Assembly (NCBI GenBank): GCA_964426725.1
Contig: CAYRRV010000004.1
Span: 81,391-145,390 of the forward strand
From: an uncultured Bacteroidales bacterium
Lineage (GTDB): Bacteria > Bacteroidota > Bacteroidia > Bacteroidales > CAYRRV01
Reading direction: 5' to 3'
Length of the DNA: 64,000 nucleotides
Shown here: one piece after another, positions 1-64,000 of the stretch
How positions within the stretch are numbered: the stretch's first letter is position 1
Layout of the letters: each line of letters starts with the position of its first letter
Notes under the pieces: generated by a model
What the model saw: the letters and a program-made list of their open reading frames with translations, nothing else
Told to the model about the DNA's origin: nothing
Databases searched by the model: none
Translations under genes and position numbers: made by a program

Positions 1-2
1 TA

Positions 3-179
3 TACTACCCTGTTACCGAGTTTTATACTCCCGGCGCAGAAAGGGGTATCCGCTTTGATGATCCAGCTTTCAACATAAAATGGCCTGTACCTGTTAGCGT
101 TGTTTCGGAAAAGGATAGTAATCATCCTCCCTTTGACCTTAATACTTTTCAAAAACCACTTAATAAACCCAAACCATGA
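3..179 (+). CDS. C-terminal fragment (58 aa) of an RmlC-like cupin NDP-4-keto-6-deoxyhexose 3,5- (or 3-) epimerase; runs off the left edge of the window
   Basis: Frame 3 translates to YYPVTEFYTPGAERGIRFDDPAFNIKWPVPV...KPKP*, which resembles the conserved C-terminus of dTDP-4-dehydrorhamnose 3,5-epimerase-like proteins. Its TGA (177-179) overlaps the ATG of the next gene (ATGA). Confidence 0.6.
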   Translation, partial: YYPVTEFYTPGAERGIRFDDPAFNIKWPVPVSVVSEKDSNHPPFDLNTFQKPLNKPKP

Positions 180-1351
180 TACATACATCATGTCCTAACT
201 GTGGAGCCAATACAATAGAAGACTTTTTTGTAGTTAAAAATGCCCCTACACAAAGCCTTTTAACAATAGATAATTACGAGGAAGCTATCAATATACCTAA
301 AAAAGATATAACCCTTGCCTTTTGTTTTAATTGCGGGTTTATTTTCAATAGCTCCTTTGATACAACCATTGATTATTACACGAAAGGGTATGAAGACCAA
401 CAAGGATTCTCACCTACTTTCAAGAAATTTATAACGGCTGTTACCAATCGATTCATTGATAAGTATGACGTGCGAAATAAAGACGTGATCGAGATTGGTT
501 GCGGGAAAGGAGATTTCATTTCCTTATTGTGCGAGCTGGGTAATAACCGTGGTATTGGAATAGACCCGGCTTTTGTTGAAGGAAGATTAAAACCAAACCC
601 CAACCTCAGTTTTATAAAAGAGTTTTACTCGGAAAACCATGGGGATTTACCCAACGATGTAATCACCTGCAGGCATACACTCGAACACATTCACGACACG
701 CGAGAATTCATGAGAATCATTCGCTCTTCAATTAAAGAAGAGGATGATCAAACATTATTATTCTTTGAAGTACCATCTATAGTGAGAATATTAAAAATAC
801 AGGCCTTCTGGGACATTTTCTACGAACATTGTACATACCTGAGCCCTGGATCAATGGCCAGGCTGTTTCGCCTTAACAATTTCGAGGTTCTTGACATGTA
901 CCTCGAGTATGATGATCAATATTTATTCATTGAAGCAAGGCCTGTAGAAGGAAAACCGGAAAAAATTCATCACCTGGAAGAAAGTGTTGATGAACTATGG
1001 AATCTCGTGCAGGAATTTGTCATTAAAATTAACAAAACACTTGATAGATGGAAAACGCTTCTCATCGGTTACAAGAAAAGGAATAAAAAAGTAGTTGTTT
1101 GGGGAGGGGGATCCAAATCCGTAGGCTTTCTTACAAACATGAATGAAATTGGCGTGATAGAACACGTGGTCGATATAAACCCTCATATGACCGGCAACTA
1201 TATTCCCGGTATCGGAATTCAATATAAAAATCCTGAATTCCTGAAAGATTACAAACCCGATGCCGTGATTATCATGAACGGCGTTTACACGAATGAAATC
1301 AGGGAATCGCTGAATAATATGGGATTAGACCCGGTATTACACGCGTTATAA
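176..1351 (+). CDS. NDP-hexose C-methyltransferase (TylCIII/EvaC-type): N-terminal zinc ribbon, class I SAM methyltransferase fold and a C-methyltransferase C-terminal domain
   Basis: CPNCG...CFNCGF zinc-ribbon pairs, the SAM motif VIEIGCGKGDF, a length of about 390 aa and a C-terminal VVWGGGSKS Rossmann-like segment. It is translationally coupled to the upstream epimerase. Confidence 0.75.
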   Translation: MIHTSCPNCGANTIEDFFVVKNAPTQSLLTIDNYEEAINIPKKDITLAFCFNCGFIFNSSFDTTIDYYTKGYEDQQGFSPTFKKFITAVTNRFIDKYDVRNKDVIEIGCGKGDFISLLCELGNNRGIGIDPAFVEGRLKPNPNLSFIKEFYSENHGDLPNDVITCRHTLEHIHDTREFMRIIRSSIKEEDDQTLLFFEVPSIVRILKIQAFWDIFYEHCTYLSPGSMARLFRLNNFEVLDMYLEYDDQYLFIEARPVEGKPEKIHHLEESVDELWNLVQEFVIKINKTLDRWKTLLIGYKKRNKKVVVWGGGSKSVGFLTNMNEIGVIEHVVDINPHMTGNYIPGIGIQYKNPEFLKDYKPDAVIIMNGVYTNEIRESLNNMGLDPVLHAL

Positions 1352-1368
1352 AAAAACAAAATAAAATT

Positions 1369-2370
1369 ATGGAAAAAAAAGCTACGCGACCTTTAGTTTC
1401 ATTGGGAGTACCTGTTTATAACAAGGGCGAATTTTTAAGTGAATGTCTGCAAAGCATCCTGGATCAGGAATATCAGAATTGGGAATGCGTGATTATTGAT
1501 AATCAAAGTACCGACAATTCCAATGAAGTTGCAAGGCATTTTGCAGAAAAAGATAAACGATTTATCCTGATAAGAAATGAATCATTTGCTGACCAGACAA
1601 CCAATTGGAATATAGCCTTTAAAAAAAGTAATCAAAATGCAAAATACTTTAAACTTGTCCTAGCCGATGATTGGCTTTTCCCAAATTATCTTACTGAGAT
1701 GGTAAGCTTAATGGAAAAGGATGATTCAATTGGAGTATCTTCTTCCTATCAAATCAATGGCCGCAGGGTAACAGGCTGGGGACTTGACTATTATGATGGC
1801 GAGGTGTTGGATGGATTAAAAGTATTAAAAGATCAATTATACCGGAGAGTCGAGATTGCTGGTTCAGCCAATACCGTGTTAATGAGAAATGAAACGCTTA
1901 AAAAGGTTCCCACGTATCCCGACATTTACCATCAGGGAAGCTACATGATTGATGTCGAATTATTCTATGACCTGTTAAACGTTTCCAATTTAGGGTTTAA
2001 ACATAAGATACTCAGTTACACGCGAAGATATGAAGATACATACACGCACCAGTATACCACAGGATTTCAGGGACAATTAGCAGGAAATAACTACCAACTA
2101 TATAAATACAAACACTTGGATGAAGGACTGGAGAAAGTTTACCGCCATCACCGGATGAATTATGCTTATTTTTACGCGAAGGCTTTACTCTTTAATAATA
2201 AAGACTTCATAAAATGGCATAACAGGTATTTACATGTCCCATTTACTCGTGGTGAACTCACCCGTGCCATTTTACTGAAAAATCCGGTAATGCAATTATT
2301 TTCTGAACTGTTAATCAGACTCCGTTTGAAAAAAAGAGTTCAGGTATTTCAATATCCCAGTTTTACATAA
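1369..2370 (+). CDS. Family 2 glycosyltransferase
   Basis: N-terminal SLGVPVYNKGEFLSECLQSILDQEYQNWECVIIDNQSTDNS and a later DD motif (LADDW). Confidence 0.85.
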   Translation: MEKKATRPLVSLGVPVYNKGEFLSECLQSILDQEYQNWECVIIDNQSTDNSNEVARHFAEKDKRFILIRNESFADQTTNWNIAFKKSNQNAKYFKLVLADDWLFPNYLTEMVSLMEKDDSIGVSSSYQINGRRVTGWGLDYYDGEVLDGLKVLKDQLYRRVEIAGSANTVLMRNETLKKVPTYPDIYHQGSYMIDVELFYDLLNVSNLGFKHKILSYTRRYEDTYTHQYTTGFQGQLAGNNYQLYKYKHLDEGLEKVYRHHRMNYAYFYAKALLFNNKDFIKWHNRYLHVPFTRGELTRAILLKNPVMQLFSELLIRLRLKKRVQVFQYPSFT

Positions 2371-2432
2371 ATAAATGAATTATACTTTTTTTTGAACTAG
2401 AGTTCCTGAAGAAATATCAACACTTTGAAAAC

Positions 2433-3266
2433 ATGTTGAAAAATATTTATCTAAAATACATACGAAATACATTTATTTTTAGGCTTTTAAGGTTTCATGT
2501 CAAACTTAACACGAAACGGAATAAAGATAAAATTGAAAGGATATTTATAACCGGCGTTGGCAGGGGACTGGGACGACTTTTAACCATTCATTTTGCCCAG
2601 AACGGCTATAAGGTTATCGGAACAGATATTCTCCCCCACCATGACCTGGATGAGCAGGTTAAATCTTCCCTGGAGAAATTCTACCGCTTCGATTTAAGGA
2701 ATTTGATGGGTATTCCGGTTTTCGTGGAAAAAATAATAGCAGAAAATGAGAAAATCGACGTACTCATAAATAATGCCGGGATCCTGAATTTTAAATTGCT
2801 GGATAAATACAATACTGAAGAAATTGTCGAAATGATAAATGTAAACCTTACTTCGGCAATTATTATTACAAGATATTTTTTGCCTGCAATGATAAAACAA
2901 AAATTTGGCAGGATTATTCTTATATCTTCGGTTTCGGCATTTGGAGGGGCAGATAAACTTGGAATATATTCACCAACAAAAAGTGGATTAATGTTATTTA
3001 GTGACTCTTTAGCAAAGGATTTTGAAAATAACAGGGAGGGTAATATAACGATTAATTCTGTTAATCCCGACCGCATCAATACTCCTGAATACATGAAGGA
3101 AATCCCGGGAATTAACCTCAAAGGGCTGATATCTTCCAGTAAAATTTTCAGTAAAATCTTAAAAATAATAAATAGTGATGTAAATGGAGGTGTCTTCTCT
3201 ATTTTTAGTTTTGGTAAGAAATGGAAATATTTCCTTGCCTGTTCGCACCGGCTTTTTCAAACCTGA
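2433..3266 (+). CDS. Short-chain dehydrogenase/reductase (SDR)
   Basis: ITGVGRGLGR (TGxxxGxG), NNAG, and the S...YSPTKSG catalytic YxxxK. The N-terminal extension of about 37 aa leaves the start uncertain. Confidence 0.8.
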   Translation: MLKNIYLKYIRNTFIFRLLRFHVKLNTKRNKDKIERIFITGVGRGLGRLLTIHFAQNGYKVIGTDILPHHDLDEQVKSSLEKFYRFDLRNLMGIPVFVEKIIAENEKIDVLINNAGILNFKLLDKYNTEEIVEMINVNLTSAIIITRYFLPAMIKQKFGRIILISSVSAFGGADKLGIYSPTKSGLMLFSDSLAKDFENNREGNITINSVNPDRINTPEYMKEIPGINLKGLISSSKIFSKILKIINSDVNGGVFSIFSFGKKWKYFLACSHRLFQT

Positions 3267-3501
3267 TTTAAAAATATGCACCAGTAAAGGTAAATAATTA
3301 TCCTTCGTTTCAATATGGATTACATGTAAATAATTCACTGTTGAACGAACAAAAAACATGAATTTATACTCTGTATGTAAATTTTAAATCAAAATGTATA
3401 GTAAGCATCCAGTTAAGCAATATAAGTTAAGCGAAATCACTAAACCTGGGTAGAAATAGGATTTCTCGTAAGATGAGAGAATGAGTTAATAGTTTAGAAG
3501 A

Positions 3502-4953
3502 ATGAGTTTCAGACGAAGTTTTTTCAAAAACGTAATAACATTAGGCGGGTATAATTATGGCTCACAGATTCTAAATTTTCTGTCGTCTATAGTATTATCC
3601 AGGTTGCTTCTACCCGAGGAATACGGGTTTGTAGCTCTTATCATGGTATTCACAGGTTTTATTATCATATTTGCTGACGCCGGATTATCTTATGCAGTGA
3701 TAAGAAGTGATTATGGAAGAACATACCAAAAAGTTCTGCAATCATTATCTATATGGATAGGTATTGGCCTTTCCATATTATTAATACTTCTTGCTTACCC
3801 GATTGCTCTTTTTTATGGTGACATGGAACTGGTGATACCCACGATATTTACTTCACTGCTTTTTGTCACGAAGTCGCTCTCCATTATACCTGTTGCAATA
3901 TTATCTAAAAATCTGGATTTCAATTTCCTGGGGAAAGCGAAAATGTCTGAAACCATTATAAGTATCACGCTAATGATCATACTGGCTTTGTTGGGATTTT
4001 CATATTGGTCGCTCATAATAGCCCAGGTTTTTTCCCCGCTCGCGCTATTTTTCATGGCCAGGTACAGGTTGAATTTTGGCTTTTATATTTACAACTGGAA
4101 ATTCATCAAGTTTGGATTTCAAAAAACGAAAAGCCTTATTGGTAATATCACGGGTTTCAATATTATAAATTACTGGGCAAGAAACGCGGATAATCTTATT
4201 ATAGGTAAATTTTACGGGAGTGCCAGCCTGGGAATATATAACCGTGCATACCGGATGTTGCAACTGGCACTTACTCTTATTACAGGATTATTTGGTACCG
4301 TTCTTTATCCCAGTCTTAAAGATCTGGAATCGAAAGGGGGGAACATCAATAAAGAATACGCGAATATACTCGGCGTGATAAGCATTTTAAGCTTTCCCAT
4401 TGCACTCGTGTTAATCCTTTTTCCCGATACCATAGTTTACGTTCTTTGGGGAAACAATTGGATGAAAGTTGCCAATTTACTACCCTATTTCGGGCTACTT
4501 ATAATTTCACAGACACTGCTTTCTACAAATGGTAGTGTATTTGTTCTTTTAAACAAAGAACGAATGGTAATGTTATTGGGAGGAATAACATCCGTGATTC
4601 TTGTTTTTTCAATTGTAATTGGTTCACTTATTTCTGTTGAAGGAGTCGCGGTTTTTTATGCTCTCGGGTACATTGGTCTTGTTCTGCCAATTAGTGTTTA
4701 TTATTCGTTTTATAAATCTTTCGGTTTTGAAGTCCGGGAAATTATCAATTTCTGGACACCAAAGTTTGTCTTATCACTGTCCGTGCTTTTCTCGTTATGG
4801 TTCAGAATAGAATGGCTGAAACTGTTATCCATGTTGCTTTTGATGATTCATATAATATACTATCAACGAAATGATATCAGGAGTTTTACAAGGTTAATCA
4901 AGGAAAATCTTGCTAAAAGAAAAAGTATTAAAGACACCAAAAATGGAAAATAA
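3502..4953 (+). CDS. wzx: Wzx-type oligosaccharide flippase (MOP/polysaccharide biosynthesis protein family)
   Basis: 483 aa with about 12-14 hydrophobic segments, typical N-terminal F.KN....GG......L.F......SRLL.PE.YG, and its position in the locus. Confidence 0.8.
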   Translation: MSFRRSFFKNVITLGGYNYGSQILNFLSSIVLSRLLLPEEYGFVALIMVFTGFIIIFADAGLSYAVIRSDYGRTYQKVLQSLSIWIGIGLSILLILLAYPIALFYGDMELVIPTIFTSLLFVTKSLSIIPVAILSKNLDFNFLGKAKMSETIISITLMIILALLGFSYWSLIIAQVFSPLALFFMARYRLNFGFYIYNWKFIKFGFQKTKSLIGNITGFNIINYWARNADNLIIGKFYGSASLGIYNRAYRMLQLALTLITGLFGTVLYPSLKDLESKGGNINKEYANILGVISILSFPIALVLILFPDTIVYVLWGNNWMKVANLLPYFGLLIISQTLLSTNGSVFVLLNKERMVMLLGGITSVILVFSIVIGSLISVEGVAVFYALGYIGLVLPISVYYSFYKSFGFEVREIINFWTPKFVLSLSVLFSLWFRIEWLKLLSMLLLMIHIIYYQRNDIRSFTRLIKENLAKRKSIKDTKNGK

Positions 4954-5872
4954 AGAACTGGTAAGTGTAATAATTCCCACTTATAACAGGGCACATATTA
5001 TTAAACGAGCGATAAAAAGCGTCTTAAATCAGACACATGAAAACCTGGAAATAATTGTAATAGATGATGCTTCAACCGATAATACCCATGAAATAGTTGG
5101 ATCAATTCGCGATAACCGTGTATCCTATATCAGGCATGAGACGAATAAAAATGGATCGGCCGCGAGAAATACAGGCATGAAAAAAGCAAGAGGGAATTAT
5201 ATCGCCTTTCTGGATTCAGATGATATATGGAACGAGAAAAAAACAGAACAACAATTGGATAGAATTAAAAGCGCGGGGAATGAATACGGTGCGGTTTATT
5301 GTTCCTATATAAATTATTACGAGGATAAAGGTGTTAAAGAGTTTTCAAATAAAGCTGCCAATTTAGAAGGAAATGTAAGAAAAGCATTGCTCGGGGGCTG
5401 GTGTCCCAGTACAACTTCGCTCTTTATGATTCGGGTGGAAGCCCGGGATGCAGGACTATTTTTTGATGAGAATCTCAAGAGTTTTCAGGATCATGATTAT
5501 TGGATCCGTGTATCCGAAAAATTTAAATTCTGTGCAGTCAACAATTATTTAGTAACTAAATATGAACATGCTGGAATTCAGGTAGCAAAAAATCTTGTCC
5601 CAAGGATTGAATCGATTAATACCTTTTTGGATAAATGGCATAACGAGATACATGAATACGCTGGGAAAAAAGCTTTCGCGAAATTCCGGGGTGATAAGAT
5701 ATATTCAGTCTGCAGGGCTACGCTGGTTGAAAAAAAACAATCACTGAATCGTGAAGATGTTAATCTGGTATTCAAAAACATCATGGCAATTCCCTGGTAT
5801 TCAAATTTAAGGTATTTTAAAATGTTTTTGCGGTCGTTTATACTTAAATTGGTCTATTTAAATAATCCGTGA
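4943..5872 (+). CDS. Family 2 glycosyltransferase
   Basis: VSVIIPTYNRAHIIKRAIKSVLNQTHENLEIIVIDDASTDNT and a DSDD motif. The ATG at 4943 is preferred over the TTG at 4910. It overlaps the wzx stop by 11 nt. Confidence 0.85.
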   Translation: MENKELVSVIIPTYNRAHIIKRAIKSVLNQTHENLEIIVIDDASTDNTHEIVGSIRDNRVSYIRHETNKNGSAARNTGMKKARGNYIAFLDSDDIWNEKKTEQQLDRIKSAGNEYGAVYCSYINYYEDKGVKEFSNKAANLEGNVRKALLGGWCPSTTSLFMIRVEARDAGLFFDENLKSFQDHDYWIRVSEKFKFCAVNNYLVTKYEHAGIQVAKNLVPRIESINTFLDKWHNEIHEYAGKKAFAKFRGDKIYSVCRATLVEKKQSLNREDVNLVFKNIMAIPWYSNLRYFKMFLRSFILKLVYLNNP

Positions 5873-5906
5873 TTGAACAAAAACAAGAAGAAACCATTTA
5901 CTAAAT

Positions 5907-7187
5907 GTGAGAGCATTGACAACAAAAAAACCATTCAGGTATTTAATCCCGGATATTGCAGTAAAGCGGGGTATTCTTATCTTTTTGATTCTCGCGTCGC
6001 TGGAATTATTCAGGTTTATTCCGCTTGCCGGTCTCGTGAACCCTATGAGCCTGGCAGCAATCGGCATAATGATTGCCGTGGTCCTTTTTCATATCGTCTA
6101 CGATAAGGGTCATATACCGGTGAAAATGAACTTCAGTCTCGAGGTTATTCTCATACTTGTCTCGGTATTTCTCAGCATGTTCATTGCTTATGCAGGCCAT
6201 GGTCAGGATTTTACCACCACGCTAATCGCGCAAAGGTTCATGTATTTTCACCTCTTCTATTTTGTATTACACATTTTCCATTTTGACAGGCACTATATTA
6301 CACGGCTTATCATTTACCTGGGTCTGGTTTACGTGGTTTTATACATCATCCAGTATATCCTCTACCCAACTATTCTGTTTGGTGGTAACGTAAGAGAAGA
6401 CAGAGGAACTGTCCGTATATTTCTTGCCGGACTTGGTTATGCTGTAACGGCCTATTTTATTTGCCTTTTCCAGTATTTTGCATTTAAACGAGCAAGATAC
6501 CTGTTTTTAATGTTTATCTTCCTGATCATTTTTATATTGATGGGAACCCGGCAACTGCTTTTTGGTACTATATTTCTGACCTTAATGAGCATAATTTTCT
6601 CCAAAAAAGTACATTCCAAGTTCGGGATAATTTCACTTTCTATACTTTCTGTTATTCCGGTTTATTTCATGTTCCAGGAGATTTTTCAAAACATGGTAGA
6701 GGTTACCCTGGAGCAAAGGAGCGAAGGTGATGAGAATATCAGGGTAAGAGCGGCATTATTTTTTCTCGGTAATCTATTTCCCAACAAAATGGCATACATT
6801 CTTGGTAATGGTGCGCACAGTCTCAATTCATCTTTCGGCCAAAAAATCTGGATGTACAAGGAAGTTTTTGGTTTCTACCAGTCAGATATTGGAATTATCG
6901 GAGACTATACCAAATTTGGAATCCTTTTTGTTGTTGCAGAAATTATGATAATTGTTAAAGCTATTCGTCTCAAGCAGGGAGAGTACATCAAATATATTCG
7001 TTATCTGTTTATCTTCAAGTTATTTACCTTATTTACCGGTGGCGGATTTTTAACCAGCACGAATGCCATGGTTTCAAACTATCTGATTTTATACATATTG
7101 GACATATATCTCGCTGAACAAAAACAGGACTCGGTTGTTCCATCTGAAACTGTTGACCAAAAGCCAGAAGTATTGTATTCGGGATAA
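5907..7187 (+). CDS. Wzy-like O-antigen/EPS polymerase (multi-pass membrane protein)
   Basis: 426 aa with more than 10 hydrophobic helices and one larger loop, no other family motif, and a position next to wzx and glycosyltransferases. GTG start. Confidence 0.55.
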   Translation: MRALTTKKPFRYLIPDIAVKRGILIFLILASLELFRFIPLAGLVNPMSLAAIGIMIAVVLFHIVYDKGHIPVKMNFSLEVILILVSVFLSMFIAYAGHGQDFTTTLIAQRFMYFHLFYFVLHIFHFDRHYITRLIIYLGLVYVVLYIIQYILYPTILFGGNVREDRGTVRIFLAGLGYAVTAYFICLFQYFAFKRARYLFLMFIFLIIFILMGTRQLLFGTIFLTLMSIIFSKKVHSKFGIISLSILSVIPVYFMFQEIFQNMVEVTLEQRSEGDENIRVRAALFFLGNLFPNKMAYILGNGAHSLNSSFGQKIWMYKEVFGFYQSDIGIIGDYTKFGILFVVAEIMIIVKAIRLKQGEYIKYIRYLFIFKLFTLFTGGGFLTSTNAMVSNYLILYILDIYLAEQKQDSVVPSETVDQKPEVLYSG

Positions 7188-7285
7188 CATATTTGTGAGC
7201 CATCTCGAAGAGGACTTTACAGGTTTGATTTACTTAAAAAAACAGGTCTTCCCGGGTACACGAAATTTGAAAAACGATTTTCTTT

Positions 7286-8359
7286 ATGCAGAAAGAACAA
7301 TCCATTGAAACACTGCGTGGTTTAGCCGTGATTCTCATGGTGACTGGACATGTAATAGGTCATGATAAATACTCGGGTCTCAGGGTAGATGATGATTCGG
7401 TATACAGGTATCTCTATTTTTCACTTGCATTTCTAAGAATGCCTCTTTTTACTGCTATCTCAGGTTATGTATACGGGTTAAAACCTTTACATACAGGAAA
7501 CTTAAAAAAATTTATAGGAGGGAAGGCCAGAAGATTATTATTTCCCTTATTTACAGTCGGAACCATTCAGTATTTACTCAAAACAGTTATACCTGGCATT
7601 AACCATCCGGCAATATTATCAGGTATCTGGAAAATATACATTTATCCTTTTGATCAGTTTTGGTTTTTACAAGCCATTTTCATAGTATTTGCTACAATTG
7701 CATTATTGGAATATTACAATTTAATGAATTCATTAAAGCGATGGTTGATAGTGCTTGCCGGGACAATTTTATTTGTTCTTTTCCTGCCAAAATTTACATC
7801 TGTTTTCTCATTCCAGGGTTATTTGTACCTGCTTCCCTTCTTTATCCTGGGCTTGGGAATAAAGAGGTTCGAGAAATACATTTTTACTTCACGTTACATT
7901 CCCTTCTATATAATGATTCTGATAATCGGTATTTTTATCCAACAATTAACATGGTATAAAAACTATGATTTAAACGTTGAAAGAACGAGCTCGATAAGTA
8001 TTATTTCAGGATTTGCTGGTATTACTCTACTTTTTTATACCAGGAAACATCTACCCCTCCTCTCTCATGTTGGGTATTACTCTTATGCAATATATCTCTT
8101 TCACATTTTTAGTACCGCGGGTACAAGATTACTATTAAAGGGATGGATAGGAGTGTATAACACCATGGCTTTATTTACAATTGACTTAATTGCAGGCATC
8201 ACGCTTCCTATTATCGCCGAGAGGCTTATCATGACTAATAAATATTTCAAAACTGCTTTCCTGGGACTCCGCTTTAAAGGCACTGATCATTATTTTTCAT
8301 TTTTTGAAAAATTTATTCCCCAAAAAGTATATTTCACGAGGATTTTTAATAAATCCTGA
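7286..8359 (+). CDS. Acyltransferase family 3 (membrane O-acetyltransferase)
   Basis: N-terminal IETLRGLAVILMVTGHV and about 10 TM segments, typical of the OafA/WecH-type acyltransferase_3 family. Confidence 0.8.
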   Translation: MQKEQSIETLRGLAVILMVTGHVIGHDKYSGLRVDDDSVYRYLYFSLAFLRMPLFTAISGYVYGLKPLHTGNLKKFIGGKARRLLFPLFTVGTIQYLLKTVIPGINHPAILSGIWKIYIYPFDQFWFLQAIFIVFATIALLEYYNLMNSLKRWLIVLAGTILFVLFLPKFTSVFSFQGYLYLLPFFILGLGIKRFEKYIFTSRYIPFYIMILIIGIFIQQLTWYKNYDLNVERTSSISIISGFAGITLLFYTRKHLPLLSHVGYYSYAIYLFHIFSTAGTRLLLKGWIGVYNTMALFTIDLIAGITLPIIAERLIMTNKYFKTAFLGLRFKGTDHYFSFFEKFIPQKVYFTRIFNKS

Positions 8360-8415
8360 ACAAATGGCTTAAAAGCGGGTTATACAGCATGGTATTTTTT
8401 CATTAACCATAAACG

Positions 8416-9381
8416 ATGACAACATCACACATGAAAAAGATTATTTACCATACAGCAGATATTGTTCTTTCTCCCCTCACCTTAATTTTTGCCTGGTTTT
8501 TCAAACTCCTCAGGGAGTCTTTATTCCGGCATTTCCCGGTTAGCAGAAAAATTTTTTACAAAATTGGGGTTTACCCTATCCGGGATCATTATTATGATCC
8601 CCTTTTTCATCCAAAACACCTGAACCGCTCTCTCAGGAAGAAAAGATTTCTTCCCGGTATTGATTTTAATGATGAGGAACAGCTTAAAATACTAGATTCT
8701 TTTCATTATAATCAAGAGCTGGTAAGCATTCCCAGGGAAAAAAGTTCAAAGCTTGAATATGCTTATAATTATGGACAGTTCAGGTCGGGCGATGCTGAAT
8801 TTTTTTATAATATAATTCGTAAATACAAACCCTCCAGGTTAATCGAAATTGGAAGTGGCTCTTCAACTCTCCTCGCGATGAAAGCCATAAAGGCAAATCA
8901 GAACGAATCGCCTGATTATCAGTGTGAACATATTTGTATTGAACCCTTCGAGGCAAGTTGGCTAGAGGAAACAGGCGCCAAAATTATCAGGGAAAGAGTT
9001 GAAAATTTAGATCCCTCCTTTTTTCAACAACTTGGCAATAACGACATCCTATTTATTGATTCGTCTCATATCATCAGACCCCAGGGAGACGTTTTATTCG
9101 AGTATTTGGAAGTATTACCATCACTAAACCCGGGTGTGATTGTTCATATCCACGATATTTTCTCACCCAGGGATATTCTCGATGAATGGATCACGGAGGC
9201 AAGATTCTGGAATGAACAGTACCTTTTGGAAGCATTCCTTACCTTCAATAAAACATTCAGGATCATTGGTGCAGTAAATTATCTTTCACACGAGTATCCC
9301 GAGGCATTCAAAGCCAAATGCCCTGTATTTGCAGAAGAAAAAGGACGAGAACCGGGTTCATTCTGGATCATCAGAGAATAG
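8416..9381 (+). CDS. Class I SAM-dependent methyltransferase (Methyltransf_24-like, polysaccharide modification)
   Basis: LIEIGSGSSTLL glycine-rich SAM loop, an acidic residue downstream (CIEPFE) and an FIDSSH motif. Confidence 0.55.
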   Translation: MTTSHMKKIIYHTADIVLSPLTLIFAWFFKLLRESLFRHFPVSRKIFYKIGVYPIRDHYYDPLFHPKHLNRSLRKKRFLPGIDFNDEEQLKILDSFHYNQELVSIPREKSSKLEYAYNYGQFRSGDAEFFYNIIRKYKPSRLIEIGSGSSTLLAMKAIKANQNESPDYQCEHICIEPFEASWLEETGAKIIRERVENLDPSFFQQLGNNDILFIDSSHIIRPQGDVLFEYLEVLPSLNPGVIVHIHDIFSPRDILDEWITEARFWNEQYLLEAFLTFNKTFRIIGAVNYLSHEYPEAFKAKCPVFAEEKGREPGSFWIIRE

Positions 9382-9438
9382 AATTAAGCATAAACATTTC
9401 AGGCACCAAAAACGTTTTAAATTTAAGTTGAATTTTTT

Positions 9439-10341
9439 ATGAAACTGGCAATTATAATACCCGTGCATAATGGTCTGAATTACACCAGGGAATGTTTGAA
9501 AGAACTCCATAATCAGACGAGAAAAGTTATTGGTAGTTCTGTTGAAATTATAGTGGTTGATGATGGTTCTACAGACGGGACCTCGAACTGGATCGCCTCC
9601 AATTATCCAAGGGTTCACATTTTAAAGGGAAATGGATCCTTGTGGTGGAGCGGGTCGGTGAACACGGGTGTAGAATACGCGATAGACAAATTATCAAGTG
9701 ATTATATCCTTTGGTGGAACAATGACGTGATACCCGCTTCTGCCTATTTGCCATCTCTCTTTGAGATTATCGAGAAAAGCAACCCGAATGAGATCATTGG
9801 TTCTAAAGTTTACAGGTCAGAAAAACGGGATATTATCTGGGCAATGGGAGGGGTATTTAATCCCAGAACTGGCTGGAAAGATATGATTGGTTTTAACACG
9901 CAGGACGGGCCTGAATATAATATACCCCTTGAAGTTGACTGGCTCCCGGGAATGGGATCTTGTTTTCCTGCCAGGGTATTCAATGAGACCGGGCTACTCA
10001 ATGCAAAAGTATTTCCCCAGTATCACGGTGATATTGATTTTACCTGGAGGGCAAAACTAAAAGGATACAAGATCGTGGTTTACCCGCGACTTCAATTATA
10101 CAATCATACTGAAAATACAAGTAAAAAACACGAGGGAAGCATTAAAAGTCTCCGGGACAGCCTTACAACCATAAAATCGAACTACAATATCAAAAAGGAT
10201 ATTTTGTTTTACAGAAAATACGCGCGTTCTCCGCTTGCATACAAAATTCTCTTTTTAAAATATGGCAGATATATCGGTGGGTTCCTTAAATGGAAACTCC
10301 TGAATTTTTTTGGAATCAGGAAAACAACTCTGTTTGCATGA
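9439..10341 (+). CDS. Family 2 glycosyltransferase
   Basis: LAIIIPVHNGLNYTRECLKEL...IIVVDDGSTDGT and NNDV. Confidence 0.85.
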   Translation: MKLAIIIPVHNGLNYTRECLKELHNQTRKVIGSSVEIIVVDDGSTDGTSNWIASNYPRVHILKGNGSLWWSGSVNTGVEYAIDKLSSDYILWWNNDVIPASAYLPSLFEIIEKSNPNEIIGSKVYRSEKRDIIWAMGGVFNPRTGWKDMIGFNTQDGPEYNIPLEVDWLPGMGSCFPARVFNETGLLNAKVFPQYHGDIDFTWRAKLKGYKIVVYPRLQLYNHTENTSKKHEGSIKSLRDSLTTIKSNYNIKKDILFYRKYARSPLAYKILFLKYGRYIGGFLKWKLLNFFGIRKTTLFA

Positions 10342-11360
10342 AAAAAGCTTATATATACCCTATTTCTGCCAGGATGAACACGGGAGTATTCAACCCATAC
10401 CTGGATAACTTTATACATCACAATAAAGAAATTCAATTCCTGAATGCTGAAAAGCCTTCTCCCGTGGGCATTTTTGATTTGGTAAAATATATACCACAAT
10501 CGGATTTAGTCTTTCTGAACTGGTTTGAAAACGTTCCCGAAAAAAAATTTGGTATAGCTCAGGCTATTTTTTTCTTTTTCCTGTTACCATACTTTAAGTT
10601 AACTGGAAAAAAAATTATCTGGACCCTGCACAACAAGCTTTCACACTCTAAAGAGCATTTTTTCTTAAAAAAAATAATATTTAACGGCCTTGCTCGATAT
10701 AGTGATATGATAATCACCCATTGCTCCGAAGGAGAGAAAATCATAAAAAGCCTGCAACCATTTTCTGAAAAGGAAATACTTATTTTCCCCCATCCAGTCG
10801 TCCCTGGAAACTTTGAACGCAATAAACACGAAAAAAGGAAATGTGACATTTTGATTTGGGGAACACTCGCTCCCTACAAGGGAGTTGATAAATTTCTTCG
10901 ATTTCTTAAAAATGCTGGTGTCGCGGGTAAGTTCAGGATTGTAATTGCCGGCAAAATCGTTGATGAGAATTACCGTGGTATTCTCACGCGTGAATTTACA
11001 CGAAATGTAATTCATCATGATCGTTTCCTTGATAATGAAGAATTACTTGAATTAATAAGATCTAGCAAAATTGTATTATTCCCTTACGCGAATGAAAGCG
11101 TGCTTAGCTCTGGCGCCCTGATGGATACACTTGCCTGGGGGGGTAATGTTATTGGCCCTGATAAAGGAGCATTCAAGGATCTCGGAAAAGAAGGACTGAT
11201 TAACACATTCCGTGATTATGACGACTTACTGAATCTTCTTCTTGAATTACCTGAAAAGCCGGATGAGGAAGGTATTTTTAATTACCTGCGAAAAATCACC
11301 TGGGAGGAATTCGCGGGAGAACTAAATAATAGAATCAAGAAAATTTCAAATGGGAAATGA
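10338..11360 (+). CDS. Glycosyltransferase, GT-B fold (GT4/GT1-like)
   Basis: The C-terminal half (ILIWGTLAPYKGVD...LFPYANESVLSSGALMDTLAWGGNVIGPDKGAFKDL) resembles the GT-B nucleotide-sugar binding domain. The ATG at 10338 gives an ATGA overlap with the upstream stop. The alternative ATG at 10290 would overlap by 52 nt. Confidence 0.55.
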   Translation: MKKAYIYPISARMNTGVFNPYLDNFIHHNKEIQFLNAEKPSPVGIFDLVKYIPQSDLVFLNWFENVPEKKFGIAQAIFFFFLLPYFKLTGKKIIWTLHNKLSHSKEHFFLKKIIFNGLARYSDMIITHCSEGEKIIKSLQPFSEKEILIFPHPVVPGNFERNKHEKRKCDILIWGTLAPYKGVDKFLRFLKNAGVAGKFRIVIAGKIVDENYRGILTREFTRNVIHHDRFLDNEELLELIRSSKIVLFPYANESVLSSGALMDTLAWGGNVIGPDKGAFKDLGKEGLINTFRDYDDLLNLLLELPEKPDEEGIFNYLRKITWEEFAGELNNRIKKISNGK

Positions 11361-12127
11361 ATACTACTCTCTACAATGTAAGGCTGAATATTTTAAATAC
11401 TGGCGAAACGATTGAACGTTGCAATTTATTCCTGAATGGGGAAAAAACTCGTACCCTGTTTTTTATCAACGCGCATTGCTTTAATACAGCTCAGAAAAAC
11501 GATGAATACCGTGAGGCACTAAATGGTGCCGATCTCGTGCTCAATGATGGTATCGGTATCTCTATAGCATCCAAAATAGCGGGAGTAAAAGTAAAAGAAA
11601 ACATGAATGGAACTGATTTCATTCCCAAACTACTCGGGTTGGCTAATGAAAAAAAAATGGGTGTGTATTTTTTGGGAGGGGAACCAGGGATCGCGAGAAT
11701 TGCAGCGAAAAGAATTCAGCGCTCAATTCCCGGAATTAAAATAAGTGGATATAATCATGGCTATAATACTAATAATGTAGACGTTATAAATAAAATAAAC
11801 CATTCGGGAGCACGATTACTAATTTGTGGAATGGGTGTCCCCTTGCAGGAATTATGGATCATGAATAATAAAGACTATCTTAAAAATGTAACTCTCGCTG
11901 TTGCCGGAGGGGCAATTCTTGACTTTCTTTCAGGTAAGGTGTCGCGAGCCCCTCTTTATCTTAGAAATATGCAACTCGAATGGATTTACAGGCTATCTAT
12001 TGAGCCTCGCAGGCTTTGGAAGAGATATTTATTAGGGAATTTTGTATTCTTATGCCAAATAATTTCTTTCAAGCTTAATTTAAAACGTTATAAAAAACCT
12101 AAAGATATTGCATTAACTGAACAATAG
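11357..12127 (+). CDS. WecB/TagA/CpsF family glycosyltransferase (GT26)
   Basis: FFINAHCFNTAQKNDEYREALNGADLVLNDGIGI, YFLGGEPG and LLICGMGVPLQELW are characteristic of GT26. ATGA overlap with the upstream gene. Confidence 0.85.
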   Translation: MNTTLYNVRLNILNTGETIERCNLFLNGEKTRTLFFINAHCFNTAQKNDEYREALNGADLVLNDGIGISIASKIAGVKVKENMNGTDFIPKLLGLANEKKMGVYFLGGEPGIARIAAKRIQRSIPGIKISGYNHGYNTNNVDVINKINHSGARLLICGMGVPLQELWIMNNKDYLKNVTLAVAGGAILDFLSGKVSRAPLYLRNMQLEWIYRLSIEPRRLWKRYLLGNFVFLCQIISFKLNLKRYKKPKDIALTEQ

Positions 12128-12168
12128 GATTGAAATGTTGTTAAGTAAATTAAAAATGATTTAGGGTG

Positions 12169-13035
12169 ATGAGGAAGAATTATATAGTGATAACACCAGC
12201 CAGAAATGAAGACGAGTATATAGGTAAAACACTTAAATCCATGGTTAAGCAAACTATTCTTCCCGTTGAATGGATAATTGTTAACGATGGTTCAACTGAT
12301 AATACAGCAGTAATTATTGAAGAATACATGAAGGATTACCCGTGGATAAAAAAAATTGACAATCCACCCAAGGAACATACACCCGGTGCTGGTGTCGTGA
12401 AAGCATTTTACACCGGATTCAGCAGGCGGCAAACCAATGGGTTTGATTTCGTGGTTAAGCTGGACGCGGATCTTTCTTTCGAACCTCATTATTTTGAATT
12501 CCAGCTAAAACAATTTGATAAAAATCCCACGCTTGGAATTACCAGTGGTGTAACATATGAAATTAAAAACAATGAACTGGTGCGCGATAGAATGCCAGAG
12601 GATCACACCCGCGGTGCAGCAAAGATGTACAGGAAAGAAGTACTGGATGAGATTGGAGGAATTCCCCTGGTACTGGGCTGGGATACAATTGATGAATTAA
12701 AAGCACAGATGGCAGGGTGGAAAACCCGAAGCTACCGTGAACTCGTTTTAACCCATTACAAGCCCATCGGTTTTAAACAAAAAAAAGTGCTCAAAAGGGA
12801 AACATTAGCGGGAGAAAGACTTAATTACCTCGGGTATCATCCCTTGTTTGCCCTCATGAAATGTGGCTACAAGATATTTCAGAAACCTTATTTAATAGGC
12901 GGGATGTTAATGACAGTTGGTTATCTTCATGCCCTTGTAGCCCGAAAACCTACCGTCAATGACAAGGATATGATTGATTATCTTAGAAGAAAACAAGTGC
13001 GAAGAATGACATTCCGGAACAAACTAATAAGTTAA
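12169..13035 (+). CDS. Family 2 glycosyltransferase
   Basis: IVITPARNEDEYIGKTLKSMVKQTILPVEWIIVNDGSTDNT and LDADL. A GTG one codon upstream (12166) is an alternative start. Confidence 0.8.
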   Translation: MRKNYIVITPARNEDEYIGKTLKSMVKQTILPVEWIIVNDGSTDNTAVIIEEYMKDYPWIKKIDNPPKEHTPGAGVVKAFYTGFSRRQTNGFDFVVKLDADLSFEPHYFEFQLKQFDKNPTLGITSGVTYEIKNNELVRDRMPEDHTRGAAKMYRKEVLDEIGGIPLVLGWDTIDELKAQMAGWKTRSYRELVLTHYKPIGFKQKKVLKRETLAGERLNYLGYHPLFALMKCGYKIFQKPYLIGGMLMTVGYLHALVARKPTVNDKDMIDYLRRKQVRRMTFRNKLIS

Positions 13036-13037
13036 TC

Positions 13038-14132
13038 TTGAAAATACTACACGTCACAAGACAATTTCATCCCCTCGTTGGAGGTCTCGAGAATTATGTA
13101 CTCGCGCTTGCTGAAGAACAAGTGAAAATGGGGCATGATGTTACAGTGGTAACACTCAACAAAAGTTTTATTGACGGGCAGAAATTACCTGCTACCGGGA
13201 AAATCAATAATATAAATGTTAAGCGTATCCCCTATTCCGGCGTTAAAAAATATCCTCTTGCTCCTTCCGTGTTTAAACATTTAAAGAATCATGATTTAAT
13301 TCATGTTCATGCTGTCGACTTTTTTCTTGATTTCATAGCCTTTACCAAAGTTTTTCATAAAAAGAAATTCGTGTTACATACCCACGGGGGATTTTTCCAT
13401 ACAAGTTGGGCCAGGATTTTCAAGAAAATATTCTTTCATACAATAACTCGTGCCAGCCTGCTTGCCGTTCATAAAGTAGTTGCCAGTAGTGATAACGATT
13501 ACAAAACTTTTTCAGACATCTCTCGAAAAATTATAAGAATTGATAACGGCGTTCAGGTAAATAAATTCATCCGTGTTTCTAAAGAAAGCATTGAGAAAAA
13601 TACGATCATTTACATCGGCAGGATTGATATTCATAAAGGCATTGGTAAACTGATCGATCTTATTGCATACCTTCATGCCAATGGCAGTCGGGCAACCCTT
13701 AGAGTAGTAGGCCCCGACTGGAAGGGCCTGGTCCCTTCTTTTTTAAAAAAAGCTGCTGATGCTGGTGTATCAGATTCGGTTCATTTCCTGGGTATAGTTG
13801 ACAATGATACAATGCTGGAGGAATTATCAAAGGCATGTGTTTTTGTTTCTGCATCCGAATACGAGGGATTTGGAATATCAGCCGTCGAGGCAATGGCATC
13901 AGGTACTCCTTGTATTTTGAATGATATTCCCAGTTTCCGCAAGATTGCAAATGGAAGTAGCTTTGCTAAAATTGTTAACTACAATAAAATACAGGAAGCC
14001 GCTGAAGCAGTTAACTATTTCCTTAACCTGGATTCAGCGGAATATCTAAATGCCGGAGTGATGTCAAGAAAAACTGCACAGAAATATAGCTGGAGTACCG
14101 TGGCCAAAAGTATCATGAAAGAAATCATTTAA
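13038..14132 (+). CDS. Family 4 glycosyltransferase (GT-B, retaining)
   Basis: MKILHVTRQFHPLVGGLENY and the SEYEGFGISAVEAMASGTPCILNDIPSF (E-x7-E) motif. TTG start. Confidence 0.85.
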   Translation: MKILHVTRQFHPLVGGLENYVLALAEEQVKMGHDVTVVTLNKSFIDGQKLPATGKINNINVKRIPYSGVKKYPLAPSVFKHLKNHDLIHVHAVDFFLDFIAFTKVFHKKKFVLHTHGGFFHTSWARIFKKIFFHTITRASLLAVHKVVASSDNDYKTFSDISRKIIRIDNGVQVNKFIRVSKESIEKNTIIYIGRIDIHKGIGKLIDLIAYLHANGSRATLRVVGPDWKGLVPSFLKKAADAGVSDSVHFLGIVDNDTMLEELSKACVFVSASEYEGFGISAVEAMASGTPCILNDIPSFRKIANGSSFAKIVNYNKIQEAAEAVNYFLNLDSAEYLNAGVMSRKTAQKYSWSTVAKSIMKEII

Positions 14133-15135
14133 TATTCATACCGGAAGCCTCAGCCCGGGAAGAACCATCATTACCAGTTGTATTCGCGAATTTCAACTTG
14201 TTTTTTTTTATAGAATCAATTATTCGTGAGGTAAATAAACCAGCGTCCTCGGAATACAGATGATGAATATCTGTTGTCCTGTATTTCCCGGATTCTTCTA
14301 TAAAGTTAAAGTATGCAATACCCGTTTCACGGGAGATATCAAGTATAATGGAATCGAATTCGGGAAAATTCACTTTTTCGATTTCAGCCATCTCCCTTGA
14401 GACAGGTAATCTCACCAAGTAGACATCCCCGTGTTCCTTCAAAAACCGGACCGTTTCTTCAAGATAAAAGACCCTTTTCATTGAAATAATCTGATCTTTA
14501 GCCGAATAATCCTTTTTTTGCATGGATATCCTCTCCTGAATACTTGCAGAATCCATTGGTACCCGCACCTCCAGCCATCCATTGGGATGAAGTGAATAAA
14601 ATTGATCATAACCTATGGAAGTTTTAAATACACGTATGAATGGCGAGAATTTATTGGTCCAGTAATTCATAAGATATTCGAAATTCGGGTTTCTTGTACT
14701 CGACTTTAAATTTCCAACGAACAATTTTCGCTTGTACTCGAAAAACTCCTCGGGATCATCTCTCCTGTTTGATGTATCAGTGGAAATACTCCAAGGGTCG
14801 ACAGCAAGAATGTAAATTCCGGTTCTCACGGTAGAATCAATTTTTTTCTTTACTTCCTTCAGGTAATTTGGACCGTAATTACTTGGTCCTACCGCGAACG
14901 CGTGATTCAATATCCGGTTGTTATCATTACAAAGGTTTTCATTTAATACATCTGGTCTGATTCCCTGTGCTGCCCTGGAAGTACCTAGAATCATTGATTG
15001 GGCCGGCGGGGTAGTAAAACGATAATAAAAATCATCCACGAGATCGGGCCTCAGGTATATCATTAGAATATATCCCCCGATGAGGAATGCCAATAACGAA
15101 AAATAAACTACAACCTTTTTTAAAAAATCACTCAT
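14125..15135 (-). CDS. Membrane-anchored protein, putative AlgJ/AlgX/DltD-like partner of the adjacent MBOAT (polysaccharide O-acylation)
   Basis: A single N-terminal TM helix followed by about 300 aa, lying 3 nt downstream of the MBOAT gene. MILGTSRAAQGI resembles the DltD/DUF1574-type N-terminal motif. The call rests mainly on context. Confidence 0.4.
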   Translation of the reverse strand: MSDFLKKVVVYFSLLAFLIGGYILMIYLRPDLVDDFYYRFTTPPAQSMILGTSRAAQGIRPDVLNENLCNDNNRILNHAFAVGPSNYGPNYLKEVKKKIDSTVRTGIYILAVDPWSISTDTSNRRDDPEEFFEYKRKLFVGNLKSSTRNPNFEYLMNYWTNKFSPFIRVFKTSIGYDQFYSLHPNGWLEVRVPMDSASIQERISMQKKDYSAKDQIISMKRVFYLEETVRFLKEHGDVYLVRLPVSREMAEIEKVNFPEFDSIILDISRETGIAYFNFIEESGKYRTTDIHHLYSEDAGLFTSRIIDSIKKNKLKFANTTGNDGSSRAEASGMNIK

Positions 15136-15138
15136 ACC

Positions 15139-16572
15139 CTAAAACTGAAAATAAATAAATTGTGATGGATTATTATTATAGGATAATACAAGAACAATGC
15201 CCAGGAATAAATAGGTAGCCCAACGTGGAACAAGTGGCATATTAACTCTCTCCAGCCCATATTCCCTGTCGCGGTTCAACCATTCAATAACCAGGAAAAG
15301 GGCAATAATCAACAAAAATGCCACATCAGACAGGTTGGGAATGTCTTTAAAGAATGAACCAAACATGCTCCCGATATAATCGAATGCCATGCCAATATTA
15401 TTAGCCCGGAAAAATATCCAGGCGATAAGAGTCAGGAAGAAAGTAAATAAAATCTGACCAGTTTCCCTGAGGGATGGAAACAGTTTTCCCTTGGCTACTA
15501 TATCAAGGTTTTTCCTGTTCTGCTTCATTAACATGAGGGGGATGAAATATAATCCGTTAAGAAATCCCCAAAATATAAAAGTCCAGTTCGCACCATGCCA
15601 AAATCCACTCACCGTGAAAATGATAATCACGTTTCTGATTTTTTTCCATTTCGATCCCCGGCTTCCTCCCAGGGGAATATAAAGATAATCCCGAAACCAT
15701 GATGAAAGAGAAATGTGCCATCGCCGCCAGAATTCAGCGATATCTCGGCTAAAATAAGGAAACGCGAAATTTCTCATCAGGTTAAAGCCGAATAACCGGG
15801 CCGTACCAATAGCAATATCAGAATATCCTGAGAAATCACCATAGATTTGGAATGCAAAATAAACCGCTCCTAAAAGAAGTGTTGCCCCACTGTACTGTTG
15901 GTAATTTCCAAATATTTCATTCACGTATATGGCAGCAGTATCAGCAATAATAACTTTTTTAAATAGTCCCCAAAGAATTTGCCTCATCCCGTCTTTAGCC
16001 ATGCTTGCATTAAATTGCCTTGGCTTTTCAAACTGCGGCAACAGATTAGATGCCCTTTCAATTGGACCTGCCACCAGTTGTGGGAAAAAACTCACGAAAG
16101 CGAAAAAAGCAATTAAATCCCTGGTTGGCTCCAGGTTTCTTCGGTATATGTCAATAGTATAACTAAGCGTTTGAAAAGTATAAAAACTAATTCCAACCGG
16201 CAGAATAATATTTAAAGTTCGTGAATGAATATGAATTCCTGATGAAGCAAATGCCTCAACAAAAGAATCTATAAAGAAATTATAATACTTGAAAAAGCCA
16301 AGAAAGCCAAGATTTATCGCAATGCTCAAACCAAGAATAATCTTTCTTTTCCTATCTACATCAGTTTTATGTATTAATCTGCCCAGGAAGTAATCAGCAA
16401 ATGAACTTATAATTATGAGCGACAAGAACCTCCAATCCCACCACCCGTAAAAAATATAACTCACCGTGAGCAACAAAAAATTCTGTGTTTTTAAATTTTT
16501 ATTTATAACAAACCAATACAGCAGAAATACTGTAGGAAGGAATATCACGTATTCTATTGAATTAAATAACAT
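15139..16572 (-). CDS. MBOAT family O-acyltransferase (AlgI/DltB-like)
   Basis: 477 aa. SFYTFQTLSYTIDIYR, FVSFFPQLVAGPIERA, DFWRRWHISLSSWFRDYLYIPLGGSR and SGFWHGANW (catalytic His) are classic AlgI/DltB motifs. Confidence 0.9.
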   Translation of the reverse strand: MLFNSIEYVIFLPTVFLLYWFVINKNLKTQNFLLLTVSYIFYGWWDWRFLSLIIISSFADYFLGRLIHKTDVDRKRKIILGLSIAINLGFLGFFKYYNFFIDSFVEAFASSGIHIHSRTLNIILPVGISFYTFQTLSYTIDIYRRNLEPTRDLIAFFAFVSFFPQLVAGPIERASNLLPQFEKPRQFNASMAKDGMRQILWGLFKKVIIADTAAIYVNEIFGNYQQYSGATLLLGAVYFAFQIYGDFSGYSDIAIGTARLFGFNLMRNFAFPYFSRDIAEFWRRWHISLSSWFRDYLYIPLGGSRGSKWKKIRNVIIIFTVSGFWHGANWTFIFWGFLNGLYFIPLMLMKQNRKNLDIVAKGKLFPSLRETGQILFTFFLTLIAWIFFRANNIGMAFDYIGSMFGSFFKDIPNLSDVAFLLIIALFLVIEWLNRDREYGLERVNMPLVPRWATYLFLGIVLVLSYNNNPSQFIYFQF

Positions 16573-16741
16573 AGGGTTTCAGAATTTCAGAAAAAGATAT
16601 AAAATTACCTCAACTCAATGACTATAAACAATCCTGTCTTGATAATGTTGAATATTCTTTCCGATTTTTTGTGAAAAAACAAGCTGTTTTTGATGAAGAT
16701 AATAATTTACTTTCATGTACCAGAGAAATCCCTATATAATA

Positions 16742-17743
16742 TTAATGAAACATGTTCAGGTAAATACTATAGACCAAACATCCAAAAAGTTCTTTTGAAA
16801 TACTCAAAAACTCCATAAGATAGGACTTCGAGAAATGATTGTATGGGAATTCCCTCCCGGGATTAATTCTGACAACTCCCGTTTTAATATCTGGCCCGAG
16901 TACCTTACTAAAAATTATCCAGCTCCTTCTGGCATGGGTCCCGTATGAAATAAGATTAACCGAATCGGGTAAATTTCCTTCCCGGGATCCATAATTAAAA
17001 AGATCCCTGGCACTGGAAAAAGTCCTGTTTATAATTCGGGCATGATTGGTTACGCTTCTTATCGTGCTACCCCGGATTCCACTTGAAATAATTCTCCATG
17101 CCATAACATCTGCATAATTGGTAAATTTCGCAGGCAGGATATTCACGCTATCAAGCTTGTACTTATCATAATAAACCCCAGGCGAACGGGCTTTAATCTC
17201 TAATTCACCATTTATTATTACAGATTTAACGGCCAGGTTACGGTCCCGGTACCTGGTATAGCCATCATTATCATAATGAATTAAAAGTGAAGCCAATTTT
17301 GGTTCATTAACCTGGTATGAAAAAGTATCGAATTCTTCAGCAACAAAACCCTCTCCAATTTCTATTTCATCATTAACAAGAACGCGGAAACGCGGAAATA
17401 CATTACCGGCTCGTTGACCCTTCATAATTAATTTAATTTCCTGTATATTTTCCTTATAAAAGGAATCAAGACTAAAAATAAGATAACCATTTTCTGCCAT
17501 TACATATTCTTCCGGCAAAGGACCGCCAACAGTGTAAATTCTATCAGCTTCCTCTAATAATGGCCTAACCCGATCAAGTGCTTCACCGGGTAACCAGCCT
17601 TCAATAATATATGAATTCGTGGCTAACGGATCGTGTAGAGAAAGAAAAGATTTTATTTTCTCATAGTATATCGTGTAAAAAACTATATAAATGGTCAATA
17701 AAAAGAGAAAAAGCAAAAAAAAAGTAATGGTCAGTTTTTTCAA
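16742..17743 (-). CDS. Membrane-anchored ElyC/SanA/YdcF (DUF218)-like protein with an inserted beta-sandwich (CBM-like) segment
   Basis: N-terminal TM, then YIIEGWLPGEALD...IYTVGGPLP, and C-terminal ISYGTHARRSWIIFSKVLG, resembling DUF218. The middle segment (DNDGYTRYRDRNLAVKSVIINGELEI) resembles CBM6/35/36-like carbohydrate-binding modules. Recognised from memory only. Confidence 0.35.
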   Translation of the reverse strand: MKKLTITFFLLFLFLLTIYIVFYTIYYEKIKSFLSLHDPLATNSYIIEGWLPGEALDRVRPLLEEADRIYTVGGPLPEEYVMAENGYLIFSLDSFYKENIQEIKLIMKGQRAGNVFPRFRVLVNDEIEIGEGFVAEEFDTFSYQVNEPKLASLLIHYDNDGYTRYRDRNLAVKSVIINGELEIKARSPGVYYDKYKLDSVNILPAKFTNYADVMAWRIISSGIRGSTIRSVTNHARIINRTFSSARDLFNYGSREGNLPDSVNLISYGTHARRSWIIFSKVLGPDIKTGVVRINPGREFPYNHFSKSYLMEFLSISKELFGCLVYSIYLNMFH

Positions 17744-17755
17744 ATCAATTATCTT

Positions 17756-19375
17756 TTAAAATTTCAAGATTCTTCCAGTTGATACTTGTTTATTATTACT
17801 GTTAATTAATTGGTAGATCAAAACTCCTTTATAATTAGCCTCAAGGTTTAATTCAACCTCCCTGTTTTCAATTCTGTCTTTCACAAATAACTTTTTTCCT
17901 TGCAAATCATATAAAATTAACCTGAAAGGAAAACCTGTTGTATAAAAAATTTTAAGTTTTGTAAAGTCCACGAAAGGATTTGGAATGAAAATCATCCCAC
18001 TTGTTGTATACTCAAACGCTCCTATATCAGGTGGATTTTCATCCGCGAGAGGGGTCCCGTTTATATCACCCAATAATCCTAAATTTCTGCCGGCATCAAT
18101 GCAAGGTGATGTTTTGGATATGCTGAAATTACCGTTGGATACATCAATGAATTCAGGGTCTGCAACCAGCGAATGCCTACCCTGTCCTGTTCTTTCAGTG
18201 AATTCCATAAGGCTGCCAATGTAACCCGAGCGAATATTCAACATTTGTGAATGTTCAAAATTATAAAGATTATGAGAAGCATCTATTTTACCAGAATTAA
18301 GATGTATAGCTGTTTGAGAATTGTCTTTGAAAAAGAAGATATTATTATATGCTAATAGCTGGTCTTTTTGCGATATAATCCCTTTGTTACAATTAAAAAA
18401 TACATTATTATAAGACCTTAGAACAGAGCCTGAAGGATGAGCACTATTCAATGCCCATTCAAAATCTTCGAAAATATTATAATATAAAGTTAAATTACTT
18501 GAAGAATTATAAATGCCATTGTGTCCATTTCTGAAATAATTATACCTGAATGTCATATTTGCACCATCTGTAAGGTAAACTGCTCCTCCCCCTTCCGAGA
18601 GCTTTTGTGAAATACAAATATTGGATTCAAAAATACTTCCTGATTTATTCCGCGGGCTAATTGCAATAAAGCAGAACTTATTTCCCGTGGAAGAATGATC
18701 GAGTATATTCCCGTGAATATGAAACTTGTCGAAATAACCCAGTTGAATGCAATCCCCACCGGAATATGATTGATCCTGATTCGTGAACCATTTTTGATTG
18801 ACATCGTATACATGGCATTCAGTGATTTCTATATCTTCAAGTTCCGAAATAAACATTCCATCATCACGTGTATTAAAAACCTCGCAGCCTTTTATTAATA
18901 ATTTCCCGGTATGCTGTATTGACCTTATCCCATAGTTAGCACCATGGATTTTGCAATTTACAAGTGAAATATTATGGGACGAATTAATACCAATGCAGGT
19001 GGTAGCAAGCGTCAACGAAATAATTTCAATATCCTGAACAGTAACATTTTCGGACTTACCTATGTCAATAATCTTTTCTTTTTCAGTCGCGTTTGATTGA
19101 ATCACGGGTCTCTCTCCTTCACCATACGCCCCAATTATAACATTAGATGAATGAATATTAATCTCAGCAGGTATAAAAGCAACAGTGCCTCTTTTCTGAA
19201 GGTAAGTGACATTACTTTCAATCCTGATATCTGTCCAGGAGTCAAAGGGATTAGAAAAAGAACCATTTTTGTCAGAATTATTTTTGTTCCCGGGATCGAT
19301 GTATATGGTCTTGCTCTGTCCGAAAACCACAAGAGATTTTAAGATGAACAACAGGCTGACTATAATAATTCTCAT
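17756..19375 (-). CDS. Secreted right-handed parallel beta-helix protein with a T9SS C-terminal sorting domain; paralog of the N-terminal domain of the 1411-aa neighbour
   Basis: Signal peptide MRIIIVSLLFILKSLVVFGQS. TIYIDPGN...NPFDSWTDI...TYLQKRGT...IGAYGEGERPVIQS aligns with the neighbour. Repeated beta-helix rungs (INSSHNISLVNCKIHGANYGIRS...). C-terminal IPNPF...YDLQGKK...GVLIYQL Por-type domain. The track start at 19423 is a TTG, so the ATG at 19375 is preferred. Confidence 0.75.
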   Translation of the reverse strand: MRIIIVSLLFILKSLVVFGQSKTIYIDPGNKNNSDKNGSFSNPFDSWTDIRIESNVTYLQKRGTVAFIPAEINIHSSNVIIGAYGEGERPVIQSNATEKEKIIDIGKSENVTVQDIEIISLTLATTCIGINSSHNISLVNCKIHGANYGIRSIQHTGKLLIKGCEVFNTRDDGMFISELEDIEITECHVYDVNQKWFTNQDQSYSGGDCIQLGYFDKFHIHGNILDHSSTGNKFCFIAISPRNKSGSIFESNICISQKLSEGGGAVYLTDGANMTFRYNYFRNGHNGIYNSSSNLTLYYNIFEDFEWALNSAHPSGSVLRSYNNVFFNCNKGIISQKDQLLAYNNIFFFKDNSQTAIHLNSGKIDASHNLYNFEHSQMLNIRSGYIGSLMEFTERTGQGRHSLVADPEFIDVSNGNFSISKTSPCIDAGRNLGLLGDINGTPLADENPPDIGAFEYTTSGMIFIPNPFVDFTKLKIFYTTGFPFRLILYDLQGKKLFVKDRIENREVELNLEANYKGVLIYQLINSNNKQVSTGRILKF

Positions 19376-19467
19376 GTTCAGGGATTTTTTATTTAACCTT
19401 ACCTCACCAAACTTCATGAACAAACATCAATTTAAACAGTTAACAATTAAAATTTGTTTACAGAACA

Positions 19468-19500
19468 TAAAAAAAAGGCACTCCTTTTCAGCAGTGCCTT
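19468..19500 (-). terminator. Rho-independent terminator downstream of the 1411-aa gene
   Basis: GGCACT (19477-19482) and AGTGCC (19493-19498) form the stem. On the minus strand the stem is followed by a T-run of about 8 (plus-strand A-run 19469-19476). Confidence 0.6.
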
Positions 19501-19522
19501 TTCAGAAAAAATGATCCTTATT

Positions 19523-22500
19523 TTAATTAATGATTAACTTACGTGTCGCCGTTTTTGTACCTGAGACTATTCTCACCAGGTACATTCCTGGCATCAGGCT
19601 GCTAAGATCAAAATTAAATATCGTTTCAAAACTTCCGGCCATTTCTGTTTTACTTGCAACAATTTTCCCATTGGTAGCAAGAATATTAATTTCAACCATT
19701 TCAGCATCAAGGTTGGAAAGGTAAACATTTAACTGCCCTCTTGTTGGATTCGGATATACATCTATTACCATTGAAGACATTTCTTTATTCCCGATGTTTG
19801 CAACCACCCTGTTAGAATGTTGCATTGCCTGCCCGATATTATCGAATCCGGCATCATAATTTTGATTTACCTGTTCCGTATTCAGAGCTTTATGGTACAC
19901 GGCAGCAAGGTATATTTTTCCAAGCCATGCTTTATTTCCTGTTATTTCATTTCCTATAGCCACCGAATAAATCTGGTGCCAGTTATCAAAATTTCCGGAT
20001 TTGGTTCCCTGGGTTATAATTTCACCATTCACGTACAGTGTTTCTTCCCCTGTTACTTTTTTCGTGTACACCACATGCTGAAGACTGGTTTCATAATATT
20101 GCTCAGAACTTTCTAAACATGGGATTCCAGCACTATTTGTAGACGTAGTAGTTAGCCTGGCAGAATAACTATAGCAAGGTTCCTGATTGGGTCCGGGAAC
20201 CTGTAAAATAGAGCCTGCACGCATGTTGTCGCTATAAGATACGGTAAATACCCTGGCTGGACCATCCTGAATGAGACCATTTGGCAATATCCAGGTTTCA
20301 ATTGTAATTTCATTTGTTGATTTACAAGCATCGTATATTTTATCAGCTAAATCATTTGACTGTATAATTGTAGGTGATGTCAATTCTACACCTTGCTCAA
20401 GTATCCAGGATACCTTGCTTTCATCCTTGATTTTCAGATCAAGAGGCTCTCCAAAACCTGATTTGTCATGTACGATATTTCCACTTCCCTCTTTAAAATC
20501 GTAAAGAACAACCAACCCGTCATTTACCCGGTTTGTAGCCGCGGGTTTTTCAGCTTTAACCACAGCAATATTGCTATATGTTTTACCATACTCGTTCGTT
20601 GCTGCAACTTTATAATAATAGGTTATTCCTTCCTCCACCGGGGAATTTACATAAGATGTTTTATTTGCTTCAACCGTGGCAATCCCGGAAAAGTCATTTT
20701 CATCCTCTGCTTTTCTTTCAATAATAAAAGATACCTCATCAACTGATTTATCTTCCCATGTAACTTCAATCTCTGTATCTGAAATCATCCGTGCATCTAT
20801 TTTGGAAGGAGCTACTGGAGGTGCTTCCGGGTGATCTGTCAGGTTCACCCTGATAATTGCGGTATCGGATGTCGTGCCGGATTTGCTGCTGGTGGCAATA
20901 ACTTCGAGTTCAAAATATGGATTTGTTTCATAATCCAGAATTGAATTGTCTATTACTGTTAATTTGCCGGATACCCCATCAAGATTGAAGGTGTTGTTTC
21001 TATTACCGCCAATGATATGAAAATTTATATTGTCTTCACTTCCTTTAACAGTACCGACATAGGTTCCTTCTTCGCTATTCTCCATTAAACTAAATTCCTG
21101 ATTATCTATCAGGTTAACAGTTGTTTCATCACCAGTAATTCCTGCATTATAATTAGTAGCTACCTCGTTTACAGTTAAGGCTTTACTGTAAACAGCAACC
21201 AGGTGGTATGTACCATTGAAAGGATGATTCATTGAAACCTCACTTCCCAGTGCAAGAATGTAAATAGCATGCCATCCTGAAAAATCACCTGATTTAACCC
21301 CTGAAGCAATCAGTTTGTTATTCAGGTATATTTTTTCACTACCTGCATTATCACGGGTGTATACGACATGCTGCGGGGCATTACTTCCAGGCGAGGCTGA
21401 ACCTTCTAGATAGGGTTGCCCGTTATTTTCCGTTTCCGTTGTATTTAATAAGGCCGTGGCCTTGTCCTGATACAGGTCAAGAGAAGCAGCTCTCATGTAA
21501 TCGCTGTAAGCAAGAGTAATAATACGACTGGGATCTGAAAACCCATCATTGCCCGGTGTTATCCATGCTTCCATGGTAATTTCATTAGTAGACTGACATC
21601 CATTGTTTATTTTCATGGCTGACTCATCTGATTTGATGATGGTATTTTCAACAATGCTTAGACCATCTCCACTCCATGATACTTTTTCGGGCTCTGTAAT
21701 AGTAAGGTTAAGAGGTGTGCCATTTCCTGAAACATCATTGACTACAGATCCGGCTCCCTCGTTGAATCGGTATAACGTTAATATGCCTTCTGTTACCCTC
21801 GGGCCCTCTTTAGATACCTGCTCTTCTAAAGTTTTGCTCTCAACAATATTACTAAATGCCGATGACCCGGCCTGATTAATTGCTTTAACCCTGTATTGAT
21901 AAGTAGTTGAAGGATCAAGATTGTTATCCGTGTAAGATGTTGTATTTGAAGAAAGCGTTTCAACAGCATTGTAATTGGTAGCTGATTTCAATTTCTTTTC
22001 AACTATAAAACTTTCTTCATTCGAAGCATTATCAGTCCAAGATAAAGAAACAGAATTAGAGGTAACAACTGATGTTTTTAAATTTGAAGGAGCAGCGGGT
22101 GCAGTTACCTCGTTTTCATCCACATCTGTAAGGTTAACAGTTATCGTGGCGTTGTCACTTAATGTAGATGTTCCATTGTCAGTGACAGTTACAGTAAATG
22201 AAAAAGATTTATTAGTTTCGTAATCAAGCTGGTTTTCATCCGCCACTCTTAACTTCCCGCCGGTTGATTCAACAGAAAACGCACTGGTTCCTGAAAGACT
22301 GTATGAAAGAGTTTGCCCTGCATCCGGATCACTGGCGGAAATGGTTCCTACCAGCGTGCCATTCGCGGAGTTTTCCGGTACAGTAAAAGTCTGATTATTT
22401 ACGACCGGGGCCTGATTTTCATCCTTTGGAGGTGGAGCAACCTCTCCATCGAATTCACAAACACCCATATCAGGCTTGGAACCCTGTGGCACAACACTAT

Positions 22501-23758
22501 TTTCAATATCACTTGTTAAGTTCAGGTTTGTTCCTGCATCTATACACGATGAAGAAGATGATAAATGATAAGTTCCCGATTGAAATTCAGGATTGCCAAC
22601 GAATGAATTTTCACCAATATTTAACCCGTTTGCAGAAGGATAAAAGCAATTGTAATCTTCAGAATACTTTCCCCTGATCACGGTATTAGCCGTATTATGG
22701 AAAATATTATTTTTTATATCTCCATGATCCTGATTGGCAAGTATGCCATTTTCACAATTATCAAAAACATTCTGGTAAATCTGCATCGTTGTACCGGTCG
22801 GGTATGCCGATACAATAGCATAATCCATTTCCTGGAATGTATTATAATAAACTTTCAGATTAGAAGCAGCCGTGTAAATACCATTTATCGAATTGATAAA
22901 GTGATTATAACGGAAAGTTAAATCATTCCCTTTTGTTAGATAAACCGAACCCCCTCCCGGGCTAAGTTTTGGTCCTTTAAGAGTGTTGTATTCAAAAATG
23001 CATGGTTCCGTGTTGTCTGTTATCAGTATAAAACAAAACTTATTCCCTGTTGAGGAATGATCGAGAATATTATTATGAATATGGAATTTTCCTGTTTGAC
23101 CAAGCTGAATACAATCTCCCCCTGAAACCGTTTGATCTTGACTAATGAACCATTTTTGATTGATATCATGAACATGACAGTAACCAATTTCCAGTTCGTC
23201 AATCTCGGCAATAAACATACCATCATCCCCTGTATTATATACTTCCGTGTGCATAATGGTTAATTTACCAGTATGATAATAAGCCCTTATACCCCATTGT
23301 GCTCCATGAATTTTCATGTTGAGCAGGGTGATGTTGGATGAATTAAAAATATGGATACAACTTGTCGCGTTATTGGTAGATTCAATTTCAATACCGTCAA
23401 TTGTAACATCCTTAAGCCCACCAAGATCAAGTATTTTAGTGCCATCTCCTCCTGTACTTCTAAAAACAGGATGGGCCCCGGTTCCATAAGCACCAATCTT
23501 TACATTACTTGCCGGACGCAACCTTCCTGATGTCAGAAAAACCGTGCCGGCCTTTTGGAGATATGTAGAACCCTGAGTCCATGTTACATCATCCCACGAA
23601 TCAAAAGGATGAAGTTCTGAACCGTTTTCACTTGGGTCATTCACGTTGGTTGGATCAATATAAATAGTTTGTGCAGAAAGATTAAACCACATGAAGGCCA
23701 AAAAAAATAATCCAAAAAATCTACCAGTGAATCTCCTAACCTGTTTTATTGTCTTCAT
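19523..23758 (-). CDS. Giant secreted T9SS cargo (1411 aa): beta-helix domain, then [cadherin-like, FN3, LamG/ConA-like] x2, then the Por C-terminal sorting domain
   Basis: Signal peptide ending ...NLSAQ. Beta-helix spans aa 31-440. Cadherin-like segments (ENSANGTLVGTISASDPD...LDYETN...VTVTD and ENSEEGTYVGTV...LDYETN...). FN3 segments (SLSWTDNASNEESFIVEKK...YQYRVKA and EVTWEDKSVDEVSFIIERK...YYYKVAA). LamG segments (STNEITMEAWI and STNEITIETWI). CTD VIDVYPNPTRGQLNV...GMYLVRI. Confidence 0.85.
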   Translation of the reverse strand: MKTIKQVRRFTGRFFGLFFLAFMWFNLSAQTIYIDPTNVNDPSENGSELHPFDSWDDVTWTQGSTYLQKAGTVFLTSGRLRPASNVKIGAYGTGAHPVFRSTGGDGTKILDLGGLKDVTIDGIEIESTNNATSCIHIFNSSNITLLNMKIHGAQWGIRAYYHTGKLTIMHTEVYNTGDDGMFIAEIDELEIGYCHVHDINQKWFISQDQTVSGGDCIQLGQTGKFHIHNNILDHSSTGNKFCFILITDNTEPCIFEYNTLKGPKLSPGGGSVYLTKGNDLTFRYNHFINSINGIYTAASNLKVYYNTFQEMDYAIVSAYPTGTTMQIYQNVFDNCENGILANQDHGDIKNNIFHNTANTVIRGKYSEDYNCFYPSANGLNIGENSFVGNPEFQSGTYHLSSSSSCIDAGTNLNLTSDIENSVVPQGSKPDMGVCEFDGEVAPPPKDENQAPVVNNQTFTVPENSANGTLVGTISASDPDAGQTLSYSLSGTSAFSVESTGGKLRVADENQLDYETNKSFSFTVTVTDNGTSTLSDNATITVNLTDVDENEVTAPAAPSNLKTSVVTSNSVSLSWTDNASNEESFIVEKKLKSATNYNAVETLSSNTTSYTDNNLDPSTTYQYRVKAINQAGSSAFSNIVESKTLEEQVSKEGPRVTEGILTLYRFNEGAGSVVNDVSGNGTPLNLTITEPEKVSWSGDGLSIVENTIIKSDESAMKINNGCQSTNEITMEAWITPGNDGFSDPSRIITLAYSDYMRAASLDLYQDKATALLNTTETENNGQPYLEGSASPGSNAPQHVVYTRDNAGSEKIYLNNKLIASGVKSGDFSGWHAIYILALGSEVSMNHPFNGTYHLVAVYSKALTVNEVATNYNAGITGDETTVNLIDNQEFSLMENSEEGTYVGTVKGSEDNINFHIIGGNRNNTFNLDGVSGKLTVIDNSILDYETNPYFELEVIATSSKSGTTSDTAIIRVNLTDHPEAPPVAPSKIDARMISDTEIEVTWEDKSVDEVSFIIERKAEDENDFSGIATVEANKTSYVNSPVEEGITYYYKVAATNEYGKTYSNIAVVKAEKPAATNRVNDGLVVLYDFKEGSGNIVHDKSGFGEPLDLKIKDESKVSWILEQGVELTSPTIIQSNDLADKIYDACKSTNEITIETWILPNGLIQDGPARVFTVSYSDNMRAGSILQVPGPNQEPCYSYSARLTTTSTNSAGIPCLESSEQYYETSLQHVVYTKKVTGEETLYVNGEIITQGTKSGNFDNWHQIYSVAIGNEITGNKAWLGKIYLAAVYHKALNTEQVNQNYDAGFDNIGQAMQHSNRVVANIGNKEMSSMVIDVYPNPTRGQLNVYLSNLDAEMVEINILATNGKIVASKTEMAGSFETIFNFDLSSLMPGMYLVRIVSGTKTATRKLIIN
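19844..21121 (-). repeat. Module copy 2 (aa ~880-1305) of the intragenic cadherin-FN3-LamG duplication
   Basis: See copy 1. Shared landmarks are LDYETN, VNLTD, SF(I/V)(V/I)E(K/R)K, LY.F.EG.G..V.D.SG.G.PL.L and KSTNEIT.E.WI. Confidence 0.7.
21134..22417 (-). repeat. Module copy 1 (aa ~448-875) of the intragenic cadherin-FN3-LamG duplication
   Basis: It aligns domain for domain with aa ~880-1305. Both copies end in ..NY(N/D)AG. The copies are diverged at protein level. Confidence 0.7.
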
Positions 23759-24261
23759 TTTCTTAGCATTTAAAATTAAAAATTTCTTAATTTGACGAAA
23801 TCAAAAAAAACACCTGTGAATAACATGATATTTTTGATGAATATACGAATTAATAAACACCCGGTTACAGCGATTATTACTATAAACCCTCTATATGTTA
23901 ATAAGTTAGATTACTTATTCTTGTCAGAAAAACGATGCGTGTTAGATGATTCACCAAAAGAGATAAAATGTTAATCTCTACTTAGAAAGAATAAAAATTA
24001 GCATTTTGGTAACTTTTTTTGATAGTATATATGATAATCACTCCTTTTTCAAGATTTTTCTCCTGTTATTTCCGTTTTCGTTCAAATTTTATTAAAAATC
24101 CATCAATGATAAATACTATCCAGATTATTTCAACATGTTAGGTATCAATAATGGTTAAATAAAGCATTTCAGGATGAACAATTTCCATTTTTCTTTGTCC
24201 TAAAAAGAGTTAACATGATTAGCCGGATTAGGAATTAATTAACATTAATATTTGGGAATTT

Positions 24262-25044
24262 ATGAATGTGAAATGGTTATTGGAAAAATCCTCAAAATAC
24301 TTGTATTACCTGTTGTTTGTTTCGGTTTTGTTTTCTTGCGTTCCGCAAAAAAAGCTCAAATACGCGCGAAAAACAAAATACAGCAAGGATATATATGAGA
24401 ATGTAAGAACCCAGAAGCCCATCAGGCCATTTGACGAATTGTATATAAAAATATTAAGCATTGATGAAAAAACAGCACAAATCTTTTATAATCCTAATGA
24501 TTTAAGATTAACAAATAACATGAATCTGATAAGTTACCTGGTTAACGAAAATGGAGATATTAATTTTCCATTTATAGGAAATATTAACCTCAAAGGACTT
24601 TCATTAGATGAAGCAGGAGAAAAACTACAGACCTCGCTTGATGAATACCTCCCGGACACGGAAGTTATTGTAAAGTTTGTTAATAATCATATTACAGTTT
24701 TAGGAGAGGTGGAAAGACAGGGAGAATTCATTTTTACGAATGACAAGATAACTGTTTTCCAGGCTCTTGGTTTGGCCGGGGGCATTTCACGGTATGGTAA
24801 AAGAGAAGAAGTTATTTTAATAAGGGAGATTGAGGATAAAATAAATTATTTCACGCTTGATCTTACTGAAAGGGAAATCGTGCAATCACCATACTACTAT
24901 CTTCTGCCTGATGATGTATTAATCGTGGAACCCCTGAGAGCAAAATCGTGGAGTTACCAAAATGTAACTTACACCACCATGCTTACATCAATTACAACAT
25001 TTATAGCTATCCTTTTAACCATAAGACAGTTTTACAGTGTCTAG
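24262..25044 (+). CDS. wza: Wza-like polysaccharide export outer-membrane lipoprotein (Poly_export + SLBB)
   Basis: Lipobox LFSC. GDINFPFIGNINLKGLSLDEAGEKLQ matches the Poly_export motif and ITVLGEVERQGEF the SLBB domain. It sits immediately upstream of wzc. Confidence 0.85.
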   Translation: MNVKWLLEKSSKYLYYLLFVSVLFSCVPQKKLKYARKTKYSKDIYENVRTQKPIRPFDELYIKILSIDEKTAQIFYNPNDLRLTNNMNLISYLVNENGDINFPFIGNINLKGLSLDEAGEKLQTSLDEYLPDTEVIVKFVNNHITVLGEVERQGEFIFTNDKITVFQALGLAGGISRYGKREEVILIREIEDKINYFTLDLTEREIVQSPYYYLLPDDVLIVEPLRAKSWSYQNVTYTTMLTSITTFIAILLTIRQFYSV

Positions 25045-25065
25045 AATAAACTCTTTTGAAAAGCT

Positions 25066-27534
25066 ATGAAAAACGAAGAAGTATTACCAGGCCGTATAGA
25101 TGTTAAAGAAATTCTTAACAGGTTCCTCGAGTACAAATGGTACTATATTGCCATTATTACATTATTTCTTGCCGGAGCCTATTTAAAAAATAAATACGCT
25201 CCCGTTATCTATGAGAATACAGCAACCATTCTAATAAACACGGATAATAAGAATGGATTTATGAACAAGGATGATCTTTTTTCCAATTTCGGTCTTTTTG
25301 GAGCTGACAAGAATATCGAAAATGAAATTGGCATTTTAAAATCTTTCACACTAATTAAGAATACTATTTCTTCACTGAATTTCGAGGTCGGCTATTTTTT
25401 CGAGGAGAATATTATTAATGTGGCTCCCCTGCAGGATTTCGATTTTAATATAATTAATACAAGTCTTTATAAAGAAGCTCCAGTGAAAGTCAACCTGGAT
25501 CGGTCACATAATCAACCCATTGATGTTTTGTTTTACGTGGATATACTAAGTGATACGACTTTCCGTATTCAGGCACGAGGTACTGATGTGAGCCTGTATA
25601 ATTATATTGACAATAACGTGGTCCGTAAAATAAGAAATTTTTCAATCGATAAAGTATACAAATTCGGGGAAACCATCGTGGATAAGAATTATAGTTTCAC
25701 TGTCACCAAAAACCCGGAAGGGTATTCCGATATACCCGTTGGAAAATTGTTTTATTTTCAGCTTTATCATCTTGATTACCTGACATTACAATACCGAAAT
25801 AATCTCACGATAAACAAGGCAAACGAAAATGCATCGTTAATTAACATAAGCATAAACGGGTACAACCAGAGAAAAATCACTGAATTCATAAATGTTTTTA
25901 TTGATAAGTACCTGGAGACCAACCTTGTCAAGAAGAACAAGGTTGCCCTGAGTACAGTAAGTTTTATTGATAACCAGATCTCGGAAGTGGCTGATTCATT
26001 AAGTGCAGCCGAATATACGCTGGAAAGTTTTCGCTCAAGAAACAAGGTGATGGACCTGGGTTACCAGGGGCAAAAACTATACGAACGATTAGGTGAATTT
26101 GAACGGGAAAAGGCCAATTTAAATACCCAACAAAGATATTATCAATGGGTAATAGATTATTTTGATAATAATAAAGAAGGATACGCCGATATTGTTCCCC
26201 CTTCATCCATGAACGTGGTCGATCCACTGCTTACCAAACTGATAGAAGAATTCGTAACTCTCAATTCAGAACGCAAAAACCTCGTGAATAATAGACAAAC
26301 AAAAAGTCTTCATTTAAGCAGTCTTGAAAACAAAATATCGAACCTGCGACAAACCATCCTGGAGAATGTCCGGAATAACCTGAATACCGTGAACATGTCT
26401 ATTAATGAAATCAATTACCAGGAAAATCAATTATCAGGTCAGATCTCGAATCTTCCTAAAACAGAACTGAAATTGCTGGGTATTGAGAGAAATTTCGAGC
26501 TAAACAATACCATATATACTTATCTTCTCCAAAAAAGAGCAGAGGCTCAGATTGCAGCGGTTTCGAATACACCTGATTATGATGTGGTAGATGAAGCAAG
26601 GCTTATCATGTCAGGTCCTGTTGCTCCCAAGAGAAAACTGAACTATATTATAGCTCTTTTCCTTGGACTCGCCTTACCCTCGGGAGTAATTCTGCTCCGT
26701 GACTATCTTAATAATACGCTGGTAAGTGAGCAGGATATTGAACATTACACGCACCATCCGGTTATAGGAACCATTTATCGGAATAACAAGGGAGTACCCA
26801 ACGTGGTCGCGGCATATAATAAATCAGCCATAACCGAATCATTCCGCGCTGTCCGTACTAACCTCCAGATCATGTTTAAAGGCAAGATGAACCGGACTGT
26901 TATAGTGACCTCTTCAACAGGGGGTGAAGGAAAAACATTTACAGCGCTTAATCTAGCCTCGGCATTTGCCAGTTTCGGCTCAAGGGCCGTTCTTGTAGGA
27001 TTTGACCTCCGTAAACCCACCATGCACGAGAAAATTGGAGCCAATAATATAGTCGGTTTGAGTAATTACCTCAGCGAAAGAGCAGGATTCAATGATATTG
27101 TGCAGAAAACAAACATTGAAAATCTTGATTTCATCCCGGCAGGCCCCATACCTCCCAATCCATCTGAATTAATTGCTTCCGAAAGAGCTATTCTTCTCTT
27201 TACTGAACTTAAACGAAGGTATAGCTATATAGTAGTGGATTCGGCTCCATTGGGTGCCGTCTCCGATAGTTACCTGCTGATGAATCATGGTGACGCCACA
27301 ATATTCGTGGTACGCCAGAATTACACGCACAAAGACATTTTCAAGGACACCATGAAACAATTAAGACACAATAAACTCGATGAAAACGTGTACTTCGTGT
27401 TGAACGATGTTACCAAGCGCGGTGCCAAAGCATATGGTTATAACGCCAAGTACTATGATGAAGAGGAAGTCAACACCAAAACCAAAATCACCAGCTTTTT
27501 AAAAAAGGATGTAAAGAAAAAACACTCCGCCTGA
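25066..27534 (+). CDS. wzc: Wzc/GumC-type chain-length determinant fused to a BY-kinase (tyrosine autokinase)
   Basis: 822 aa with a Wzz-like N-terminus (2 TM and a long coiled-coil periplasmic region). Walker A VTSSTGGEGKT, Walker A' VLVGFDLRKP and Walker B YIVVDSAP. C-terminal Tyr cluster KAYGYNAKYYDEEE. Confidence 0.9.
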   Translation: MKNEEVLPGRIDVKEILNRFLEYKWYYIAIITLFLAGAYLKNKYAPVIYENTATILINTDNKNGFMNKDDLFSNFGLFGADKNIENEIGILKSFTLIKNTISSLNFEVGYFFEENIINVAPLQDFDFNIINTSLYKEAPVKVNLDRSHNQPIDVLFYVDILSDTTFRIQARGTDVSLYNYIDNNVVRKIRNFSIDKVYKFGETIVDKNYSFTVTKNPEGYSDIPVGKLFYFQLYHLDYLTLQYRNNLTINKANENASLINISINGYNQRKITEFINVFIDKYLETNLVKKNKVALSTVSFIDNQISEVADSLSAAEYTLESFRSRNKVMDLGYQGQKLYERLGEFEREKANLNTQQRYYQWVIDYFDNNKEGYADIVPPSSMNVVDPLLTKLIEEFVTLNSERKNLVNNRQTKSLHLSSLENKISNLRQTILENVRNNLNTVNMSINEINYQENQLSGQISNLPKTELKLLGIERNFELNNTIYTYLLQKRAEAQIAAVSNTPDYDVVDEARLIMSGPVAPKRKLNYIIALFLGLALPSGVILLRDYLNNTLVSEQDIEHYTHHPVIGTIYRNNKGVPNVVAAYNKSAITESFRAVRTNLQIMFKGKMNRTVIVTSSTGGEGKTFTALNLASAFASFGSRAVLVGFDLRKPTMHEKIGANNIVGLSNYLSERAGFNDIVQKTNIENLDFIPAGPIPPNPSELIASERAILLFTELKRRYSYIVVDSAPLGAVSDSYLLMNHGDATIFVVRQNYTHKDIFKDTMKQLRHNKLDENVYFVLNDVTKRGAKAYGYNAKYYDEEEVNTKTKITSFLKKDVKKKHSA

Positions 27535-27639
27535 TGATTCCTGCCTTTTCAGGTATCAGAATATATTTAACAGCAATGGTATCCGATTAAAAATCGAATT
27601 ATTTATTTTGCCATCATGCCGGGCAGGAATTACAAAAAT

Positions 27640-27739
27640 GATAGAGCGATAGGGCGATGAGGCGAGATTGCGTGCGGACGTGATTGGGTAATTGCGTAAT
27701 TATGTGATCGTATTTGGGCGTGATTGTGTTATTGCGTAC
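27640..27739. repeat. Octamer-phased degenerate tandem array A (12.5 units of 8 nt)
   Basis: GATAGAGC GATAGGGC GATGAGGC GAGATTGC GTGCGGAC GTGATTGG GTAATTGC GTAATTAT GTGATCGT ATTTGGGC GTGATTGT GTTATTGC GTAC parses with no indel. It shares its 5' end (ATGATAGAGCGATAGGG) with the array at 52831. Confidence 0.85.
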
Positions 27740-27920
27740 TTTTTTAAAAATAATCGATATTTCATAAGCTTTTAACGCGTTACCCGGTAGTATGGTATCC
27801 AGTTTGTCAAATCCTTCACTATTCATTAAAAATCCCATGAAATACATGATTTCATTGTTGCAGGATGCTGTTTCATGGTACATGAGATCGCGAACAGGTA
27901 TGGAAAAGACAATGTAACAT

Positions 27921-27955
27921 AAAAAACCCTCTCACGAAAGTGGAGGGCTTTTCAG
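27921..27955 (-). terminator. Rho-independent terminator downstream of the WbaP-like gene (possibly bidirectional)
   Basis: CCCTCTCAC GAAA GTGGAGGG hairpin (27927-27948). On the minus strand it is followed by TTTTTT and on the plus strand by CTTTTC. Confidence 0.7.
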
Positions 27956-27983
27956 CAAAAATAATCCCTTCAAGAACGAAAAT

Positions 27984-29450
27984 TTATAATCCCGATCTTG
28001 AAAAGACCGTTCGGATGGTTTTGAAAAGGAGTGTGAAATCCTCAATAATTGACCAGTTATCAATATAATTTAAATCCAGTTTCATCCATTTCTCGAAACT
28101 CACGCTATTCCGGTTTGGTATTATCTGCCAGGTACAAGTGATACCAGGCTTAACAGACAAGCGGCGCAATTGCCATGTTTCGTATTGTTCAACCTCACTT
28201 GGTAACGGGGGCCTTGGTCCTATCATAGACATCTCACCCCTGAAAACATTGAGCAACTGAGGTAATTCATCAAGTCCTGTTTTTCTTAAAATATGCCCTA
28301 TTTTGGTTATTCTTGGATCATTTGTCATTTTAAACACGGGGCCATCCATCTCATTTTTGGCTTCCAACTCCTTTCGTAATTGTTCAGCATTAGGAACCAT
28401 GGTCCTGAACTTGTATATCATGAATTTACGTCCTCTTTTACCCACTCTTTCCTGCTTGAAAAAGACAGGACCTCCCGGTGAATCGATTTTTATCGCGAGA
28501 GCAAGGAGTAATAATACCGGAGAAAGAAACAGTAACATTAACCCGGAAAATATCAAATCCGATAAATTCTTGAAAAATAACAATAAATTATCCGAGGGAA
28601 GATTGATATAATTCAAAACAGGCATTCCGGCAGGTTCACGTAAATCAATATCAAATGATTGCAGGGGTGATAATTCTGACTGCATCCTGAATATTACACC
28701 TATTTCCCTTGAAGTACTAACTATTTCTGCAACTTTCTCCCTGTCAATTTTCTTTTTACTGTAAACTATCTCGTCTATGATATCATGTTTCAGTAAACTT
28801 TTAATATTCACGTTTTCTGAAAGTATTTTTAGTTTACTTCCATACTTGGCCCTGATGAGTTTTGAGTTTGATAGTACCATGATAACCCTGAATCCCCACT
28901 CCTTGTTATGAATCAAACGATCGATAAAAAGATCAGAGTACTGATCGGCAATTACCAAAACGTTATGGAGGTTATGACCATGACTCCGGTGAACTTTAAA
29001 AACCTTATATGTTAATACCCTGTGCAGGTATATAGAAAGGTTGTTGATAATGAAAAACCCGGTCAGCATCAAAACACTAACTTCCGCCAAACCGAAAAGC
29101 AAACGGAAAATAAATAACATTACCAGGCCGATAATATTAACCTGGAATAATTCAATAAAAATTGTAAAATAGACAGTTGTTCGTGGTACCTTAGGTAAAT
29201 TGGTTAGTCTCAACAAGAAAGGATATAAAGCAAGAATTAATCCTGCCATTATCCAGTAATCCGAGTGGATTTTAGTAACTCCCGAAATAATCCTGAAAAG
29301 ATGCAACGACATCAGGAATGAAACCACAACTACCATCAGGTCAAGAATACCCAGACCAAACATGATAAGATTCCTGTAAGCGACATATTTTTGGGGAGTT
29401 ATTCGACGTAATTTCTCGAATTTCTTGATGAATAAACGAGCATATGGCAT
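27984..29450 (-). CDS. Polyprenyl-phosphate glycosyl-1-phosphate transferase (WbaP/bacterial sugar transferase family), the initiating enzyme
   Basis: N-terminal TM bundle and a central Rossmann-like region. The C-terminal domain PGGPVFFKQERVGKRGRKFMIYKFRTM...DPRITKIGHILRKTGLDELPQLLNVFRGEMSMIGPRP is the canonical Bac_transf motif. The ATG at 29450 is preferred over the GTG at 29549. Confidence 0.9.
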   Translation of the reverse strand: MPYARLFIKKFEKLRRITPQKYVAYRNLIMFGLGILDLMVVVVSFLMSLHLFRIISGVTKIHSDYWIMAGLILALYPFLLRLTNLPKVPRTTVYFTIFIELFQVNIIGLVMLFIFRLLFGLAEVSVLMLTGFFIINNLSIYLHRVLTYKVFKVHRSHGHNLHNVLVIADQYSDLFIDRLIHNKEWGFRVIMVLSNSKLIRAKYGSKLKILSENVNIKSLLKHDIIDEIVYSKKKIDREKVAEIVSTSREIGVIFRMQSELSPLQSFDIDLREPAGMPVLNYINLPSDNLLLFFKNLSDLIFSGLMLLFLSPVLLLLALAIKIDSPGGPVFFKQERVGKRGRKFMIYKFRTMVPNAEQLRKELEAKNEMDGPVFKMTNDPRITKIGHILRKTGLDELPQLLNVFRGEMSMIGPRPPLPSEVEQYETWQLRRLSVKPGITCTWQIIPNRNSVSFEKWMKLDLNYIDNWSIIEDFTLLFKTIRTVFSRSGL

Positions 29451-29861
29451 ATCAATTGGTTTTAGGTTTAGGTTTTTAAATTTAGGTTTTTTGTTTAAAA
29501 TCACTCTTACTATAATATTAAGTAATTGTGATTGTAAATAGACAAACACCTGGTAATTGATATTGTTGATGGTTTAATAATGATAAATTTTCTATTTTGA
29601 CCTACGGGTAAAATAATTGGACGAAATACTAAAATCAGGTTATTAATTTTTTTTCAATCTATATTCCGAGTTTTTCTTATTTGATTTTAATAAAAATAAT
29701 AGACCTTGAATTGCCTGATAGATGGAACAATCCTCATATTCATGTATTTAACCTGAGGCTCTATAATCAGACCAATATATTTGAATTGGATTAAACAATA
29801 ATTATTGTCAACTGTTTAAGAATAACCAAACCATTTACAAATAAATCGTAGAATAATCAAA

Positions 29862-30245
29862 ATGACCGAGTATACAGTAGATGAATCACCGAAAACACCA
29901 TATATCCACTTTGAGGATAACAGGTTTATTTTCCGGGGAAAATCAATCCCGGAAGATGCCCGGAAATTTTACAGGGTAGCAAGAGACAAGGCCAAAGATT
30001 ACCTTGAAGAAAGAGTAGGCAGCAAGACTCAGATAGAATTCCATTTTGAGTATTGTGATACCAGTACTGTAAAATGGATTGTTGATTTTCTGCGCATGTT
30101 TGAATCATGTCAGAAAAAAAATCCTGCAATAGACATTAGCGTGATCTGGAAATACGAATCAGATGATGAAGAAATGCTGGACCTTGGAGAATTTATTCAG
30201 GCACATTCCGTTCTGCCTTTTACATTTATCCCTGCAGATTTATAA
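29862..30245 (+). CDS. DUF1987 / SiaC-family protein
   Basis: TPYIHFEDNRFIFRGKSIPEDARKFY...IEFHFEYCDTSTVKWIVDFLRMF matches the DUF1987 pattern (TP.I.F....G...I.G.S.PE....FY ... YFNTSS.K). Confidence 0.75.
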   Translation: MTEYTVDESPKTPYIHFEDNRFIFRGKSIPEDARKFYRVARDKAKDYLEERVGSKTQIEFHFEYCDTSTVKWIVDFLRMFESCQKKNPAIDISVIWKYESDDEEMLDLGEFIQAHSVLPFTFIPADL

Positions 30246-30518
30246 ATAAAATCAACCTCTGCCCTGTTGTTTATTTTAAAATAAGCAAGGAACCAACACC
30301 AAGTTAGGTGTCACATCTGATATTTCCAACCTAATACTAATTATGTTAAATTAAGAGCCTACAAGAATTCTTATCCAAAAGAATATTCATCAATAAATTA
30401 TAATTATTCATCAGGATTCAAGATTATTAATCAATTATTTCCTGCCTCTCCTCAAATATTATTAACCAATAGACATTATTTCAGTATAATTAACTGAAAC
30501 CACGAAAAAACTATTATA

Positions 30519-30911
30519 ATGAAAAAAATGAAGATTGGGATGATGGCCCTGGTGATTTTACTGGTGAGTTTAGAAGGCCTTCACGCGCAAGATTTAAAAG
30601 ACGAGTACATGACCACGAGAACACTGGAAAATGGACAACCGGCCCTGGTAATAAATATCAGTATGGTAAAAAGGGTTCAGGAATACCGGTTAGACACGAG
30701 CTATATTAGCTGGAATGACGTGATTCAAAGATTTAATAATGAAAGTCTTGCAAGGGTTTGGAATGCATATTTACACAATGACAGCACTGGATTTAATCCT
30801 GCTGATATTCAACTTGCCCTGGAAAAAATGCCGTTAAATCAAAATCCGGACAAGAAAACGATTATCATACCTGAGATGGAAAAGAAATCAACCGCGCAAA
30901 ACACCCATTGA
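30519..30911 (+). CDS. Small secreted hypothetical protein
   Basis: Signal peptide MKKMKIGMMALVILLVSLEGLHAQ. No family recognised. Confidence 0.45.
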   Translation: MKKMKIGMMALVILLVSLEGLHAQDLKDEYMTTRTLENGQPALVINISMVKRVQEYRLDTSYISWNDVIQRFNNESLARVWNAYLHNDSTGFNPADIQLALEKMPLNQNPDKKTIIIPEMEKKSTAQNTH

Positions 30912-30933
30912 GAGGAATCGCTCAATTTCGGGC

Positions 30934-32496
30934 CTATTCATCGCGAGTGGGTAAGGATACCGTGAAGGTAGATCCTTTGCCCAACTCGCTTCTCACAGAA
31001 ATCAGGCCCCCGTTTATTTCTACAAGTTCTTTACACAAGATCAGTCCCATGCCACTCCCTTTCTCGTTATGGGTTCCTGGCATTACTTTGCTATGTGACA
31101 CTTGAAAAATCTTTTTTAAAATCTCTTCCTGGATTCCCATGCCCGTGTCGGTTACAGAAATGTCAACAAAACCTTCCCTCTCTTTACTCGAAACAGAAAT
31201 GCTGCCATAATCATTAGAAAATTTTATGGCATTAGAAATCAGGTTCCTGAATATCGTTTCGGTCATTTTCAAATCGATGAAAGCTGTTAACTCATTAGAT
31301 AGTTGATTGTTGATCCTCAAATTTTTCTCTTTAATCTGGGTCTGGTAAAAACTTATCATCGATCTAATCACGAGGTTAATCTTATGATGTCCGGGTTTAA
31401 AACGAATCTCATTGGTTTGCGTTCGTGCCCATTCCATCAAATTTTCAAGTAAAATATGAGCCCTGTCTGCCTCCTTGTTGATAATATCCATGAACCTGAA
31501 ACATTGTTCATCTTTTTTCCCAGGATAATTACTGATAATCATCTCGGAAAAACCCTTGATAGAATTCACCGGGTTACGCAGATCATGACCGATAATAGAG
31601 AAAAGCCGATCCTTTGTCTTATTAATATTTTTAAGACTTTCTTCTGATTCTCTTAATCTTGCCTCTGCTCTTTTAAGATCAGAAATTTCCGTGTAAAGAA
31701 CAGCAAACTTATTTTTACCCGGTGAAAACACCATAACCTTGTAGTGCTTATCAAGAAAGGCATTGTATCGCTCAAATGACTTGGTTTTCCCATGTAAAGC
31801 CACTTCTGCATAATCATCAATCCACTCATTATCAACAGCCGGGAACAGTTCTTTAACAGTTTTGTTGACTATTTTTTCACGGGGCATGTTCAAAAGCTTC
31901 TCGAAGCCAGGATTTACATCAAGATACCTGAAATTTACAGGGTTCCCTTGATCATCAAGGATTAACTCGTGCAAGGCGAACCCGTTCCACATGTAATTAA
32001 ACAGATCCCGGTACTTTTTCTCGCTTTGCTGCAATTGTTTCTCTACTTTCTTGCGCTTCGTTATATCCTCGGCAATACCATAGTATATACTGTTTTCATG
32101 ACAACAGGGATCTTTTACCCGGATGCTGTTTTCCCGGATATCAATATCATTCCCGTCTTTTTTCTTCCAACGGGACTCATAGTCATTGAGTTCGCCTTTT
32201 TCTTCCAGGATGGTTTTAAACTGTTCCCTGGAATATGAAGGCTCGTAACCTTCCCTTTGCAGGTTCCTTTCGAGTAGATCATCCATGTTATCGAATCCCA
32301 ACATATTCGCTAAAGCCTGGTTTACATATTTTATTTTACCATCCGAGGTTGTAATGTAGAGCCCTATAGGAATTCGATTTAAAAACCGGTTCATGTTGCT
32401 TTTTTCATTCTCGAGAATCTTGTTGCGCTCCTCGAGTTCTTTTACCCGGGATCTTAATTTTTTTATTTCCGCTGTTTCGTTTCGTGTAATACTCAT
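30934..32496 (-). CDS. Cytoplasmic sensor histidine kinase: coiled coil, 2 PAS domains, HisKA and HATPase_c
   Basis: H-box FSIIGHDLRNPVNSI, N-box FRNLISNAIKFS, G-boxes DTGMGI and GSGMGL. Two PAS-like segments (ITTSDGKIKYVNQA... and ...WNGFALHELILDDQGNPVNFRYLDVNPGFEK). No TM segments and no receiver domain. Confidence 0.9.
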   Translation of the reverse strand: MSITRNETAEIKKLRSRVKELEERNKILENEKSNMNRFLNRIPIGLYITTSDGKIKYVNQALANMLGFDNMDDLLERNLQREGYEPSYSREQFKTILEEKGELNDYESRWKKKDGNDIDIRENSIRVKDPCCHENSIYYGIAEDITKRKKVEKQLQQSEKKYRDLFNYMWNGFALHELILDDQGNPVNFRYLDVNPGFEKLLNMPREKIVNKTVKELFPAVDNEWIDDYAEVALHGKTKSFERYNAFLDKHYKVMVFSPGKNKFAVLYTEISDLKRAEARLRESEESLKNINKTKDRLFSIIGHDLRNPVNSIKGFSEMIISNYPGKKDEQCFRFMDIINKEADRAHILLENLMEWARTQTNEIRFKPGHHKINLVIRSMISFYQTQIKEKNLRINNQLSNELTAFIDLKMTETIFRNLISNAIKFSNDYGSISVSSKEREGFVDISVTDTGMGIQEEILKKIFQVSHSKVMPGTHNEKGSGMGLILCKELVEINGGLISVRSELGKGSTFTVSLPTRDE

Positions 32497-32632
32497 TTAA
32501 AAATAAAATACTATAATAAAAATATTTTCTGATCTAAATTAGCATGAGTATAATGATTATCTATTAATTATGATTGATATAAGTCATTGAATCAAGTGAT
32601 ATGCATCACCAAAACATTGGATGAACTTCTAA

Positions 32633-33241
32633 TTATAAAAGATGTGATACATCACCCACGGTTTTGACCATCCATTTTTCATCAGCGAAAACCAGGATGT
32701 TAATGCCTGTATTGGGCAATAAAAACCTTCGCTCAGCTTCCATGGAAATCTGCAGGGTATGCCGGAGTATTACATTGATTAGTCCTCCATGGGTAATACA
32801 TAGGATTTTCCCATCAGTATACTGTTGTTGCAATTCTCTCAGAAAGGCAAGTGCCCGGTCCAACATCTGCAACTTGCTTTCACCATTAATTATTACGAAC
32901 TCCGCGTCCCGGTTTTCCAGTAAAGCGCTTTCAGTAGGATAGCGGTTAGCTATGGTTTCATGATCCAATTGTTCCAAAATACCAAAATTCCGTTCCCGTA
33001 ACCTATTATCCTGAATTAGTTGTTGATTTTCATGATATTGCATGATATATTGAGCGGTAGCGAGGGCTCTTCCAAGGTCGCTGGAATAAACTGCATCAAA
33101 ATGCTCATACTTTAATCGTTGGGCAACGGCTGCAGCTTGTTTAATCCCCTCTTCGGTAAGGGAACTATCACAATGCCCCTGAATTCTTCTCTCCACGTTC
33201 CACTCCGTTTCACCATGCCGTACCAGGTATATTTCCATCAT
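32633..33241 (-). CDS. Histidine phosphatase family protein (phosphoglycerate mutase-like branch)
   Basis: MEIYLVRHGETEWN (RHG motif) and CITHGG (second catalytic His). The start at the MMEIY ATG is preferred over the longer track ORF. Confidence 0.85.
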   Translation of the reverse strand: MMEIYLVRHGETEWNVERRIQGHCDSSLTEEGIKQAAAVAQRLKYEHFDAVYSSDLGRALATAQYIMQYHENQQLIQDNRLRERNFGILEQLDHETIANRYPTESALLENRDAEFVIINGESKLQMLDRALAFLRELQQQYTDGKILCITHGGLINVILRHTLQISMEAERRFLLPNTGINILVFADEKWMVKTVGDVSHLL

Positions 33242-33458
33242 TTTTCCCGCGAAGATAAAAAGATCAGGAAAACTGACCGATGGAAGAATGATTTTTAACA
33301 TTGTTTTCAATGAACAACTGTTTCATGTACTTTTCAAAAGTAAAAAATTTATTTTATATGGTTTGATGCCTGCCTGTTAGCAGACAGGGAACTGCACATG
33401 TTTGAATATTATTTTCATTCGTGCTTGTGTTTAAAGTAAACTTGTGGGTTGTATATAT

Positions 33459-33490
33459 AAAAAAAAGATTGAAAACAAAGTTTTCAATCT
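33459..33490 (-). terminator. Rho-independent terminator downstream of tRNA-Cys
   Basis: Perfect 11-bp stem AGATTGAAAAC / GTTTTCAATCT (33466-33490) with a 3-nt loop. On the minus strand it is followed by a T-run of about 8. Confidence 0.8.
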
Positions 33491-33504
33491 TTCAGCGTTG
33501 TTTG

Positions 33505-33575
33505 AGGTCGGTGGCGGATTCGAACCGCCGTACGTGGTTTTGCAGACCAGTGCCTAGCCACTCGGCCAACCGACC
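33505..33575 (-). tRNA. tRNA-Cys (anticodon GCA)
   Basis: The minus strand reads GGTCGGT TG GCCGAGTGGCTAGGC A CTGGT CTGCAAA ACCAC GTAC GGCGG TTCGAAT CCGCC ACCGACC T. It has a 7-bp acceptor stem, a T-arm with TTCGAAT, and an anticodon loop CU-GCA-AA. CCA is not encoded. Confidence 0.9.
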
Positions 33576-33640
33576 ATACCTGTTATCCCAAAAGGGATTG
33601 CAAAAATATAAAATTATCTTTAAAGGTAAAACTTTTTCCC

Positions 33641-33817
33641 CTATTCAGATTCATAATTTTTCAGGCAACCCGGGCATAAACAATCGTTAAACTCCATCAT
33701 TACCTGGATCATTTCCTTCCTGTTTAATTTAACGGATTCGCACCAGCAATCATCATCACCCGTGCAGGTAAACTTTCTTCCGCAATTGGGACATTTCTTG
33801 TTTAATAACGAATTCAT
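33641..33817 (-). CDS. Cysteine-rich CWC-family mini-protein (58 aa), absent from the ORF track
   Basis: It translates to MNSLLNKKCPNCGRKFTCTGDDDCWCESVKLNRKEMIQVMMEFNDCLCPGCLKNYESE*. The CxxC...CWC...CxCxxC pattern is present. Its ATG overlaps the folB stop (ATGA). Confidence 0.6.
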   Translation of the reverse strand: MNSLLNKKCPNCGRKFTCTGDDDCWCESVKLNRKEMIQVMMEFNDCLCPGCLKNYESE

Positions 33818-34164
33818 TTGCTTAAAATTACACTGACACTCTTGGTTTTTCCCCCGACAGGAGGATTCATCTTAGAAACTGTAACTGTAGCTTTGTCAAT
33901 ACCTGTAAGTTGTTCGTACAAAGACTCCAGGATCCGGTTCGCGATATTTTCCAGTAAATGTGACTTTTTTTTCATTTCCATGCTGATAATACGATATGCC
34001 GCCTGATAATTCACTGCATCTTTTAAATCATCACTTTCAGCAGCCTTCGTCATGTCCGTCTCTATCGCGAGATCGACCAAAAAACGATTACCCACGATCT
34101 GTTCCTCCTTAAAATGACCATGGTAGGCATAAAATTCCATTCCTTCAATTAATATCTGGCCCAT
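33814..34164 (-). CDS. folB: Dihydroneopterin aldolase
   Basis: MGQILIEGMEFYAYHGHFKEEQIVGNRFLVDL...DDLKDAVNYQAAY...LLENIANRI is typical of FolB. The ATG at 34164 is preferred over the TTG at 34182. Confidence 0.85.
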   Translation of the reverse strand: MGQILIEGMEFYAYHGHFKEEQIVGNRFLVDLAIETDMTKAAESDDLKDAVNYQAAYRIISMEMKKKSHLLENIANRILESLYEQLTGIDKATVTVSKMNPPVGGKTKSVSVILSK

Positions 34165-34243
34165 TCTGTAAAATTTTATCAAAGCTACAAAAAATCATCA
34201 AAATTATTTCTCCTTTCCCGGGTGACCTTTCGGGTGATTCTAT

Positions 34244-34251
34244 TACTTTTG
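34244..34251 (+). promoter_or_regulatory. Bacteroidota -7 promoter element (TAnnTTTG) upstream of glnS
   Basis: TACTTTTG lies 38 nt upstream of the glnS ATG. Confidence 0.45.
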
Positions 34252-34288
34252 TAAATTATTTTGATTAAATAAGAGAAACAAGACGACC

Positions 34289-35989
34289 ATGGCAGACACG
34301 AAAAATAGTACCCCGGAACGTCCCAGGAATTTTATCGAGGAAATTATCGAAAAGAATATCAATGAGAACTTGAACAACGGGGAGGTTATTACACGTTTCC
34401 CCCCGGAACCAAACGGGTACCTTCATATCGGGCACGCTAAATCAATCTGTCTGAATTTTGGTCTGGCCAAAAAATACAAAGGGAAAACCAATCTTCGCTT
34501 CGACGACACCAACCCGGTAAAAGAAGAAATGGAGTATGTAGAATCTATTATAGCCGATGTGAAATGGTTGGGCTTTCATTGGGAAGGCGAACCAAAATAC
34601 GCTTCCGATTATTTCGATCAGCTTTACACGTGGGCAGTAAAAATGGTAAAAGACGGCAAGGCTTATGTTGATGAACAAACCGCGGAGCAAATAGCCGAAC
34701 AAAAAGGTACGCCGACTATTCCCGGGAAAGAGAGCCCGTTCAGAAACCGGCCGGTTGAGGAAAGCCTTGACCTGCTTGAAAGAATGAAAAACGGCGAATT
34801 TCCCGATGGCTCCATGCTGCTCAGAGCAAAAATCGACATGTCATCTCCCAACATGCACATGCGCGACCCGATCATGTACCGTATTAAGCATGCCCACCAT
34901 CACCGCACGGGAGATAATTGGTGCATTTACCCAATGTACGACTGGGCTCACGGTCAGAGCGATTATATTGAAGGAATTACCCATTCCATATGTACGCTCG
35001 AGTTCGAGGTACACCGACCACTTTACGAGTGGTTTCTTGAGCAAGTCTATACCGGTGGCAACCGTCCGCGGCAGATTGAATTTGCACGTCTCGATTTAAG
35101 CTATACCATTATGAGCAAACGTAAACTACTGCGTCTGGTGCAGGAAGGTTACGTTAATGGTTGGAGCGATCCCCGTATGCCTACCATCAGCGGGCTGAGA
35201 AGAAGAGGATACACCCCCGGGTCGATCCGCGTATTTGCTGAAAAAGTAGGTGTGGCAAAACGAAATAATCTCATCGATGTTGCCCTCCTCGAGCACTGCG
35301 TGCGTGATGATCTTAACAAAAAAGCCTTTAGAGTACTTGCTGTATTGAATCCCCTGAAAGTAACTATAGAAAATTATCCCGATGACCTGGTTGAAGAGAT
35401 GGATGCTGTCAACAATCCCGAGGATGAATCCATGGGCAAGCGTAAAGTTCCTTTTTCAAAAACTTTATATATCGAAAAAGATGACTTCATGGAAGATCCA
35501 CCCCGGAAATTCTTCCGCCTGGCTCCCGGCAGGGAAGTTCGCCTGAGATATGGTTATTTTATTACCTGCAAAGAAGCAATCAAAGACAAAAACGGTGAAA
35601 TCACAGAATTAATCTGCACCTACGATCCGGAAACAAGGGGTGGAAATGCTCCAGACGGACGAAAAGTAAAAAGTACCATCCACTGGGTTTCGGCCCCTCA
35701 TGCTGTAGAGGCGGAAGTAAGACTCTACGACCGGCTTTTTAACGTGCCGGAACCTGATGAAGTGACAGAAGGACAAGATTTTACTCAACATATCAATCCC
35801 GATTCATTAAAAATTATTCCCGGGTACATCGAACCTTACATAAAAAACGCGAAAATACTGACTCATTATCAATTTGAAAGATTAGGATACTTCACTGTTG
35901 ATCCCGATTCTGAAACCGGAAGGATTATATTTAACCGAACGGTTACACTGCGTGATAACTGGGCCAAAATGGTAAAAAACCCGAATTAA
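34289..35989 (+). CDS. glnS: Glutamine--tRNA ligase
   Basis: [16 protein letters not shown] (HIGH), TIMSKRKL (KMSKS-like), class I GlxRS core and a C-terminal anticodon-binding domain. 566 aa. Confidence 0.95.
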
Positions 35990-36087
35990 TAACCCCTTCA
36001 TTCAGTTATCATTATCTAATTATTTTTTACCGGACGTAATGATCGTAAATTTATTTTCGTTTAATGGATTTGTAGAAATAAAAATAT

Positions 36088-36095
36088 TACTTTTG
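36088..36095 (+). promoter_or_regulatory. Bacteroidota -7 promoter element (TAnnTTTG) upstream of tRNA-Gln
   Basis: TACTTTTG ends 12 nt before the tRNA 5' end. A TTTG lies at 36069-36072. Confidence 0.45.
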
Positions 36096-36107
36096 CACCA
36101 CTTAAAC

Positions 36108-36180
36108 TGCCTCGTGGTGTAATTGGCAACACGTCTGACTCTGGATCAGAAGAGTCCAGGTTCGAGCCCTGGCGAGGCAG
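36108..36180 (+). tRNA. tRNA-Gln (anticodon CUG)
   Basis: TGCCTCG...CGAGGCA acceptor stem, anticodon arm TCTGA CTCTGGA TCAGA (CU-CUG-GA), and T-arm CCAGG TTCGAGC CCTGG. Confidence 0.9.
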
Positions 36181-36321
36181 CATTTCAACAAATAGTACCC
36201 TCATTTTTTATATTTTTTACCTTTCCTATCTTGTTTTTCTTCATCTGCTATCAAACCATTCCTGGTTTAATGTGTTACCATAAATAGTTTTTAAATATTT
36301 TATTACCAGAAAAAATTGATC

Positions 36322-37278
36322 ATGGCAAAGAAAAGACTCAAAAAAGTAATTTCAAGGAGAAATGCTGGATTCGGGGATAATTTGTTCGCTGCAGCACATG
36401 CATGGTATTATGCCAAAGAGACCGGCAGGGAATTGGTCATTAACTGGGCTCCTTCCATGTATCTTGATGACAAATCGTTGAATGCTTTTTATTTTTTCTT
36501 CGATGTACCTGATCAGATTGAGGGTGTTCCAATTATCGTGGAGAAAAGAATTAACCCCTTATCAAGAATGATTAGAGCTCTTCCGGTAACACCGTTCAAG
36601 CATTTTTTTCCTGTCTTAACTGCAGAAGTGGCCAAAAGATTTGTAAATAATTATCTTCCCGCTACATTTGCTAATGCAGCTAATAAACGACACGATTGGA
36701 TAGTGAATACAATAAAAGAAGGAAAAGATGTTTCTGAAAATACACTTATTTTTAACGGGTGTTATAGTTTTTTGAATGATGAAACAAAACCCTTCTTCAA
36801 GAACCTCAAACTCAAACCTACATATCAGGAAAAGGTAAATGCATTTGCTGATAGATATTTTACAGGCAAAACAGTAATTGGCGTTCATGTGAGGTATTAT
36901 GACAAAAATTTACCCGTGAACAATCATACTAAATATTGGCTCGAACCAGAAAAATCATTAAAAACCATTAATTCAAGATTAAAAGAAGTCGTTGATGAAA
37001 TAAAAAACAACTCGGAAGACCACGTTATTTTTCTTGCCACGGATAATGAAATGGTCCAGAGTTCAATAAGAAATGCTTTCGAGAATGTAATCACGTACGA
37101 TAAAGAGTTTGATATCGTTCAAAAAGGCATGCATCTTCACCTTTCCGTTGAAACAGCTTTTAATACACTTATTGAGATGTTTCTACTTGCCAGAAGCGAC
37201 ATCATGTACCGATTCCCGCCAAGTGGTTCCTGGTTTTCTCATTATGGTGCATTACATGCTAAGAAAGTAGTAATCTGA
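36322..37278 (+). CDS. NodZ-like alpha-1,6-fucosyltransferase family protein (GT23-like)
   Basis: The N-terminal RRNAGFGDNLFAAAHAWYYAKETGRELVINW closely resembles the NodZ N-terminal signature (R..GFGD.L...A.AW.YA..TGR.L.I.W). About 320 aa. Confidence 0.55.
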   Translation: MAKKRLKKVISRRNAGFGDNLFAAAHAWYYAKETGRELVINWAPSMYLDDKSLNAFYFFFDVPDQIEGVPIIVEKRINPLSRMIRALPVTPFKHFFPVLTAEVAKRFVNNYLPATFANAANKRHDWIVNTIKEGKDVSENTLIFNGCYSFLNDETKPFFKNLKLKPTYQEKVNAFADRYFTGKTVIGVHVRYYDKNLPVNNHTKYWLEPEKSLKTINSRLKEVVDEIKNNSEDHVIFLATDNEMVQSSIRNAFENVITYDKEFDIVQKGMHLHLSVETAFNTLIEMFLLARSDIMYRFPPSGSWFSHYGALHAKKVVI

Positions 37279-37281
37279 CAA

Positions 37282-38268
37282 TTAACTTAATTTACCAATA
37301 TCCTGCAGCCAGGCTTCAAGGGTCGAAATCTCTCTTTTATCCACGATCCCCTCTGCCAGTAATGAAGTATAGGTATTAAATAAATTATTTTCAACGGTAT
37401 CTAACGCGGAAATACTGTTCATGGTTACCTCAATCACCTTTTCCGTATGCTGATACATGGGTATTTCAGATTCGAAATCTTTCATGAAATCATGAACATT
37501 CCGTTTTTGAATTACCGTGGCATTTAAAAATCCTAATCGGTATCCATAGAGCCACATGATCGGTTGGGCAATTAAACCTCTTAAAATATCCGTGAACCTG
37601 AATGTAACATAGGTTGGCAGGTACATTAAAGTAAATAATTCCTCGCGTATCGCCGTGTTTTGCGTGTTAAATGGTGACAAGGTTCCCTTTTCCAAAACAA
37701 CCGGTTGTTTTTCCTTGAAATAAACGGGCTTATTACTGGTTAACCTGTATATGGCATCTACATCAGGATCTTCATCTGCCAGACCCTGCCAAATTCCTAC
37801 TTTTACATCTTTAAGCTGCATCCCATCGAAAATGGTTTTCGCTGAGGCAGTGATTTTATTCAAAGGCAGACCACGGGGCCATACATTTTCACTCGTGAAG
37901 TAATTATAAATATTCATAAAACCCTTATCCGGGGGAGTAGTGCTGAATGAACTATCAAACTCCGGGAATCGCCAATCATCCTTTGGTATATTATCATCAT
38001 CCGTGTCAACAATAATCTTTGCTCCTTCCTGTATCGAATATAAGTAGCCTATCATTTTTCGACAGTAATGATTATATGGAAGTACTTTCGATAAATTGAA
38101 ACCTGCAGATTCCTGGTCTTTAACAGACAAGAAAGTTGCATTGTCATGCTGCCAGTCCGGTGGACTTTTTTTGTCACCCACGACAATTAATTTGTAGTCA
38201 GTTAATTTCGAAAACTTTTTGACAGCTTCCGTGGGAGGAAAAATACTTGTGATTACAATGCTTTTCAT
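37282..38268 (-). CDS. STELLO/DUF288-like putative glycosyltransferase
   Basis: The N-terminal IVITSIFPPTEAVKKFSKL.DYKLIVVGDKKSPPDW...FLSVKDQ matches my memory of the DUF288 pattern. Confidence 0.45.
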   Translation of the reverse strand: MKSIVITSIFPPTEAVKKFSKLTDYKLIVVGDKKSPPDWQHDNATFLSVKDQESAGFNLSKVLPYNHYCRKMIGYLYSIQEGAKIIVDTDDDNIPKDDWRFPEFDSSFSTTPPDKGFMNIYNYFTSENVWPRGLPLNKITASAKTIFDGMQLKDVKVGIWQGLADEDPDVDAIYRLTSNKPVYFKEKQPVVLEKGTLSPFNTQNTAIREELFTLMYLPTYVTFRFTDILRGLIAQPIMWLYGYRLGFLNATVIQKRNVHDFMKDFESEIPMYQHTEKVIEVTMNSISALDTVENNLFNTYTSLLAEGIVDKREISTLEAWLQDIGKLS

Positions 38269-38375
38269 AAAAACACGATTTATTTACCTATTTAATGCTT
38301 TTAAACAAAGCCATGTGAGAATAGTTCAATTTATAAGGATCTTCCATCCGGGTATTTTTCCACGTATTCCTTCAA

Positions 38376-39059
38376 TTATCCCAATAAAACTTTTAAATAT
38401 TTCTCAATAAACATATCTTTATCTTTTGACTTGTATTGAGCGATGTAACGGGGGTGTTCAAGAGGTATGATTTCTTCAAATAATTTCAATTCCCTGTTTA
38501 TTTTATCGAGATACTTGTAGTTTTTATTATTCCCAAGGCAAATACATCTGTCAGGCCGGATATTAAAATCAAATTGCGCACTAATCGATTTTTTGATAAA
38601 ATCCCATGTTGATGACAATAATTCCTTATCATCATAATAATTGTAATTTACTTCTTTTTTTTCCTTCTTTTTTACAAACCCAAGTGGACAAACAGCACCG
38701 ATAAAAACATCACGGTAAAAACGTTCAACACCCCCGTATGCCTCGATCATCTCGTAAATAAAAGTAGAAGAAGGCTCATGAGAATTAAAATCTTTCATTT
38801 CAATACCACAATACTCCTCCAGTCTTTTTGTATCTGTAAATGGAATTCCCGTGATTCCTGCTCCAAACCTGCCGGGATTAATGCCCAATATCATGATTCT
38901 GCTCCTTGTATCGTCATAATACTTTCTGTAAAATGCAGCAGATACCCGTGCGGTTTCTTCGTGCTCTTTAAAGGGATTCATTACACGAATTCCCCCGGGA
39001 AGTTTTGCTTTTAAATCGAGATTTTTGTTAAATTTTATGATTTTATCAGCAGTTGTCAT
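38376..39059 (-). CDS. Uracil-DNA glycosylase superfamily protein (SMUG-like / DUF4918)
   Basis: ILGINPGRFGAGITGIPFTD resembles the UDG motif A (G.NPG..G...TG.PF). The C-terminal HPRY resembles motif B (HPS). Confidence 0.65.
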   Translation of the reverse strand: MTTADKIIKFNKNLDLKAKLPGGIRVMNPFKEHEETARVSAAFYRKYYDDTRSRIMILGINPGRFGAGITGIPFTDTKRLEEYCGIEMKDFNSHEPSSTFIYEMIEAYGGVERFYRDVFIGAVCPLGFVKKKEKKEVNYNYYDDKELLSSTWDFIKKSISAQFDFNIRPDRCICLGNNKNYKYLDKINRELKLFEEIIPLEHPRYIAQYKSKDKDMFIEKYLKVLLG

Positions 39060-39164
39060 AATGAATAAATATTGTATAAACTAACAAAGATAAATATTTA
39101 CTTTTTTCAATAGGGTGTATTTATTTTGAAGCATCATAATAAAAAAGAATAAAAAACAATTACC

Positions 39165-40445
39165 ATGAAAAAAATATTATTTGTTTTCAGTGTTATAACC
39201 GGTTGTTTAATAATGACCCCGGTATTTGCCAACATGCCTTTAACACAGCCTGGTGATACTATATCACATATAACTGTAACAGGAAAAATTATTGACAATG
39301 ATTCTGAAAAACCAGTCGTTTTTGCAAGTATTTATCTCGACTCGGGTAACAAGGGAACAGTTTCCAACTCTGAAGGGGAATATGTTTTAAAAATACCCCG
39401 GGGAAAAATAAACCAGGTGGTTGAATTCAGCCATCTCGGCTATAAAACGTTGCAATTACCCGCTCGGGAATTAATAACAGAAGGTGAAAATATCATCAGG
39501 ATGGAATCCTCTTCGGTTACTTTAGACGAAATTACGGTAAAACCGGAAGATGCCCTGGCAATTATAAATTCCACCCTGAAAAGGGTAAAAGACAATTATC
39601 CATTAGAACCAGTAATATTAACTGGTTTTTACAGGGAAACCATCAAACAAAATCGCAAGTACGTTTCGGTAACTGAAGCACTCGTTGATATTTACAAGGC
39701 TCCTTACTTTCCAACTTACCAGGATGACCAGCTAAAAATTTTCAAAGGTAAAAAGAGTCAGGATGTTGAAAAAATGGACACGGTACTCGTTAAATTGCAG
39801 GGTGGCCCAAGTACCGTTTTATATCTTGATATTGTCAAAAATCCATATGAACTGATAGAAACAGACATACAGCAGTTCTATGATTACAATATCGAAGATA
39901 TCGTTAACATGGATGGAAAAGAAACTTTCGTCATTTCATTTGATCAGAAAAAGGGAGTCAAGTACCCACTCTTTTCAGGAAAAATATATATTGACCGTGA
40001 AACTTACGCCATTCGTCGGGCTGATTTCGGATTGAGCGAAAAAGGGCTGGATTATGCAACAGGTGTTCTGGTAAAGAAAAAGCCCCTTTTTATGAACGTG
40101 GAACCAACTGGTGCCAATTACCTGGCCAATTATAAAGAAATTGACGGGAAATTATACCTGAATTACGTGAGGGCAGAGGCACAGTTCAAAATCAAATGGA
40201 AAAGAAAACTATTTAATACCAGGATTTATACCATGTCTGAAATGGCGATTATCGACAGGGATACAACCAATGTAAACCGTTTTAAATACCGCGAAACAGC
40301 GCGTCCGTCGGATGTTTTTGCAGATGAGGTTGGTTTTTACGAAGACAAAAACTTCTGGGGCGAATATAATTACATTAAACCTGAAGAATCTATTCAGGAA
40401 GCAATCCTCAAAATAGAAGAACGCCTGAATCGATCCAGGAACTGA
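39165..40445 (+). CDS. Secreted carboxypeptidase-regulatory-like domain protein
   Basis: Signal peptide, then ITVTGKIIDNDSEKPVVFASIYLDSGNKGTVSNSEGEYVLKIP (CarboxypepD_reg fold signature). Confidence 0.6.
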   Translation: MKKILFVFSVITGCLIMTPVFANMPLTQPGDTISHITVTGKIIDNDSEKPVVFASIYLDSGNKGTVSNSEGEYVLKIPRGKINQVVEFSHLGYKTLQLPARELITEGENIIRMESSSVTLDEITVKPEDALAIINSTLKRVKDNYPLEPVILTGFYRETIKQNRKYVSVTEALVDIYKAPYFPTYQDDQLKIFKGKKSQDVEKMDTVLVKLQGGPSTVLYLDIVKNPYELIETDIQQFYDYNIEDIVNMDGKETFVISFDQKKGVKYPLFSGKIYIDRETYAIRRADFGLSEKGLDYATGVLVKKKPLFMNVEPTGANYLANYKEIDGKLYLNYVRAEAQFKIKWKRKLFNTRIYTMSEMAIIDRDTTNVNRFKYRETARPSDVFADEVGFYEDKNFWGEYNYIKPEESIQEAILKIEERLNRSRN

Positions 40446-40555
40446 CTTTATAAACATAACAATGCCTATCGTGCTGTTTATCTGGATGTTGTGATTTTGG
40501 CCCCAAATTTGCTTCCTTACAAAAAGGAAGAATGTCAAATTAAAAACAGCGGGCC

Positions 40556-41530
40556 ATGAAAAAAATAATAATTATCACAGCAGCCTTGATAGCAGCAGTT
40601 AGCCTGGAGGCAACCGCTCAAAGAAGGCAAAGCCAGACCGCGAACGAAGAAAGAAAAACGGTTCGCTCTGACCGGAACACGAATAAAAGAAATTACGCTG
40701 AGAAAGAGACTCAACCTACTCCCTCAACAATTAGCAGAGAAAAAAGCACCGTTACTTCAACATATGACAGTAGGGGGAGAACTTCAAGTGCAGGAAATTC
40801 AACAAGAAACAGGACAAGTACCTACCGGGAACCTGCAAAAAACAGAACCACGGTTAACAGGGAAAGAACCACTACAAGAACCGCTACCACGATAAGCCGT
40901 GAAACAAACGAACAAAGAAGAAACACGGGTTCCCGTAATTACTACAACAAAAGAGAAAGAGGAAATGCCAATGTTCAGCACAAGAGAGTTTATGACGTAA
41001 AAAGAGAAACGCGTGCAGTAAAACATCATCCTACATCCAGAATATACGTTAACAGACATGAAATCAAGTACCACCATGTTACCAGGCCCAAACCCATCAG
41101 GTATCGTTCTGTATATCATCCATACCGTGAGCCGGTTCACGTGCATTTAGTATGGACTCCCGCGGTATACAGGGAATATTGTGTAATGTATCCCGAAATA
41201 AGAGAATGGAAATACAGGCATCGTTACTCGGTTCATACCGTATCAGCATATGACGCCATGTACCACGTGGGAGAAATCAGGAGAGTTTATGGTAAAGTTT
41301 ATGATACCTATTACGTACCAGATACAGATGAATATTTTCTTTACATTGGTGCAAGGTATCCTTATCATGACTTCTCAATAGTTTTACCTGGATATATTGC
41401 CCGCAAATACAGCAGAAGACCTCAAAGATACTTTTTCCTTGAACATGTTGCTGTAACAGGCCTGATTTCAACATTCGAGGGAATACCTGAAGTAGTGGTA
41501 AAAAGAAACAGCCAGATCAGGGTATACTGA
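40556..41530 (+). CDS. Secreted protein with a basic R/T/N/S-rich low-complexity region of about 170 aa and a Tyr/His-rich C-terminal domain
   Basis: Signal peptide MKKIIIITAALIAAVSLEATAQ. No family recognised. Confidence 0.5.
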   Translation: MKKIIIITAALIAAVSLEATAQRRQSQTANEERKTVRSDRNTNKRNYAEKETQPTPSTISREKSTVTSTYDSRGRTSSAGNSTRNRTSTYREPAKNRTTVNRERTTTRTATTISRETNEQRRNTGSRNYYNKRERGNANVQHKRVYDVKRETRAVKHHPTSRIYVNRHEIKYHHVTRPKPIRYRSVYHPYREPVHVHLVWTPAVYREYCVMYPEIREWKYRHRYSVHTVSAYDAMYHVGEIRRVYGKVYDTYYVPDTDEYFLYIGARYPYHDFSIVLPGYIARKYSRRPQRYFFLEHVAVTGLISTFEGIPEVVVKRNSQIRVY

Positions 41531-41554
41531 GACCGGTTGTCCGGTTAGCAATGA

Positions 41555-41586
41555 AAAAGCGTGGATTCCCCACGCTTTTTTTTTTG
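41555..41586 (+). terminator. Rho-independent terminator
   Basis: AGCGTGG attcc CCACGCT (41558-41576) followed by nine T residues. Confidence 0.8.
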
Positions 41587-41787
41587 CTTTACTACTGATG
41601 TCTTCTCAATTAAAAAATGATGGATGATCTGTGCCACATCTCCTGAATAAATGAATATCCCTTCTGCAATATTAAATGTGACGTGTCACGAACACGAAAA
41701 ATTGTTTTCACCATTATTTCTTATTAATTTGCGCGAAACTACATGAAAATGAAACATCTGACAATTGAAAATAAATTATAAACAGAT

Positions 41788-41923
41788 GAAACCCTCATGC
41801 ACTGTCTTGCACAACAAGGATATGAATAAAACATGAGGGTTCCACGGTTTTAGAAGTAAAAATGCTGATTTTGCACAAATATATTATTGAAAATAAGATG
41901 TTTAATTTAATTTTATTCGAGTG
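41788..41923 (+). repeat. Leader repeat copy R1 (upstream of and including the amidase GTG start)
   Basis: GAAACCCTCATGCACT...GGATATGAATAAAACATGAGGG...ATTATTGAAAATAAGATGTTTAATTTAATTTTATTCGAGTG is homologous to 43527-43642. It contains a 10-bp inverted repeat, AACCCTCATG (41790-41799) and CATGAGGGTT (41832-41841). Confidence 0.7.
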
Positions 41924-43519
41924 AAAAGAAGATCATTTATCCGGTTAGGTGGAATGGCAGGTTCTGTATTTGCTGTTCATGGCTTAACGAATTGCAACAA
42001 AAACACAGGGGAGAAACTCAAAGACTGGAATGATTTCGCCCTGAATGAAATTACAATTTCGGATCTGAAAACCAAATACAATTTAGGTGAACTGGATATT
42101 CCCGGGGTGGTTGACATGTATCTTTCACGGATCAATGAAATTGACAAGCAAGGACCCGCTATCAATTCTATCATAACCCTGAACCCCTCGGTACACGATG
42201 AAGCTGAAAAATTACAAAAAGAAGGAGAATCGGGCAGGCCCTTGTGGGGAGTTCCCCTGTTAATCAAAGACAATATTGATGTGGCCGGAGAAATGCCCAA
42301 CACGGCGGGTTCTCTTGCTTTAAAAGAAAACTTTCCAATAAAAGATGGATTTATTATCCAAAAATTGAGAGAAGCGGGGGCAATTATCCTTGGAAAAGCA
42401 AATTTAAGCGAGTGGGCAAATTTTAGATCAACTCGTTCATCCAGCGGCTGGAGTGCGATGGGAGGACAAACCAAAAATCCATATGTCCTGCAAAGAAATC
42501 CCTGCGGTTCGAGTTCCGGCCCGGGTGCTGCAATTTCAGCAAATCTTTGTACCATAGCTATCGGCACTGAAACCAATGGCTCTATCGTATGTCCTTCTTC
42601 AGCGAATGGAATCGTGGGAATAAAACCAACGGTAGGATTATGGAGCCGGTCGGGGATCATTCCTGTTTCACACACTCAGGATACGGCCGGTCCAATGGCC
42701 AGAACTGTTAAAGATGCCGCAATATTGCTGGGTGCCCTGGCAGGAAGAGATCCCGAGGACCTATCTACCTTAAGTGCACCTGATGAAAACAACCTTGAAT
42801 ATACCAGGTTCTTAAACAGGGATGGGCTAAGAAATGCCAGAATAGGTGTTGCACGGGAATTCTTTGGATTTCATGAAAAAGTAGATGCATTAATAGAAGA
42901 AGCTATCGCACTGATGAGAAGCGAGGGCGCTGAAATTATGGATCCGGTAGAGATTGCAGTGGGCAGTAAAGCTGAAGATGCTGCATTTGATGTACTGCTT
43001 TACGAGTTCAGATTCGGGATAAACAAGTACCTGGGCAATCTTTCCCCGGGTATTCCACATCGAAAACTCGATAATCTGATCGCTTTTAACAAGGAAAACG
43101 AAGAAACTGAAATGCCTTATTTTCAGCAGGAAATATTCTTAATGGCAGCAAAAAAGGGAGGATTTACCGACAGGGTTTACCTTCAGGCACTCCAAAAATT
43201 AGCACGGGTATACCGTAAGGAAGGAATTGACAAAATATGTGATAAATTAAAACTGGACGCCATTGTCGCTCCCACAGGTGGACCTGCCTGGACAACAGAC
43301 CTTCTCAACGGTGATCATTTTCTGGGTGGTAGCTCTTCCCCGGCAGCAAGAGCAGGATACCCGAATATTACAGTCCCGGCAGGTCATGTACACGGACTCC
43401 CGGTTGGAATATCATTTTTCGGGAAAGCATGGTCAGAACCTGTCTTGCTGAAAATAGCCTACGCTTACGAGCAAGCCTCTCAGAACAGAAAAGTTCCTGA
43501 ATTCTTAAATACAATTTAG
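41921..43519 (+). CDS. Amidase-signature family amidase with a Tat signal peptide
   Basis: MKRRSFIRLGGMAGSVFA (twin-arginine). Amidase-signature GGSSSG-like run NPCGSSSGPGAAISANL...GTETNGSIVCPS. 532 aa. GTG start. Confidence 0.9.
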   Translation: MKRRSFIRLGGMAGSVFAVHGLTNCNKNTGEKLKDWNDFALNEITISDLKTKYNLGELDIPGVVDMYLSRINEIDKQGPAINSIITLNPSVHDEAEKLQKEGESGRPLWGVPLLIKDNIDVAGEMPNTAGSLALKENFPIKDGFIIQKLREAGAIILGKANLSEWANFRSTRSSSGWSAMGGQTKNPYVLQRNPCGSSSGPGAAISANLCTIAIGTETNGSIVCPSSANGIVGIKPTVGLWSRSGIIPVSHTQDTAGPMARTVKDAAILLGALAGRDPEDLSTLSAPDENNLEYTRFLNRDGLRNARIGVAREFFGFHEKVDALIEEAIALMRSEGAEIMDPVEIAVGSKAEDAAFDVLLYEFRFGINKYLGNLSPGIPHRKLDNLIAFNKENEETEMPYFQQEIFLMAAKKGGFTDRVYLQALQKLARVYRKEGIDKICDKLKLDAIVAPTGGPAWTTDLLNGDHFLGGSSSPAARAGYPNITVPAGHVHGLPVGISFFGKAWSEPVLLKIAYAYEQASQNRKVPEFLNTI

Positions 43520-43526
43520 TGCCAGG

Positions 43527-43642
43527 GAAACCCTCGTGTACTTACGTTCAAAAAAAGGAAGGAAATGAATAAAAGTACTTATGCAATTATAGAAATTACA
43601 ATTGATTGAAAAACAAATGTCTAACTTAATTTTATTATAGTG
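43527..43642 (+). repeat. Leader repeat copy R2 (upstream of and including the crcB GTG start)
   Basis: GAAACCCTCGTGTACT...GGAAATGAATAAAAGTAC...ATTGATTGAAAAACAAATGTCTAACTTAATTTTATTATAGTG. The last ~41 nt match R1 at 34 positions by my hand alignment. Confidence 0.7.
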
Positions 43643-44005
43643 AAACTTCTATTGATCGTTGGAGCTGGTGGGTTTATTGGTTCTGCATCGCGGTATGCCC
43701 TGGCTGGCCTGATTCAAAACAAGGTATTATCCTCCTTCCCTTTCGGGACATTTAGTGTTAACCTGGTAGGCTGTTTCCTGATTGGTATGTTATTTGCCCT
43801 CACGGAAAGAGGAAACCTGAACCCGGAATGGCGAATCTTTTTTGTCACCGGAATTTGTGGTGGATTTACAACCTTCAGTGCATTTTCTGCTGAATCTTTA
43901 GCCCTGATACGCGATGGTCAATTATCATTGGCTTTCATGTACATAATGGCCAGCGTGACTTTTGGATTACTGACAACCTTTGCCGGTTATGAACTTTTAA
44001 AATGA
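43640..44005 (+). CDS. crcB: Fluoride ion channel CrcB/Fluc
   Basis: 121 aa with 4 TM segments. GAGGFIGSASRY, FPFGTFSVNLVGCFLIG and GFCGGFTTFSAF-like (GICGGFTTFSAF) motifs. Confidence 0.9.
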   Translation: MKLLLIVGAGGFIGSASRYALAGLIQNKVLSSFPFGTFSVNLVGCFLIGMLFALTERGNLNPEWRIFFVTGICGGFTTFSAFSAESLALIRDGQLSLAFMYIMASVTFGLLTTFAGYELLK

Positions 44006-44012
44006 AACATCC

Positions 44013-44372
44013 ATGGAACGAGAATACAATACGAAATTACTAAGAATTTTCGTGGCAGAGGCCGACAAGGTAAACGGGAATCCTCTTTACGAGGAAGTTG
44101 TATTTGCTGCAAAAAATGCAGGAATTTCAGGAGCAACCGTGCTAAGGGGAATCATGGGTTATGGTGCTGACAGTATCGTGCACTCAACCAAGTTTCTCGA
44201 ACTTTCATCTGATTTACCCCTGGTAATTGAAGTGATAGACAATGAAGAAAAAATAAGTAATTTTATCCCGCGTGTTGAAGCTTTGTTTGAAAAGGCTAAA
44301 TCAGGGGGATTAATTACCCTGGAGAAGGTGGAAGTCTTGCGATACCGGTCGGGTAATAACAAGGAAAATTAA
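44013..44372 (+). CDS. DUF190 domain protein (commonly crcB-associated, PII-like fold)
   Basis: LLRIFVAEADKVNGNPLYEEVVFAAKNAGISGATVLRGIMGYG matches the DUF190 pattern. It lies 7 nt downstream of crcB. Confidence 0.8.
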   Translation: MEREYNTKLLRIFVAEADKVNGNPLYEEVVFAAKNAGISGATVLRGIMGYGADSIVHSTKFLELSSDLPLVIEVIDNEEKISNFIPRVEALFEKAKSGGLITLEKVEVLRYRSGNNKEN

Positions 44373-45283
44373 ATATTTCGCCTGACTGATATAATAACAC
44401 CTCCCGCGATGATCATAAAAATGCCCATCCAGGCAAGCAAATCGGGAATGGAGTCACCCATTATAGTTCCTATTATCATGGAAAAAGGGATTAACAGGTA
44501 ACCGACAGCAGAAATGATGCCTGCCTTTTCTTCCCCGTAAGCCATGGTGATAAATACCTGACCCGTCATGGCAGATAATCCAACCACAAGAATCCATACC
44601 CACTGCATTCCGTGGGGCATAATGAATTCAGAAACTATGTATTCCAGGTTATCAGTGCCTTTAATCTCCCCGGTAATCATTGATACAAGGGGCAGAATAA
44701 TCCCGATAATCATGAATGAAAATACAATGACACGCGTATCGTAATATTTCTTGAGTTCTCTCACTGAAGTATAAGCTGCAGCAGCCACTATACCATTAAA
44801 GATACCGATTATCCCTGATTCTATTGACATGGATGGATTTGGCCGGAATACGAGTACGATACCCGCGAAACCTATAAATATGGCAAGCCACCCGTAAATG
44901 CTCAGCCGTTCTTTCAGAAATAACATGGAAAAAATTGCCACGAAAATAGGAGAAGTCTGCAGGTAAGTCATCGATATCCCTAACCCAATGGCAGACATGT
45001 TATAAAAAAGCGCGTAAAGTGAAAGCGTACCCGCTACTCCCCTGAACAACAAAAGCCACGGTCTTCTGCCTTGATTAATAAAAGGTCGCCGGATCAATGT
45101 AAATGAAAGAAATCCTACCCCGACCACGTTTCGGAAGAAGACAATTTGAACAGGACTAAAATCCCGACTCAGGTATTTCACCGTTGCTCCCATGATAGCG
45201 AATAAAAAGCAAGCGACTACAGTGTAAAAAATCCCGTGGTTACCATTAATCCTGAAAGCTATTTTATCTATCTTCATTAACAT
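44369..45283 (-). CDS. DMT superfamily (EamA-like) transporter
   Basis: 304 aa with 10 predicted TM segments as two EamA repeats. Its 3' end overlaps the convergent DUF190 gene by 4 nt. Confidence 0.8.
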   Translation of the reverse strand: MLMKIDKIAFRINGNHGIFYTVVACFLFAIMGATVKYLSRDFSPVQIVFFRNVVGVGFLSFTLIRRPFINQGRRPWLLLFRGVAGTLSLYALFYNMSAIGLGISMTYLQTSPIFVAIFSMLFLKERLSIYGWLAIFIGFAGIVLVFRPNPSMSIESGIIGIFNGIVAAAAYTSVRELKKYYDTRVIVFSFMIIGIILPLVSMITGEIKGTDNLEYIVSEFIMPHGMQWVWILVVGLSAMTGQVFITMAYGEEKAGIISAVGYLLIPFSMIIGTIMGDSIPDLLAWMGIFMIIAGGVIISVRRNI

Positions 45284-45391
45284 AAGCCTGCAAAGTAATT
45301 ACAATTTAAAATCATTCACACGAGAATTACATATCTTTTATTATTTTGATAAGGGTGGTTTTTTATTTTAATTTGCAGGAAAAAGAATTAT

Positions 45392-45808
45392 ATGAACCTC
45401 ACGTTGTCCACACCAGCTTTGTTGTTTTCAGCCATATCGTTGTTAATGCTCGCCTATACCAACCGCTTCCTGGCACTGGCAAGCCTGGTAAGAAACCTAC
45501 ACGCGAGATACAAGGAATCCCCTGAGAAATTACTACTCGGACAAATCAATAACCTGCAAAAACGTATTCAATTGATCAAACGAATGCAAATATGGGGTAT
45601 CATGAGTCTCTTGTTATGTGTTCTATGCATGTTCCTTATATATATTAACGCGCTTGATATCGCGGTAATCATATTTGGAATTGCACTCTTATTGCTGATA
45701 GGCTCTCTTGCCCTCAGCGTTTGGGAAATTAAAATATCCGTTCATGCACTGAACCTGCATTTGAGTGATCTTGAAAAGCCGGAAAAACAATCAAAAACGA
45801 ATCCGTGA
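45392..45808 (+). CDS. DUF2721 membrane protein
   Basis: PALLFSAISLLMLAYTNRFLALASLVRNLH resembles the DUF2721 N-terminal motif. 3 TM segments. Confidence 0.65.
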   Translation: MNLTLSTPALLFSAISLLMLAYTNRFLALASLVRNLHARYKESPEKLLLGQINNLQKRIQLIKRMQIWGIMSLLLCVLCMFLIYINALDIAVIIFGIALLLLIGSLALSVWEIKISVHALNLHLSDLEKPEKQSKTNP

Positions 45809-45819
45809 TCGACAGACAC

Positions 45820-46581
45820 TTAATTATTATCTTTTCTTACATGGTTTTCAACGTAATCCCGCAATTCATCCAGTTTAAAATGATACTTCCTTTTTAACCT
45901 GCCGAGCCTCTGGTTCGCTAATCTATCAGGCAGATGAATACAAGACAATAGTTCCGAAACAGAAAGATTATATTTAACAGCAACTTCCTGTATGGTCATA
46001 TACCCGTGCACTTCAATTTCACGTTGACGATCATGCCGGCGCATTCGCCCATTTCCGGGTTTATGCATGGTTGATAAATCATCCCGTGAGTTAGTATCTT
46101 CTTCTCCCGGTGAAACATCACTTTTTAATATTACTTTTCCTGTAACAGGAGGTCCCGATCTGCTTTTCCCGGGATGCCCCGGGTCCTGATAAGTAGTTTC
46201 GTCAATCTCGGGCCGGGTAAAAAGAGGAATCATTACCAGAATTACTGAAATTATAACGAAACAGGTTGTTAAGACGGCCCTGCGCTTTTTATTGGATACC
46301 ATCCTTTTATAAACACAGATGATCTGTTTCCAGTGTAAAACAATATGCAGTAAGAGTAGAAAAAAAAAGAAAAAACTTAAAATAAGATGTATACTGCCCC
46401 ATTGATGCCTGTCGAGACCCCAAAAAAACAGTTCCACATCCTTTCCATAGATTTCATTTCGTTTGAAACCGGGTACAAGAACATATTTTATCATGAATCC
46501 AACCCCTGCAATAGCCATCATGAAAAGAAACATGATAAAATCAATGATAAAATTTAACCCGGCGCTGCTTATCTTTTTCAT
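45820..46581 (-). CDS. DUF4405-like membrane protein with a cytoplasmic C-terminal helical domain
   Basis: The TM pattern with conserved His (RHQWGSIHLILSFFFF...LHIVLHWKQI) resembles DUF4405. It lies downstream of the TonB-dependent receptor. Confidence 0.5.
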   Translation of the reverse strand: MKKISSAGLNFIIDFIMFLFMMAIAGVGFMIKYVLVPGFKRNEIYGKDVELFFWGLDRHQWGSIHLILSFFFFFLLLLHIVLHWKQIICVYKRMVSNKKRRAVLTTCFVIISVILVMIPLFTRPEIDETTYQDPGHPGKSRSGPPVTGKVILKSDVSPGEEDTNSRDDLSTMHKPGNGRMRRHDRQREIEVHGYMTIQEVAVKYNLSVSELLSCIHLPDRLANQRLGRLKRKYHFKLDELRDYVENHVRKDNN

Positions 46582-46800
46582 GATTTAGAACTTTAAGCGT
46601 GATGGTTAAAAAAATATCCGGAATATTGTCACAACAAATATATTGAGAATATTCTCAATATGAAACATACATGTTTACAAAACACAAACACATTTATAAT
46701 AAAATCATTAACATGGATGTTCCATCATACCTTTGAAAATTAATTTTATTATGATGAAAGTCTACATTAAAAAATATCCGTGAATGGATTCCCGGGGATT

Positions 46801-49194
46801 TTATTTTAAAAAGTTACCCAGCCTCAGTCCACAATAAACAGACCTGGGAGTTATTGGACCATAAATGTAGGCAGGGTCTCTATTGATCCCGGAATCAAAA
46901 TCGGACTGGTAAGCATCGAACATGTTCTTAATACCTCCAAATAGCTGGAGGGTAGAATTATTCACTTTCACGTTGTAACTTAATTTAAGCCCCATGTCAA
47001 AAAAATCGCTTGTTTCCCGAAGTGGATCCCCTGGTTTGGGCTCCGGGCCAAAATATGGAACCAGCATTGATCCGGTGTATGTCGCTGTAGATGATAAGCA
47101 GAAATTCGTTGCAAAATCCCAGTCAATAGCAAAAAATCCATAATTATCAGGTGTCCGGGTAAATTCCCGATTCCTGTATTGCTGTGGAACATCGTACCGG
47201 CTGGTCTGAAAAGTAAACCCTGAAGTAAATGAAAGTGCAGTCATGGGTTTAAGTTTCAACTCGATGTTCAATCCTTTTACCACGGCGCCCTCATCGGCAT
47301 TTTCACGTGTATAGTACACGATCCCGTTTTCATCAGGGGTACCAATGATATTCACGAATGGATCCAATAACCGGGTATAAAACCCTTCTATCAATAGGCC
47401 GGTATTTACATAACCAATTAACCCGTTAAAGTCAATAGAAGTCATTAAACTGTGACTGAACTCCTGTTTAAGATCGGGATGATTCACGTTTATAACCTGT
47501 CTCGACCCTGAGGTTTCGATATGCAGATCTTCATCGAAAATTTGTGGTGCCCTGTACCCTTGAGAATAACTAACCCTGGCTTTTAAGTTATTAAATATTT
47601 CATGCATCAGGCTAACGCGCGGGGTAAATACTTTTCTGGACCGGGGATCTGCCCCCTCCTTCGCGTGATCATTAACCTCATATTTTTCAAACCTGCCTCC
47701 GAGAGCGATTTTAGTTTTCTTCAAGCTGATCTCGTATTGAGCGAAAGCACCGAGAGTCCTCAAGGATTGATTAGCCACAAGCGTGTTTCCAACATGGGGT
47801 ACCTGCTGAATTGAATCACCCTCGATTGTTGCATTATCATAATCAGGGTAACCTAGTTTCTCGTCCCTCAGGAAATCGCCCGTGTTTTCAATCCCCGCGA
47901 CAAAAGAAACATGATCAAGCACGGCTTTGTATTGCAGCCCGATATTGTAAATTTTATTACCCGAGAAGCCATAATCTTTTAATGACTGGTTGGCTCCATA
48001 GTAGGAGTCCCGTTTCAACAACTGGCCGGAAGCATAAACCGATAACAAGTCATAATTCCTGAAATATTGTTCATATGTAAGGGCACCGGCTTTCATGTCA
48101 TGTTTAACTGCCTCGGCAATATTCCTTTCATGCAAGGGCAGGTATTGATTATTACCACCCTCTCGTTCTTCGCGGATATTAAAAAAATCAACAGACAACT
48201 TGTTGCGATGCCCTAACTGCTGGAACAGGCGCGTGCCGAAGGTAAGGTTATTCATCAGGGAGATTTCGGAATATCCATCATCATTGGCATCAAAGGGTTT
48301 CCGGTCCCTGGTAAATCCATACAAGGAAATCCCGTTTTTATGATCATCAGATACAATAGAAGTATTAAAACTAGCGGATATATCAGGTACCGGGCTTGAT
48401 ACGCTTTCCATTCCAACGCCATTCAGCGTATAATTAGACCCTACTTCCCAGGTATTTTTATCCGGCTCTTTTAAGATGATATTAATAGTTCCGGCGATAG
48501 CGTTATTACCATAAAGCGCGGAACCTCCTCCTCTAACCACTTCAACTTTTTCAACCATGTTAGAAGGTATCAACTCGAGACCATAAACCCTGGCCAAACC
48601 ACTGAAAACCGGCCGGCTATTGATCAATACCTGCGTGTAAGGCCCTTCCATCCCATTCATTCTTACCTGGGTGAATCCACAATTCTGGCAATTGTTCTCG
48701 AGTCGAAGACCTGGTGAGAAATTAAGACTTTCGCCAATTGAAACAGCATGTGATGAGTTAAATAATTTAGGAGACAGGGTATTAACAATTACAGGAGCCT
48801 CGGTACGTTTTAACTGACCACGATCGGCTGATACCACAATCTCCTCGAGGTTCAGGATGTCTTGCTCAAGTTCGAATTTCACCTCATTTGTCTGACCGGC
48901 TTTTGCAAAAGTTGTTACTTGTTTCGGTTTGTAGCCCAATGACTGGGCAATAATTATTAAATTTTTCTCAGGCAAATTGATGAGTTGGTAATGCCCGGTT
49001 TCATCAGTGGTAGTGCCAATAGTTGTTCCCTTAACAGTTATTGTCGCGAAAGGAATATGTTCCCCCTCATTATTAACCACATGACCAACTATATTGGCAT
49101 CATTTCCGGAACTTTTTTGCGAGTAGACTAACTGGCTGCACGTCAGTATTATATAAATAAATAAATTTTGCAAGTACTTCATTTTCACTTTCAT
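46801..49194 (-). CDS. TonB-dependent receptor with an N-terminal CarboxypepD_reg domain
   Basis: Signal peptide, then GHVVNNEGEHIPFATITVKGTTIGTTTDETGHY (CarboxypepD_reg). Plug motifs (LSPKLF..., VEVVRGGGSALYGNNAIAGTINI). The C-terminal beta-barrel does not end in the usual terminal F (ends ...RLGNFLK). Confidence 0.9.
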   Translation of the reverse strand: MKVKMKYLQNLFIYIILTCSQLVYSQKSSGNDANIVGHVVNNEGEHIPFATITVKGTTIGTTTDETGHYQLINLPEKNLIIIAQSLGYKPKQVTTFAKAGQTNEVKFELEQDILNLEEIVVSADRGQLKRTEAPVIVNTLSPKLFNSSHAVSIGESLNFSPGLRLENNCQNCGFTQVRMNGMEGPYTQVLINSRPVFSGLARVYGLELIPSNMVEKVEVVRGGGSALYGNNAIAGTINIILKEPDKNTWEVGSNYTLNGVGMESVSSPVPDISASFNTSIVSDDHKNGISLYGFTRDRKPFDANDDGYSEISLMNNLTFGTRLFQQLGHRNKLSVDFFNIREEREGGNNQYLPLHERNIAEAVKHDMKAGALTYEQYFRNYDLLSVYASGQLLKRDSYYGANQSLKDYGFSGNKIYNIGLQYKAVLDHVSFVAGIENTGDFLRDEKLGYPDYDNATIEGDSIQQVPHVGNTLVANQSLRTLGAFAQYEISLKKTKIALGGRFEKYEVNDHAKEGADPRSRKVFTPRVSLMHEIFNNLKARVSYSQGYRAPQIFDEDLHIETSGSRQVINVNHPDLKQEFSHSLMTSIDFNGLIGYVNTGLLIEGFYTRLLDPFVNIIGTPDENGIVYYTRENADEGAVVKGLNIELKLKPMTALSFTSGFTFQTSRYDVPQQYRNREFTRTPDNYGFFAIDWDFATNFCLSSTATYTGSMLVPYFGPEPKPGDPLRETSDFFDMGLKLSYNVKVNNSTLQLFGGIKNMFDAYQSDFDSGINRDPAYIYGPITPRSVYCGLRLGNFLK

Positions 49195-49296
49195 TAGTTG
49201 CTAGCCTTCACCCATGTGAAAGCCTGGGAATACTGTAAATTTTTAACAAATACCATGGGTATTCAGAAAGAAATACAAAAATTGTCAGTATAAATA

Positions 49297-49671
49297 TTAC
49301 CTGACAAATGAAGTGAAAAACGGTGGGGCCCTGTCTTGACGCGCAAACTCGCGTGGACTGATATAAATATTAACAACTGAAAATGCCCTGGTTATAGAAC
49401 CTTTAACCTCAAGAAAATTAATACTTAAAAATACCAAAGGAAAAAAATAATCCAGGGTGCTGATAAACAATAGCTCTAACTGACTATGATGATGGTTCTT
49501 GTATGGCTCCGAATCATCTGACTTATTAAAAGGGTGTGAATGGGTAATAATTGAACCATCGGCTAACTTGTGTACATGAACAAACAGTACCTCGTTGGTA
49601 ATTAACATACCGGCCAGCAGCATGAATACCACTGCAAAGCCCTTTATTGTAATTCTATTCACACCAAACAT
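49297..49671 (-). CDS. Small membrane protein with a His-rich loop, upstream of the TonB-dependent receptor
   Basis: N-terminal TM followed by HVHKLADGSIITHSHPFNKSDDSEPYKNHHHSQ. No family recognised. Confidence 0.4.
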   Translation of the reverse strand: MFGVNRITIKGFAVVFMLLAGMLITNEVLFVHVHKLADGSIITHSHPFNKSDDSEPYKNHHHSQLELLFISTLDYFFPLVFLSINFLEVKGSITRAFSVVNIYISPREFARQDRAPPFFTSFVR

Positions 49672-49712
49672 CGCCGCGAAGTTACAATATTATTTTCATT
49701 ATATTAAAACTT

Positions 49713-50654
49713 TTACATGCTGACAATGATTTTACCCCCCGCGTGGCCTTTCTCACTATAACGGTGCGCTTCGGCAATTTCATTGATCCTGAACACCTTA
49801 TCTACACGTGGTATGATATTCCCATTCTCCACATGTTTATTAACCCATTTGAGATCTCTATAATTCGATTTCATGAGAAAAGTTTTCACTTTTTTTCCTT
49901 CAGTAAAAAGAGATAAAAATTTATGCAGAAGTATTTTAGGCCTTGGCAACAAGGTGATATAGATGCCATTTTTATCGAGCAAATGCTTAACAGTCAAAAA
50001 GCTTTCTTTACCAACTGCATCAAAAATGCACTGGTACCTGCAAACTGACTTTCTGAAATCTTCTTTGGTGTAATCAATAAAGAAATCGGGTTGTAGTTTC
50101 TTAATATAATCTTCATGCCGGTAACTTGCAACGGCTGTAATATTTGCTCCAAATATCTTTGCACATTGAAGAGCAAAATGACCCACCCCGCCGGATGCAC
50201 CGATAATTAAAACCCGATCCTCTTTTTTTAAACCTGCTTTATCCCTCAATCCTTGCAAAGCTGTAAGACAGGCCAGGGGTATCGCCGCGGCTTCTTCGAA
50301 ATTAAGTTCTTTAGGCATCATTGCCAGGGTATATTCTGAAGTGACGGCCAGTTCAGCGTATGCCCCGCCATATTTTTTATCAGATCTCCCGTAAACCCTG
50401 TCGCCAGGCTTGAATCGGGTAATATTCTTGCCGGTTTTTTTCACGATACCGGCCAAATCATAACCCAAAACTATAGGAAAAGGAGCACCCAGTATAAGCC
50501 GGTGATGCCCTTTCCTTGATTTCCAGTCGACCGGATTAACAGATGAAGCTTTCACCTCAACTAACACCTCATTTGACGCCGGGACAGGCTCGGGTAATTC
50601 CTCTATCTTAAAAACATCCGGGGAACCAAAATTATTTATAATAGCTGCTTTCAA
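49713..50654 (-). CDS. NAD(P)H-dependent quinone oxidoreductase / zinc-type alcohol dehydrogenase-like (MDR superfamily)
   Basis: EVLVEVKASSVNPVDWK, PFPIVLGYDLAGIV and IIGASGGVGHFALQ (nucleotide-binding GxxGxxG). Confidence 0.9.
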   Translation of the reverse strand: MKAAIINNFGSPDVFKIEELPEPVPASNEVLVEVKASSVNPVDWKSRKGHHRLILGAPFPIVLGYDLAGIVKKTGKNITRFKPGDRVYGRSDKKYGGAYAELAVTSEYTLAMMPKELNFEEAAAIPLACLTALQGLRDKAGLKKEDRVLIIGASGGVGHFALQCAKIFGANITAVASYRHEDYIKKLQPDFFIDYTKEDFRKSVCRYQCIFDAVGKESFLTVKHLLDKNGIYITLLPRPKILLHKFLSLFTEGKKVKTFLMKSNYRDLKWVNKHVENGNIIPRVDKVFRINEIAEAHRYSEKGHAGGKIIVSM

Positions 50655-50675
50655 AAATATTTTATTAAGATAACG

Positions 50676-50703
50676 AAAAAAAAATCCGGGATTTACCCGG
50701 ATT
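50676..50703 (-). terminator. Rho-independent terminator downstream of the second DUF1987 gene
   Basis: AATCCGGG attta CCCGGATT (50683-50703). On the minus strand the stem is followed by a T-run of about 7-9 (plus-strand A-run 50676-50684, which overlaps the first stem positions). Confidence 0.75.
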
Positions 50704-50728
50704 CAGAAATACATATTAAACAAAAAAA

Positions 50729-51103
50729 TCAAAATTCTGTTTCCGCGCACTCTATAAACTCAAATTCAGCATTGAGCAGACTGGCATAATGTTCCCCGGT
50801 TTCCTTGCTGTCGTAATCTCCTTCCTCGTAATGCCACTTAACAACTACTTTTTTCACACTCTGGTTTACAGCAAAAGTCTTGATTAGATCATATATTTTT
50901 TTTGACGATGCCGTGTTAAAATATTCCATTTTGAACTGTATAATAATAGTATCCGTGTTCACATCATTAGCCCACTGGAATAACGGTTCATAAAAAACAT
51001 TCGGATCTTCCGGGAGAGAACGCCCTGCCATCATAATCTCCCCATTGGGATTAAAGTCGATTTGAGGCGTATCAACTGTTCCTTCTAAAATAATTCTGTC
51101 CAT
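50729..51103 (-). CDS. DUF1987 / SiaC-family protein (second copy in the window)
   Basis: MDRIILEGTVDTPQIDFNPNGEIMMAGRSLPEDPNVFYEPLFQW...MEYFNTASSKKIYDLI is a very typical DUF1987 sequence. The ATG at 51103 is preferred. Confidence 0.8.
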   Translation of the reverse strand: MDRIILEGTVDTPQIDFNPNGEIMMAGRSLPEDPNVFYEPLFQWANDVNTDTIIIQFKMEYFNTASSKKIYDLIKTFAVNQSVKKVVVKWHYEEGDYDSKETGEHYASLLNAEFEFIECAETEF

Positions 51104-51286
51104 TTTAATAACATTTGATTCGAGCATTACACAAAGTAAATAAAAAAAAAGGTAGAACAAGATATATTCCTTGTCATTTTTACTAACGATTTGATAAGTT
51201 AACAGAAAAACAGGATAAAAGTTTTATTTAATATCATCACCACGTGTAAAAGTTAGATAAGGGCATGATTATTAATTTTTTACAGT

Positions 51287-52696
51287 TCAATCCGCGCTCA
51301 TTCTCACTATTTTCGGGTAAAAGATGGCAATAATATTAACCAATTCTTCCTGTAATGCCATTACTTTCTCAATGTTTTTATAAGCAAATGGAGATTCATC
51401 AATATCTCCTCCAATTAATTCAATTCCCGCTTTTTTTAAAAAATGATCAAGATCTTTTTTCGAGAATCTTTTTTTGGCTTCATTGCGGCTCATCAACCGG
51501 CCGGCGCCATGAGAGGCCGAGTTAATGGATTCCATGTTCCCCTTTCCTGATACTACAAAGCCCGGCGTGGCCATTGACCCGGGAATTATCCCTGTAGTAT
51601 GAAGGCTTGCAGGCGTGGCTCCCTTGCGATGAACAATAGCCTCTTTCCCGTTATCCAGTTTTTCTTTCCAGGCGAAATTATGATGGTTTTCAATTACAAC
51701 GATGGGTTGTTCACCGAGAACTTTGGATATTTTCTGATGGATAATATAATGATTAGCCGATGCATAATCACCCGCGAGATTCATGGCTTTCCAGTATTCC
51801 TGTCCCTCGTTTGTGTCAAGATAAAACCAGGCAAGGTTTTTTGCCCCACTTGGAAGTTTACAGGACTGTTTCGCCAACCTGGTATAATATGAAGCGATCC
51901 CGGCGCCAAAATTTCTTGACCCGGAATGTGATAAAAGGGCTAAAAAGGGGCCCTTCCCAGGAAAAAGTGGGTGTTTATCATCCAATATCTCAAGAATGCC
52001 GAATTCGACAAAATGGTTACCACTTCCTGAACTTCCAAGCTGACTGTATGCCTTGTCTTTTAAAGATCTCAGTATTTTGATCTCTTTGAATTCCTGCCTT
52101 TCCATAACCTCGTGATCATTTCTAACCCTCATGTCCTTTTTGCCAAAATGAGTATTATTAAGAAGTATTGACTTTAGCCAATCCAGTTTATGGTTTAGTA
52201 TTTCAGTACCCAGGCTAAATACCGAAAGACACATCCTGCAACCGATATCCATTCCAACCCCGTATGGAATTACCGCGTTATCGACGGCCAACACCCCACC
52301 AATTGGTAACCCGTAACCCTGATGTGCATCAGGCATGAGTGCTCCCTGCAGCGCTATGGGTAACTGCATGGCCATATCCATCTGAATTCTCGAACCTTCA
52401 TCTATATAATCATCACCAAAAATCCTGTAATTTTTACGTTTTACCAATTCTATCTTTTCTGATAGTACCCCCGGCTTATTTTTAGATTCAACAAGTTCTC
52501 CGGCAATTTCCGACCAAACAGTATCTTCCCGGAAATCATCAGGGGACGATATCAATCTATCAAGTATTTCCAGTACTCCGGTTTTATTTAATTGTCCCCT
52601 GAACTGCTTATGAGCTGTTTTCATCACGACCGGGATAATATCTGCCGGGTAGCCTAAACGACGAAGATCCTTGTTCCGGATATTGAGTTTTTTCAT
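51287..52696 (-). CDS. rtcB: RNA-splicing ligase RtcB (3'-phosphate/5'-hydroxyl RNA ligase)
   Basis: MPDAHQGYGLPIGGV, GVDIGC-like GMDIGCRM, GSGNHFVEF, SHSGSRNFG, NHHNFA, HRKGAT, GIIPGSMATPGFVV and HGAGR. Confidence 0.95.
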   Translation of the reverse strand: MKKLNIRNKDLRRLGYPADIIPVVMKTAHKQFRGQLNKTGVLEILDRLISSPDDFREDTVWSEIAGELVESKNKPGVLSEKIELVKRKNYRIFGDDYIDEGSRIQMDMAMQLPIALQGALMPDAHQGYGLPIGGVLAVDNAVIPYGVGMDIGCRMCLSVFSLGTEILNHKLDWLKSILLNNTHFGKKDMRVRNDHEVMERQEFKEIKILRSLKDKAYSQLGSSGSGNHFVEFGILEILDDKHPLFPGKGPFLALLSHSGSRNFGAGIASYYTRLAKQSCKLPSGAKNLAWFYLDTNEGQEYWKAMNLAGDYASANHYIIHQKISKVLGEQPIVVIENHHNFAWKEKLDNGKEAIVHRKGATPASLHTTGIIPGSMATPGFVVSGKGNMESINSASHGAGRLMSRNEAKKRFSKKDLDHFLKKAGIELIGGDIDESPFAYKNIEKVMALQEELVNIIAIFYPKIVRMSAD

Positions 52697-52830
52697 TATT
52701 AGCCTGTTTTATTCAATTACAAATTCTTAATTATTGGTCACGATAAAACTTGTCACTCATACAAAACATTCAAATTTAATACTTTATTGCTGTCAAAAAA
52801 TTTAATTTAACCGGGTTTCGCGTCACAGAT

Positions 52831-52990
52831 GATAGAGCGATAGGGTAATGAAGCGATGAGGCGATGAAGCGTGATTGAGTAATTGTGTGATTGCGTAATT
52901 GAGTAATTGAGTTTGAATATAGAAACGCAATAACGTCCATACGTCCACACGCAAATACGTACACACGCAAACACGTCCACACGCAATAAC
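52831..52990. repeat. Octamer-phased array B: forward arm (11 units), a 6-nt spacer, then an inverted arm (8 units)
   Basis: Forward arm: GATAGAGC GATAGGGT AATGAAGC GATGAGGC GATGAAGC GTGATTGA GTAATTGT GTGATTGC GTAATTGA GTAATTGA GTTTGAAT. Spacer ATAGAA. Inverted arm: ACGCAATA ACGTCCAT ACGTCCAC ACGCAAAT ACGTACAC ACGCAAAC ACGTCCAC ACGCAATA AC, which is the reverse-complement orientation of the same unit family. Confidence 0.85.
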
Positions 52991-53003
52991 GGTGAAATAT
53001 CAA

Positions 53004-53222
53004 TTAAAATAAAGTGGGATGATTGTCGAACAAGGTGGGATGATCCTCTTCGAATGTTTTTAGAACGTGGGTGATGATAGCTTCCCTCATGAATTTTGAT
53101 CGATTTTTAACCTTGTACTTTTTGCAATACTGCTCAATGGCAGAAACTTCTTTATTGTTAAAAAGTACACTTTTCCGATTGATTCGTTTTAGATCATGGT
53201 TTTTCAGGTTTCTCTTTCTCAC
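53004..53222 (-). CDS. Small ribbon-helix-helix-like protein (72 aa) with a tandem C-terminal HPTLF motif
   Basis: RKSVLFNNKEVSAIEQYCKKYKVKNRSKFMREAIITHV has the strand-helix-helix pattern of CopG/Arc/MetJ proteins. The C-terminus is EDHPTLFDNHPTLF*. Confidence 0.45.
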   Translation of the reverse strand: MRKRNLKNHDLKRINRKSVLFNNKEVSAIEQYCKKYKVKNRSKFMREAIITHVLKTFEEDHPTLFDNHPTLF

Positions 53223-53488
53223 CTTATCAAAGTTTAATAACTACAACATTGATTCTGCTGTAAAAATGGGAAAAAACATTTATCTCTGTTAATGTGAAGC
53301 CATTATGTTTTTAACATACCAACAGGATCCCATCAACTTTCAAATAAATAAATTACCCATTTTAAGTTACATACATGAGTTTCCTAACCTGTTTATAACT
53401 TTTTATTGAAGGATTACTTAAATGTCTGTTTCCGGTAAAATGTTTAAAACTAACATTCAGGGGTCATAGCTTACCATCTTAAAATTTC

Positions 53489-53496
53489 TAATTTTG
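53489..53496 (+). promoter_or_regulatory. Bacteroidota -7 promoter element (TAnnTTTG) upstream of kdtA
   Basis: TAATTTTG lies 31 nt upstream of the ATG at 53527. Confidence 0.45.
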
Positions 53497-53526
53497 TGAC
53501 ACGTTTGTTTAATTTAGTTGAACTGA

Positions 53527-54774
53527 ATGAAGTTTTTATATAACACTGGAATTTATTTATATGTAACAGCTATTCGCCTGGCTTCATTATATAATAAAAA
53601 GGCAAAGATTTGGATTGATGGACGAAGAAGACTTTTAAAAGAGATAAGTCAAACAATACCGGAATTTACAAAAATTATCTGGGTTCATTGTTCTTCCCTT
53701 GGAGAATTCGAACAAGGACGCCCGGTGATAGAAAGATTAAAAAGCCGGTGCCCGGACTATAAAATCCTGCTGACATTTTTTTCACCCAGTGGTTACGAGA
53801 TTAGAAAACATTACCCGGGAGCCGATTATGTATTCTACCTGCCTGCTGATACACCAGGCAATGCAAGAAAATTTATAGACCATACCCGGCCTGCCATGGC
53901 ACTTTTCATTAAATACGAGTACTGGTATAATTATTTAAATGTATTACAAGAAAAGAAAATTCCGGTTTTTCTTTTTTCAGCTATATTCAGGCCCGGTCAG
54001 ATATTCTTCAGATGGTATGGCAAATGGTGGAAAAAAATATTATTCATGTTTGATCATATCTTCGTGCAAAATGAATCTTCCGGGCATTTGCTGAAAAAAT
54101 CAGGAATCACTAGTGTAACCGTTTCAGGAGACACGAGATTTGACCGGGTTCATCAAATCGCGTCTAACGTGAAACCCATTGCCATTGCCCGGGATTTCCT
54201 GAATAATGCATTTACAGTAATTGCCGGAAGCACGTGGCCAGTTGATGAAGCGCTACTGGTAGAATTTATCAATAATAACCAGGAAAATATAAAATGGATT
54301 ATCGCCCCGCATGAAATAAAATCAGATCAGTTAATGAAACTGCAATCTTCCATCGCGAAACCTGCTGTTTTTTACTCTCAAGTTACACGGGAAAAACTTC
54401 CTGCATCTGATTATAATGTGCTTATTATTGACAATATAGGAATGTTATCCTCGTTATACACTTACGGTCAGGTAGCTTATATTGGCGGTGGGTTTGGCAA
54501 AGGGATTCATAATATTCTTGAAGCAGCTACTTTTGGATTGCCTGTTGTTTTTGGTCCGAATTTCCGGAAATTTAACGAGGCAGTTGAACTGGTCAAGCGC
54601 GGGTCTGCTTTTGTTATAAACGATGCAAAACAATTGGAAAAGACTATATATCTGTTACATAACAATAACGAGTTCAGAAAAAGTATATCCGCGACAACAA
54701 GAAAATACGTGCTTGAGCGCACTGGTGCAACCAGGATAATTGTTGATAAAGTGCTGAATTACATTAGACTGTAG
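53527..54774 (+). CDS. waaA: 3-deoxy-D-manno-octulosonic acid (Kdo) transferase
   Basis: IWVHCSSLGEFEQGRPVIERLK (the HxxSxGE motif of KdtA/WaaA) and C-terminal GGSF-like GGGFGKGIHNILEAATFGLPVVFGPN. Confidence 0.9.
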   Translation: MKFLYNTGIYLYVTAIRLASLYNKKAKIWIDGRRRLLKEISQTIPEFTKIIWVHCSSLGEFEQGRPVIERLKSRCPDYKILLTFFSPSGYEIRKHYPGADYVFYLPADTPGNARKFIDHTRPAMALFIKYEYWYNYLNVLQEKKIPVFLFSAIFRPGQIFFRWYGKWWKKILFMFDHIFVQNESSGHLLKKSGITSVTVSGDTRFDRVHQIASNVKPIAIARDFLNNAFTVIAGSTWPVDEALLVEFINNNQENIKWIIAPHEIKSDQLMKLQSSIAKPAVFYSQVTREKLPASDYNVLIIDNIGMLSSLYTYGQVAYIGGGFGKGIHNILEAATFGLPVVFGPNFRKFNEAVELVKRGSAFVINDAKQLEKTIYLLHNNNEFRKSISATTRKYVLERTGATRIIVDKVLNYIRL

Positions 54775-54984
54775 TTAATGATGGGCTTAATAATATAGTT
54801 GTTTTTTTTTATTCCCGGAAGACCTTAGCCAAATATTTTTTTTAACCATGTTGGCACCAAATCTGTTAATAAAGTTACCCGGCAGTAATTTCATGAATAA
54901 TATGTATATCTGATTGATTTGTGGATGTTTGAAAACAATCTATAAATCCATGGCACGGGGCACAAATTTTGATGTGTTAATAAA

Positions 54985-55007
54985 AAACGATTGTTTATCA
55001 ATCGTTT
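54985..55007. promoter_or_regulatory. Perfect 9-bp inverted repeat in the nrdJ upstream region (possible operator or weak terminator)
   Basis: AAACGATTG tttat CAATCGTTT. It lies 211 nt after the kdtA stop and 156 nt before the nrdJ ATG. Confidence 0.3.
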
Positions 55008-55162
55008 AATTGGTCAAGTTGAAAACTATTTTTAAATGTTAATAATTACAAAGAGGATCTTTTTGCATGAGGCACATCCAATTTATAACTTGCAATTCTA
55101 ACTTCACCTCAAGGAGGGAACATGTAAAAAGCATAATATTAATGAATTAAAACCCCTGGACT

Positions 55163-57814
55163 ATGCACGCTGATGATGTAATTGCCAACAAGACGAAAGA
55201 CCAAGAAAAGAATGAAGAAAAAAATAAAAAGGTGAAAGAAGAGATCAAAACAGACAACAAAAAAATAAAGAACGGACAAAAAGCTTATTCTTATGACGAG
55301 GCAGTAAAAAAATCACTTGAGTATTTTCAAGGTGATGAATTAGCTGCCACGGTATGGGTGAACAAGTACGCTTTAAAAGATTCGTTCGGGCATATTTTTG
55401 AACAAGACCCGGATGATATGCATTGGCGTCTTGCAAGGGAAATAGCCAGAATAGAAAAGAAATACAAGAATCCGCTTCCTGTAGAAAAAGTATATGAATT
55501 ATTTAAAGATTTCCGTTATATTGTACCGCAGGGTAGTCCCATGACCGGGATCGGGAATAAATTTCAGATTGCTTCTCTCTCCAACTGTTTTGTAATTGGA
55601 AGTGATGGTCCTTCTGACAGTTACGGTGCCATCATGAAGATCGATCAGGAACAAGTTCAGTTGATGAAAAGAAGAGGAGGGGTAGGGCACGATTTAAGTC
55701 ATATCAGGCCTTATGGAAGCCCAGTATTGAATAGTGCACTTACCTCAACCGGTGTGGTGCCATTCATGGAAAGATACTCCAATTCTACCCGCGAAGTGGC
55801 CCAGGATGGAAGAAGAGGGGCTCTTATGTTAAGCATTTCCATACAGCATCCTGACGCCGAAAAGTTCATTGATGCAAAACTTGAAAAAGGGAAAGTTACC
55901 GGTGCCAATGTTTCTGTCAGGATTAATGATGAATTCATGCAGGCCGTGGTTGACAACAAACCTTACAAGCAACAGTATCCTATCGACGTGGATAACCCGA
56001 AAGTTGTTAAAGAAATTGACGCGGGAAAATTATGGGGGAAAATTGTGCATAATGCCTGGCGCTCTGCTGAACCGGGAATTCTTTTCTGGGATACCATAAT
56101 CAATGAATCTGTTCCTGACTGTTACGCGGATTTAGGTTATAAAACAGTATCAACCAATCCTTGCGGAGAGATACCACTTTGCCCCTACGATAGCTGCCGT
56201 CTTTTGGCAATCAATCTTTATAGCTACGTGGAAAATCCATTTACACGTAAAGCAATATTTAATTTCGAGCTTTTCCGCCAGCATGTGAAATACGCGCAGC
56301 GCATCATGGATGATATTATTGATCTTGAGCTTGAGAAAATTGATGCAATCCTGGAAAAAATCACCTCTGACCCGGAAGAGGCGGAAATAAAAAGAGTAGA
56401 GAAGAAACTGTGGGATAGCATTCGTATAAAAGCCGAAGAAGGACGTCGCACGGGAATTGGAATCACGGCAGAAGGCGATATGCTTGCTGCCCTGGGGCTA
56501 AGGTATGGAAGTGAAGACGCGGTTGATTTTTCTGAAGAGATACATAAAACCATAGCGATCGAGGCATACAGGGGATCTGTTGAACTGGCAAAAGAAAGAG
56601 GACCTTTCGGCATCTTTGACGCGCATCGTGAAAAAAATAATCCCTTTATTCAACGCCTGAAAAACGAAGATGAACAATTATACAGGGATATGCAAAAATA
56701 TGGTCGCCGTAACATTGCATTACTTACCATTGCTCCTACCGGAACCACCAGCTTAATGACACAGACCACCTCTGGAATCGAACCTGTTTTTCTCCCGGTT
56801 TACAAGCGCAGAAGAAAGGTTAATCCCAATGATAAATCTGCCAGGGTTAACTTTGTAGATGAAGTTGGCGATAGCTGGGAAGAATATAATGTCTTCCACC
56901 ACAAGTTTAAAACATGGTTAGAAATAAATGGATATAATATCGAAGAAGTGAAAAAGATGGGAGATGAGGAAATTGAACAACTAATCAGCCAATCTCCATA
57001 CGCGAAAGCCACTTCTAATGATGTTGACTGGGTTAGCAAAGTGAAAATGCAGGGAAGAATACAAAAATGGGTGGATCACTCGATCAGTGTAACCATTAAT
57101 CTCCCTAATAATGTCTCCGAGGAACTGGTAGGTGAATTATATGTTGCCGGCTGGCAAAGTGGCTGTAAAGGAATTACGGTATACAGGGATGGATCAAGAT
57201 CCGGTGTATTATTATCGGGTAAAGAGAAAAGTGAAGGACAAACGACTCCTAATGTTATTCTACCGGAAAGCATTAAACGACCCAGGGATCTCGATGCCGA
57301 AATAATCCGGTTCAATAACAATTCCGAAAAATGGATAGCTTTCGTGGGAATTAAAAATAATAAACCTTACGAGATATTTACAGGTATCGATGACGAGGAA
57401 ATGTATCCCATTCCTAAATCCATTACCAGGGGTAAAATCATTAAAACAAAAGATGATGACGGTAAAACCCGGTACGATTTCCAGTATGTTGATAAATATG
57501 GCTACAAGAACACGCTGGGTGGGCTTTCCCACATGTTCAATAAAGAATTCTGGAACTATGCAAAACTTATCTCGGGCGTGTTGAGGTATGGTATGCCCAT
57601 ACCCGACGTGGTAAATCTTGTTTCATCGCTCCGGCTTGACAGCGATACCATTAATACCTGGAAAAATGGCGTGGAAAGAGCTTTAAAGAAATATATTCCC
57701 GATGGTACCAAGGCAAAAAAAGGTACCAAATGTGGCAATTGCGGGTCGACATCACTGGTCTACCAGGAAGGGTGCCTTAGCTGTCAGAGCTGCGGTAATA
57801 CAAAGTGCGGGTAA
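55163..57814 (+). CDS. nrdJ: Class II (adenosylcobalamin-dependent) ribonucleotide reductase
   Basis: STNPCGEIPLCPYDSCRLLAINL (active-site Cys loop), TIAPTGTTSL, and a C-terminal Cys-rich tail CGNCGSTSLVYQEGCLSCQSCGNTKCG. 883 aa. Confidence 0.9.
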   Translation: MHADDVIANKTKDQEKNEEKNKKVKEEIKTDNKKIKNGQKAYSYDEAVKKSLEYFQGDELAATVWVNKYALKDSFGHIFEQDPDDMHWRLAREIARIEKKYKNPLPVEKVYELFKDFRYIVPQGSPMTGIGNKFQIASLSNCFVIGSDGPSDSYGAIMKIDQEQVQLMKRRGGVGHDLSHIRPYGSPVLNSALTSTGVVPFMERYSNSTREVAQDGRRGALMLSISIQHPDAEKFIDAKLEKGKVTGANVSVRINDEFMQAVVDNKPYKQQYPIDVDNPKVVKEIDAGKLWGKIVHNAWRSAEPGILFWDTIINESVPDCYADLGYKTVSTNPCGEIPLCPYDSCRLLAINLYSYVENPFTRKAIFNFELFRQHVKYAQRIMDDIIDLELEKIDAILEKITSDPEEAEIKRVEKKLWDSIRIKAEEGRRTGIGITAEGDMLAALGLRYGSEDAVDFSEEIHKTIAIEAYRGSVELAKERGPFGIFDAHREKNNPFIQRLKNEDEQLYRDMQKYGRRNIALLTIAPTGTTSLMTQTTSGIEPVFLPVYKRRRKVNPNDKSARVNFVDEVGDSWEEYNVFHHKFKTWLEINGYNIEEVKKMGDEEIEQLISQSPYAKATSNDVDWVSKVKMQGRIQKWVDHSISVTINLPNNVSEELVGELYVAGWQSGCKGITVYRDGSRSGVLLSGKEKSEGQTTPNVILPESIKRPRDLDAEIIRFNNNSEKWIAFVGIKNNKPYEIFTGIDDEEMYPIPKSITRGKIIKTKDDDGKTRYDFQYVDKYGYKNTLGGLSHMFNKEFWNYAKLISGVLRYGMPIPDVVNLVSSLRLDSDTINTWKNGVERALKKYIPDGTKAKKGTKCGNCGSTSLVYQEGCLSCQSCGNTKCG

Positions 57815-57871
57815 AGATTAAGGTAATTCAGTTCTGAGTAACTGGGTATTATTTCTATGTTGTTTGCTAAG

Positions 57872-57909
57872 AAAAACAGCTACCCTTTAAAAGCGTAGCT
57901 GTTTTTTTA
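57872..57909. terminator. Bidirectional rho-independent terminator between convergent nrdJ and the sulfatase gene
   Basis: AAAAACAGCTAC cctttaaaagc GTAGCTGTTTTT, with an A-run upstream and a T-run downstream. Confidence 0.8.
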
Positions 57910-57955
57910 TTAATCTGGATGATATAATGGATTGAAAAACCGACCTGATTTGGCT

Positions 57956-59389
57956 TTATTCACTTTGTTCAACCAACCAGTATTTTTCTCCATATTTTTC
58001 AGTAAGGTAATCGTAATGACTTTCATCTGCATTTGTTTTTATTACCAGGGATGGAGGTAATTCACCCAAAGCTTCTTTTGCCTTCTCCATTTTCGTGAGC
58101 ATCATCTCCAATGTATCCGGGTAAAGAGCTGCCAGGTTATTTGTCTCACCTGGGTCTTCCTCAAGATTTATTAGCAATTGAGGATGCGGCTCAACGGGTT
58201 CTTTCCATCTTGCACCGGGAAATCCCTCGAAGGGAAGTTTTACCTTCCACTTACCTGAACGGTATGCCCGGAGAATGGCAAGGTCAAAATATAGCAAATC
58301 CTGGTTTTCTCTTTTACCTGTACCAAAAAGAACCCCACTGATATCTTTACCATCAATTACTTTATCCTGGGGTAAATCAGCACCTGTCAGAGTGCAAAAG
58401 GTAGGTAGCCAGTCCATCATGCAAGCCATCTCGTTGGAAACCGTCCCCGGTTTAATTCTGCCTTTCCACATGGCCAATGTAGGGACTCTCATTCCTCCCT
58501 CGAAAGTGTATTGCTTTCCTTCACGCAATATACCACTTGATCCCCCATGTTCCTTCATAACCAGCCAGGGTCCATTATCACTTGAAAATACGACAAGCGT
58601 GTTTTCCAGTATATTCTCCTTTTCGAGTTTTTGAAGTACTTGTCCCACGCTCCAGTCCAATTCCTGAATGACATCTCCATACAATCCTCGTTCTGAAGTA
58701 CCCATGAACTCGGGAGAAGCATATATAGGTACATGCGGCATGTTATGCGCTATATAAAGAAAAAAAGGCCCGGTTTTGTGATTCTCAATGAACCGGAGGG
58801 CTTCATCCGTGTATTTCTTCGTGGTATATTGTTGATTTACATGAAATTCCTCAACTTCATTCCCTCTCATGTACACCACGCTTTCCATATCGTTACTGTA
58901 GGGGATACCAAAATACTCGTCAAATCCATTTTGCAGGGGTAAATATTCCGGCATGTGCCCGAGATGCCATTTACCAACAATACCGGTCGCGTAATCTTTT
59001 CTTTTAAGCAAATCTGCTATGGTAATTTCGTCGGTAGGTAAACCTGTATAACTCTCCGGGAAAAAAACACTATTTATTCCCATTCTCTGGGGATAACGTC
59101 CCGTCATAAGAGCAGCACGCGAAGGACTGCAAACAGGGGAAGCAGAATAAAAAGCATTGAATTGAATACCTTCCCTGGCTAACCTGTCAATATTAGGTGT
59201 TTTGATATCTTTAGCGCCGAAACAACCAATATCGCCATATCCTAAATCATCCGCGTATATAAAGATAATATTGGGTTTATCACCATCATCAATAAATTTT
59301 GATAGGATAGGAAATGGCTTCTGATTTTTCCCGCAACTACCAGCGATTATGGAAACAGAAGCAATGAATATCAAATTTTTGCTGTTCAT
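57956..59389 (-). CDS. Sulfatase (arylsulfatase A family, formylglycine-dependent), likely lipoprotein
   Basis: NIIFIYADDLGYGD, CSPSRAALMTGR (C-x-P-x-R), GKWHLG. Lipobox IAGSCG. The ATG at 59389 gives an ATGA overlap with the GH88 stop. Confidence 0.9.
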   Translation of the reverse strand: MNSKNLIFIASVSIIAGSCGKNQKPFPILSKFIDDGDKPNIIFIYADDLGYGDIGCFGAKDIKTPNIDRLAREGIQFNAFYSASPVCSPSRAALMTGRYPQRMGINSVFFPESYTGLPTDEITIADLLKRKDYATGIVGKWHLGHMPEYLPLQNGFDEYFGIPYSNDMESVVYMRGNEVEEFHVNQQYTTKKYTDEALRFIENHKTGPFFLYIAHNMPHVPIYASPEFMGTSERGLYGDVIQELDWSVGQVLQKLEKENILENTLVVFSSDNGPWLVMKEHGGSSGILREGKQYTFEGGMRVPTLAMWKGRIKPGTVSNEMACMMDWLPTFCTLTGADLPQDKVIDGKDISGVLFGTGKRENQDLLYFDLAILRAYRSGKWKVKLPFEGFPGARWKEPVEPHPQLLINLEEDPGETNNLAALYPDTLEMMLTKMEKAKEALGELPPSLVIKTNADESHYDYLTEKYGEKYWLVEQSE

Positions 59390-60603
59390 TTTGAAGTTAC
59401 TTTTACACAATATGTATCATTTTCAGTTTCTTGTAAGGCTTTTTCCCTGAGAAGAGCTTCAATATAGTAATAGTCGGCATAATTAATTGAATAATCAATT
59501 TCTTTCCCGTGTGGTTTACTGCCAACAGAATGTTTTAAAAGGGCGGGATTTTCATCTCCCGAGAGATAATTTTCAGATAATGAATGGAGCATCTTATTGG
59601 CCATATCCCGGTAATAAAATTGTTCATCAGGGTTGTTAACCAGCGTTGATAACTCGAGAAGGGCCGAGGCGGCAATTGCTGCTGCCGAAGCATCTTTTGG
59701 TTCATCGGGGATATGAGGTGCATCAAAATCCCAATAAGGAACATGATCTTCCGGTAGTCGTTCCAAAAAAGGATTCGCGAGCCTTTTGGCAGTTTCAAGA
59801 AACGCTTCTTCCCCGGTTTCGCGATAAGACATCGTAAATCCATAAATCCCCCATGCCTGTCCCCGGGCCCATGTAGAACTGTCAGAATATCCCTGATGTG
59901 TTATTCCCTGAATAAAATCTCCTGTAGTAGTATCATAATTTACAACATGATAAGTCGTGTTATCATCTCTGATATGATTTTCCATGGTGGTCTTTGCATG
60001 GGTATATGCTATATCATAATACCTTTGTCCTCCCCCGTTTTTTGCTGCCCAAAACAGCAACTCCAGGTTCATCATATTATCGATAATGGTATTATGCGCC
60101 CAATCGCCACGCCCCCAAGGCCACGAAACAATGGTTCCCACGTTAGGATTAAACAGGCGGGTTAATGAATCAGCGGTTTCCAGTAATATTTCCTTATATT
60201 CTTCATTACCCGTGAGTCTATAACCATTACCAAAACTGCAATACATCATGAACCCCAGATCATGATATTTTTTATCCATTTGCTTAACCGGCTCCAGAAT
60301 TGCTGTCCATTTTTTCGCTGTTGATTTCCAGTATTCTTCTTCATTATATTCATACATGTACCACAATATACCGGGGAAAAAGCCGCTGGTCCAATCATAG
60401 ATATTTACCATTTCCCAGGTAGAATCCCCGTGTGGTATGGCTCTTGGCATGAGTGAATCTTCAGGGATTTGGGAAAGAGTCCGCATTACTTGTTCGGTCC
60501 CGTAATCAAGATACTTGCCTGTATCAAGGCATTTTTTCTTTTCTTCCTCGCAAGCAATAAATAAAAAGAAAAAAAGAATAGCTGTAAAAACATTTGTTTT
60601 CAT
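59386..60603 (-). CDS. Glycoside hydrolase family 88 (unsaturated glucuronyl hydrolase)
   Basis: DWTSGFFPGILWYMYEY, HDLGFMM, TIIDNMMNLELLFWA, GYSDSSTWARGQAWGIYGF and YWDFDAP are typical GH88 motifs. Confidence 0.85.
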   Translation of the reverse strand: MKTNVFTAILFFFLFIACEEEKKKCLDTGKYLDYGTEQVMRTLSQIPEDSLMPRAIPHGDSTWEMVNIYDWTSGFFPGILWYMYEYNEEEYWKSTAKKWTAILEPVKQMDKKYHDLGFMMYCSFGNGYRLTGNEEYKEILLETADSLTRLFNPNVGTIVSWPWGRGDWAHNTIIDNMMNLELLFWAAKNGGGQRYYDIAYTHAKTTMENHIRDDNTTYHVVNYDTTTGDFIQGITHQGYSDSSTWARGQAWGIYGFTMSYRETGEEAFLETAKRLANPFLERLPEDHVPYWDFDAPHIPDEPKDASAAAIAASALLELSTLVNNPDEQFYYRDMANKMLHSLSENYLSGDENPALLKHSVGSKPHGKEIDYSINYADYYYIEALLREKALQETENDTYCVKVTSK

Positions 60604-60683
60604 TGTTTTTAATTATTTTAAGTGCCCTAAAAATACTAAAAAAGTTGTAACCTCGTGGAATAATCGTGTCATAAAGTTGAGAT

Positions 60684-60713
60684 AAAAAAACCTGCATTGT
60701 GAAATGCAGGTTT
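60684..60713 (-). terminator. Rho-independent terminator downstream of the OMP gene
   Basis: AAACCTGCATT gtga AATGCAGGTTT (60688-60713). On the minus strand it is followed by a T-run (plus-strand A-run from 60684). Confidence 0.8.
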
Positions 60714-60734
60714 GAAAATAACTTGATTGTTCTT

Positions 60735-61574
60735 TTAGAAGTTAAACATTAGATACAACCCCCCGAATGTAGAGGGTCTGTCGGTGTTGATTCCAAAACC
60801 GGAAGATCCGGGACTATCAAGGATCGTGTACTCGTGAACTTCGGATCCATCCCATTTTTCAAAATCAGAATCTTCCTGGGTAGACCAATTGTAGTAAAAA
60901 GACAGGTTTATTTCGGCGCCTATACAAATTTTTGGCAGAAAATAATACTCAGCACCTGCAAGAATACCTCCTCCTGCAGAAAAGTACAAGCCATTATCTT
61001 CTCTTAACAATCTTCCACCATTGGTATAGCCAAATTGACTCGATGGCAGGGGATTCATTTCAGTTATCGGGTTACCATACGTGTACGCGTACCTTGTACG
61101 GTTTTGATAGTAGGATACCTGGGCACCATAAAACCCAAGTAGTCTGCCATAACCCCTGTATTTTTTATAGGCAGCTCCAAGATTCAAGGTACTACTCATC
61201 GTTTTCCGGGTATCAATTACCTGATCATTACTTAAAGGATCCTGAAACCATGCAGCATCATCGCGCACGTAATAATTATTATTACTTACCGAGTTAGAAA
61301 CATGTAATAAAAGCCTTACTGCAGAGTTGTCTGTAAGAAAATACTTGCCATAAAGGGTTGAACTGCCCAGGTTCAGGGTATTGTTCGTGTTCCCATTAAA
61401 GAAATTACCCAGGTACCTCAAGTAAGGTAACGCGTCAGTTCCAATAGCTATATCTCCTCCCCTCGGAAGGATGGGGGTTCCTTTTTTATTCGTGAGCACG
61501 GTATCTGCACTTTGCGTGAACGTGTCCGGTAAATAAAAAAGAATGATAAAGAAAAATATAAAGGTTTTTTTCAT
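60735..61574 (-). CDS. Outer-membrane beta-barrel protein
   Basis: Signal peptide, alternating-hydrophobic beta-strand pattern rich in Y/G/N, and a C-terminal ...GGLYLMFNF (terminal Phe). Confidence 0.55.
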   Translation of the reverse strand: MKKTFIFFFIILFYLPDTFTQSADTVLTNKKGTPILPRGGDIAIGTDALPYLRYLGNFFNGNTNNTLNLGSSTLYGKYFLTDNSAVRLLLHVSNSVSNNNYYVRDDAAWFQDPLSNDQVIDTRKTMSSTLNLGAAYKKYRGYGRLLGFYGAQVSYYQNRTRYAYTYGNPITEMNPLPSSQFGYTNGGRLLREDNGLYFSAGGGILAGAEYYFLPKICIGAEINLSFYYNWSTQEDSDFEKWDGSEVHEYTILDSPGSSGFGINTDRPSTFGGLYLMFNF

Positions 61575-61591
61575 TTTTGTCGAATTTATTT

Positions 61592-62425
61592 TTATTCTTC
61601 AATAAATACACCTGATCCTGCATCAATTTCCAATTTGTCTTCAGAATCCGGGAACGAACCCAAAGATTGATCTTCTGCCTCATACAGGAAGGGCACCGCT
61701 ACATATTCACCTGTTTCGATATTCCAGGTAACCCTATTCTCTTCAAAGCTATAATCAACCATTATAGTTTGTGAAGCAGGAACAACTACTGTAAATGCCC
61801 CGTTTGCTCCTGTTGTAACTGAGGTAGACCATCCATCAGAATGAAAATTCAGTTCTATGCCGTCTGTCGTTTCTTCCTGTCCGACTATAGTATCATTCAA
61901 CTCTGCAACCAGGTTCCCGGATAATTCAACCATTTTCACGAAATTATCGAAATCATTTGCAGTATAAGATACTTGTATTACTTCCATTTCATTTGAAGTA
62001 ATAGACACGTTGGCAGCATTGGCTTTATATACTTTCGGTACCTGTTCAAAATAGCTCCCGTATTCCTGTACCTGATTATACTCGAAAGGCATGGGTGAAA
62101 TTTTTGCTGTCACGCCATTGTCATCAGCAGGAACCTGAACCATGAAAACCCCGTTCCCGTCAACCATTGTTGTATCCTTCCAACTCCCGTCTGCCGAATT
62201 ATTCAAATCAGAATAATCTACAGAAACGAGGATCTTGGTGCCTTGTGGCGCATATTCTACCCCGGCACTGGTCATGTCCAGTTCGGCAAACACGTATCCT
62301 TTTATTGTTGCCTTTTTCGTGAGATCAACACGAACCGGCGAGGCTTCCTTTTCTTTATCACATGATGTGAATAGCATAATCATGCATCCAATCAACAATG
62401 ACATGCAGAGTCTTAATTGCTTCAT
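61592..62425 (-). CDS. Surface/periplasmic lipoprotein, all-beta (Ig-like repeats), unknown function
   Basis: Lipobox LFTSC. Two similar segments (ATIKGYVFAELD... and NGVFMVQVPADDNGV / NGAFTVVVPASQ). Lies 17 nt upstream of the OMP gene. Confidence 0.5.
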   Translation of the reverse strand: MKQLRLCMSLLIGCMIMLFTSCDKEKEASPVRVDLTKKATIKGYVFAELDMTSAGVEYAPQGTKILVSVDYSDLNNSADGSWKDTTMVDGNGVFMVQVPADDNGVTAKISPMPFEYNQVQEYGSYFEQVPKVYKANAANVSITSNEMEVIQVSYTANDFDNFVKMVELSGNLVAELNDTIVGQEETTDGIELNFHSDGWSTSVTTGANGAFTVVVPASQTIMVDYSFEENRVTWNIETGEYVAVPFLYEAEDQSLGSFPDSEDKLEIDAGSGVFIEE

Positions 62426-62633
62426 TTTTTTAAAGTTTAGTTTAACATAAATATTCAGGGTTTACCATGCAGATTTTAAATGCTGCATCATGATTCTTTT
62501 TGAGGTAATATCGTACCCAGTAGAGGCTATATTGTTTTCTTCATTCGTTTCCCTGTATTTATTTTTCGAAGCGTGGTTTAGAGTTATTTTCGTATCCAAC
62601 TTCCAAACATAATAATAATTTCTATTAATAACT

Positions 62634-62847
62634 AATGTTTCGCACTTGATTAGTCTTTTAATATTCAACCCTTTTAGGGTTGTCTCTCATGTCATTTTTC
62701 ACTCCGGGGCATGTCCCCGTGCTATTCACATTAAAATATTTCAGACTTTTAACCACGAATGTGGTTAAATTGATAAACAATGAATTAGTAACCCTGAAGG
62801 GGATGAAAGTGGTTAATATTAAATCTAATATACAGGTGCGAAACATT
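62634..62847. mobile_element. 214-bp MITE-like or structured element bounded by terminal inverted repeats
   Basis: AATGTTTCGCAC (62634-62645) against GTGCGAAACATT (62836-62847) is a perfect 12-bp repeat. It extends imperfectly to about 35 bp (..CTTG-ATTAG-TTTTAATATT). Internal hairpins: CGGGG-catgt-CCCCG (62705-62719) and TTAACCAC-gaat-GTGGTTAA (62749-62768). Confidence 0.5.
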
Positions 62848-62953
62848 CGTCAATAAGAAATAGCTTCCTTTTAAAATTTTCAATTTTATTTGAACAAGAA
62901 AGCATTTATCCCGGCTACTCCTCCCTGATCATAAGGAGTTAATGTCCTGCATT

Positions 62954-63376
62954 TTACCGGATAAAAAGGCCAAGGAAAATTACTATTCCGAGGCCGGTTA
63001 GAGCAATTATGGTTTCCATTACTGTCCATGACTGAAGTGTCTGTTTTTCTGACAGCCCTGTATATTTCCCGACCAGCCAAAATCCGCTATCGTTAACATG
63101 GGATAGTATGGTAGCTCCTGAAGCGATGGACAATCCGACAAGCGCTTTATAAGGATCTGAATAGCCCATGGTTTCGGATAATGGAGCAATGATTCCAGCC
63201 GGCGTGATCATGGCAACCGTTGAAGAACCCTGTGTTACCCTCACTACTGCCGCGATTATAAACGATAACAAGAGTATATTGATACCGGATCCGGCAAAAA
63301 TCGAAAACAAGTGGGTTGTCCATGAAAAAATGGTATTCGAGTTGTGCCATGGTTCTAAGTAGGACATGATAAACAA
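62954..63376 (-). pseudogene. 5'-truncated remnant of a GntP-family (gluconate:H+ symporter) permease gene
   Basis: IIAAVVRVTQGSSTVAMITPAGIIAPL...SHVNDSGFWLVGKYTGLSEKQTLQSWTVMETIIALTGL matches the C-terminal ~130 aa of GntP permeases, which are about 440 aa. No upstream GntP-like sequence was found in any frame. Confidence 0.6.
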
Positions 63377-63484
63377 TCGGATAAATATAATTTTTAACGA
63401 ACAAGATAAGGTGTAAACCTGTCTCTAAAATAAGGGAAAAATTGCTAATATTAAGGTTTATATAAAATATATACACTACAAGTT

Positions 63485-64000
63485 ATGGTTATAAAAAACA
63501 GAAATTACTATTTTTTCTTGCTAGCCGCCCTGGCTTTTTTGTTACCTATGTTTTTTGAATTCCAGCGTGTTGTTGATCGCTTACTGCTCCTGCTGGGTAT
63601 AACAGCCATGTTGGTTATTTTTGCCCGGGGCATGAACAAAGAAAGAAAACAAAAAGCCATTACCATTGAAAGAAAAGACAACCAGACAGAGTATACCATG
63701 TCGCTTTTAAAGGCCAATATTTACGTGATTTACATGTTGATCCCGATGTTCATTCTTTTTGGTCTTCCATTTTTCTATCTATGGGGAGATGAGCTCGTTA
63801 ACAAAATCCGGGGGTTTGAAAATCTTTCACTGGCCTTTTTGCTTTTCATACTATTTTTCCTGGGTGCGTTCGCTGTTGGCGTGGTATTACACGAGCTTAT
63901 TCATGGATTGGTATTCGCTCTTTTTGCTAAAAAGGGTTTTCATTCCATTCGTTTTGGTATTCATAAAGAATATTTCACACCTTATTGTCATTGTAAAGAA
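63485..64000 (+). CDS. DUF3267-like putative membrane zincin peptidase (HExxH); partial, runs off the right edge
   Basis: The open frame from ATG 63485 reads MVIKNRNYYFFLLAALAFLLPMFFEF...VGVVLHELIHGLVFALFAKKGF... It has TM helices plus HELIH. It is absent from the ORF track because no stop falls in the window. Confidence 0.5.
   Translation, partial: MVIKNRNYYFFLLAALAFLLPMFFEFQRVVDRLLLLLGITAMLVIFARGMNKERKQKAITIERKDNQTEYTMSLLKANIYVIYMLIPMFILFGLPFFYLWGDELVNKIRGFENLSLAFLLFILFFLGAFAVGVVLHELIHGLVFALFAKKGFHSIRFGIHKEYFTPYCHCKE

Follow-up and report, generated by a model that had tools for sequence, protein, structure and literature searches.

Two related degenerate octamer arrays on a Bacteroidota chromosome resemble RHH protein-binding arrays in their layout

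The chromosomal stretch analyzed here (64,000 nucleotides, referred to below as the window) comes from the MAG of an uncultured member of the Bacteroidota and is largely taken up by a polysaccharide-synthesis locus; it harbors two related noncoding arrays of phase-locked box-spacer octamers, which are lineage specific and have been remodeled by the slippage or conversion of whole units. It is tentatively proposed, by analogy with characterized systems, that these arrays may represent a slippage-remodeled docking platform for a dimeric DNA-binding protein of the ribbon-helix-helix (RHH) type. What is new here is a degenerate 8-bp tandem array on a Bacteroidota chromosome, local to its lineage, which by its sequence has the layout of an RHH array.

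Array 1 is located between the wzc and wbaP-like genes, which are convergent (Table 1). Read on the plus strand from position 27640, its units 1 to 6 are GATAGAGC GATAGGGC GATGAGGC GAGATTGC GTGCGGAC GTGATTGG, and its units 7 to 12 are GTAATTGC GTAATTAT GTGATCGT ATTTGGGC GTGATTGT GTTATTGC, followed by GTAC and a T6 run. The first-pass annotation of this DNA had described the tract as 12.5 in-phase octamers without an indel, flanked by convergent wzc and wbaP-like genes, and this description agrees both with the sequence as written and with the Pfam domains and strands of the flanking genes. A recount of the units returned the same figures as reported there, with G at position 1 in 11 of the 12 and a final C in 8 of the 12, to which may be added G at position 7 in 10 of the 12. 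The unit types are ordered, such that GATRRRGC units (units 1 to 4) are followed by a single GTGCGGAC and then by GTRATTGN-like units. The lag-8 self-identity of array 1 is 0.565 (z of approximately 5.9), compared to a mean of 0.283 (standard deviation, 0.048; maximum, 0.435) across 2000 dinucleotide-preserving shuffles; this value was reached by none of the 2000, and the best of lags 4 to 12 in any shuffle did not exceed 0.473. Lags 16 and 24 yield 0.55 and 0.54, with all lags that are not multiples of 8 at or below 0.37. A lag-8 scan, which the first-pass annotation had proposed for the whole genome and its relatives, was performed over the entire 64-kb window, in which only two sites are outstanding (27587 to 27775 and 52801 to 53020). 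A third, weak peak at 55177 to 55289 corresponds to an A-rich coding stretch whose identity is high at every lag, and a further ~6 kb added beyond the window contained no additional array. Tandem Repeats Finder recovered only fragments of 2.4 to 6.4 copies from the arrays because the units are so degenerate.

Table 1. Coordinates of the two arrays and of associated features within the window
Feature	Position	Strand	Basis or remark
Wzc gene	25066-27534	+	Wzz, GNVR and AAA_31 domains (Pfam)
89-aa ORF, C-terminal third read from array 1	27614-27883	-	Judged spurious or orphan
17-nt head ATGATAGAGCGATAGGG of array 1	27637-27653	+	Identical to 52828-52844; unchanged in any strain compared
Array 1, 12 degenerate octamers + GTAC, single phase (12.5 units)	27640-27739	+	Sequence, lag-8 identity
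T6 run directly 3' of array 1	27740-27745	+	Read from sequence
wbaP-like gene terminator hairpin	~27927-27948	-	-19.6 kcal/mol, z = -5.6, then U6
WbaP-like sugar transferase gene	27984-29549	-	Pfam
rtcB promoter, Bacteroidetes type (TTTG 52797-52794 + TAAATTTG 52778-52771)	52771-52797	-	Pattern match
17-nt head ATGATAGAGCGATAGGG, second copy, at array 2 start	52828-52844	+	Sequence identity
Array 2 left arm, 10 octamers, G-rich on plus strand	52831-52910	+	Sequence, lag-8
Quasi-palindromic center GTTTGAATATAGAAAC, 16 nt = two units, in phase	52911-52926	.	Unit orientation switches here
Array 2 right arm, 8 octamers, G-rich on minus strand	52927-52990	-	Sequence
72-aa RHH-like gene, candidate binding protein	53004-53222	-	Subthreshold Pfam, AlphaFold, fold search

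Array 2 spans 160 nt (52831 to 52990) and comprises 20 units, with a lag-8 identity of 0.605. Its left arm contains five GATRRRGC-type and five GTRATTGN-type units, the latter including GTAATTGA twice, and unit-to-unit identity within this arm declines from 5.6/8 between neighbors to 2.3 to 3.0/8 between units that are six to nine apart. The right arm, which reads GTTATTGC GTGTGGAC GTGTTTGC GTGTGTAC GTATTTGC GTGTGGAC GTATGGAC GTTATTGC, begins at a distance of 96 nt (12 x 8) from the start of the left arm, and all 160 nt are, therefore, in one phase. RCGT is invariant in 8/8 right-arm units, across which a higher-order period of 16 nt was also detected (Tandem Repeats Finder, 90% matches at 52939 to 52986). 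Array 1 and the left arm of array 2 display the same order of unit types and are 60 to 62% identical in phase at offsets of 0, +8, and +16, and their first 17 nt are, as the first-pass annotation had noted, identical (Table 1). The two arrays are situated 25 kb apart between unrelated flanks, where both flank homology and target-site duplications were sought and neither was found. The earlier suggestion of a dispersed element family is only partly supported, in that two copies exist at this distance; beyond these, the head signature returned chance matches only, and a third copy is no more than hinted at by where assemblies break.

The distribution of information within the units indicates a 4-nt box followed by a 4-nt spacer, since it is concentrated at positions 7, 8, 1, and 2 (1.4 to 2.4 bits at positions 7 and 1), while positions 3 to 6 hold 0.1 to 1.0 bits. 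When right-arm units are read 2 nt out of phase, G occurs at position 7 in 28 of 30 units and at position 1 in 24 of 30, and the conservation of G1, G7, and C8 extends over three different unit types. Read on the G-rich strand, the box is RCGW, which corresponds to ACNC or TCGC on the other; the overall skeleton of the C-rich strand is xCxC, the commonest boxes being ACGC, TCGC, and ACGT. On the minus strand the arrays read ACTC-AATT, ACTC-AATT, ACGC-AATC, ACAC-AATT, ACTC-AATC, and so forth. Within array 2, the type II block features ACTC three times, in addition to ACGC and ACAC, with AATT or AATC as the spacer. Periodic ACNC and RCGW patterns are confined to the two arrays within the 64 kb (0.0 to 0.1 expected). 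Any AT-richness of the array 1 spacers is slight, at 67% A+T (32/48) versus an average of 62% for the window/genome. Neighboring units are on average identical at 4.6 to 5.6/8 positions, and thus lack the near-identity expected of the units of a simple sequence repeat. The two arms of array 2 are only ~50 to 60% complementary, and no RNA fold of either array, on either strand, was better than those of shuffles (z = -1.35, -0.98, and -1.09), which argues that the inversion reorients the boxes rather than forming a stem.

Regarding the genes that surround the arrays, array 2 is positioned between the 72-aa RHH-like gene, which terminates at a stop codon 13 nt away from the right arm, and rtcB, while no RHH gene adjoins array 1. 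TTTG and TAnnTTTG are the consensus elements of Bacteroidetes sigma-A promoters, and the only TAnnTTTG near either array is that of the rtcB promoter, the -33 element of which is 33 nt from the head of array 2. No promoter of the Bacteroidetes type was found reading into either array, which favors a role at the level of DNA. Downstream of wbaP, the canonical terminator reported in the first-pass annotation was recovered on the minus strand (Table 1), having been missed by a simple terminator scan because its stem is bulged. For wzc, the scan identified no canonical terminator; a 12-bp long-range stem (27535 to 27546 paired with 27623 to 27634) is present 3' of its stop codon (27534). Pfam analysis of 38 of the 42 ORFs of at least 150 aa detected no ParA/ParF or ParG and no transposase, integrase, or relaxase, and no partition or mobile-element genes were found in the window by this means; the sole MinD/ParA-type fold among the ORFs so scanned is the Wzc kinase domain.

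The RHH-like character of the 72-aa protein is suggested by subthreshold Pfam matches to MobC_2 (E = 0.0024) and RHH_1 (E = 0.064) and by an AlphaFold model in which an extended strand precedes helices at 23 to 35 and 41 to 60. A fold search of the PDB returned mostly RHH proteins, all at a nonsignificant E of >0.5, and a sequence-profile search of the PDB returned no match. The protein has 106 homologs, which, where source names are given, derive from Bacteroidales or Bacteroidota; the family is mainly one of Bacteroidales, is usually encoded beside polysaccharide-synthesis genes, and possesses a C terminus resembling a sliding-clamp-binding motif. It does not match the ParG model PF09274 and is 10 to 15% identical to the plasmid proteins, and is thus not a relative of ParG. 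RHH orthologs in five relatives are followed by gaps of 5 to 70 nt in which there is no array, nor are period-8 tetramer pairs present nearby.

The first-pass annotation had found no described repeat or RNA class for array 1, a position which is not supported with regard to repeats, as the arrays fit the prokaryotic 5- to 11-nt repeats that vary by whole units (PMC4679880) and, by their layout, the tetramer-box arrays of RHH proteins (PMC3130281). In TP228, parH extends over ~100 bp and consists of 12 degenerate 5'-ACTC-3' boxes with regular 4-bp AT-rich spacers, while the operator OF contains 8 boxes that are both direct and inverted; ParG binds cooperatively, with one RHH dimer per box, to a layout that is tolerant of rearrangement (Wu et al. 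2011, PMC3130281). Lag-8 identity is only 0.50 in L063, a bona fide parH-OF region of the TP228 type that includes variant ACAC boxes, from which it follows that strict phase combined with degenerate units is the appearance of a working array. The window arrays similarly present 4-bp boxes every 8 bp over 12.5 (array 1) and 20 (array 2) units, in both orientations and without a phase break, and their degeneracy is comparable (0.57 to 0.61 at lag 8, versus 0.50 in L063). Further points of resemblance are the units on the C-rich strand (ACTC/ACGC/ACAC plus AATT/AATC), the GTAATTGA arrays located next to parA/parG on Vibrio and Buttiauxella plasmids (see below), and the RHH-like gene directly beside array 2. 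In contrast to parH/OF, the arrays are chromosomal, are accompanied by neither ParA/ParF nor ParG in 64 kb, and neighbor an RHH gene of another family. Moreover, GCGW or ACGT predominates as the box in place of ACTC, the spacers show no clear AT bias, the purine-rich GATRRRGC block is without a parH counterpart, and two sites 25 kb apart are involved.

Two further RHH systems invite comparison, and in both cases the resemblance is partial. MetJ is an RHH repressor that binds as one dimer per 8-bp metbox (consensus AGACGTCT) in tandem arrays of 2 to 5 units, which are found at the promoters of met genes in Gammaproteobacteria. The window arrays share with these operators an ACGT core every 8 bp, with RCGT in 8/8 units of the array 2 right arm, and both GGACGTGT and GGACGTAT match the metbox at 6/8 positions; unlike MetJ operators, they occur in a window without met genes, and no MetJ homolog was seen. 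The Omega repressor of pSM19035 is an RHH protein that occupies 7 to 10 WATCACW heptads in direct and inverted orientation. Common to both cases would be the coating of short nonpalindromic repeats in either orientation by an RHH protein, and the window units contain AATCAC; the Omega arrays differ in their period of 7 rather than 8 and in their setting, a Firmicutes plasmid with a partner ATPase.

Under the docking proposal, each box would be bound by one RHH dimer and neighboring dimers, 8 bp apart, would be in contact, so that ~100 to 160 bp would be cooperatively coated, in the manner of ParG at TP228 parH/OF and of MetJ at metboxes repeated every 8 bp. The candidate coat protein is the RHH-like product (72 aa) of the gene located 13 nt from array 2. 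Measured from the inferred rtcB start, coated array 2 would cover approximately -65 to -225, flanked by the RHH gene and rtcB, and coated array 1 would cover the site at which the wzc and wbaP operons converge; at either place such structures might represent roadblocks, insulators, or upstream operators, with the gain and loss of units tuning the number of sites. The case for function derives from the layout match, the adjacency of the RHH gene, the perfectly conserved head, and the box positions common to unit types; against it stand the lack of ParA/ParG, the unrelated RHH family, the lack of arrays at orthologous RHH genes, and the lack of long-term conservation. Should the arrays indeed be protein coated, the "one dimer per 8 bp" layout of RHH proteins at plasmid centromeres and met operators would also exist on Bacteroidota chromosomes, here beside genes for capsule/LPS and beside rtcB, which encodes an RNA-repair ligase, and with a number of sites that changes by slippage. 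A more specific and rather speculative form of this idea, to which we attach little probability, would regard the arrays as chromosomal parH-type box arrays without ParA, in which a small, mainly Bacteroidales RHH protein would coat lineage-specific octamers situated upstream of rtcB and where envelope-polysaccharide operons end, thereby forming a nucleoprotein roadblock or operator with a strength tuned as slippage alters the unit number; the arrays would then be a contingency or insulator element of a new kind.

Nearly as likely as docking is the possibility that the arrays are functionless hypermutable tandem repeats, as a degenerate and compound form of the 5- to 11-nt simple sequence repeats or of the cyanobacterial short tandem repeats (STRR), which would have arisen by slipped-strand events, been copied once by illegitimate recombination, and been scrambled by slippage and interunit conversion, any effects (spurious ORFs, assembly breaks, or altered spacing) being incidental. 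All evolution that was actually observed fits such an origin. Contigs from other assemblies of the same organism are 98.4 to 100% identical to the window at the nucleotide level, the lowest value, that of strain L002, being mainly attributable to a 32-nt deletion. This deletion removes four units of array 2 in phase (52940 to 52971) and is accompanied by two transitions in the left arm, one of which (at 52868) converts a unit to a form already present in the array. The ~3 events in the 160-nt array 2 of L002 compare with 9 SNPs in ~3000 nt of flank (~0.3%); strain L001 has one SNP (52955) in the 106 nt of array 2 covered, versus 5 in ~5700 nt, and strain L003, the sole strain spanning array 1, is identical to the window across it. 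The greater likeness of neighboring than of distant units and the 16-nt period of the right arm, as described above, likewise agree with slippage and conversion between units.

The arrays are also absent from the nearest relatives. In the nearest other species available (84% identity in WbaP and 74% in the RHH protein), the wbaP terminator is retained on contig L062 and is followed by unrelated sequence, with neither array 1 nor the 89-aa ORF, and the RHH gene is followed 3' by a gap of only 69 nt, without array 2; four further RHH ortholog loci are similarly devoid of an array. The first-pass annotation had considered that absence of the 8-nt phase from orthologous intergenic regions, together with a lack of other copies, would indicate a one-off slippage product: the phase is indeed absent from the sister-species locus, but a second copy does exist (52831 to 52990). 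Searches with a 21-nt head signature, GATAGAGCGATAGGGNNATGA, yielded one chance match (Rhizobium) among 185,579 species-representative genomes, one chance match in GC-rich coding DNA among JGI metagenomes, and nothing in the IMG/VR viral collection. A viral scan with GTRATTGNGTRATTGNGTRATTG yielded 36 loci, mostly unrelated perfect 8-mer microsatellites that do not constitute one family (source genomes at 43 to 60% G+C for the eleven contigs checked), and the compound perfect 8-mer arrays among these unrelated viral contigs (e.g., L023 and L034) are a further point in favor of a functionless repeat. Array 2 had no match in a phage collection. Absence from relatives and collections, coupled with variation between strains, indicates that the arrays are young, lineage specific, and evolving by whole units, and their absence from the sister species at both loci, together with this variation, leaves no sign of long-term constraint.

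Such behavior is known from other short repeats. Dispersed intergenic arrays of 5- to 11-nt units have been described in various bacteria, Bacteroidetes included (MacGregor 2015 and work reviewed therein, PMC4679880), among them the TAACTGA heptamer arrays of Beggiatoaceae, Cyanobacteria, and Bacteroidetes and the cyanobacterial STRR heptamers. Heptamer arrays undergo indels in unit increments, are absent from close relatives, may mix unit types, and cause contigs to end inside repeats (PMC4679880), a behavior which speaks for the functionless account. The window arrays resemble these repeats in being intergenic, in the recurrence of the same unit at several loci, in their mixed units, in whole-unit differences between strains, in the array-free state of close relatives, and in assembly breaks inside arrays, several contigs of other assemblies of this organism ending in or at an array. 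They differ from the STRR and TAACTGA heptamers in a unit length of 8 rather than 7 nt, in far greater degeneracy, in being seen at two loci, in the inversion around a center (array 2), and in their box-spacer units. A functionless origin is also at odds with several properties of the arrays themselves. The 17-nt head is identical in arrays whose bodies are 60% identical, a run of 17 straight matches having P of ~2e-4 at 60% identity; G1, G7, and C8 are retained across three unit types; and strict phase is maintained over 100 and 160 nt despite ~40% unit divergence, without an out-of-phase indel. It would, furthermore, demand that chance account both for the resemblance to parH in layout and for the presence of an RHH gene only 13 nt away (P of roughly 0.02 for the latter, a post hoc estimate). 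Even if functionless, the arrays generate spurious ORFs and break short-read assemblies, and they demonstrate that in-phase degenerate repeats escape standard tandem-repeat finders.

An RNA-level role in termination or insulation appears unlikely. By this account, wzc transcripts would meet a G/U-rich imperfect hairpin and U6, transcripts of the opposite strand would meet 80 to 100 nt of C-rich, G-poor, unstructured RNA akin to a Rho-loading site, and array 2, by showing a C-rich arm both ways, would keep the RHH gene and rtcB apart. RNA read from the minus strand of array 1 does have unusually little structure (-13 kcal/mol for 161 nt; z = +1.7), the composition is strongly strand skewed, and GUAAUUGC-type units are self-complementary as RNA on the plus strand only, via G-U pairs. 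The occurrence of each array shortly after the end of a gene (wzc for array 1, the RHH gene for array 2), as well as the T6 run after array 1 where wzc has no other canonical terminator, would also be in keeping with such a role, and the T6 run and the G/U-rich imperfect plus-strand fold, itself no better than shuffles, could act as a weak wzc terminator. Other observations are in conflict with it: neither array folds better than shuffles, the arms of array 2 are poorly complementary, and no T-run directly follows array 2. Rfam, a search of which had been advised in the first-pass annotation, reported only 2 tRNAs in the window at gathering thresholds and no family overlapping either array even at E of ≤1. 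Nor is an 8-nt period known to be linked to Rho loading. A compact intrinsic terminator was rejected as a candidate for the arrays, neither of which has one in the scan, though T6 follows array 1; the earlier statement that array 1 is not a simple hairpin terminator is consistent with its folding. The earlier exclusion of a CRISPR array is equally sound, given contiguous units of 8 nt as opposed to repeats of ~23 to 50 nt with unique spacers.

It is less probable still that the arrays are a MITE-like element, or the scar or attachment site of a mobile element with which rtcB (array 2) and the segment carrying the 89-aa ORF (array 1) arrived. Such an event might be read from relative L051, where siaC directly follows the RHH gene, while in the window array 2 and rtcB intervene, and from the sister species, whose sequence past the wbaP terminator differs completely; the head is, moreover, common to both arrays. 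In Logan assemblies of two samples, contigs break at one and the same 30-mer in the head of array 1, which is suggestive, though not proof, of a further copy. Small mobile elements were nonetheless rejected as a class, as there are only two copies, no terminal inverted repeats (the arms being 50 to 60% complementary), no target-site duplication seen, unrelated flanks, no transposase, integrase, or relaxase among the Pfam-scanned ORFs, and no occurrence of the head signature above chance in three collections.

That the 89-aa ORF is a real small gene whose periodicity reflects a peptide repeat is highly improbable, for although its frame is open over 89 codons and the sole between-strain indel within it is of 3 nt, an 8-nt period is incompatible with a codon repeat, the ORF is absent from the sister species, in which the region is replaced, it has no Pfam match, and no homolog except a shorter copy of itself was found among 5.8 billion proteins. 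These results concur with its earlier dismissal as an artifact and reveal no conservation of the kind by which the first-pass annotation would have recognized a gene; the translation given there for a pure repeat, (AATCACGC)3 to NHAITQSR, is correct. For the analogous ORF from array 2, two unrelated repetitive proteins were the only HMMER matches, and no stop codon interrupts any of the three minus-strand frames within array 2, as is expected of stop-poor DNA. Searches with array-derived ORFs, pursued as a route to other arrays called as genes, brought none to light.

Plasmid sequences were also searched by BLAST, in which array 1 and the right arm of array 2 returned nothing useful, while array 2 matched perfect GTAATTGA arrays, which read ACTC plus AATT on the other strand. 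Eleven GTAATTGA copies abut the parA start codon of Vibrio vulnificus pYJ016, where a 72-aa protein is encoded after parA; five copies start 12 nt after a Pfam-confirmed ParG gene in Buttiauxella pBTX_57; and six copies overlap the stop codon of a small gene after parA in V. tasmaniensis p1. Perfect GTAATTGA arrays flanking ParA/ParG cassettes thus offer a simple signature for type Ib centromeres that are unannotated in these plasmid records.

Homologues of the RHH-like protein encoded beside array 2 are, where they carry a source name, from Bacteroidales or Bacteroidota, and most members of the family in alignments A1 and A2 terminate in ...DEDYPTLF followed, at the very C-terminus, by Q(L/M)(S/T)LF, an ending which resembles the beta-sliding-clamp-binding motif QL[SD]LF. 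The copy in the window harbors HPTLFDNHPTLF in place of this ending. No PDB sequence match was found for the family.

Perfect GTAATTGA arrays of 5 to 11 copies, which read ACTC+AATT on the opposite strand, abut parA/parG-type partition cassettes in Vibrio vulnificus pYJ016, Buttiauxella pBTX_57, and V. tasmaniensis p1, and probably represent centromeres or operators at these sites; they have no entry in the PLSDB feature tables used for these plasmids. A Paraburkholderia megaplasmid carries six copies of GTAATTGC; its record lists no genes there.

Coordinates of features in the window and in the compared plasmid loci
Feature	Location	Strand	Remark
Envelope-polysaccharide locus (large)	window 1-29549		
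1411-aa gene	19523-23758		adjoins envelope-polysaccharide locus
Inverted repeat, 11-12 bp, TGATTCCTGCC ... GGCAGGAATTA	window 27535-27634		
Second siaC paralogue	29862-30245		adjoins wbaP-like gene, near array 1
RHH-like gene	53004-53222	-	family conserved in alignments A1 and A2
Plasmid octamer arrays	L058 2459-2550; L059 2001-2044; L060 1995-2042; L061 about 2001-2048		

In relatives, the usual neighbors of the RHH family are polysaccharide-synthesis genes. In one relative (L051, 10001-10652), a siaC-family gene directly follows the RHH gene, while array 2 and rtcB lie between the two in the window (50729-53222), and rtcB, judged on this gene order, therefore looks like a lineage-specific insertion. 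Besides Wza, Wzc, and a WbaP-like transferase, the envelope-polysaccharide locus encodes glycosyltransferases, a flippase, and both acyl- and methyltransferases. The product on the matching strain contig (L003) that corresponds in length and position to the 1411-aa gene has a T9SS sorting tail as well as cadherin, FN3, and laminin-G domains.

The inverted repeat, located directly 3' of the wzc stop codon and just ahead of array 1, encloses approximately 76 nt, and the fold of the interval that it spans (z = -2.7) was equalled by 1 of 200 shuffles. On the sister-species contig (L062, 1715-2145), ORF89 and array 1 are replaced by >440 nt of GC-richer sequence, which stands after the conserved wbaP terminator, contains CCCGGG-type palindromes, and returned no convincing Rfam match.

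Short tandem-repeat arrays with units of 7, 8, and 9 nt were also observed in many intergenic gaps of two phage-like IMG/VR contigs, L039 and L033 (whole loci), which are apparently similar to each other; several of these arrays are followed by their own inverted copy, as in the case of GTGATTGA repeats followed by TCAATCAC repeats. One gene product of L033 is a Fic protein, and another is scaffold-like. Away from the arrays, Logan contigs of two independent samples share a start point at the palindrome AACCCTTTTAGGGTT (window 62667-62681), an assembly break which is unrelated to the octamer arrays.

Follow-up and report, generated by a model that had tools for sequence, protein, structure and literature searches.

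A two-armed array of GT-rich octanucleotides at the junction of two synteny blocks upstream of rtcB in an uncultured Bacteroidales bacterium

Intergenic arrays of 7-8-nt units have been described piecemeal since 1990, and the locus analysed here adds a GT-rich octamer example from Bacteroidota. Rehm et al. 2015 (PMC4692102) reported intergenic G-rich heptamers, GGGAATC in Xanthomonas and GGGGAYT in Nostoc. In Xanthomonas, the heptamer arrays form convergent pairs, one on each strand, and are found close to the ORF that lies 5' of the G-rich strand. The length of the arrays differs among close relatives, either strand is transcribed and no clear function has emerged; the same study cites the suggestion that polymerase slippage accounts for the surplus of bacterial heptamer repeats. 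Arrays of another heptamer, TAACTGA, have been described in Beggiatoaceae, cyanobacteria and five Bacteroidetes (MacGregor 2015, PMC4679880). There, the closest relatives have shorter, repeat-free intergenic regions, indels proceed in 7-nt steps and contigs end within the arrays. A hairpin made of cyanobacterial STRR units lies between hupS and hupL, where it has been suggested to affect the stability of the transcript or to couple translation (PMC2670836). In Geobacter metallireducens, 24 pairs of sites, each with four copies of GTTGCTYN on opposite strands, were interpreted as binding sites of a regulator or of IHF/HU, although this was not tested in that study (PMC2700814). Finally, heptanucleotide repeats occupy the 5' region of hmw1A in Haemophilus influenzae (PMC12721329, PMC8262952).

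The array studied here occupies positions 52831-52990 of the window, that is, of the whole 64-kb stretch of DNA that was analysed, and it shares some properties with each of these systems. The likeness to the Xanthomonas and Nostoc heptamers includes head-to-tail intergenic units, a G-rich strand, convergent pairs, nearness to the 5'-flanking ORF and length variation. However, the units here are 8 nt long, far more degenerate and GT-rich with few G runs, so that no G-quadruplex is expected. In addition, most Xanthomonas repeats keep their positions in the two pathovars that were compared, whereas the array here is absent from the nearest relative. With the TAACTGA arrays it has in common the intergenic position, unit-step indels, repeat-free relatives and contig ends that fall within arrays; yet the unit itself differs, and in the Beggiatoaceae genome TAACTGA mostly lies a few nucleotides upstream of start codons in sense orientation, which is not so here. 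Tandem short units, inverted arms and a hairpin between same-strand genes recall the STRR, but these are heptamers of heterocystous cyanobacteria, and here we deal with octamers of Bacteroidota whose arms pair poorly. Since the array is 134 nt away from the next start codon, translational coupling of the kind proposed for the STRR is implausible. As in Geobacter, tandem octamers form two opposite-strand sets that seem to belong to a family dispersed in one genome and lacking in a sister species; the Geobacter sites, unlike those here, have four units each, a variable distance within pairs, BLAST-alignable sequences and an association with IS insertions. Enterobacterial REP/BIME elements are also dispersed and extragenic, and REPs are frequently found within operons as inverted pairs that follow stop codons. 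A REP unit is an imperfect palindrome of ~35 nt that can fold by itself on both strands, that is linked to RAYT transposases and for which roles in mRNA stability or termination have been proposed; in contrast, the arms here are non-palindromic and have an internal 8-nt phase. Strain-variable unit number upstream of a gene is a property shared with simple-sequence contingency loci such as hmw1A (PMC12721329), but contingency tracts are perfect and located within a promoter, 5' UTR or ORF, whereas our array is degenerate and lies upstream of a candidate promoter.

The array consists of two arms separated by the spacer ATAGAA (52919..52924, assigned to no strand). Arm B1 (52831..52918, plus strand) has 11 octamers that are GT-rich on the plus strand, and arm B2 (52925..52990, minus strand) has eight octamers plus GT; its GT-rich strand is the minus strand, on which it reads GTTATTGC GTGTGGAC and so on. 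The arms are convergent: the 3' end of each GT-rich strand points to the middle of the array, and the spacer is where these ends meet. On their GT-rich strands, B1 contains 30 G and 5 C, and B2 contains 24 G and 8 C; on the minus strand, which is the sense strand of rtcB, B1 is an 88-nt C-rich, G-poor tract (30 C, 5 G). The period-8 self-match is 0.60-0.65 in each arm versus ~0.2-0.3 for neighbouring periods. The best 64-nt segment of the array scores 0.703 at this period, and 100 dinucleotide shuffles of the whole window gave 0.498±0.021 with a maximum of 0.5625. Tandem Repeats Finder likewise delineated period 8/16 arrays at 52848-52912 and 52933-52986. Together with a second region at 27640-27739, the array represents the strongest period-8 signal of the 64-kb window. 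The octamer phase and the two inverted arms, which had been proposed by the sequence-only reading together with the exact string of 11 octamers, ATAGAA and 8 octamers plus 2 nt, are thus borne out by the sequence, the self-match and the shuffles. Of the 31 units, 29 have G at position 1, all have a purine at position 7 and 21 have C at position 8, and C is nearly missing from positions 2-7. Unit interiors are highly variable, the longest perfect run being two units (GTAATTGA GTAATTGA). A cluster of DnaA boxes or a replication origin was also considered and rejected: matches found by eye reach only 6/9, and the local GC-skew turn tracks gene orientation.

The upstream neighbour of the array is a small ribbon-helix-helix-like (RHH) gene of 72 aa (53004..53222, minus strand) with a weak MobC_2 match, and the downstream neighbour is rtcB, encoding RNA 3'-phosphate ligase (51287..52696, minus strand; Pfam RtcB, 9.3e-83). 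The RHH gene is a real gene: its 106 homologues span 50-94 aa, and those that carry a name come from Bacteroidales/Bacteroidota. It had been described as lying on one strand with rtcB, and this holds; both flanking genes are on the minus strand, which corrects the earlier description. Read along the minus strand, the RHH stop codon is followed by 13 nt, B2, the spacer, the reverse complement of B1, 134 nt and the ATG of rtcB. The 307-nt length given earlier for the intergenic gap is correct, but the distance from the RHH stop to the array is 13 and not 14 nt. A 75-aa ORF running across the array (52776..53003, minus strand) matches no Pfam family. ORFs crossing the arrays exist because the AC-rich strand is nearly free of stop codons, and the lack of a Pfam match together with the stop-codon counts agrees with the previous view of this ORF as a translation artefact. 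The array is non-coding and intergenic. The idea that such arrays place stops in every frame behind a gene was also tried and rejected; it holds for B1 and for the array at 27640-27739, but B2, which follows the RHH gene, has none.

Between the array and rtcB there is a sequence, TAAATTTG (52771..52778, minus strand), that matches TAnnTTTG, the consensus of the Bacteroidetes -7 promoter box. It is located 74 nt before the rtcB ATG and 52 nt from the end of the array, with the array upstream. TAnnTTTG is depleted in the window as a whole (53 occurrences versus 80±9 expected) and ~2.7-fold enriched in the interval 10-150 nt ahead of gene starts, where 8 of the 53 occurrences fall versus a background of 5.6%. 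Thus, rtcB may have a candidate promoter of its own downstream of the array.

The region at 27640..27739 (plus strand), hereafter array A, is a single arm with a period-8 score of 0.625. It is located between the convergent genes wzc (plus strand) and a sugar transferase gene (minus strand), and TTTTTT follows 4 nt further on. Altogether, the window contains three repeat arms at two loci. Arrays A and B1 open with an identical 16-mer, TGATAGAGCGATAGGG (0.67 matches are expected even at ≤3 mismatches), and have a common order of unit types, GATAGRGC and GATGARGC giving way to GTRATTGN. The kinship of the two loci, suggested previously, is therefore supported by both the exact head and the unit progression. 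The shared head and unit order point to copying, conversion or mobility between the loci; independent slippage does not explain them, which counts against an account based purely on slippage. As a plus-strand RNA, array A folds at -35.1 kcal/mol and beats its shuffles (z -2.7), and this fold together with the T6 looks like a terminator. Array A is identical in one further assembly (L124), and two Logan contigs end within its head. The closest Wzc homologue is 48% identical, too distant for array A synteny. The extension contigs contained no further arrays in ~6 kb of extra flank, and a metagenome scan for the head motif returned one match, in an unrelated coding sequence.

Variation of the array within the species could be followed through the 90% cluster of RtcB, which takes in NCBI MAGs labelled Bacteroidota bacterium as well as Logan assemblies. 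The locus was recovered in five same-species versions (L122, L123, L127, L312 and L313). One of them, L122, is identical to the window. L313 (GCA_048626115.1) lacks exactly 32 nt, or four units, in B2 and has two substitutions in B1, and L312 (GCA_046538705.1) has one substitution in B2, its contig ending inside B1. L123 and L127, Logan contigs from two samples, start inside B1 and carry 8 additional nucleotides, that is, one extra octamer. The flanks of the array, 13 nt on one side and ~190 nt on the other, are identical across the same-species assemblies, whose overall divergence is 0.05-0.6%. Indel lengths are always divisible by 8, which is the hallmark of replication slippage. At the same time, the array is kept in all five assemblies, which indicates that its loss is not rapid. 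Short-read contigs repeatedly stop inside arrays (L123, L125, L126, L127 and L312); the array thus breaks short-read assemblies. It may also be used as a VNTR-type strain marker in this uncultured Bacteroidota lineage.

The picture changes at the level of the nearest relative found in the databases (sample ERZ16028321), in which RtcB is 72% and the RHH protein 74% identical to those of the window. In this relative rtcB-SiaC-ADH is found on contig L121 downstream of an unrelated divergent gene, and the RHH gene is found on a separate contig, L308, where it adjoins a KDO transferase gene and is itself followed by a GH3 gene. The juxtaposition of RHH and rtcB is absent, and neither L121 nor L308 has a period-7 or period-8 array. 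Therefore, the array marks the exact junction of two synteny blocks, KDO-transferase/RHH and rtcB-SiaC-ADH, and the RHH-rtcB pairing is specific to the lineage of the window. Three other RHH homologues (L309-L311) have other neighbours with no rtcB, gaps of 26-60 nt and no arrays; taken over the other RHH homologues, the gaps span 26-69 nt. With no arrays near RHH homologues or at the loci of the relative, a conserved RHH operator or rtcB leader can be set aside. An attenuator, a processing site, an RHH-binding array or an RNA dedicated to this operon, all suggested earlier, likewise lose ground, since both the gene order and the array are absent from the relative and no Rfam family matches. 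Comparison of RHH-rtcB regions had been put forward as a way to separate a functional element from neutral slippage DNA; with the array missing from both loci of the relative, the outcome largely agrees with neutral slippage.

The partial self-complementarity of the arms was the basis for an earlier suggestion that the region could form a long imperfect hairpin. The example given, 9 of 10 complementary positions between the arms, is correct, and the region does fold, with minimum free energies of -42 kcal/mol for the minus strand and -47 kcal/mol for the plus strand. Over the range of -35 to -47 kcal/mol, however, the z-scores of the whole-region folds are only -1.0 and -1.2. Moreover, minus-strand B2, the spacer and the reverse complement of B1 together give -35.4 kcal/mol compared with -35.7±2.1 kcal/mol once the octamers in one of the arms have been reordered at random. 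Since the arms pair just as octamer-permuted controls do, their complementarity can be attributed to GT-rich periodic DNA facing AC-rich periodic DNA and not to a selected helix, so the hairpin as a truly selected structure is ruled out and its existence as such is weakly supported. In line with this, the unlinked array A pairs with B2 at -61 kcal/mol, far better than B1 does, the AC-rich strands fold at just -0.5 to -5 kcal/mol, and the arm hairpin amounts to about -0.46 kcal/mol per arm nucleotide against a median of -1.0 for bipartite arrays at other loci. The permutation control is uninformative at the other two-armed loci, where units are near-identical. A search of the whole window with Rfam 15 covariance models gave nothing at the gathering score; at E≤10 the best match was mir-297 with 18 bits against a cut-off of 90. 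Just two matches to a sigma-70-type promoter were detected, both at or inside rtcB; none fell within the array or immediately upstream of it.

What could such an array do? One possibility is that it serves as a terminator or insulator, a REP/BIME-like 3' element whose convergent arms would stop transcription from both sides before it reaches the rtcB promoter. Mechanistically, each GT-rich arm would fold through G-U and A-U pairs and then run into a U-rich tail. The fold of array A, with its T6 and its position between convergent genes, is in line with this, as are the fold of B2 alone (-21.7 kcal/mol), which is followed by GUUUCUAUAUU, the TAnnTTTG box lying between the array and rtcB, and the resemblance of the 88-nt tract after B2 to a Rho-loading site. 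An intrinsic terminator is a short GC-rich stem that is closed by a 3-8-nt loop and followed at once by a U tract. Array A instead has a long GU-rich stem with the T6 coming after 4 nt, and a consensus terminator scan found no site in 52831-52990 or 27640-27745, although the genome does have ordinary GC-stem terminators, e.g. at 27927-27947 on the minus strand. Single arms are found elsewhere in every gene orientation, including between divergent genes (17, 10, 10 and 25 in the four contexts), and the element is missing from the relative. We therefore consider termination unlikely, if worth keeping in mind. A contingency locus, in which phase or graded variation in unit number tunes rtcB expression as in hmw1A, would have a precedent in the heptamers of that 5' region (PMC12721329, PMC8262952), and both the strain polymorphism (+1 and -4 units) and the location upstream of rtcB speak for it. 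Yet with degenerate units and no perfect run longer than two, slippage rates should be low. Also, with the array upstream of the candidate -7 box, a change in unit number would leave promoter spacing as it is and would fall outside the 5' UTR, and the sister array A, placed between two gene ends, has nothing to tune. The probability of this explanation is accordingly small.

Even smaller is the probability that the array is a protein-binding platform, either the operator of the adjacent RHH protein or a site for nucleoid proteins. Many phased short repeats beside a gene of DNA-binding type make this reading attractive, and so does the parallel with the 24 Geobacter pairs of four GTTGCTYN units, read as sites of a regulator or IHF/HU (PMC2700814), but the parallel rests on a proposal that was never tested. 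The RHH homologues occur in four other contexts (L308-L311) without arrays, and the array lies downstream of the RHH gene, away from its promoter. Furthermore, an 8-bp phase would make consecutive units face different sides of the helix, and the unit interiors are highly variable. We give the least credence of all to a stand-alone structured or sponge RNA of ~160 nt. For it one could invoke the long non-coding region, GU-rich arms able to self-pair and the strong complementarity of A and B2 in trans. Against it are the lack of an Rfam match, the unremarkable fold z-scores, the absence of conservation beyond the species, the tolerance of whole-unit indels and the absence of a sigma-70-type promoter match in or directly upstream of the array.

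In our opinion, the array is probably best explained as a lineage-specific non-coding octanucleotide array that changes by slippage and has at most a passive effect. Its features are those of the STRR-like class: 11 + 8 units, an intergenic position, strand-asymmetric convergent arms and length variation by whole units. Most likely, then, it is slippage-made repeat DNA of the kind already described and no dedicated regulator of rtcB, best filed as a GT-rich octamer addition from Bacteroidota to the known class of slippage-prone intergenic arrays. According to this explanation, whole 8-nt units are gained and lost by replication slippage, as the strain polymorphism shows, and the two-arm layout would most likely reflect either the juxtaposition of independent arms or an old inverted duplication. 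Within a transcript of the RHH gene, the GU-rich arm and the C-rich arm that comes after it would probably form a weak imperfect hairpin or spacer that is passive. The array would simply separate the RHH gene from rtcB, whose promoter-like box sits downstream of it. Judging from the sequence comparisons, the array is probably not a conserved RNA gene, an RHH operator or an rtcB-specific regulator, and annotation as an rtcB riboswitch, attenuator or sRNA should be avoided.

To see how widespread similar arrays are, we scanned one genome per species for GTDATTGN x3; the loci number at least 120 and are spread over Bacteroidota, Chloroflexota, Acidobacteriota, CPR phyla and more. This spread is no proof of homology, and a conserved GTDATTG family was rejected: in viral contigs GTDATTGN x3 yields 49 loci against 65 for either of two scrambled units with matching composition, which are at least as frequent. 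Among the arrays that Tandem Repeats Finder calls in the 120 loci listed, periods 7 (71 arrays) and 8 (157 arrays) dominate, and many units are mutually unrelated. In some genomes (L048) the intergenic DNA is nearly all successive arrays. With regard to flanking genes, the single arms follow no rule, 16 more of them being inside ORFs in addition to those in the four contexts given above, and 14 of 16 bipartite arrays lie between co-directional genes, about as expected for intergenic DNA. At many loci elsewhere the array adjoins a start codon. A 5'-UTR translational enhancer, with the AC-rich arm in front of an ATG in the manner of the ACAAUUAC repeat of TMV omega, was considered as well and rejected, since single arms turn up in each of the four gene contexts and the ATG is 134 nt away at our locus.

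The polarity of two-armed arrays is another matter. In all 31 bipartite octamer arrays sampled, the arms converge and either strand has its GT-rich arm at the 5' side; the same is true of 11 of 13 polar heptamer pairs, which were not selected by the search pattern. The 5' end of the GT strand also tends to be nearer to a gene than the 3' end (median 8.5 versus 39 nt; 48 versus 28 arrays, p=0.017, based on simple ORF calls). The array at 52831-52990 fits both tendencies. Strict convergent polarity across phyla is without an established neutral explanation, and selection could be its source. It is tempting to speculate that the strict convergence, the GT 5' end hugging a gene and the position at a synteny junction could mean directional DNA synthesis at DNA ends, with two-armed arrays arising as scars of break or rearrangement repair. 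A break or stalled fork would be the site, at which reiterative 3'-end extension or fold-back copying of the GT-rich nascent strand would be followed by joining. Telomere fusions leave head-to-head arrays, to which the arrays here may be likened. We regard this scenario as a long shot; if true, two-armed arrays would record past repair of breaks and rearrangements in bacteria. In any case, the convergent polarity across several phyla and the synteny-junction position offer a testable handle on the origin of this class. As for a possible age gradient, in which the 5' third of an array would be more degenerate than the 3' third, the values were 0.823 versus 0.866 (p=0.057).

Among the matches listed from the genome scan (loci L001-L120, one genome per species), the two arms of octamer arrays were convergent in all 31 of 31 two-armed cases, and those of polar heptamer arrays in 11 of 13, the GT-rich arm of a convergent array lying 5' on both strands. 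Convergent polarity has been described previously for Xanthomonas (PMC4692102); as a rule that crosses phyla, it has, as far as could be found, no earlier statement in the literature.

Within the window, arm B2 (52925-52990), the half of the two-armed array that is GT-rich on the minus strand, pairs with the single-arm array A (27640-27739), about 25 kb away, at -61 kcal/mol, whereas its pairing with the adjacent arm B1 reaches only -35 kcal/mol. Opposite-sense transcripts of array A and arm B2 could pair in trans.

Short-read contigs of the same species (L123, L125, L126, L127 and L312) repeatedly start or end inside arrays, which fits either assembly breaks induced by the repeats or heterogeneity of the arrays within samples. 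In L048, a locus of the Anaerolineales MAG JALUWE01, the intergenic DNA at 1600-2070 and 2650-2880 consists almost wholly of successive 7-9-nt arrays with differing units, and the same is true of loci L020, L064 and L069. A recurring 45-nt module, ACATCCTGAGCGGAGGGTGGACGAAGTCCACTCGTAGTCGAAGGAT, sits between (GGGTAATT)n blocks, and together module and blocks look like a composite dispersed repeat.

The window shows several further features. A canonical intrinsic terminator on the minus strand at 27927-27947 (CCCTCCAC-TTTC-GTGAGAGGG, then TTTTTT) lies 37 nt past the stop of the sugar-transferase gene (27984-29549, minus), so ordinary GC-stem terminators are in use in this genome. The RHH-like ORF ends in a tandem duplication (53007-53050, minus; ...DHPTLFDNHPTLF), at the DNA level a direct repeat of ~21 nt immediately adjoining the octamer array; homologues of the protein are anywhere between 50 and 94 aa long. 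TAnnTTTG, the Bacteroidetes -7 promoter box, is rarer than expected across the whole window (53 observed versus 80±9); in the stretch 10-150 nt ahead of gene starts on its own strand, it is enriched about 2.7-fold. Finally, a SiaC-family (PF09345) gene is found close to each array locus, at 50729-51160 (minus) and at about 29862-30246 (plus), which is probably a coincidence.
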